A stretch of 28,733 nucleotides of DNA, from contig RDOA01000047.1 in assembly GCA_011364925.1 (NCBI GenBank), positions 1-28,733 on the forward strand, given 5' to 3'. Source of the stretch: Promethearchaeota archaeon. Lineage in GTDB: Archaea; Asgardarchaeota; Lokiarchaeia; Sigyniarchaeales; SOKP01. The notes beneath the pieces are model-generated. The model ran no database searches. It was not told the origin of the DNA and was given only the letters and a program-made list of their open reading frames with translations. This document shows positions 1-28,733 of this stretch, one piece after another (position 1 is the first letter of the stretch; every line of letters starts with the position of its first letter). Both the position numbers and the translations under genes were made by a program.

Positions 1-1
1 C

Positions 2-2230
2 GTAGTCATCTCTGAGTATCTCGTGTCAAATCTTTCAAATATTACTAGCCTGAAAATCGTAGACTTTTGGGATGTTAATTTACACCCCCTTACTAAGTCG
101 TTAATTGTAACCTGGAATAAGCGTAAAAAGTTTGGGATATCCAAATTACTAAATATTGCTGGAAAGATGGTAAAATTCTTATTTCGAATAATTAGAAACG
201 ATACTGAAACTGTCAGAAGGAGGTTTGCGAAAAAATTTGAGTATAGTTTTGCTCTTAATTCTGAGCTAAATGTTATTATTATGACTCCAAAATATAAGAA
301 AAAACCACCTATTGAAAGAAATGAGCCAAGTAAGCACGATTATTATCCCAAAGCCCTTTTCTTAGCTATACTTAACCAAAAAGATGCAAAATTTTTCATA
401 AGTAAACAAGATCTATTCGAAGGGACTGATGTCTTAATTAACTGGGAATCGAGTGATAATACACGGAAGATTAAAAAGAGTGATTTGTGCTTGGGAGCGG
501 GAGTTAGCCTTAATTTAAATAGCAGAGAGAATTGTAGGGTTGTTACGCTATTTGGATACGAAGAGACGGATAAGATTGAAGCTTTAATTAAAAAATACAA
601 GAAAATTGTTGGGGAACAATCGATACTTGAATGGAATGCAAATCCGTGGAAAACTTCGTTTATTAATTTAAATGTAAAAGGTGAACCCCAAATGTCTCGC
701 GAAAGCATGTGGCATTCGTATTATACTCGTAGTGCTTTAATCTACGACGAATATTATAAAAATCACCGACTCCATCAAGGATCAATTTACTTGTTTGGAC
801 ATGGTATTGACGGATCAATTCGGGATTACATTCTATACCTTAATTCTCTCATCTTGCTTAACCCTTCAATCGCAAGAGAATTCTTACTTTTCAATTTATC
901 GTTAATATTTTCTGATGGAAAATTACCATATTCTTTATACGGTTATGGTAAAATTTCTTCCGTTATTGTTCATTCTAAACCATCAGATTTATACTTATTT
1001 TTATTATGGGGTATTGATCAATACATATCTTTAACTAGGGATTTCGAACTACTTGATGTTACTCTACCTTTTTGCGACAAACCACATACTAAAGGAACAA
1101 CCATACTTGAAAAGATTAAATTATTAATTGCGTATCTCTTTTCAGAAGAAGTTGGGATTGGAGAACACGGTCTTATCAAATGCAACGATGGTGATTGGTC
1201 TGATGGTATCTCTTTAATGGTAAAAAACCGAAGGAAGTTTATAAAGAAAGGAGAATCTAATTTTAACTCTACTTTTGCTCTCTATATTATCCCAAGAGTG
1301 CTGAAGTTGTTGAAAGATTTTGATAGTCAATTTAAAAACTTTATAGAAGATAAAATGAAATCGTTAGAACAAGCAGTTCTTAATTCTTATAATGGAAAGT
1401 GGTTCTTTCGAGGTTGGGATGGCCAAGGACATCCTTTAGGTGATCAATCCTTATATTTAGAGCATCATACCTGGTTATTAATCGCAAAAGTTTTAGAAAA
1501 TGAAAAAGTTGAGAATATTATAAACCAGATTTATAATACTTTAGATAAACCTTCCTCAATTGGTCAATATATAAGTTTTCCTCCCCAAAAAACGTATTTA
1601 AATATTCTTCCTAAAGGGTGGGATGTAAATGGAGGCATTTGGCACGCAATGAACGCGTTGCTCACTTGGGGATATTCAAATTACGATGAAAAAAAAGCGT
1701 TCAACTCCTTGGTAAAAAACTCTTTAGCTAAAAGAGCGGAAATATATCCAAAAATATGGTATGGAATTTGGAGCGCCCCTGATTCTTACATTGCAGATTA
1801 CGCTGAAAATGCAGGAGAGGCTTTCTATCACTTCGCAACTCCAATGTGTGATTTCCCGATAATGAATTTGAATGCCCACGCCAGCTATTTACTAAGCGTA
1901 ATCAAAATCGCTGGAATTGAAGCGGATTTTTCTGGATTAGTTATTAATCCTCATGTCTTGAATCAAGAATTTACTTTTAATTCACCTTTAATATCATTGG
2001 AATCAAATGTAGATAACTTTACTCTAAAGTATAAAATTACTGCTGATAGAGATTATAGGCTTCGAATTAAAAAACCAAAATGGTGGAACATACGATCAAA
2101 AATTTATTTAAACGGAAACACAGCTGTAACTTATTCTCAAAACAGTGAAGCGTCTAATGAGTTCATCGAGATTAATATTCCTTCTAAAATTAGACCTGTA
2201 ATAATTAAGTTAACTAAAAATGAGAGTTAG
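2..2230 (+). CDS. GH94-like glycoside phosphorylase/hydrolase (cellobiose phosphorylase-like), probably 5'-partial
   Basis: GEHGL...DGDWSDG resembles the GH94 catalytic GDWND motif. WFFRGW and NGGIWH resemble GH94 (alpha/alpha)6-barrel motifs. The frame is open from base 2, so the GTG at 23 may not be the real start. Confidence 0.7.
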   Translation, partial: VVISEYLVSNLSNITSLKIVDFWDVNLHPLTKSLIVTWNKRKKFGISKLLNIAGKMVKFLFRIIRNDTETVRRRFAKKFEYSFALNSELNVIIMTPKYKKKPPIERNEPSKHDYYPKALFLAILNQKDAKFFISKQDLFEGTDVLINWESSDNTRKIKKSDLCLGAGVSLNLNSRENCRVVTLFGYEETDKIEALIKKYKKIVGEQSILEWNANPWKTSFINLNVKGEPQMSRESMWHSYYTRSALIYDEYYKNHRLHQGSIYLFGHGIDGSIRDYILYLNSLILLNPSIAREFLLFNLSLIFSDGKLPYSLYGYGKISSVIVHSKPSDLYLFLLWGIDQYISLTRDFELLDVTLPFCDKPHTKGTTILEKIKLLIAYLFSEEVGIGEHGLIKCNDGDWSDGISLMVKNRRKFIKKGESNFNSTFALYIIPRVLKLLKDFDSQFKNFIEDKMKSLEQAVLNSYNGKWFFRGWDGQGHPLGDQSLYLEHHTWLLIAKVLENEKVENIINQIYNTLDKPSSIGQYISFPPQKTYLNILPKGWDVNGGIWHAMNALLTWGYSNYDEKKAFNSLVKNSLAKRAEIYPKIWYGIWSAPDSYIADYAENAGEAFYHFATPMCDFPIMNLNAHASYLLSVIKIAGIEADFSGLVINPHVLNQEFTFNSPLISLESNVDNFTLKYKITADRDYRLRIKKPKWWNIRSKIYLNGNTAVTYSQNSEASNEFIEINIPSKIRPVIIKLTKNES

Positions 2231-2319
2231 ATAAAAGTTATTTCCTTATAAATAAAAAGAGTTATGTATGGAGTTTATGGAGTGTTTTTAGTCCATATCA
2301 CTGAAAGGGCGGTGTTCTG

Positions 2320-2982
2320 TTAATCTATTATTGTAAACTCGATCTCTTCTCCTCTACTATTGAAACATTTTATACTGCTCAAATTATACGGAAAAGCAAT
2401 AATAAAGTTGAATTGCTTTGTTTTGAAAACTCTATTAATATCCACAAGAGAAGGATAAGGATTTCCAGAAGGATGTGAATGAATAGATCCTTTTAGAGAT
2501 AAATCAAGGCTCAATCTACTAGGGCTAAAAGACCCAGAATGTTTATAGGTTTGTGTTCCTGGAGGTAAAATGGTTTCTGTTGCGATTCCATTGGTGATTC
2601 TTAGAAGGAATAGTATTTCTTTCGGATGTTGATTTCTACATAACGCAAAAAACCCATTTAGTAGGTCTTTTTTGATTTTTATATGTTCAGATTCCAAATC
2701 GTTAATGAAGGTTATTATCTCGCTAATAAGATCAACAATAGAAGGAGGATTTCTTTTCTCCCAGCTATTTAAGAGGGGAATAATTTTATCAATTTTTCGA
2801 TAAGCACGGTTATCGCTTCTGATTAAACCAACAATTGGCTTTTTTGGGTAACGACTATAATTGATTTCCAAAAAATAATCTTTTTTTAAAGGAATTTTTA
2901 CGTGAGAGATAATATTATTCTCAAGAATTACATTAGGATAAAATTCAATTATCTTTTCGTATTGATTTTCAATTAAATTCAT
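2320..2982 (-). CDS. UBC/UEV-like domain fused to JAMM/MPN+ (Mov34) metalloprotease
   Basis: The C-terminal ~120 aa carry HPKE and GSIHSHPSGNPYPSLVD (E...HxH-x7-S-x2-D) and end in FPY...KCFNSRGEEIE, like archaeal AfJAMM. The N-terminal ~95 aa have YPKKP and LLNSW...PSIVDLISEII, typical of the UBC fold, with no Cys. Confidence 0.8.
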   Translation of the reverse strand: MNLIENQYEKIIEFYPNVILENNIISHVKIPLKKDYFLEINYSRYPKKPIVGLIRSDNRAYRKIDKIIPLLNSWEKRNPPSIVDLISEIITFINDLESEHIKIKKDLLNGFFALCRNQHPKEILFLLRITNGIATETILPPGTQTYKHSGSFSPSRLSLDLSLKGSIHSHPSGNPYPSLVDINRVFKTKQFNFIIAFPYNLSSIKCFNSRGEEIEFTIID

Positions 2983-3054
2983 ACAATCGCTAAAAAATAA
3001 AACAATGATTAAGTTTTAAAAAGTGTTAATTTAAAAATAATTTACGATTATAAA

Positions 3055-3816
3055 TTATTCTAATTTACCAGTATATACTTCCGTATCGTATTCAATTCTA
3101 ATAATTCCATTCTTTTGGTATTTGTGAAAGAACTCCTCCAATTCTACTATCATTTTAGGGAAAATAGGATTGTCTGGTAATGGAATATAAGATGCAGAAA
3201 GAACTCTACCCTTAAAACTGTTAAAATCTAAGTCTTGAAAATTATAAAACGATGCCTTCTGATAAATGTAAAAGCGATCAACATTCTTCTCATTTTTCCT
3301 TACTTCTTTATAATCAATGCCGTATTTTAACATAAAATCGTCATAACTACGATTAAACTCAGATCCAGCCTTCCCACGATTGTTCCAAATTAGTACCACA
3401 TATCCAGCAGGTTTTAAGATTCTTTTAAATTCTTTTTTCGCTTGTTCTACATCAAACCAATGAAATGCCTGTCCCGCAATAATAAGATCGATACTATTAT
3501 CGTCTAATCCTGTAGCCTCGGCGGATCCCTCAATACTTAAGAAATTATCGTATTCACTAAGAAAATTTTCAGCTGCTTTTCTCATATCTTTATTAGGCTC
3601 AACTCCATAAACGCGATTCCCATTATCCAAGAAAATCTTTGTCAGAATTCCTGTGCCTGAACCAATATCGGCGATAACCGTATCTTTTGTTAAAATTTTA
3701 TTCTTATTTAGAAAATCTATGATTTCTAATGGATAACTTGGACGATACTTGATGTAATTTTCTACTCGTGAAGAAAATCTGTTCTTAGGATCTACTTTAT
3801 ATTTCTGTTCAGTCAT
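3055..3816 (-). CDS. Class I SAM-dependent methyltransferase
   Basis: Motifs ADIGSGTG, GVEP, AGQAFHWF, RILKPAG and N-terminal YIKYRPSYP. ATG at 3816 is preferred over TTG at 3825. Confidence 0.9.
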   Translation of the reverse strand: MTEQKYKVDPKNRFSSRVENYIKYRPSYPLEIIDFLNKNKILTKDTVIADIGSGTGILTKIFLDNGNRVYGVEPNKDMRKAAENFLSEYDNFLSIEGSAEATGLDDNSIDLIIAGQAFHWFDVEQAKKEFKRILKPAGYVVLIWNNRGKAGSEFNRSYDDFMLKYGIDYKEVRKNEKNVDRFYIYQKASFYNFQDLDFNSFKGRVLSASYIPLPDNPIFPKMIVELEEFFHKYQKNGIIRIEYDTEVYTGKLE

Positions 3817-3865
3817 AAAATTCAATAAAATAAAAGTAAAATAAGTAAAAAAATTATCTGATAAT

Positions 3866-5794
3866 CTATTTTGAATACATTTGCTTAATGAAAGGAAGTT
3901 TCCCTCCAGCTTTTACGATTTTAATTTCCGTTTCACTTAACGAATGAGTTAAATTGATTTTACTACCTTTTGTAATGTTTTTTAGCACTACAGTTCCCGA
4001 TTCTAAAGTTGTCAAATCAATTTCGAACTTATCTCCTTGTTCTATTGCATCATAGTCGTTTTTGTTTGCGAAGGTTAATGGAACGATCCCAAAGTTAATA
4101 AGGTTTGCTAAGTGAATACGAGCAAACGATTTCACAATAACAGCTTTAAGTCCGAGATACTTTGGTGCGATTGCTGCGTGTTCTCTACTTGAGCCCTGAC
4201 CATAATTCTCTCCTCCTACTATAAAACCTCCTCCTTTTTCAAGAGATCTATTGTGAAAGGTTTCGTCAATTACATTGAAAACATACTTGCTAATCTCAGG
4301 GATATTACTCCTAAGCGGTAATATTTCAGCTCCTGCTGGCATTATATGGTCCGTAGTTACATCATTCTCGACTTTGAGAAGAACCTCACCCTCTAATTTA
4401 TCTGGTAATGGATTAAATTCCGGTAATGGCTTAATATTAGGACCTCTTATGACTTCCACATTCTTAGCTTCTTCAGGAGGTAAAGGTGGTACAATCAGAT
4501 TGTCATTTATATTGAATTTCTTTGGCATATCAAATTTTGGAAGGGTGCCAAATTTTCTAGGATCTGTAATTTTTCCTTCAATTGCGGCCATAGCCGCAAC
4601 TTCCGGGCTTACTAAGTAAGCATTGGCACTTTTTGTTCCCGAGCGACCTAAAAAGTTCCGATTAAAAGTTCTTAAAGACACTGCGTCGCTTTTTGGTGCT
4701 AATCCCATTCCTATACAAGGACCACATGCGTTTTCAAGAATTCTTGCTCCTGCCTGTACTAAATAACCCATTTCTCCTGATTCAATCATGTGACCTACTA
4801 CTTGTCGAGAACCAGGCGAAACTGTTAGAACCGTATTAAGAGCAATCGTTTTTCCTTTTAACATGTTCGCTGCTATTTTTAAATCCCGTAATGATGAATT
4901 TGTACAGCTTCCAATGCATACTTGATCAACTGTAAGTCCTTCTAATTCTTTTACTGTTTTTACATTCCCAGGACTGTGAGGTTCGGCGATTAGTGGTTCT
5001 AATTCGCTCAGATTTATGTTAATAGTTTCGTCATACACTGCGTCTTCGTCTGGTAAAAGCTCTACCCATTGGTCTCCCCTCTCTTGGGCAATTAAAAATT
5101 CTTTCGTAATCTCATCAGAAGGGAAAATGGAGGTTGTAGCTCCCGTTTCGGTACCCATGTTAGTTATCGTTCCTCGTTCTGGTCCTGAAAGTGTCTTTAT
5201 TCCAGGACCAGTATATTCTAAAACCTTATTCACTGCACCCTTAACTCCAATCCGTCTTAATATTTCGAGGATTACATCTTTTGCTGACACAAAATCAGGA
5301 AGTTTACCAGTTAAAAACACATTAACAATCTTAGGCATTTTCAAACGAAATTCTTCTCCAGCCATAGAAGTTGCAACGTCTAATCCTCCAGCTCCGATCG
5401 CAATCATACCTACACCGCCTCCTGTTGGAGTGTGGCTATCACTTCCTAATAAAGTTTTTCCCGGACGAGCAAAGCGCTCTAAATGGAGCTGATGACAAAT
5501 TCCATTTCCTGGACGCGAAAAGTACAATCCATATTTAGCCGCAATGCTCTGTAAATATCTATGATCGTCGGGATTTTTAAAGTCGGTCTGCAGTGTATTA
5601 TGATCAACATAACTCACAGATAACTCTGTTTTTACGCGAGGTATACCGATTGCTTCAAATTGAAGATACGCCATAGTACCAGTAGCGTCTTGCGTAAGCG
5701 TTTGATCTATAGTAATCGAGATATCAGAACCTCGTTCCAATGTTCCTTCAACTAAATGCGATTCAATTATTTTTTCTGTTAGGGTTTTACCCAT
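3866..5794 (-). CDS. acn: Aconitate hydratase (single-chain, ~640-aa type)
   Basis: QDATG, DH, GNGICHQ and GSDSHT; [4Fe-4S] ligands IGSCTN and ACGPCIG; TFNRNF, TTDHI and NYGQGSSREHAA. ATG at 5794 is preceded by a GGTG motif (ORF track starts at TTG 5800). Confidence 0.93.
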   Translation of the reverse strand: MGKTLTEKIIESHLVEGTLERGSDISITIDQTLTQDATGTMAYLQFEAIGIPRVKTELSVSYVDHNTLQTDFKNPDDHRYLQSIAAKYGLYFSRPGNGICHQLHLERFARPGKTLLGSDSHTPTGGGVGMIAIGAGGLDVATSMAGEEFRLKMPKIVNVFLTGKLPDFVSAKDVILEILRRIGVKGAVNKVLEYTGPGIKTLSGPERGTITNMGTETGATTSIFPSDEITKEFLIAQERGDQWVELLPDEDAVYDETININLSELEPLIAEPHSPGNVKTVKELEGLTVDQVCIGSCTNSSLRDLKIAANMLKGKTIALNTVLTVSPGSRQVVGHMIESGEMGYLVQAGARILENACGPCIGMGLAPKSDAVSLRTFNRNFLGRSGTKSANAYLVSPEVAAMAAIEGKITDPRKFGTLPKFDMPKKFNINDNLIVPPLPPEEAKNVEVIRGPNIKPLPEFNPLPDKLEGEVLLKVENDVTTDHIMPAGAEILPLRSNIPEISKYVFNVIDETFHNRSLEKGGGFIVGGENYGQGSSREHAAIAPKYLGLKAVIVKSFARIHLANLINFGIVPLTFANKNDYDAIEQGDKFEIDLTTLESGTVVLKNITKGSKINLTHSLSETEIKIVKAGGKLPFIKQMYSK

Positions 5795-6123
5795 TTTCAA
5801 TTTACACCATAGACTATATTGATTAGTATGTTAGTTAAAACTCCTTGTTAAATAAAACTTATTCTATCAATTTAAGGGGTCAAATCCCATTCATTTATTG
5901 GATAAATTTTCAGATTATCTTATTACTTTCTTCATTCTCCGTTTGATAATGCACAATCTCTAAATTTATTAACTATTCAACCCATAATAATTAACATTGA
6001 AAAGATTGTTATCATTTTATAGGTGCATTTAAAATAGCTGAAATTCAAACTATCGATCGAAATCTTAAGGCAGAAAATCTCGTACGAGAAACAAAAGTTC
6101 TAAATATTGCGAGACTTGCTAAA

Positions 6124-6504
6124 ATGTTAATTGCTTTATACGGCTTAGATTCTCCGTTTAGTAAAGTTGGAAAGCTGGAGGGTCAAGAGATTGAAATGTA
6201 CCTTAAAAACTTGGAAGGATATATCACTTTTATTCTTACATCCAATAGAGAAAATTTTGACTGTTACGCTCAAAAAGCTAATAATCCTATAGCCAAGATT
6301 ATAGTTAACGCAAAAAAAGAAGATATATTAAGAGTTTTAAGCAGTATTATCAGATCTAAAGCTAATATATTAGGTATTTTAAAATTGTTAAAATTCATTA
6401 TACCACGAAAAATAGTTATAAAGGGATCCTACATTGCCGTGTTGAAGCTGACAAAGTGTTTAATGATTGGCAAGAATGAGATATATAAAAACACGGGTGT
6501 TTGA
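6124..6504 (+). CDS. Hypothetical protein, SCP2 (sterol carrier)-like; may start upstream near 6034
   Basis: C-terminal KIVIKGSYIAVLKL resembles the SCP2 KLKIKGD...MKL signature. Its stop overlaps the next TTG start (TTGA). The frame is open back to 6001. Confidence 0.55.
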   Translation: MLIALYGLDSPFSKVGKLEGQEIEMYLKNLEGYITFILTSNRENFDCYAQKANNPIAKIIVNAKKEDILRVLSSIIRSKANILGILKLLKFIIPRKIVIKGSYIAVLKLTKCLMIGKNEIYKNTGV

Positions 6505-7658
6505 TTCAAATGGTTCTAGAAAATGACTCGTTCCTGGAAATATCTAGACAAATCAATAATCCTCAAGTACAAGCTTGGCAAGAGGATCACAAGAAAGTTA
6601 TAGGGCACTATTGCACTTTAATTCCTGAAGAATTACTACACGCAGCAGATTTTCTCCCATTTCGAATCCGCGCTACTGGTCATGAAGAAACTGACTTAGG
6701 CGATGTCTATATGGTACGATTTACTTGTTCATTTGTTAGAGCTAGTTTAGACATGGCTTTGAAAGGAATGTACGACTTTTTAGACGGTCTTATAATATGC
6801 AATTCTTGTGATCATTCAAGAAGAATGTTCGAATTGTTTAACGCTAAAGTGTTTAATAGAGATAATTTTAAAAAAGAAGTCTCTCGGTTTTATTTAGTAA
6901 TGCCTCATACTATTTCAGATGAAGGTTTCGATTGGTATTATAATGAAATTAAAAGGTTAAAAAATGAATTAGAAAAACTTTCAAACATACAAATATCAGA
7001 AGAAGCTCTTATCAAATCCATCAACTTATATAACAAGAATAGAAAATTATTAAGAGAAATTCAACATTTAAGAACGTTGGATGGTCCGAAGCTCACTGGG
7101 AGCCAAGCTCTTGAGATTTATATGGCAAATTCTTCAACTCCAAAAGAATACGCAAACAAGGAAATAGAAAGAATTATAAACGAGTTAGAATCATTTGAAG
7201 GAATTAAATCTGCTAAAAAAAGAATATTGCTTATAGGAAGCGATCTAGATAGCACATTTTTTACAGACATAGTAGAAAACTCAGATGCAATTATAGTTTC
7301 CGATCTAATGTGTTATGGAGTGAAAAATTTTGCCGATGATGTTATTTTAGAAAATGGAAAGGAACCATTAGAATGTATCAGTAAACGTCTTTATTATAGA
7401 TTATCATGCCCTCGGATGATGAATGACCATCAGAGAAGACTCCAATACATCAAGGATGAGATAAAACACTCCAGAATAGATGGAGTTATATTACAGAAGA
7501 TCAATAATTGCGATCTTCACGGATGTGATAACATGTTATTCTCTCATGAATTGAAGGAGCTGAATATTCCTATCCTAAATTTAGATCGAGAATTTTTTCA
7601 ATCAGATACAACAAGACTACGAACTCGAATAGAAGCGTTTTTAGAAATGATAAAATAA
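6501..7658 (+). CDS. 2-hydroxyacyl-CoA dehydratase / benzoyl-CoA reductase family subunit (HgdB/FldC/BcrC-like)
   Basis: IGHYCTLIPEELLHAA, FTCSFVR, CNSCD, and C-terminal DGVI...CDLHG...RLRTRIEAFLEM. Confidence 0.9.
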   Translation: MIQMVLENDSFLEISRQINNPQVQAWQEDHKKVIGHYCTLIPEELLHAADFLPFRIRATGHEETDLGDVYMVRFTCSFVRASLDMALKGMYDFLDGLIICNSCDHSRRMFELFNAKVFNRDNFKKEVSRFYLVMPHTISDEGFDWYYNEIKRLKNELEKLSNIQISEEALIKSINLYNKNRKLLREIQHLRTLDGPKLTGSQALEIYMANSSTPKEYANKEIERIINELESFEGIKSAKKRILLIGSDLDSTFFTDIVENSDAIIVSDLMCYGVKNFADDVILENGKEPLECISKRLYYRLSCPRMMNDHQRRLQYIKDEIKHSRIDGVILQKINNCDLHGCDNMLFSHELKELNIPILNLDREFFQSDTTRLRTRIEAFLEMIK

Positions 7659-7674
7659 TAACTGGTCCTAAAAA

Positions 7675-8964
7675 ATGAAAGATAATGAAAACAGAATAAC
7701 TCATATAACTCCTTATAAGGTATTATTAGAAGTTCTTGATAGTACTTATGAATTAGCTAATAACATCCTTCCGGAGAATGTCCTTTATTCTTTAAAAGTT
7801 GGTGTAGAAAAAATAATGCGGGTTCTTTCAAGTTACATAGAAAAGGCAAAAAATGGGGCTCCAATAGTTGGATATCACTTTTCGTTACCATCAGAATACC
7901 TAAATTGCTTTAACATAGTCCCTATATGTATTGAGGGAACGAGCTATTTCTTGTCAACTCTTCTATTAAACGGTGTTGAAAAATATTACGATATTATGGC
8001 AAATTACGGGCATCCTTTCCATACCTGTACTTCTCAAAAAGGCACAATGGGGATGACTTTAGAAGATTTATTCAAATTCGACGCGATAATTGCTCCTACC
8101 TCTCCATGCGATTGTACTATTGCTTCGTATCCATTTTTTAAGGAAATTAAAAATGTTCCTTTATTTTTGCTAGATATGCCCTATATTCATAATGAAGAAA
8201 GCTTTGAATACTATGCCGGTCAGTTAAGACTTGGTCTCGAGAAGTTGGGGAAGGTAATTGGTCAAGAACCTGATTATGATCAATTAAAGAAGTCAATTGA
8301 AATTGAAAACAAAGTTAATCAAATAAAACTAGAGATTTTTGAACTAATAAAAGCAAATCCTTGCCCAATTGACAATATGTTTAACGCAATTTCAGCTGGT
8401 ACTTCAATCTTTATATCAGGAACACAAGAAAACCTTGATTATTATCAAGAAATGTATCGGATTACTAAAGAACGATATAAGAAAGGAGAGTATTATGGGG
8501 GCACTGAAAAGATTAGGTCAATCTGGCCTTATATGATAACTTTTTTTTCCGTAGACCTACTGGAGTGGTTGAATAGAAATCTGGGTTTGAGTGTCCTCTT
8601 TGATATTTTTAACTATAATTTCGCTGAGTCCATAAATACAAAATCTGATTTAGATACATTATACTATGATATGGCAAGAAAATCTTACCAATGGCCAATG
8701 GTAAAGCAATCAACTCAATTTTATGAACCTTTTATTGAAGATTGCATTACAATGGCAAGAGATTTCAACGCGGATTGTTTCATTTATACGCAAAGTATCG
8801 CTTGCAAGCAGTTTGGTTCGATTCCTACTTTGCTTCGCGAGGCTTTAATGGAGGAAGTTGGAATTCCGACGCTTTTAATCGAATTTGACGCTGGTGATGA
8901 AAGAATGACTTCAATAAAAACTTTCAAACAGAAGATAGAAATGTTTACTAGTACGCTACTGTAA
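7675..8964 (+). CDS. 2-hydroxyacyl-CoA dehydratase / benzoyl-CoA reductase family subunit (HgdA/FldB/BcrB-like)
   Basis: HTCTSQKG, TSPCD, LLDMPY, ACKQ and GIPTLLIEFD..D.R; starts 16 nt after the partner subunit. Confidence 0.85.
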   Translation: MKDNENRITHITPYKVLLEVLDSTYELANNILPENVLYSLKVGVEKIMRVLSSYIEKAKNGAPIVGYHFSLPSEYLNCFNIVPICIEGTSYFLSTLLLNGVEKYYDIMANYGHPFHTCTSQKGTMGMTLEDLFKFDAIIAPTSPCDCTIASYPFFKEIKNVPLFLLDMPYIHNEESFEYYAGQLRLGLEKLGKVIGQEPDYDQLKKSIEIENKVNQIKLEIFELIKANPCPIDNMFNAISAGTSIFISGTQENLDYYQEMYRITKERYKKGEYYGGTEKIRSIWPYMITFFSVDLLEWLNRNLGLSVLFDIFNYNFAESINTKSDLDTLYYDMARKSYQWPMVKQSTQFYEPFIEDCITMARDFNADCFIYTQSIACKQFGSIPTLLREALMEEVGIPTLLIEFDAGDERMTSIKTFKQKIEMFTSTLL

Positions 8965-8978
8965 TATAGGTTTTTTTT

Positions 8979-9911
8979 CTATTTCTTTAAGCCTAATAAT
9001 TCTTTCGCTTCATCAATATTGGCAGGTTCTCTACCAAGTTCACGAGCAATTCTTACCATCCGTTTTACTAATTGAGCATTGCTTTTTACTAATTCACTTT
9101 TTTGATAATATATTGTGTCTTCAAGACCTGTTCTGATATTACCTCCCATGCACATAGCTATTACTGTCGTCCTGAGATGAAATTTACTAATCGTTACTAC
9201 CTGCCAAGTGGAACCTTCAGGGAGCTGCTCAACCATATGAATTAAATTACTCACTGTGGCCGGTGCTCCCCCTTGAATACCAAGGACGAGACTAAAATGA
9301 AGTTTTTCTTCCTTCTCAAATACACCCATATCGACCAAATCCATGATATTTGCGATATGAGCTGTATCATATACTTCAATTTCTATACCAGTGCCCAACT
9401 CTTTACATGTTTTAATATACTTTTTATTAAAGTCGAGGGGATTATCGAAAATAAATGCTGTCTTCATACCTCTCGTAACCGTTCTAAACTCAAATGTGCC
9501 TGCGTTAATGGTAAACATGTCTGGTTGAGGATAAATATTCAATAGATTAAGTCTTTGGTCCAATGTAGCGAATTTAAAAGCTTGACCATATCTTTTACCT
9601 GTTTTGCTAACTTTGACTCCTTGTTCTAGCCGAATTCCGATTCCATTCCCTATTTGAGTAATTATAGGGCATTTTTCTTTAATTAATTTCACAGTTTTGT
9701 TATAATATTTTAGATCCGGAGTTGACCATCCATCTTCGCCTCGTACATGGATATGACATACAGTAGCACCTGCCTCATAGCATTCCAAAGCATCCTGAGC
9801 TTGTTCTTCAGGAGTTATCGGTAAATTGGGATTTGCCCATTTCCCATGGGCGCCCCCTGTAATTGCGGCTGTTATAATCACATTTTTATCTGAGAGTAAA
9901 TTGGGTTTCAA
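8979..9911 (-). CDS. Beta-keto acid cleavage enzyme (BKACE/DUF849, Kce family)
   Basis: IITAAITG, PNLPITPEE, Zn ligands HIH, EIEVYD and RTGLEDT, SNAQLV. TTG start with GAGGT 9 nt upstream (9921-9925). Confidence 0.92.
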   Translation of the reverse strand: MKPNLLSDKNVIITAAITGGAHGKWANPNLPITPEEQAQDALECYEAGATVCHIHVRGEDGWSTPDLKYYNKTVKLIKEKCPIITQIGNGIGIRLEQGVKVSKTGKRYGQAFKFATLDQRLNLLNIYPQPDMFTINAGTFEFRTVTRGMKTAFIFDNPLDFNKKYIKTCKELGTGIEIEVYDTAHIANIMDLVDMGVFEKEEKLHFSLVLGIQGGAPATVSNLIHMVEQLPEGSTWQVVTISKFHLRTTVIAMCMGGNIRTGLEDTIYYQKSELVKSNAQLVKRMVRIARELGREPANIDEAKELLGLKK

Positions 9912-10019
9912 TTTGTTTTAACCTCTTTATACAATAATTTAATTTCTTTTAATTAAAATTAGATATTATTTAGACAAAATAAAAGTTATTGTGTATCACA
10001 CCTTTAAGGATGTGGTAGT

Positions 10020-10961
10020 TCAAACCGGTTCAAATACATCTAATTTTTCAAGAAACTTAAGTATTTCAAGGTATTTTTCATCCTTCTTTCTGAGAATTTG
10101 CTCTTCACTACGTCCGCTATAATCAAATAATCCTTTAGAAGTTTTTACACCATAGTGTCCTTGATCAACCTTATCTTTAATTATAGAAAGCTCTAATCCC
10201 ATATTTTTTAGAACGTCAGATATAACATCAAGTCCGACAAAATCTAAATTTTGGACCACGCCTACAACAGGTAACCTTAAGCTGAAGCTTGTTTTCACCG
10301 CTAGGTCAATTTCTTCGGGGGTTGCGATACCTTTTAATAAAAGTCCGAATACAGCAGAATTGATTGCTTGCTGGATTTTATTTACTATAAAAGCATTTGT
10401 GAATTTCTTTAAGACGATTGGTGTTTTACCGAGTTTCTTTAAGATATTACGGGATAAGTCAATTATTTCCGGGGATGTTTTTTTTCCTGCCACTATTTCA
10501 ACTAAAGGAATTATATGAGGAGGTCTAAACCAATGCTGAATTACTAATCTTTCAGGATTACTAACATCTACTATGTTAAATATATTTAATTCTGAAGTGT
10601 TACTTGCGAATATTATCTTATGTGAACAAAATTCATCTAATTGGGAATAGACCTCTCGTTTTATGTTTCGATCCTCGCTTACAGCTTCAACTACATAATC
10701 TGCTTTTTTAGCTATGATTTCAAGATCAGTTGAAAGGTTTATCCGATTAATAATAGAAGGAATCTCTTTAGAAGGGACGCGTTGATATTCAGCGAGCAGA
10801 CTTAAGTTGAACTTAATCTTGTTTTTAGCTTTATCAAGTAACTCTTGCTTTAAATCAACTAAATCTACATCATATCCGGATTGAGCATACACTTGGGCAA
10901 TTGAATGTCCCATTGTACCTGCTCCAACGACCATAACATGTTTAATATCATTTATGTTCAT
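10020..10961 (-). CDS. 3-hydroxyacyl-CoA dehydrogenase family protein (possibly a free 3-hydroxy-acid dehydrogenase subtype)
   Basis: GAGTMG Rossmann motif, EAVSE, SNTS, HWFRPPHIIPLVE and FIVNKIQ. Confidence 0.88.
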   Translation of the reverse strand: MNINDIKHVMVVGAGTMGHSIAQVYAQSGYDVDLVDLKQELLDKAKNKIKFNLSLLAEYQRVPSKEIPSIINRINLSTDLEIIAKKADYVVEAVSEDRNIKREVYSQLDEFCSHKIIFASNTSELNIFNIVDVSNPERLVIQHWFRPPHIIPLVEIVAGKKTSPEIIDLSRNILKKLGKTPIVLKKFTNAFIVNKIQQAINSAVFGLLLKGIATPEEIDLAVKTSFSLRLPVVGVVQNLDFVGLDVISDVLKNMGLELSIIKDKVDQGHYGVKTSKGLFDYSGRSEEQILRKKDEKYLEILKFLEKLDVFEPV

Positions 10962-11120
10962 TCTAACTACCTTTTTTTAAGTTGATATATAGAAATTGAG
11001 TTTGGTAAAATTAAACTTTATTTTTGATTTTCTCTTTTTCAAGTAATTAAGAACTTTATTTATCGTTCTTCATTTGTTAATATAAGAAATGAAGTAAAAA
11101 AATACAAAAGAGATATTAGC

Positions 11121-12833
11121 ATGCTTTATCCTCAAAGAAATCAATATCGTCAGTTTATTGATTTATCTGGCTTTTGGGATTTCCGTTTTGATATCAATAA
11201 CGATGGTTTGAAAGAGAATTGGCAGTCTGGATTTGATAAAAGCCAACCGATTGCTGTACCAGCAAGTTGGAACGATCAGTTTGCTGCTAATCGAGATTTT
11301 TTAGGTCCCGCTTGGTATCAAATAAGATTTGAGAAGCCGTGGGGTTGGGATAACAAAAAGATTTTCCTACGATTTGGTTCCGTCAATTATATCTCGGATG
11401 TATGGTTAAATGGAGAATTAGTAGGGCATCATGAAGGCGGACATTTAGCTTTTGAATACGATGTTTCTGGCATGATTATAAACGAAAATCTACTAGTAGT
11501 AAGAGTTGACGGTCGACTTGAAAAAGATCATGTACCCCCAAAAGGACGTACTTTAGAAAATTATCCTGAGACGAATTATGACTTCTATCCATTTTGTGGA
11601 ATTCATCGACCGGTATTATTATACGCCGTCCCAAATGAAGGTATCAAGGATATTACTGTTATAACCTCGATTAAGAAAACTTTAGGGATATTGGATATCA
11701 ATATTGAATCGTCAAGGATAATTGGAGCTATAGCTCACTGTACTTTAAAGGGATTTGAAACCTTATTGATAAAGGAATATAAAATCGAGCAAGAAGTTCA
11801 AGAAATGACTTTAGAAGTTAATAATGCAAGATTTTGGGATAAAAATAATCCAAATTTATATAGTTTGACCATTGATATTATAAAAAACGATGCAACTCTT
11901 GATTCTTACTCTTTAAATGTTGGAATAAGAACAATCGAGGTTAAAGGTGATAAGCTTTTATTAAACGGTAAACCGATATATCTTAAAGGATTTGGACGGC
12001 ACGAAGATTTTCCAATTACGGGGCGAGGGTATGTCCCAGCAGTGATTATAAAAGATTATTCGCTCATGGAATGGATTGGAGCGAACTCCTTTCGTACAAC
12101 GCATTACCCGTATTCTGAACAAATGATGGATCTGGCAGATCAGTTAGGTTTTTTGGTGATTGACGAAATTCCCGCAGTAGGGCTCACATTTAATCGAGAT
12201 GTGATTGAGCGAGAACTTAAACTATGCTCTCAATACATCCATGAATTAATCGCGCGAGATAAAAATCATCCAAGCGTGATAATGTGGAGCTTAGCCAACG
12301 AACCTCATAGCAGCGTAAAATCGAAAGAATTTTTTAAAAAGCTCTACGATTTAACTAAAGGAATCGATAAAACTAGACCTATAACTATTGTTAATATGAT
12401 GGGCGTAAGAGAAAAAGCTTTTGAATTTTGTGATGTTTTATGTATAAACCGATATTACGGATGGTACGTTCAACCGGGTAAAATTGAAGATGCCTGTCAA
12501 TCTTTATCAGAAGAGATGGATAAGTTGTACGAACGACATCATAAACCCATAATTTTAAGCGAATTTGGAACCGGTACTATTCCTGGATGGCATTCACAGC
12601 CGTCAGAGATGTTTAGCGAAGAATATCAAGCGGAATTCATAGAAAAATACATCGAAGTCTGCCGCAGTAAACCTTATGTAATAGGCGAGCATGTATGGAA
12701 TCTGTGCGATTTTAAAACCTCTCAAGGAATTACTCGGATGGGTGGGATAAATTACAAAGGCGTATTTACTAGGGATAGAAGGCCTAAAATGGCAGCACAC
12801 ATCTTAAGAAAGTTATGGAAAGAAAAAACTTGA
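11121..12833 (+). CDS. uidA: Beta-glucuronidase, GH2
   Basis: MLYP start, VPASWND, GFGRHED, ANSFRTTHYPY, acid/base WSLANEP, NRYYGWY, nucleophile SEFG, GUS-specific N-x-K (NYKG) and FTRDRRPK. Confidence 0.93.
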   Translation: MLYPQRNQYRQFIDLSGFWDFRFDINNDGLKENWQSGFDKSQPIAVPASWNDQFAANRDFLGPAWYQIRFEKPWGWDNKKIFLRFGSVNYISDVWLNGELVGHHEGGHLAFEYDVSGMIINENLLVVRVDGRLEKDHVPPKGRTLENYPETNYDFYPFCGIHRPVLLYAVPNEGIKDITVITSIKKTLGILDINIESSRIIGAIAHCTLKGFETLLIKEYKIEQEVQEMTLEVNNARFWDKNNPNLYSLTIDIIKNDATLDSYSLNVGIRTIEVKGDKLLLNGKPIYLKGFGRHEDFPITGRGYVPAVIIKDYSLMEWIGANSFRTTHYPYSEQMMDLADQLGFLVIDEIPAVGLTFNRDVIERELKLCSQYIHELIARDKNHPSVIMWSLANEPHSSVKSKEFFKKLYDLTKGIDKTRPITIVNMMGVREKAFEFCDVLCINRYYGWYVQPGKIEDACQSLSEEMDKLYERHHKPIILSEFGTGTIPGWHSQPSEMFSEEYQAEFIEKYIEVCRSKPYVIGEHVWNLCDFKTSQGITRMGGINYKGVFTRDRRPKMAAHILRKLWKEKT

Positions 12834-12856
12834 AATTAAAGGAGTGAGAAGAAATA

Positions 12857-13372
12857 ATGAGAGAAGATTTAGAAAGCCTAACAAAAGAAGAATTGATGGA
12901 TTATGTTGAAGATCTGAGTAAGAACTGGTTGGCGATTGATGGAACCTGGTTTCAAGCAGTTGAGAAGGAGCTTGGATTGGAAATGGCTATTAACCTTGAC
13001 GTTGAGCAATGGAAACGCTTCACGATTATCGAAGCAAAAAGAATAATGAAACGATTTAATCTTCCAGGAAATGATGGAATTCCAGCGTTAATTAAAGCCC
13101 TTAAATTCAGAGTGTATGCCAATATCAACGTACAAGAAATTGTAGAGGTCTCAACTAATAGATGCGTATTTCGCATGAACAATTGCCGGGTTCAATACGC
13201 CCGTAAATCTAGAAACCTTCCCGATTTCCCTTGTAAGCCAGTTGGATTCATAGAATATGCTGATTTTGCTAAAACGATAGATAAAAGGATTGAAACGAGA
13301 TGTATTTGCTGCCCCCCGGACGCTCATCCTGAAGAATATTATTGTGCTTGGGAATTTACTATTGAAGAATAA
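12857..13372 (+). CDS. DUF6125 family protein (V4R/ATC-hydrolase-like, Cys-rich)
   Basis: WLAIDGTWF, CRVQ.AR, FPCK, CICCPPD and CAWEF; GGAGTGA SD-like motif upstream. Confidence 0.8.
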   Translation: MREDLESLTKEELMDYVEDLSKNWLAIDGTWFQAVEKELGLEMAINLDVEQWKRFTIIEAKRIMKRFNLPGNDGIPALIKALKFRVYANINVQEIVEVSTNRCVFRMNNCRVQYARKSRNLPDFPCKPVGFIEYADFAKTIDKRIETRCICCPPDAHPEEYYCAWEFTIEE

Positions 13373-13462
13373 TTGTGCGGAAAAAAACTTAATAATTATT
13401 GGCGTGTAATTAAAACTATAAAAAAATAATAATTATTCAAAATAACAAAAAGCTGAAAGAAT

Positions 13463-14491
13463 GTGTTTGATAAATCGCACTGTGATGAATGTGAAACAGT
13501 AGATTGTATGATGAAATGTCAATGGATAGAGTTTGATAGCATTGACGCCGCGAAGAAGGAAATCGTTAAATTGATTAATGAGGACGAGGATTGTCGCATA
13601 TTAAAGGAATGTATGTTATGTTTTTCTTGTGACGAATATTGTCCATACCATTCTCATCCTTTTGATAAAATTAATGCGTTACAGGAAAAATTTGGCTCCC
13701 AAGATATTTTACCTGCAGTTGTTCAAAATTCAATTGATATGTATGCAGCAAAGAGGGAATTCGTTCCGCGCCCGATAGATCCTGAAAAACCAATCTTAAA
13801 TAAATGCGCGTTCCCTAAAATGAACGCGAAAGAAATGGCAGGACCCATGTTTGATGACTTACAATCGGTTGGTGGTATGCATTACTTCTGTCAATTAGTA
13901 TATCAACATGTCGCGAAACCTTCTATTATAGCGGAACGAGTGCCAGTAATTCTTGAAAACTTCGTGAAAACTGGTGTTAATAAAGATACTGAAGTTATCT
14001 GTTGGCATGACGAATGCTATGGATTGTATACCTCGTATTGTCAGCGAAACAACCTAGAAGTACCTTTTAAGCCAGTCCATATTTTTGAATATGTATATAA
14101 TTATCTTAAGGATCACGAGTCTGACATTAAAAAATTAAACTTAAGAGCTGCTTACCAGCGAAATTGTTCTAATCGATACGTACCTGAAACTGATAAAATT
14201 CTCGATAACATTTGCGAACTTATTGGAGTAGAACGGGTTGCTCGGAAATTTGACAGAGAAAACGGTATTTGTTGCGCAGCACCATTTGCGATGAGGGGTC
14301 ATAAAGATTTGGTGCGGAAAACTCAAAACGAAAATGTTCAGGACATGGTAGACCATGGGGCAGAGGTGTGCATTTTCAATTGTCCTATGTGTAAAGATAC
14401 TTTAGATCGGAAGGTTACTGCGAAGGGATTAAAATCTTACTTTATTAGCGATCTAGCGAGACTCGCGTTAGGAGAGAAGCTCGAGTATTAA
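13463..14491 (+). CDS. Fe-S oxidoreductase with CCG domain (HdrD/GlpC-like), paralog 1
   Basis: N-terminal CxxCxxxxCxxxC and CxxCxxCxxxCP; C-terminal YQRNC...CCAA...NCPMC. Confidence 0.85.
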   Translation: MFDKSHCDECETVDCMMKCQWIEFDSIDAAKKEIVKLINEDEDCRILKECMLCFSCDEYCPYHSHPFDKINALQEKFGSQDILPAVVQNSIDMYAAKREFVPRPIDPEKPILNKCAFPKMNAKEMAGPMFDDLQSVGGMHYFCQLVYQHVAKPSIIAERVPVILENFVKTGVNKDTEVICWHDECYGLYTSYCQRNNLEVPFKPVHIFEYVYNYLKDHESDIKKLNLRAAYQRNCSNRYVPETDKILDNICELIGVERVARKFDRENGICCAAPFAMRGHKDLVRKTQNENVQDMVDHGAEVCIFNCPMCKDTLDRKVTAKGLKSYFISDLARLALGEKLEY

Positions 14492-14493
14492 AC

Positions 14494-14517
14494 TTTCCTT
14501 TTTTTTCCTTTTTTTCT
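14494..14517 (+). terminator. Oligo-T archaeal-type terminator
   Basis: Two long T runs directly after the stop codon at 14491. Confidence 0.45.
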
Positions 14518-14582
14518 ATGATAACTGTTAATAACCCAAAGAGATTCTTATACTCAAATCAAATCATAATCGGGTGATGATT

Positions 14583-15602
14583 ATGTTTAACGATGTTAAT
14601 TGTGAGAAATGCGAAAATGTGGATTGCTTAACACGCTGTCAATGGATTGAATTCAGTAATGTTGAAGAAGCTCGAGCAGAAAGGAACAAAATGATTAAAG
14701 GAGAGGAGTCACGAGTTCTCTCCGAATGTGTTACTTGTTTTGCGTGCGATGAATATTGTCCCTATGAATCTCATCCTTTCGATCTAATAACAGAATTACA
14801 AGAAAAATACAATTCTTTAAATATAGATCCTAGTATCCTTGAGAATACTATTGTTAGATTCGCTCCACACGATCAAGTAAGATTGAAAGAAATTGATTCC
14901 AGTAAACCGACTTTGAATAAATGCGGGTTTGGTAAAATCAACGCGCAAAATATGAGAGGACGACTCTTTGAAGATTTACAAGATGTTAAGGGACTTGACT
15001 TTTTTTGTAATTTGATGTATCACCACTACGGAAAGGATTCAATTATTAAGGAAAGGGCTCCAATCATTTTAGAAAACATTAAAGCGCAAGGTATAAGGGA
15101 AATGATCTGCTATCACGACGAATGTTACGGCTTTTACGCTTCATATTGTCCACGCAACAACATTGAACTTCCACCTAATTTCAAACCAACTCACATCTAC
15201 GAATACCTTTACAATTACTTGAAAGATCATGAATCTGATATCAAACCTTTGGGAATGAAAATAGCATATCAAAGATCTTGTTCAAATCGATTTATCCCTG
15301 AAGTTGACGAATGGGTTGATAAAATTTGTTCTTTAATCGGTGTTGAGAGGGTGGGACGAAAATATGATAGAGAAAATGCGTTATGCTGTGCTGGAATTTT
15401 TGCTACACTTGACAAAAAAGCTTTAGGGCGCAAAACACAAAACGATAATATTGAAGATATGATAAAACATGGTGCTGAAGCAGCCGTATATAATTGTCCT
15501 ATGTGTAAAGAAAGTTTAGGTTCTAAGGTGGAACGAAAAGGATTGAATAATTATATTCTCAGTGATCTTTGTCGATTAGCACTTGGAGAATCTTTGGAAT
15601 AA
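14583..15602 (+). CDS. Fe-S oxidoreductase with CCG domain (HdrD/GlpC-like), paralog 2
   Basis: Same Cys motifs as paralog 1 and collinear over the full length. ATG 14583 is favoured by alignment (MF...) and by GGTGA at 14573-14577. Confidence 0.85.
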   Translation: MFNDVNCEKCENVDCLTRCQWIEFSNVEEARAERNKMIKGEESRVLSECVTCFACDEYCPYESHPFDLITELQEKYNSLNIDPSILENTIVRFAPHDQVRLKEIDSSKPTLNKCGFGKINAQNMRGRLFEDLQDVKGLDFFCNLMYHHYGKDSIIKERAPIILENIKAQGIREMICYHDECYGFYASYCPRNNIELPPNFKPTHIYEYLYNYLKDHESDIKPLGMKIAYQRSCSNRFIPEVDEWVDKICSLIGVERVGRKYDRENALCCAGIFATLDKKALGRKTQNDNIEDMIKHGAEAAVYNCPMCKESLGSKVERKGLNNYILSDLCRLALGESLE

Positions 15603-15753
15603 TCGAACAGCCCTCCAATTGTTCTATCCTAAATATAAACCTATTTTCTAATGACAAGGAAATAGAGCTATTTAGAACCCAATCTTAATAATTTTTAAAG
15701 TAGCGAATATATCTAAACATAAAGATACGAAAAATAATAACTGAGAATTAATC

Positions 15754-16170
15754 ATGTCAGAACAAGAAATAAGATCTCAGATTTCTGAACTGGAAGACGA
15801 GATCACGAGAGTTGAAGAAGAAGCTTCAAAGAAGGAAGCCTCGGCGGAAAAGGAAATTGAAGCCGATTTTGACGATAAAATTTCAGATACTAAATCTAAA
15901 CTCGAAGTAGGCGAAGTAGATTTAAAGGAAGCTACTGAAAAATCCAAAGAATGGACAAAAAAAATGAATAAATTGAACGTTGATGTAGCTTCACTAAAGA
16001 AAAAGCTAGATAACTTGGTTAAAGGAAAAGCTAAAGCGTTAAACAAGAAATTGGATGATATCCTTAAAGAGAAAAAGAACAAAATAAAAACTTATGAAAC
16101 TGACATAAAAGCTTTAAGGAAAAAATTAGAAAAACTAGAAGCTGAAGCGTTGAAGAAACAAACCAGCTAA
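15754..16170 (+). CDS. Hypothetical coiled-coil protein
   Basis: 138 aa, K/E-rich heptad pattern throughout, no Pro; followed by a T-rich tract. Confidence 0.75.
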   Translation: MSEQEIRSQISELEDEITRVEEEASKKEASAEKEIEADFDDKISDTKSKLEVGEVDLKEATEKSKEWTKKMNKLNVDVASLKKKLDNLVKGKAKALNKKLDDILKEKKNKIKTYETDIKALRKKLEKLEAEALKKQTS

Positions 16171-16220
16171 AATCTTTTTATCTTTATTACTTTTATTATT
16201 TTATTCGACTATACAAGTAA

Positions 16221-16787
16221 ATGACAAACAATTCAATAATTTTAACTGGTTTTCAAAAATATAGTAAATTTTCTTTAAATCTGAGTGGTGAGATTGTAAG
16301 AAACTTCGATGATAAATTTCGAGAATACAATCTTAAGAAAATTATATTACCCGTCAGCTGGAATAGAAGTGTTAATTTATATTCAAAATTCGTTAATATA
16401 ACCGAATACAATCCTTCATTAGTTATTTTAATGGGAATCCATTCAAAAAGTAGCTTTAGTCTTGAAAATAATTCATTTAATTGTGCTTTTGGTAAAGATG
16501 TGGATGGATTTTACAAATGGGGGTTTATTAACATAAAAAGACCATTGAGATTAAAAACAACTCTTAACATTAATGAAATTTATAAAACTCTTAGATCGAG
16601 CTTAAAGCTCTCTATTTCTTACTTTCCCGGATTTTACCTATGTAATTTTATATATTATTGGGCTTTAGATATTTCAAAAAATAAATATCCTGTAATCTTC
16701 ATTCATATTCCGAGTAAAGGTGATTTAGAATGTTCACTGGCAATTATTAAGAAAATCGTTAAAGAAGTATTAAATCACACCTTATAA
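16221..16787 (+). CDS. pcp: Pyroglutamyl-peptidase I (peptidase C15) family protein
   Basis: ILTGF, LPVSW, catalytic Glu (SLEN), GFYLCNFIYY (Cys) and FIHIP (His). Confidence 0.8.
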   Translation: MTNNSIILTGFQKYSKFSLNLSGEIVRNFDDKFREYNLKKIILPVSWNRSVNLYSKFVNITEYNPSLVILMGIHSKSSFSLENNSFNCAFGKDVDGFYKWGFINIKRPLRLKTTLNINEIYKTLRSSLKLSISYFPGFYLCNFIYYWALDISKNKYPVIFIHIPSKGDLECSLAIIKKIVKEVLNHTL

Positions 16788-16806
16788 TGATAAAATTATC
16801 TGTGAA

Positions 16807-16950
16807 TTAGCAGTTAAGCGGTAACTTTTGACCTTTTTCGTTCAGGAAATCTTTTGGAATATCCGATTGAATTTTTAGCTCGTCGTATAACCAGCTCAAT
16901 AAACGCATTTTTGCGTTGTATATCTCAATTTCCTCTTCGAAAATTTCCAT
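16807..16950 (-). CDS. Small hypothetical protein, 47 aa (absent from ORF track)
   Basis: Manual translation gives MEIFEEEIEIYNAKMRLLSWLYDELKIQSDIPKDFLNEKGQKLPLNC*. It fills an otherwise empty ~240-nt gap, co-oriented with the upstream gene. Confidence 0.55.
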   Translation of the reverse strand: MEIFEEEIEIYNAKMRLLSWLYDELKIQSDIPKDFLNEKGQKLPLNC

Positions 16951-17029
16951 AAAGAAAATCCGTTTGTTTCTAGTTGTATTGATATCAAGGGATTTGAAAT
17001 TAGATATTTAATATTCTAATATCCAGATA

Positions 17030-17935
17030 TCATTCTTGTCTAATATCCTTTAAATCTGCATATTCGGGCATTGTAAAATGGCGCAGATTGTATTTAGCGA
17101 GCCTTCTATGAATTCGGTTTTGCATTTTCTCCATATTTTTTTCGTAAAGATACATCGGTAAAGCTAAAAGTCCCGTAAGTATTAGAGGAGAAATTATAAC
17201 GATTATCGGTGTTAATAAAGCAGGACCAAATTCTGCATCTGGGAAAGCTTTTGTGATTACTTGAAAAAGAGTGAATATTGTAGAAATTCCAGTGTAAGCT
17301 CCTACTATATTTATATACCACCGATGTACTCCTTCGATGATTGGAGTTCTCCTTTGTTCAGGAAAGTGTCTGTACGAAACTAATCCTGAATCTTCAAGAT
17401 ACCACGATGGCAAAAAAACCAACATGCTTAGTGAGGAGATAAAAAATGTTCCAAAAAATATGGCTTCTGCCGCATACAATCCCGAAGGAATATATCCTCC
17501 TCCTTCTAATGTTGCTCGAAAAAAGTTTCCAGCGCCTAATTGAAATAACACCGCGCTCGTTCCAAAAGCAAATAGACTAACGAGAAAAGCTCGGAAGAAG
17601 ATACGAGATGGTTTAATGTTCTTTCCCATTGATAAAAAACCATAATTAGGTGCTTTTCTAAAAACATAAGATATCCTATTTACTTTATAAATGAATTGAA
17701 CGATATATGGCGAAATGAAGTTTAAGAGGAAATATATGACCAATGGGAATGCATACAAAAGAATGACATCAGTGATCATTGGTCCTGGTAATAAAGGTAT
17801 GAAGATACTGATGTATTCCTCAGGAATTAGGCTAAGACCTGTAGAAATCGAGATTATATGGAGTATATAAATCGTAGCGAATAGAATAATAGATACAATG
17901 AAACCAACAATTAACGGTAAATATTTTTTTTCCAT
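17030..17935 (-). CDS. Hypothetical multi-pass membrane protein
   Basis: About 6 hydrophobic segments; conserved-looking PSWYLEDSG loop; family not recognised. Confidence 0.75.
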   Translation of the reverse strand: MEKKYLPLIVGFIVSIILFATIYILHIISISTGLSLIPEEYISIFIPLLPGPMITDVILLYAFPLVIYFLLNFISPYIVQFIYKVNRISYVFRKAPNYGFLSMGKNIKPSRIFFRAFLVSLFAFGTSAVLFQLGAGNFFRATLEGGGYIPSGLYAAEAIFFGTFFISSLSMLVFLPSWYLEDSGLVSYRHFPEQRRTPIIEGVHRWYINIVGAYTGISTIFTLFQVITKAFPDAEFGPALLTPIIVIISPLILTGLLALPMYLYEKNMEKMQNRIHRRLAKYNLRHFTMPEYADLKDIRQE

Positions 17936-17975
17936 ACCAATAGGTAGAGTTAAAAATAAAAAAGATTTTGGAAAA

Positions 17976-18389
17976 CTATAAATTTTTAAATTCAGCTTCT
18001 ATTTTCTGAAGATCGTAAGCAACATTTTCAATAGGATCTCCATTAATTACCTTATCTAATCTTTCAACTAAAGCTTTAGGAAAGAATTCGATTCTTGATA
18101 CTTTATCCCTAAATTCCTTGAAATTTTCTGTTAACGAATATTCGCTCGTGCTTCGTTTTGCTTCGAACTCATCCATGATAACTTTTGAGAATAGATCAAT
18201 CAAATCATTCATTATTTTTTGTTCAAATTCAATCACTTCAATCTTAGCGTCCTGAATAAGATGGGCGTACTTTTTGTTTATTCCTTGGATTTCCTCCGCT
18301 TTTTCTGCTTCAATTTTATTGACTTTTGGCTGTAGCTCTTGCTTTTTGATTTCTAATTCTTTAAGCTTTGCTTTTAATTGTTCGATCAT
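17976..18389 (-). CDS. Hypothetical helical/coiled-coil protein
   Basis: 137 aa with N-terminal heptad repeats. Confidence 0.75.
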   Translation of the reverse strand: MIEQLKAKLKELEIKKQELQPKVNKIEAEKAEEIQGINKKYAHLIQDAKIEVIEFEQKIMNDLIDLFSKVIMDEFEAKRSTSEYSLTENFKEFRDKVSRIEFFPKALVERLDKVINGDPIENVAYDLQKIEAEFKNL

Positions 18390-18518
18390 TATAACATCTT
18401 AATAAAGTAGGTTCGTTAAAAAGCTTATTACATAATCTTTTTTGAAATTAGAATAAAGATTAAATTTTTAGAACAACTTTACCATAAAAGAATTTCCATA
18501 TTATCTAACCGAAAAATC

Positions 18519-19427
18519 ATGCCGAAGAAAATCAATGTTCCAGAACCAGAGGAAAATCTTAAACTAATCGATGCTCACTGTCATTTACCGTTTCCTCGAC
18601 CAAAAAGTAACGATAAATTGCCTTCTGACGAGCAGCAGTATCGAGACTTCCTGAACAATGGGGGCGTTTATTTAGTTACCAGCTCGATTGATAATAATAC
18701 TCTAGAATTAATTCTAAAATTCGTTAAAGATAAAGAGAAGATTGGATATACATGCGGTTGGGCGCCACAAACCGTTACTTATACTCCTGAAACTCTATAC
18801 AATAGAGAGTGGAAAAAATGGGTTGAATTTATCAAGCAGAACCAAGAGAAATATTTAGCAATTGGAGAGGTTGGATTGGACTTTCATCACGCAAAAACGC
18901 TTGAAAAAAGAGAAAAACAAGTCGCGGAACTCAAAAAAATTTTTGAAATTTCAGTGGATTTTAACAAACCTTACGTTCTACACGTAAGAAATGCTGCTGA
19001 ACACGAGTTTGATCAAGATCATCCTAAACATCGTTACAATAAAAATAATGGAGCAACAAAAGAAGTTCTTGACCTTATTGAAGACTTTCATATAGATCCT
19101 AAAAAGGTTATGTGGCATTGCTTTTCTGGTCCAGACGAGTACGGGCTGATTTTACCTAAACAAGGGTATACCCTTTCTGTTCCAAGTTCAGCGTATGGCA
19201 TTAACAAATGGCGTAGAGTGACGAAAAATTCTCCACTGCCCTCGTTGGTTACAGAAACAGATAGTTATTACCAGCATCCATATCTAAGAGGACCAGTGAA
19301 TGTGCCATTGAATGTGAAGTATTCAATAGCAGCGATTGCATTTACACACAATGTTCCTCAACACGAAGTAAGTCAAATAACAATTGAAAACGCTAGAAAA
19401 TTTTTTAATATAAATGTATCATTTTGA
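18519..19427 (+). CDS. tatD: TatD family metal-dependent DNase/hydrolase
   Basis: IDAHCH, AIGEVGLD, LHVR, WHCFSG, ETDS and NARKFF. Confidence 0.92.
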   Translation: MPKKINVPEPEENLKLIDAHCHLPFPRPKSNDKLPSDEQQYRDFLNNGGVYLVTSSIDNNTLELILKFVKDKEKIGYTCGWAPQTVTYTPETLYNREWKKWVEFIKQNQEKYLAIGEVGLDFHHAKTLEKREKQVAELKKIFEISVDFNKPYVLHVRNAAEHEFDQDHPKHRYNKNNGATKEVLDLIEDFHIDPKKVMWHCFSGPDEYGLILPKQGYTLSVPSSAYGINKWRRVTKNSPLPSLVTETDSYYQHPYLRGPVNVPLNVKYSIAAIAFTHNVPQHEVSQITIENARKFFNINVSF

Positions 19428-19600
19428 ATATTAATTCAGACACGGAAATAAACGAATTTTCTAAGTCTTTTAGAGTTACCATAGCGTTATAACTCTTGTA
19501 GTCAAAAAACTTTTAAGATATAAACATAATTCTTAAAATTATCCGATTTCCTTTTTAATTTAAGTTTGGTGAACATTTAAAATTACAGAATGTGGTATAT

Positions 19601-19924
19601 ATGGCTTTCGATTTAATTTTTTACATAAACATGATTGCGTCAATTGGAGGAATAATCTTCTTTATTTATAGCTTGGTACTAATAAGAAAGATAAAACACT
19701 TATTTCCAAAAGGGAGCGTTTCGAAAAAATGGGTATTTAGGGAATTTTTAATCGTTCTTTTCCTATTTGGATACATTTTTAACATGGTATTTCTTTTCTA
19801 TGATTTAACAGAACTTTTGAAATATATGACTGCTCTCGTGTACCTTTTTGGGGGAGTTTTTGTCTTTATTATTATTCATTTAGTATACAAGACATATGTT
19901 ACAATTCTAAAAGAATCAAAATAA
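19601..19924 (+). CDS. Small 3-TM membrane protein
   Basis: Three hydrophobic helices. ATG 19601 is preferred (ORF track starts at GTG 19592). Confidence 0.7.
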   Translation: MAFDLIFYINMIASIGGIIFFIYSLVLIRKIKHLFPKGSVSKKWVFREFLIVLFLFGYIFNMVFLFYDLTELLKYMTALVYLFGGVFVFIIIHLVYKTYVTILKESK

Positions 19925-19947
19925 ACAATTAAAAACTGCATTGGAAC

Positions 19948-20379
19948 ATGTCTGAGATTTTAGAAGAATTCTGGATTTTCTCCAAGGGAGGAGACCCGTT
20001 AGTAAATTTCTATAAAGAGCCTAACCTTGTTGGTTCGTTTAATTATAGAGATGTTTCCTTCGACCACGATACACTCAGTAATATTAAGGATTACATAATA
20101 ACAAACCTTCAAAATTCTTCACAGAAGAGTAAAAACCTTATGAAGTTTGAAAATGCCATTGTCAAGTATGTTCAATGCCTTCAAAACGATTTAATTATTT
20201 TTTATAAGACGAATCCAAATGTTAAAGAAAAAGCAGCAGTGAACTTATGTAAAACTATAAGTAGTATCTTAGAAGATGCATATCCTCAAGATAAATTAGC
20301 ATTTTGGGAAGGAGATCTCGCTTTTTTTGATAAATTTAAGCATAAGGTATCTCTTTATTTTAAAATGAGTGCTTTATAA
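19948..20379 (+). CDS. Hypothetical protein, longin-like domain
   Basis: N-terminal ILEEFWIFSKGGDPLVNFY beta-hairpin, LIIFYKT strand and C-terminal helices match the longin/sybindin-like pattern; 143 aa. Confidence 0.55.
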   Translation: MSEILEEFWIFSKGGDPLVNFYKEPNLVGSFNYRDVSFDHDTLSNIKDYIITNLQNSSQKSKNLMKFENAIVKYVQCLQNDLIIFYKTNPNVKEKAAVNLCKTISSILEDAYPQDKLAFWEGDLAFFDKFKHKVSLYFKMSAL

Positions 20380-20456
20380 TAAGGTTGATTTTTGTAAAAA
20401 CCTATAAACTAGCGGAATTTTATCTCTTTAATTAAAATCAAATTAATTGTTTTAAA

Positions 20457-20975
20457 ATGAAAATTTTAATTACTTATTTTTCCAACACTGGAAATACGGA
20501 AAAAGTTGCTAAAAGCATGAAGGAAGGGTTGACTGACTATGAAGTTGACTTACTTCCTGTTGAAGAAGTAGACCCAACAGTCTTGAGTTCTTATAATATC
20601 GTATTTATAGGTTCAGGAGTTTACGCTAGCAGAATCGATAAATCAGTTTTAAATTTAATAAAAAAAGCAGCTCCTCATCTTCCTCCTAAACTCGTATATT
20701 TCTGCACTCACGCCAGCTTAAATATGTATCAAGATGCATTCAACAAGGTTAAAACACTAATTCAAGAGTATGATTGCAAAGTTATCGGTGAATTCGATTG
20801 CGTTGGTGAGAACTTAGGAATCCCTGAGGAAACCCAATTAGCTATGCTTGAAAAATTACCTGATGAACAAAAAGAAAAGGCGATTAAAATCAGAGAGGAA
20901 AATAAAGGACGCCCTAATGAAACGGATCTCAGTAACGCTAAAAATTTTGCACTATCTTTAGTTAAAAATCTTTAA
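20457..20975 (+). CDS. Flavodoxin family protein
   Basis: YFSNTGNTEKVA FMN-phosphate loop, FIGSGVY, FCTH and RPNETD..NA..FA. Confidence 0.9.
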   Translation: MKILITYFSNTGNTEKVAKSMKEGLTDYEVDLLPVEEVDPTVLSSYNIVFIGSGVYASRIDKSVLNLIKKAAPHLPPKLVYFCTHASLNMYQDAFNKVKTLIQEYDCKVIGEFDCVGENLGIPEETQLAMLEKLPDEQKEKAIKIREENKGRPNETDLSNAKNFALSLVKNL

Positions 20976-20992
20976 TTTTTTTTTTAAAATCG

Positions 20993-21032
20993 TTTCATAA
21001 ATTTTGCAAATTTATGCAAATTTTGCATGAAA
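20993..21032. promoter_or_regulatory. Nested palindromic/tandem repeat element, putative operator
   Basis: CATAAATTT-TGC-AAATTTATG (20996-21016) overlaps ATGCAAA-T-TTTGCAT (21014-21028); outer arms are TTTCAT/ATGAAA. Confidence 0.5.
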
Positions 21033-21140
21033 GTTTTAATAATGTAAATACTCATAAAAATCAGTCTAAATTTTATTTAAATATAATCCAAAATCTTTTG
21101 TGATTAAGCAATAAAAAATTAAAATTAAAACTGAGAAAAA

Positions 21141-22232
21141 ATGAGAAATTATAATAAGGCTTTAATTATTGTTGCTATTCTTATTGTTGGTGGTGGGGTA
21201 GGATTTTTTGTTTATGGCTTTGCAATGGCAGGAAATATCAAAGATTCTTTTGCTTTTACGTATGAACCAAGTTCACCTGATCCTATAGAAGACATAACTA
21301 TTAATGTCGACATTGGGAAAATAGTTTTTATGTACAATACATCCCCTACTACCTCTTACGCTGAAATTGATGTTTACATAGGGATTTCAGGTTTATTTGT
21401 CGAGGGAAAGACTTATCAAAACTTTTTTCACCCGAGTAGCGAATGGTGGGATAACACAACTACTACACTAAATCTTCTTACGTTACCAGATATTTGGTTT
21501 GACCCTTCACACTGGTTTAAATCTTATAACATCTCAGTAACCGTAACTTTAAGGACAGATATAGTATATGATATTACTGCTTTAACAGCTACAGGATCCA
21601 TCGAAATGGAAGTTCCTAATAATGCCAATCTCGAGAAACTATCGTTGACTTCAAGTACTGGCTCAATTAATCTCAAAACGCTTGGAAACAACAAGTTCAC
21701 GCAGCTAACACAGCTCGAAACTAGTACAGGCAGTATTGCAGCTTATCTGACAAAAACCAACTTTTCGAGCGGTTTTCAAGCTACGACTTCCACTGGCTCA
21801 GTAACTCTAAACTTTACCAATTGTATCATGGGAGGAAATCTAAGAGGTAAAACTTCTACTGGAAGCGTCAACTACAAGAGTTACAACATGTTCTACCTCA
21901 ATGATATTCTTCTAAACCTCGAAACGTCAACTGGGAGCATAAATGTGGAATTATACCAATACATTTCTATGGGGGCGAACGTAACTGGAACTTGGGAAAC
22001 ATCCACAGGAAGCGTTAACGTGCTCTATATAGACAATTTAATCAATACAGATGTTAGATTTGTTGGATCAACAGGGACAGGTTCTATTAATTACACACCT
22101 CATTCAACAATGGAAGTTACCGGAATGGGAAGCATTTACTCCAATCTGAACTTCGGAGATGCAATGTATAGGTACGTATTTTCATTAGATACATCAACTG
22201 GCAGTATAAACGCAGACGCAACAAGCCTATAA
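21141..22232 (+). CDS. Membrane-anchored DUF4097/adhesin-like beta-strand repeat protein
   Basis: N-terminal TM helix followed by nine [S/A/G]TGS[I/V] repeats, most spaced about 21-23 aa apart. Confidence 0.8.
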   Translation: MRNYNKALIIVAILIVGGGVGFFVYGFAMAGNIKDSFAFTYEPSSPDPIEDITINVDIGKIVFMYNTSPTTSYAEIDVYIGISGLFVEGKTYQNFFHPSSEWWDNTTTTLNLLTLPDIWFDPSHWFKSYNISVTVTLRTDIVYDITALTATGSIEMEVPNNANLEKLSLTSSTGSINLKTLGNNKFTQLTQLETSTGSIAAYLTKTNFSSGFQATTSTGSVTLNFTNCIMGGNLRGKTSTGSVNYKSYNMFYLNDILLNLETSTGSINVELYQYISMGANVTGTWETSTGSVNVLYIDNLINTDVRFVGSTGTGSINYTPHSTMEVTGMGSIYSNLNFGDAMYRYVFSLDTSTGSINADATSL

Positions 22233-22442
22233 TTGAATTATTTATCTAAATAACTTTTTTATTTTCTTTTTTAAAAAATTTCTATACATATTGAATTCTT
22301 CACAAGTAGTCCCCTTTTAAGTAATGTTGATAAAAGCTTAGTATTAGGAAAGAATTCTTAATAGATTGTATATAAATATTCTCTTGTTTATTCATAAATA
22401 GAAACTAAAAAAAAGACCTATCCTTTTTTAACTTGGGTTACC

Positions 22443-23402
22443 ATGGATTTTTTTACTCATTTTTTAATTGGAATGCTCTTAGGATTTTACACTTTGCATC
22501 CGTTAGGATATAGTTTCGTCGTTTATGCTGGTTTAATGGCAATACTACCCGATTTTGATGTGTTATTGTCACCCCTCGTAAAAATTACGAGATCAAATCT
22601 ATTTTCGCATAAAGCAATTTCGCACACCCTACTATCTGGAGTGTTAATTTCTCTTGTAACAAGCATCCCTTTTTCAGTAATAACGGGAGAATCGTTCTTT
22701 ACAGCATGGTTAATTGGTGCTATCTATTATGATATCCACGTATTTCTGGATTTCTTGATGGCTTCAAAAGTGATGCTCTTTTTCCCATTTTCGAAGCGAA
22801 AATTTAGATTTTTTATTGACCGGGCAATCAATTTTTATCTATTCCTTACTACTGTTGGCATTATGGTAGTTTATACTATCTTATTTTTTTACATGCCCCT
22901 TACTACGATTTTACTTTTTTCAAATTTTGTCTTTGGTTTTTACATATTGTATCTAAGCTATAGGTTTCTGGTTAAACTATGGTTTTACTTTAAATTAACG
23001 AAACACGAAAAATTCATTCCCGGAATTTCTCCTTTAAATTATTACATTTATTCCATAAATACTGATGCGAGTGAACAACAATTCAAGCTCACTAAAAAGA
23101 GCATCTTTTCGTCAAAATCCACTATAATAATAGAAAGTTCACTCAAAATCGATTCACCTCAAGCAATATTATACGAAAAATCTTTACTTTTAGCAAAAGA
23201 ATATCCATTTTTTACCAAATGGGAAGACAAAATACCTATTATTGTAGAATCTGAAGACACTGTTAAGGTTATTATTCTTCTTGCAGAAAGTTATCGTCAG
23301 GATTCAGGATATGGTTTTCAAGTACTTTATAATAAACGTACAAACGAAATTATTGAAAAATCCGAAGGATTCAACTTCCATGTAAGAAATTTTTTTGTGT
23401 AA
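22443..23402 (+). CDS. Membrane metal-dependent hydrolase (YdjM/DUF457 family)
   Basis: MDFFTH, LPDFD, HKAISH, HVFLD and LFFPF; multiple TM helices. Confidence 0.87.
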   Translation: MDFFTHFLIGMLLGFYTLHPLGYSFVVYAGLMAILPDFDVLLSPLVKITRSNLFSHKAISHTLLSGVLISLVTSIPFSVITGESFFTAWLIGAIYYDIHVFLDFLMASKVMLFFPFSKRKFRFFIDRAINFYLFLTTVGIMVVYTILFFYMPLTTILLFSNFVFGFYILYLSYRFLVKLWFYFKLTKHEKFIPGISPLNYYIYSINTDASEQQFKLTKKSIFSSKSTIIIESSLKIDSPQAILYEKSLLLAKEYPFFTKWEDKIPIIVESEDTVKVIILLAESYRQDSGYGFQVLYNKRTNEIIEKSEGFNFHVRNFFV

Positions 23403-23437
23403 TAAAGCGATAGTAAAACATTTTGCTTGGTAAACTT

Positions 23438-23941
23438 TTATTCTCTTTTATATTTTTTAAGTTTTGGAAAAAGAGCATACACATATTTTTTATAGTGAAT
23501 ATAGTCCTCTCCAAACTTTTCCAAACAGTATTTTTCTTCTGGTATTATGTAGATTCGAAAAAGAATGTAGAATATTATAGGAATAGAAAATAGGAACCAG
23601 CTATTGGATAGACATACGAATCCGGGTGTCATAAATAAAACAAAGGATGAATACACAGGATGCCGCATGTATGCGAAAAATCCAGATGTCAACAGAACTG
23701 ATTTATTGTAAGCCTTTTTTACCGCGGTGATTGATTTAAAATAAATATAAAAGCCTATTACGATTAGAGCTGTCCCTAGGATAATAAGAAATAATGGATT
23801 AATAGGAATTTGAAACAAAGGATAAAAAATTATGTTTATGCCTGCTAAAACTATGATAAAGGGAATGACTGATAAAACTAATTTTGGGCCTACACCATGG
23901 AATGGCATTTTTTTTGAGGACTTTTTATTCTTCGAGCTCAT
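23438..23941 (-). CDS. ICMT/PEMT (Ste14)-family membrane methyltransferase
   Basis: TM helices, LLTSGFFAYMRHPVY and EE..C..KFG..Y..YK. Confidence 0.85.
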   Translation of the reverse strand: MSSKNKKSSKKMPFHGVGPKLVLSVIPFIIVLAGINIIFYPLFQIPINPLFLIILGTALIVIGFYIYFKSITAVKKAYNKSVLLTSGFFAYMRHPVYSSFVLFMTPGFVCLSNSWFLFSIPIIFYILFRIYIIPEEKYCLEKFGEDYIHYKKYVYALFPKLKKYKRE

Positions 23942-23973
23942 TTCGTTTCAAATCCAATTTTTATTACTAAAAG

Positions 23974-25425
23974 TTAATAAGGACAACTAAAATCACTCTC
24001 AAGCCAATCACCTGTCATATTGTAAGCTGTTAAACGGCAACCACCACAAAATTCTTTGCCGAAACAACGAGCACATTTTCCTTTCTTTTTTCTACGTTCA
24101 CGGATAAGATTTAATGTTGAATTATTTAACCAAATATCGTGAAGGCCTTGATTTAAAATATTTCCTAATTTGATATGACTAGAGGTTGCACATGGAAGAA
24201 CATTCCCTTGACTATCTAAACCAATATAAAATAATCCTGCTGCACAGCCACTAAACACTGAAGAGATTCTTTGGATAAAATTCGCAATCTTATTCTCAAA
24301 AGCGTCTGTTAGCTTAGTTTCATAACCAGTAATGAGTTCACAAAGCGGATAGATACTCCCACTGCTTAATTCATAACATATTCTACTAAAATAAGGCATG
24401 CCTCGAGTAATGACCATAATTTCATCTTTATCGCGAACAGACTTTATTAATTTCTGTGCGAGTAATTTTAACACATTTCTTTTTACTTCAGGGCTGGGGT
24501 CGTGCTTAATATAAGATTTACCTCTTCCCACAGGGAGTAATCTTCCAAGGTAATACCTTGTTGCCCCTAATTCTTTAACGTAATCGTATAATAGAGGTAC
24601 TTCGGAGTGATTATAATCTGTAAGAGTGGTGGCAATAATTAATTCGTCAAATTTTCCAAATTCGGCTGCTACTTTAATTCCATTAATCGTCATATCGTAA
24701 GCACCTTTTACGTTCCTAAGATGATCGTGGCTTTTTGCAGATAGTCCATCTAAACTTATCGTAATTGAACGAACACCAGAATTATATAATTCTTCGCACA
24801 CTTCTTTATTTAACAAGGTTGCATTTGTAGAAATTGAAGGGGAGATACCAAAATCTCGAGCATAACTAATTAACTCAAACAAATCGTTTCGCATAAGCGG
24901 TTCTCCTCCGCAAAAGTTAAGCGTAATAATATCATTCGCTGCTAACATTCTTATAACTTTTTTCGCTTCTTTTGTAGATAAATCAGACTCTGAATGCTGA
25001 TTAAAATTAGCGTCTGCGAAACAATGCGAACACTTTAAATTGCAATTCGATGTAACATTCCATACTACGCTTAATGGAGCCCCCATTGTGAAGGGTTTTC
25101 TTAAACCAAACAAAGCTAAACCTTTAAAGAAATTCTTAATAACTCTTCGAGTTCTAGTATTTGAATAGAATTGACTTATTTTATTTAATTCAAAACCATA
25201 TACAAAAAAGAACATTTTGATGATAATAGAAAGAATACCTGCTTTTAATCGACATTTTAAGCAAATTTCACCCTTATTTTTTTTTTCTTCAATCAGATAT
25301 GAAATTGCAACATCATACCTAGTAGACTTGCATTTATGGCAATATTTAGAATAATTTCTTCCCAATGTCTGAAGAATCTGCTTCAAAAATGGCGCTTGAT
25401 AAATATTTCTACTTAGTACAACCAT
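23974..25425 (-). CDS. Radical SAM protein with SPASM domain (NirJ/Ahb/PqqE-like superfamily)
   Basis: CNLKCSHC, GGEPL, STNA and ISLDG; SPASM GCAAG...PC...KCARC....CGGCR...D..CP; extra N-terminal CxxC...CxxC. ATG 25425 is preferred (ORF track start 25443 overlaps the upstream gene). Confidence 0.9.
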   Translation of the reverse strand: MVVLSRNIYQAPFLKQILQTLGRNYSKYCHKCKSTRYDVAISYLIEEKKNKGEICLKCRLKAGILSIIIKMFFFVYGFELNKISQFYSNTRTRRVIKNFFKGLALFGLRKPFTMGAPLSVVWNVTSNCNLKCSHCFADANFNQHSESDLSTKEAKKVIRMLAANDIITLNFCGGEPLMRNDLFELISYARDFGISPSISTNATLLNKEVCEELYNSGVRSITISLDGLSAKSHDHLRNVKGAYDMTINGIKVAAEFGKFDELIIATTLTDYNHSEVPLLYDYVKELGATRYYLGRLLPVGRGKSYIKHDPSPEVKRNVLKLLAQKLIKSVRDKDEIMVITRGMPYFSRICYELSSGSIYPLCELITGYETKLTDAFENKIANFIQRISSVFSGCAAGLFYIGLDSQGNVLPCATSSHIKLGNILNQGLHDIWLNNSTLNLIRERRKKKGKCARCFGKEFCGGCRLTAYNMTGDWLESDFSCPY

Positions 25426-25429
25426 AATC

Positions 25430-27415
25430 TCAACCAGTAGCATTTAATATAATATTAGCTTTATCTATTGAATAAACTTTTTTAATTGATTTTCTAATAA
25501 ATGTCTTTATCTGTTTTGGAACTAGAGGATGAGATCGAAATCCCGATCCACTATGGGTTGAAGCCAGAAATCTAACTATCCTTGCTCGCTTTTTATTTTT
25601 GATCATTTCAAGAGTTTCAAGGAAAAGTTTTACATCGTTCTCATCGTTCTGCAACCCTAGGCTCATTCGAATGAGTCCAGGTAAATATATTGCACCTAAA
25701 GTGGGAATAAACATCATGTATAATTTAGCAAAGAACTGCCTAACAGGGTGAATCCCAATCAAATTTTTTACTAATAGATGGGCACAAAAACAACCACTAC
25801 GAACACCTATTCCACTATGTTCTGCAAGTTCTCTTGCTACTAAGTTGTAAGGAACCTTTTTAAGACTAAATGAGATGACTCCCCCTCTTCTTAGAAATCT
25901 TTCATCATTCGTGTCCTGAATTCCATAAATCTCAATATCGGACATATCAGTAAGCCCATTTAAAGCAATCCGAGTCAATTTTCGTTCCTCTTGTTCAATT
26001 ATATTCATTCCTATTTTTTTCAAGAGAAGGAAGGCTTTTCCTAAAGTTGCAATCCCTACCAAATTCTCTTCTCCGGAAGAATTGATTTTTTCTAGCATTT
26101 TTTTGCTTATTTGTAAGAGGTTTTTTCTTATCACTAACACGCCACTTCCAAAAGGTGCATACATTTTGTGTCCTGAAAACGCAAAGTAATCTATTCCAAT
26201 TTTGCTTAGAGAAACACTTCGGTGAGCTACCATTTGTGCTCCATCGACGAGAAGTTGAGCGCCATACTTATGCGTAATTCTACTAATCTCTTTTAAATCG
26301 TTAAAGCTTCCCACTACATTTGAAGCACCACACATACTAACTAAAAATATTCTTTTATTCTTATGAGATTTAGTATGATTATACTCTTTCAAGATAGTTT
26401 CTAATTCTCCTAAGTCTAAAAAGCCATCGTCATCGACAAATAATCTGATAAGAGATAGATTGGGAACATATCGCCAAGGAAGCTCATTTGAATGATGGTC
26501 TAATAATGAATTAACCACTACCGGTTCAAAATTTCCTATGAAACTTTTCTGTATGAGAGAGGCTAAAATGTTTATAGATTCAGTAGTATTGGATGTAAAA
26601 ATTATCTCATAGTCTTTTATAGGGGCATCTAGAAAATCAGCGCAAATAGTTCTAACTTCTTCTAGCAATTCGATTCTTTTATTGAAGGGTATTTTTAAAA
26701 CTTTAGAAAATATGTTCCATATGGGGAAAAATGTTGGAGTAGTTGCGGCATTATCTAAATTCGTATAAGATTGTAATCCGTGTCCAGTAGGAATTCGAAT
26801 CTCGTGACCAATCCAAACCTTTCGAAGTTCCTTTATCAATATTTCTCCAGATTTTCCTGAATAATTATCTTCATACAGAATTTCCTTTATAGAAAAGTTA
26901 TCATCGTAATTTGGGCTAAAATTATTCACATCGGAATGTTTAATCAATTGTAGAGCCCTTGCAAAACAAATGACATTATTAATACTTGGGGTTCCTGCTT
27001 CAAATCTTTCGGGAATATCCGATAAGATTACAGATTTTGGTGAAACATATTTGATTATTCCTCCACCTGAATCAAAATTATTAATCGAAATTAAAGCTTT
27101 CTTTCTCACTATGAAAGCATTAACTCCTAGAGGTAAATTTATATCACTACTGGAAAGAATTCTGTATTTATCTGGTTTAAAATAGCCCTCAAAGAGTTTT
27201 AACCGCCTAAGAGAACAGAATATAACGGTGTATTCTTTTTTCGATAATTTAAGATAATCCAGAACTATTTCTCTAGCAATCTCAAATAGTTCCGTAGTAA
27301 CCATCGAAAAATGACCAGTACCTCTGTGAATGTTGGAATAAGTCTGCAAAGCTGAATATACACTTTTTTCCAATATTAAATATGGATCGTATTGTTTTGA
27401 CTCTAATTCTAACAT
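25430..27415 (-). CDS. Class V PLP enzyme, SufS/selenocysteine-lyase-like, with a degenerate N-terminal duplicate domain
   Basis: LDNAATT, NTTESIN, HHSNELPW, DGAQ, FSGHK (PLP Lys) and RSGCFCAH (group II persulfide Cys motif). The N-terminal ~160 aa carry YSNIHRG and GGG...RFEAGTP. Confidence 0.88.
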   Translation of the reverse strand: MLELESKQYDPYLILEKSVYSALQTYSNIHRGTGHFSMVTTELFEIAREIVLDYLKLSKKEYTVIFCSLRRLKLFEGYFKPDKYRILSSSDINLPLGVNAFIVRKKALISINNFDSGGGIIKYVSPKSVILSDIPERFEAGTPSINNVICFARALQLIKHSDVNNFSPNYDDNFSIKEILYEDNYSGKSGEILIKELRKVWIGHEIRIPTGHGLQSYTNLDNAATTPTFFPIWNIFSKVLKIPFNKRIELLEEVRTICADFLDAPIKDYEIIFTSNTTESINILASLIQKSFIGNFEPVVVNSLLDHHSNELPWRYVPNLSLIRLFVDDDGFLDLGELETILKEYNHTKSHKNKRIFLVSMCGASNVVGSFNDLKEISRITHKYGAQLLVDGAQMVAHRSVSLSKIGIDYFAFSGHKMYAPFGSGVLVIRKNLLQISKKMLEKINSSGEENLVGIATLGKAFLLLKKIGMNIIEQEERKLTRIALNGLTDMSDIEIYGIQDTNDERFLRRGGVISFSLKKVPYNLVARELAEHSGIGVRSGCFCAHLLVKNLIGIHPVRQFFAKLYMMFIPTLGAIYLPGLIRMSLGLQNDENDVKLFLETLEMIKNKKRARIVRFLASTHSGSGFRSHPLVPKQIKTFIRKSIKKVYSIDKANIILNATG

Positions 27416-27443
27416 ATTAAAAAAAAGAATATTTTTTTGTTAG

Positions 27444-27965
27444 TTAAAATTTAGTTCCACAATAAGAGCAAAATACAGCGCTCTCTTTTGATTTCGCATT
27501 TCCGCATGTAGGACAATATTTCCCTCTTATTTCTCCCTCTTTTGATAGTTCCCCTGATCTTGTTACTTCAACATTTTTCATTTCCCCTGTAGAAGAAGAA
27601 AACTTACCTCTAAGAAGACCCGAAGCTTTCAAATCTAAGACAATTGCTTGGACATCTTTCACAGAAATTCCTGTATTTCGACTAATTTCTTCAATCGTCG
27701 CGGTAGGATGGTCCTCATATTCGTATAAAACAGTATTCCTCAAACTGGTTCTATTTCTCAAAGCCGCTATTTGTCCTATTAAAATAGATGCTCCAATTCC
27801 TATCCATATCCAACCCCACCACACTACTTCTGCTCCTTCCATCAAAGGTCTAATCAAAAGATCGTTTAATCCCCAAAATAGGAATAATGCGGCTATGATA
27901 AAAGTACAAATGCTTACTTTTTCCGTATATTGATTTTTTTGGTACTTCATTATTTTCACTATCAC
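27444..27965 (-). CDS. Membrane protein with 2 TM helices, winged-helix (PCI-like) domain and C-terminal zinc ribbon
   Basis: Two TM helices; ATIEEISRNTGISVKDVQAIVLDLKASGLLRGKF; CPTC...CSYCG. Alternative ATG at 27950. Confidence 0.75.
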   Translation of the reverse strand: MIVKIMKYQKNQYTEKVSICTFIIAALFLFWGLNDLLIRPLMEGAEVVWWGWIWIGIGASILIGQIAALRNRTSLRNTVLYEYEDHPTATIEEISRNTGISVKDVQAIVLDLKASGLLRGKFSSSTGEMKNVEVTRSGELSKEGEIRGKYCPTCGNAKSKESAVFCSYCGTKF

Positions 27966-28010
27966 ATAATTGATATTAAATTGATTACAAAATTGATATT
28001 GAAGGCTGAA

Positions 28011-28403
28011 TTAAGGAAAATTATATGTCACGTTAACTTTCACTTCTGGGATAAAGCTGTGCTTTATTGGACATAAATCACCATTCTTTTCTATGGCTTT
28101 TTTCCATTTTTCTTCATAATTCTTCGGCATATTAAACACTAAATTTATTTCTTCTACATGCTTAGGGCCCATTATGGTTTCCACATTTATTAAGGTATTT
28201 TTCATATCTATGTCATGTCTCATCGCAAAATTACCAATTGAAATAAGCATACATCCAGCAACTGAAGCGCCCAAGGCATCGCCTGGAGAGAATTCTTCTC
28301 CTTTCCCTGTGTATGGACAGTCCATTGCGATTTTATTATTGTTTTTCAACCTCACAGCATTGCAATGCTGCATATCATCATAAATAACTTCAACTTTTGC
28401 CAT
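28011..28403 (-). CDS. OsmC/Ohr family protein
   Basis: FSPGDALGASVAGCM and CPIKHS, the two conserved Cys motifs. Confidence 0.88.
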   Translation of the reverse strand: MAKVEVIYDDMQHCNAVRLKNNNKIAMDCPYTGKGEEFSPGDALGASVAGCMLISIGNFAMRHDIDMKNTLINVETIMGPKHVEEINLVFNMPKNYEEKWKKAIEKNGDLCPIKHSFIPEVKVNVTYNFP

Positions 28404-28499
28404 ATCTTATCACTAATACAATTATCAATCCATTTAATTTACCCACTAAATGAAATATTTAATGGTTTGTGTCAATCATTTACTCTTTTCATAACTTCT

Positions 28500-28733
28500 T
28501 TAATCCTTGGATTCAAGCCACCATTGACCAGTTAATCTACCCTTGTATCCTTCTTTATATTGTGGGTTTTTGCTTAATGAGAATTTTTCAAAAGTTCCCA
28601 AATGATCTTTAATCTGAGTCAATAATTCTTCCTTTGTAAGAGCTACATTAAATTCCTTTACTGCTATTTCAGCCCAAGCATCCTCCCGATATCTTCCGTG
28701 CTTAAAACCATAATCGATTGGAGCGTAACCTCC
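28500..28733 (-). CDS. C-terminal fragment of an unidentified protein (5'-partial at window edge)
   Basis: Open frame from 28733 to TAA at 28500-28502: GGYAPIDYGFKHGRYREDAWAEIAVKEF...GQWWLESKD*. Confidence 0.65.
   Translation of the reverse strand, partial: GGYAPIDYGFKHGRYREDAWAEIAVKEFNVALTKEELLTQIKDHLGTFEKFSLSKNPQYKEGYKGRLTGQWWLESKD

Follow-up and report, generated by a model that had tools for sequence, protein, structure and literature searches.

Fold-type-I PLP enzymes are obligate dimers because each active site takes residues from the partner subunit. The gene at 25430..27415 of the 28,733-nt window, by which we mean the whole stretch of DNA analysed here, raises the question of whether one polypeptide can bring its own partner, as a first-pass annotation had proposed. 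On computational evidence, we consider it probable that the product folds as a pseudo-dimer within one chain, a type II (SufS-like) PLP enzyme that has just one active site.

According to this proposal, catalysis falls to the C-module (residues 190-610), with K417 as PLP lysine, the other residues that bind PLP, R583 as the arginine for the substrate carboxylate and C544 as catalytic cysteine, both elements that a SufS subunit normally gives to its partner having gone. The N-module (residues 1-175) would be a second copy with the PLP core excised, in which only the scaffold of the dimer interface and the elements that act in trans remain, namely the N-x-H-R-G loop, the β-latch (Gly-rich loop, β-hairpin and cis-Pro) and the FEAGTP threonine. 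It would occupy the pseudo-two-fold position on the C-module and complete that one site in cis, with the C-terminal tail (611-661) covering the N-module surface exposed by the deletion.

Two complementary modules in one reading frame

The reading frame is open throughout, and its 661-aa product can be divided as follows:

25430..27415, (-) strand: whole gene (P0001), a two-module class V PLP enzyme of 661 aa (profile matches, full-length homologues)
26891..27415, (-) strand: N-module, residues 1-175, a SufS copy with an internal deletion (profile, phmmer, predicted fold)
26849..26932, (-) strand: linker joining the modules, residues 162-189 (predicted fold, structural alignment)
25586..26848, (-) strand: C-module, residues 190-610, a whole SufS-type protomer that has neither HRG loop nor hairpin/EAGT segment (structural alignment)
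25433..25585, (-) strand: C-terminal tail, residues 611-661 (predicted fold, predicted interface, homologue alignment)

Taking a profile match over the gathering score as the measure of membership, the protein belongs to PF00266 (aminotransferase class V; cut-off 21.5 bits): the whole chain scores 248.4 bits, and the N part alone reaches 53.9 bits. Aligned separately, as the first-pass annotation had recommended, each half matches Pfam Aminotran_5 far beyond chance, with E-values of 1.9e-14 for the N part (residues 94-165 on profile positions 204-275) and 5e-59 for the C part (profile positions 42-371). The modules also resemble each other directly, residues 42-68 and 249-275 being 44% identical (E = 0.001).

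The modules were mapped onto SufS by a phmmer search of the 661-aa protein against PDB SufS chains. Four stretches were recovered, collinear within each module and complementary between them: query 10-56 and 108-158 (N-module) correspond to SufS 51-97 and 259-308, and query 258-436 and 457-562 (C-module) to SufS 83-252 and 293-398. SufS ~98-258 is skipped by the N-module, and residues 1-175 match only the SufS segments ~51-97 and 259-308, which hold the N-x-H-R-G loop, the Gly-rich loop, the β-hairpin and FEAGTP. SufS ~253-292 is skipped by the C-module, which, as the earlier reading had it, lacks the HRG loop and carries SSGEEN in place of GGG-hairpin-RFEAGTP. The earlier description of two unequal class V modules with complementary content is thus borne out by the four stretches, and the proposed loss of the PLP lysine from the N-module by an alignment of SSSDINLPLGV with SGHKMYAPFGS in which D91 falls opposite K417 (register +326). 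The parts of the SufS fold kept in the N-module are helix 11-24 and the HRG loop, helix 35-54, strands 62-67, 84-88 and 99-104, helix 69-78 and, beyond the Gly loop, hairpin and FEAGTP that it also retains, helix 145-161.

Reciprocal conservation and known relatives

The motifs quoted in the first-pass annotation (YSNIHRG, GGG...RFEAGTP, LDNAATTP, FSGHK, SSGEEN and RSGCFCAH) all lie where it had put them. They and the neighbouring elements are distributed as follows:

27314..27340, (-) strand: Y-S-N-I-H-R-G-T-G loop, residues 26-34, counterpart of the SufS H55/R56 loop and part of the predicted interface (YSNIHRG itself is residues 26-32, nt 27320-27340)
27125..27154, (-) strand: SSSDINLPLG, residues 88-97, a degenerate copy of the SGHK-YAPFG strand, predicted to contact the SGEEN segment of the C-module
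26987..27067, (-) strand: Gly-rich loop G117-G119, β-hairpin 121-131, P135 and F138-E-A-G-T-P143, the β-latch and phosphate-Thr elements (GGG...RFEAGTP is residues 117-143)
26165..26176, (-) strand: PLP lysine motif S414-G-H-K417, from sequence and homologue alignment (FSGHK is residues 413-417)
26063..26080, (-) strand: S446-S-G-E-E-N451, a conserved short substitute for GGG-hairpin-RFEAGTP, with N451 invariant
25778..25801, (-) strand: catalytic Cys loop R539-S-G-C542-F-C544-A-H546, with C544 aligned to SufS C364
25679..25750, (-) strand: family-specific insert of ~24 aa, residues 556-579, after the Cys-loop helix, modelled as two short helices

LDNAATTP, at residues 220-227, begins at nt 26758.

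Conservation was assessed across 113 full-length homologues (46-75% identity). Invariant N-module positions are Y26, N28, R31, G32, G117, G118, P135 (at the cis-Pro position), F138, E139, G141, T142 and P143; within the HRG loop G34 is invariant as well, and H30 is kept in 107 of the 113 sequences. In the C-module the invariant residues are N276, H307, D391, Q394, H416, K417, C542 (the second cysteine of the Cys loop), C544, H546 and R583. The trans-acting elements are therefore invariant in the N-module only and the catalytic residues in the C-module only, so the reciprocal motif loss that homologues had been expected to keep holds throughout the set. The N-module position equivalent to the lysine is Asp or Glu in 102 of the 113 homologues.

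Could the N-module be a functionless vestige of a tandem duplicate, or the gene an assembly chimera? Broken homologues do exist, one in which a lone in-frame stop takes the place of the Tyr217 codon (L027), one with a frameshift (L026) and one with a TAA within the match (G129). The frame is intact here, however, and more than 100 full-length homologues from many phyla, covering 96-99% of the query, have invariant N-module motifs; relatives occur in at least 463 species-level genomes of Asgard archaea, Bacteroidales, Chloroflexota and others, and form 186 sequence clusters at 50% identity. The first-pass annotation, which foresaw that long homologues might be in databases, had also named misassembly as a way in which its reading could fail; given the coverage by these homologues, the gene is not a misassembly. 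Artefact or decay is effectively refuted by conservation, and we regard it as next to inconceivable. A naturally split form, with a stand-alone N-module, was not found: the search turned up ten short matches, most of them on contigs shorter than 1.4 kb or labelled partial, and the two that were inspected, L027 and L026, are the broken genes mentioned above.

The C-module has the same fold as SufS/CsdA (E. coli SufS, PDB 1JF9/6MR2; B. subtilis SufS, 5XT5). The protein shares with these enzymes the PLP Lys, the stacking His, the Asp, the Gln, the carboxylate Arg and the short Cys loop, together with all components of the β-latch (Gly-rich loop, hairpin, cis-Pro, α6 E279/N282) and the FEAGTP Thr. 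The residues expected of a type II enzyme around PLP and the substrate carboxylate are present (K417, H307, D391, Q394, H416, R583), and C544 lies on a short rigid loop of the type II kind; the β-latch and EAGT Thr, by contrast, which in type II enzymes are on the PLP-binding module, are found at residues 117-143 of the N-module. The β-latch of SufS forms part of the neighbouring monomer's active site (PMC10011822). Because the trans-acting elements are here on a separate, internally deleted N-terminal copy and not, as in SufS, on the catalytic module, one chain with one site would be expected, compared with two chains and two sites in SufS. Further differences are the Cys motif (GCFCAH, not GHHCA), the insert of ~24 aa after the Cys loop and the 50-aa C-terminal tail; a possible further one is the acceptor, as no SufE match was found in the own genome and no SufU beside the gene. 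The NCBIfam SufS model TIGR01979 gives 252.3 bits over three stretches, below its cut-off of 475.1; with the GCFCAH motif, this suggests that substrate and acceptor may differ from those of SufS.

For the P-protein of glycine cleavage, Nakai et al. (2005) reportedly proposed that one active site was lost after duplication. GcvP/GLDC (split form GcvPA/GcvPB) is a conceptual precedent for a fold-type-I pseudo-dimer: its catalytic copy is the C-terminal one, and the N-terminal copy that partners it is degenerate and has no lysine, the two being joined in one polypeptide or forming an α-β pair (PMC7259800). GcvP belongs to another subfamily. Its N-half is a full-size domain, whereas of the N-module here only 175 aa with the interface elements are left; a split form exists for GcvP and none was found for this desulfurase-like family. 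The resemblance is architectural only: among the GDC-P/GcvPB models the sole match is NF003346, at 16.4 bits against a cut-off of 441. The family 2A encapsulin cargo cysteine desulfurase model NF041166 likewise stays below its cut-off (194.7 of 800 bits). A paralogue in the same genome (L009, contig C27) is a single-module CxC SufS-like class V protein of 575 aa with a GCMCA motif. It has its own GGG-hairpin-AGTP segment, 45% identical to N-module residues 103-157, and all elements in one module, which is 27% identical to the C-module; presumably it is an ordinary homodimer. A literature search brought up no description of a cysteine desulfurase that is pseudo-dimeric or works as a single chain.

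Predicted packing of the N-module on the C-module

AlphaFold2 predicted the full chain as one compact body (pLDDT 88.5, pTM 0.91). In this model residues 190..610 superpose on E. coli SufS 2..406 (370 aligned, rmsd 2.0, Z 32.4-32.8), and the C-module matches SufS structures generally with Z 32-34 and 25-31% identity over 365-379 residues. As the whole SufS chain is thereby covered, the N-module cannot occupy the protomer's own positions. A permuted protomer, in which N-module segments plug gaps of the C-module within a normal dimer, was rejected on the same ground, since 190-610 already amount to an entire SufS chain including the N-terminal helices, and helix α3 and strands a, f and g are duplicated in the N-module. 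Folded alone, the N-module aligns to SufS ~6-314 with Z 8.7-11.2; its HRG loop and residues 116-142 then have pLDDT below 50, compared with 63-90 in the full chain, where the Gly-rich loop/hairpin/FEAGTP region reaches 63-82.

When the modules were given as two chains, the N-module docked on the PLP/Cys active-site face of the C-module with ipSAE 0.92 in three runs, a result to be read as likeness to the SufS dimer and no proof of binding because solved SufS homodimers are among the training data. The best of three controls reached 0.01. Among 80 solved complexes 58 come up to the ipSAE mark, as do 2 among 110 mismatched pairs. The runs have at least 87% of contacts in common, and partner pLDDT was at least 81. 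On the C-module the predicted interface comprises 274-279 (phosphate loop), 307-309 (HHS), S414/H416 and 535-547 including C544; on the N-module it comprises 31-39, 115-129 and 140-147. The SSGEEN segment is predicted to contact N-module P95-G97.

The predicted interface also appears pseudo-symmetric. Contacts between C421/422 and N145/146 are mirrored by those between C452/453 and N95/96 (prefixes denoting the module), C454 and N147, which are equivalent residues, are in contact, and the interface positions of the two modules tend to coincide once both are numbered by equivalence (odds ratio 5.75, Fisher p 1.8e-4). In the model, these reciprocal pairs mark a pseudo-two-fold axis, the geometry being inferred from aligned ranges and the interface list of the complex prediction; docking and pseudo-symmetry alike may stem in part from SufS dimers that the predictor learned in training. 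Modelling thus favours the earlier proposal that the N-module packs against the PLP site. The predictions place helix 633-648 of the tail, whose V647 is kept in 103 of the 113 homologues, against helices 18-22 and 39-43 of the N-module.

Covariation (MI-APC; 227 sequences, Meff 172) links the modules weakly, and the signal may be phylogenetic: the top inter-module pairs join hairpin residues 120-128 with H308, S540, F543 and the insert 556-579, and the predicted interface is enriched in covarying pairs by a factor of only about two.

Two-chain prediction is blind to cis versus trans, and the N-module of each chain could instead complete the C-module of another, giving a domain-swapped homodimer with two sites. 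Characterised fold-type-I enzymes are all at least dimers. GcvP pseudo-dimers dimerise further (PMC7259800). Against such a swap stand the compact single-chain model and its confidently placed linker (pLDDT 80-88, residues 161-190), and the arrangement would be awkward for N+C units inside giant multidomain proteins; we judge it improbable. Such embedded units occur within proteins of 1083-3349 aa; for the four whose source is named, that source is Omnitrophota. The idea that the very long relatives contain PKS "SH-domains" was discarded, as no PKS/NRPS domains were found in the six scanned. The in silico evidence, with a compact monomer around a complete SufS protomer, sides with the first-pass reading of a pseudo-dimer whose site would be completed in cis, and the architecture suggests an origin by tandem duplication followed by reciprocal loss.

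Genomic context and possible chemistry

The own genome contains two canonical NifS/IscS genes with IscU adjoining; of its three NifU_N genes, none is in the window and two adjoin the canonical NifS/IscS genes. No SufE (PF02657) match was found in this genome, which is 100% complete by markers. Given these canonical genes and the occurrence of the family in 7 of 201 genomes sampled within the phylum, the enzyme encoded here is accessory and does not serve as the housekeeping desulfurase. Two genes recur beside it in Asgard loci:

23974..25443, (-) strand: radical SAM/SPASM gene, 489 aa, downstream of the two-module gene and overlapping it
23438..23941, (-) strand: ICMT/PEMT-like membrane methyltransferase, 167 aa

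The Asgard enzyme probably works with these two proteins. In Prolixibacteraceae the gene is in an operon with GNAT, amine oxidase, SQS_PSY and SAM-methyltransferase genes. Contexts are clade-specific, and no family-wide operon partner was found, every neighbour family being present in at most 13 of 87 loci.

The putative chemistry is PLP-dependent cleavage of the C-S (or C-Se) bond in free L-cysteine, selenocysteine or a cysteine derivative, with a persulfide likely formed on C544 and possibly relayed or resolved by C542. The same architecture could instead serve a C-S/C-Se β-lyase that is no cysteine desulfurase: its substrate would be selenocysteine or a cysteine substituted on sulfur, perhaps one linked to a lipid or isoprenoid, and it would feed a methyltransferase. 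We find this rather doubtful: the score under the SufS cut-off, the CxC motif, the family-specific insert by the active site, the failure to find a SufE match in the genome and methyltransferase neighbours in two unrelated contexts (Asgard and Prolixibacteraceae) all fit it, and the covarying hairpin, H308, F543 and insert could reflect differences in specificity, but every SufS catalytic residue is invariant, among them the Cys for the persulfide and the Arg that binds the carboxylate, and the gene context is heterogeneous. The hydrophobic insert itself had been suggested to bind the membrane; its conserved charged and Pro positions (R559, P571, P579 are conserved) and its modelling as two short packed helices lend no support to this or to a transmembrane segment.

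In its fullest form the pseudo-dimer reading is tentative, and we hold it possible without favouring it: no fold-type-I PLP desulfurase/lyase before it would have been a true monomer, and an obligate homodimer would have been turned, by partial duplication within the gene and reciprocal loss, into a one-site cassette able to stand alone or to be built into giant proteins. In Asgard archaea the cassette would deliver S or Se to the radical SAM/SPASM protein and to the neighbouring membrane methyltransferase, from which a methylated sulfur-containing lipid or cofactor would result.

The family is a large natural one in which ~175 partner residues are kept in the same chain, apparently a way round the dimer requirement. 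If confirmed, it would be a clean example of duplication with reciprocal loss and a natural blueprint for single-chain PLP enzymes, and would allow a direct test of the SufS elements acting in trans (H55/R56 loop, β-latch, T278). For Asgard archaea, anaerobic Bacteroidales and Chloroflexota, it would mean an uncharacterised sulfur- or selenium-handling enzyme that the annotation "aminotransferase class V" conceals.

Complementary SufS content of the two modules

The first-pass annotation read the 661-aa SufS-like class V PLP enzyme as two modules with complementary SufS content. Pfam Aminotran_5 matched the whole protein in three stretches, and each half also matched separately: the N-terminal 215 aa alone with an E-value of 1.9e-14 (residues 94-165 on profile 204-275) and the remainder with 5e-59 (profile 42-371). 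Using phmmer against solved SufS chains, we mapped residues 10-56 to SufS 51-97, 108-158 to 259-308, 258-436 to 83-252 and 457-562 to 293-398. The N-module (residues 1-175) is therefore SufS with the PLP core (about 98-258) excised, and the C-module (residues 190-610) is SufS minus the N-x-H-R-G loop and the hairpin/EAGT segment (about 253-292), in whose place stands SGEEN. BLASTP of half against half gave an internal repeat register of +207 for helix/strand a (E 0.001) and of +326 for the lysine strand, which places D91 at the position of the PLP lysine K417. Map and registers together confirm the complementary content, including the proposed absence of PLP core and Lys from the N-module and of HRG loop and hairpin/EAGT segment from the C-module.

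A search of 5.8 billion proteins yielded more than 100 full-length relatives (612-751 aa, 47-75% identity, 90-99% coverage), 113 of which were aligned. The trans-acting motifs are invariant in the N-module only (Y26, N28, R31, G32, G117, G118, P135, F138, E139, G141, T142 and P143, with H30 present in 107/113), and the catalytic set in the C-module only (N276, H307, D391, Q394, H416, K417, R539, C542, C544, H546 and R583). The N-module position equivalent to the PLP lysine is Asp or Glu in 102 of the 113, and the SGEEN replacement is also conserved. Homologues thus keep the reciprocal motif loss, and because this module-specific conservation extends across 113 relatives, a misassembly or a decaying gene is ruled out. 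We looked for a genuine split form among the relatives and found none. Interrupted homologues do occur, with a single in-frame stop at the Tyr217 codon (L027:1548-3449), a frameshift (L026:4001-5190) or one TAA (L020/L023, G129:C36); together with patchiness within genera, they suggest frequent loss of the family.

Predicted docking of the N-module on the PLP site

AF2 with the homologue alignment folded the full chain into one compact body (pLDDT 88.5, pTM 0.91). In VIA-align, model residues 190-610 superposed on E. coli SufS over its full chain, 2-406 (370 aligned, rmsd 2.0, Z 32.4-32.8), with Z up to 33.9 against other SufS chains. Since this span covers the whole SufS chain, the modeled C-module forms a full protomer that starts at its own N-terminus, with the N-module placed outside it, which rules out a simple "permuted protomer" at the level of the model. 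Folded by itself, the N-module retained its scaffold (pLDDT 84-94) and aligned to SufS about 6-314 (Z 8.7-11.2). The HRG loop and residues 116-142 had pLDDT below 50 in the isolated module versus 63-90 in the full chain, the behavior expected if contact with the C-module orders these elements.

We then predicted the N-module and C-module as a two-chain complex with PLP included, in three runs and with three controls. Every run gave an ipSAE of 0.92, against a top control score of 0.01; the mark applied was attained by 58/80 solved complexes and 2/110 mismatched pairs. Contacts agreed between runs at 87% or more, and partner pLDDT was 81 or higher. With SufS homodimers among the solved structures, this predicted docking shows likeness to the SufS homodimer rather than proof of binding. 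To the predicted interface the C-module contributes, among others, its phosphate loop (274-279), H307-S309, S414/H416 and its Cys loop (535-547) with C544, and the N-module, among others, residues 31-39, 115-129 and 140-147, so that the packing of the N-module on the PLP site proposed earlier is reproduced in the model. The best-defined predicted contacts are reciprocal in equivalent numbering (421/422 of the C-module with 145/146 of the N-module, and 452/453 with 95/96), and the equivalent residues 454 and 147 touch each other, in the model the pattern that marks a two-fold axis. The positions used for the interface also coincide from one module to the other (odds ratio 5.75, p 1.8e-4, the positions being interdependent). 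Helix 633-648 near the C-terminus is predicted to pack on N-module helices which the deleted core would otherwise cover.

In sequence-only MI-APC covariation over 227 sequences, the top inter-module pairs joined hairpin 120-128 with H308, S540, F543 and the family-specific 556-579 insert after the Cys-loop helix; enrichment of covarying pairs in the predicted interface was only about two-fold, and phylogenetic signal may contribute. The suggestion that this hydrophobic insert anchors the protein in the membrane was not supported. The cis pseudo-dimer itself is supported, in silico only, by every computation made.

In SufS, the active site of each monomer is built in part from the Gly-rich loop, the beta-hairpin and a cis-Pro of the neighboring one, and the Gly loop is held by alpha6 N99 (PMC10011822). 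Here, alpha6 (E279, N282) belongs to the C-module and the remaining latch to the N-module, with residues 281-283 and 115-119 both within the predicted interface. The two-module enzyme would work like a SufS dimer, yet it lacks two defining traits of SufS: it does not reach the TIGR01979 cut-off, and its PLP-binding module does not carry the beta-latch/EAGT. The nearest architectural precedent is GcvP/GLDC, in which the N-terminal copy lacks the lysine and is paired with the catalytic copy at the C-terminus (PMC7259800). Both halves there are full-size and have no sequence relationship to the present family. Our literature search found no paper on a pseudo-dimeric desulfurase.

Distribution, gene context and possible role

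With the N-module as query, we obtained 620, 186 and 38 clusters (50% identity) at E 1e-3, 1e-10 and 1e-30, respectively; full-length members are mostly 620-700 aa. A scan of species-representative genomes gave at least 463 confirmed relatives, the majority from Bacteroidales, Prolixibacteraceae or Rikenellaceae, or Anaerolineae/Chloroflexia, and others from Acidobacteriota, proteobacterial MAGs and Hermod-, Thor-, Hod- and Promethearchaeota. The family is patchy in the window's phylum (7/201 genomes; 2/16 in its own genus). The window DNA has a low GC content (~33%), and its closest relatives among the matches listed are Candidatus Hermodarchaeota MAGs (73-75% identity). The N+C cassette is also embedded in proteins of 1083-3349 aa, which fits a self-sufficient unit; in the four cases where the source is named, it is Omnitrophota. 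These giant Candidatus Omnitrophota proteins (P0170, P0180, P0235 and P0273; 2150-3349 aa) have an HD domain in one of the four and are without Pfam match elsewhere.

Genes around the PLP gene in the window
23438..23941 (-), ICMT/PEMT-like membrane methyltransferase, next after the radical SAM/SPASM gene
23974..25443 (-), radical SAM/SPASM gene, downstream, with a 14-nt overlap with the PLP gene
25430..27415 (-), PLP gene, ORF of 661 aa
27444-27965 (-), TM/winged-helix/zinc-ribbon protein of 173 aa, upstream
28011-28403 (-), OsmC-like protein, upstream

In the 173-aa protein, a hydrophobic segment lies in the N-terminal part and a zinc ribbon in the C-terminal part, together with a region resembling a winged helix; tblastn with this protein and with the OsmC-like protein matched nothing in the nine related loci used for comparison. 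The top models for the radical SAM/SPASM protein (TIGR04053, AhbD and NirJ) each score below cut-off. At its N-terminus, an extension of ~120 aa contains two CxxC pairs (CHKC...CLKC) and then a hydrophobic stretch, which suggests a zinc ribbon plus membrane anchor.

Over 87 loci, no neighbor family occurs in more than 13. Among Asgard loci, the radical SAM/SPASM gene recurs in 8, usually adjoining the PLP gene on the same strand, and the small methyltransferase recurs nearby in 8 (the window, L001, L004, L022, L023, L036, L070 and L090); in L070, radical SAM, methyltransferase and PLP genes follow contiguously on a single strand. The three may constitute a functional module. In Prolixibacteraceae/Bacteroidota MAGs, the homologue is the final gene of an operon encoding GNAT, amine oxidase (CrtN/HpnE-like), SQS_PSY (squalene/phytoene synthase) and SAM-methyltransferase (L103:3880-9896, L097, L105, L091, L074 and L026), which may point to a connection with isoprenoid or carotenoid modification. 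The thread common to these contexts is a methyltransferase with lipid or isoprenoid enzymes.

The window's own genome also encodes a single-module SufS-like paralogue of 575 aa (contig C27, L009:1045-2769, -) with a PHK lysine, a GGG-hairpin-AGTP segment of its own, the Cys motif GCMCA and a C-terminal extension of ~150 aa; every NCBIfam score is below cut-off. The same genome lacks SufE and carries two NifS/IscS genes of the canonical kind, each close to an IscU gene, and the two-module protein is therefore an accessory enzyme, one that holds real interest for enzymologists working on PLP and Fe-S.
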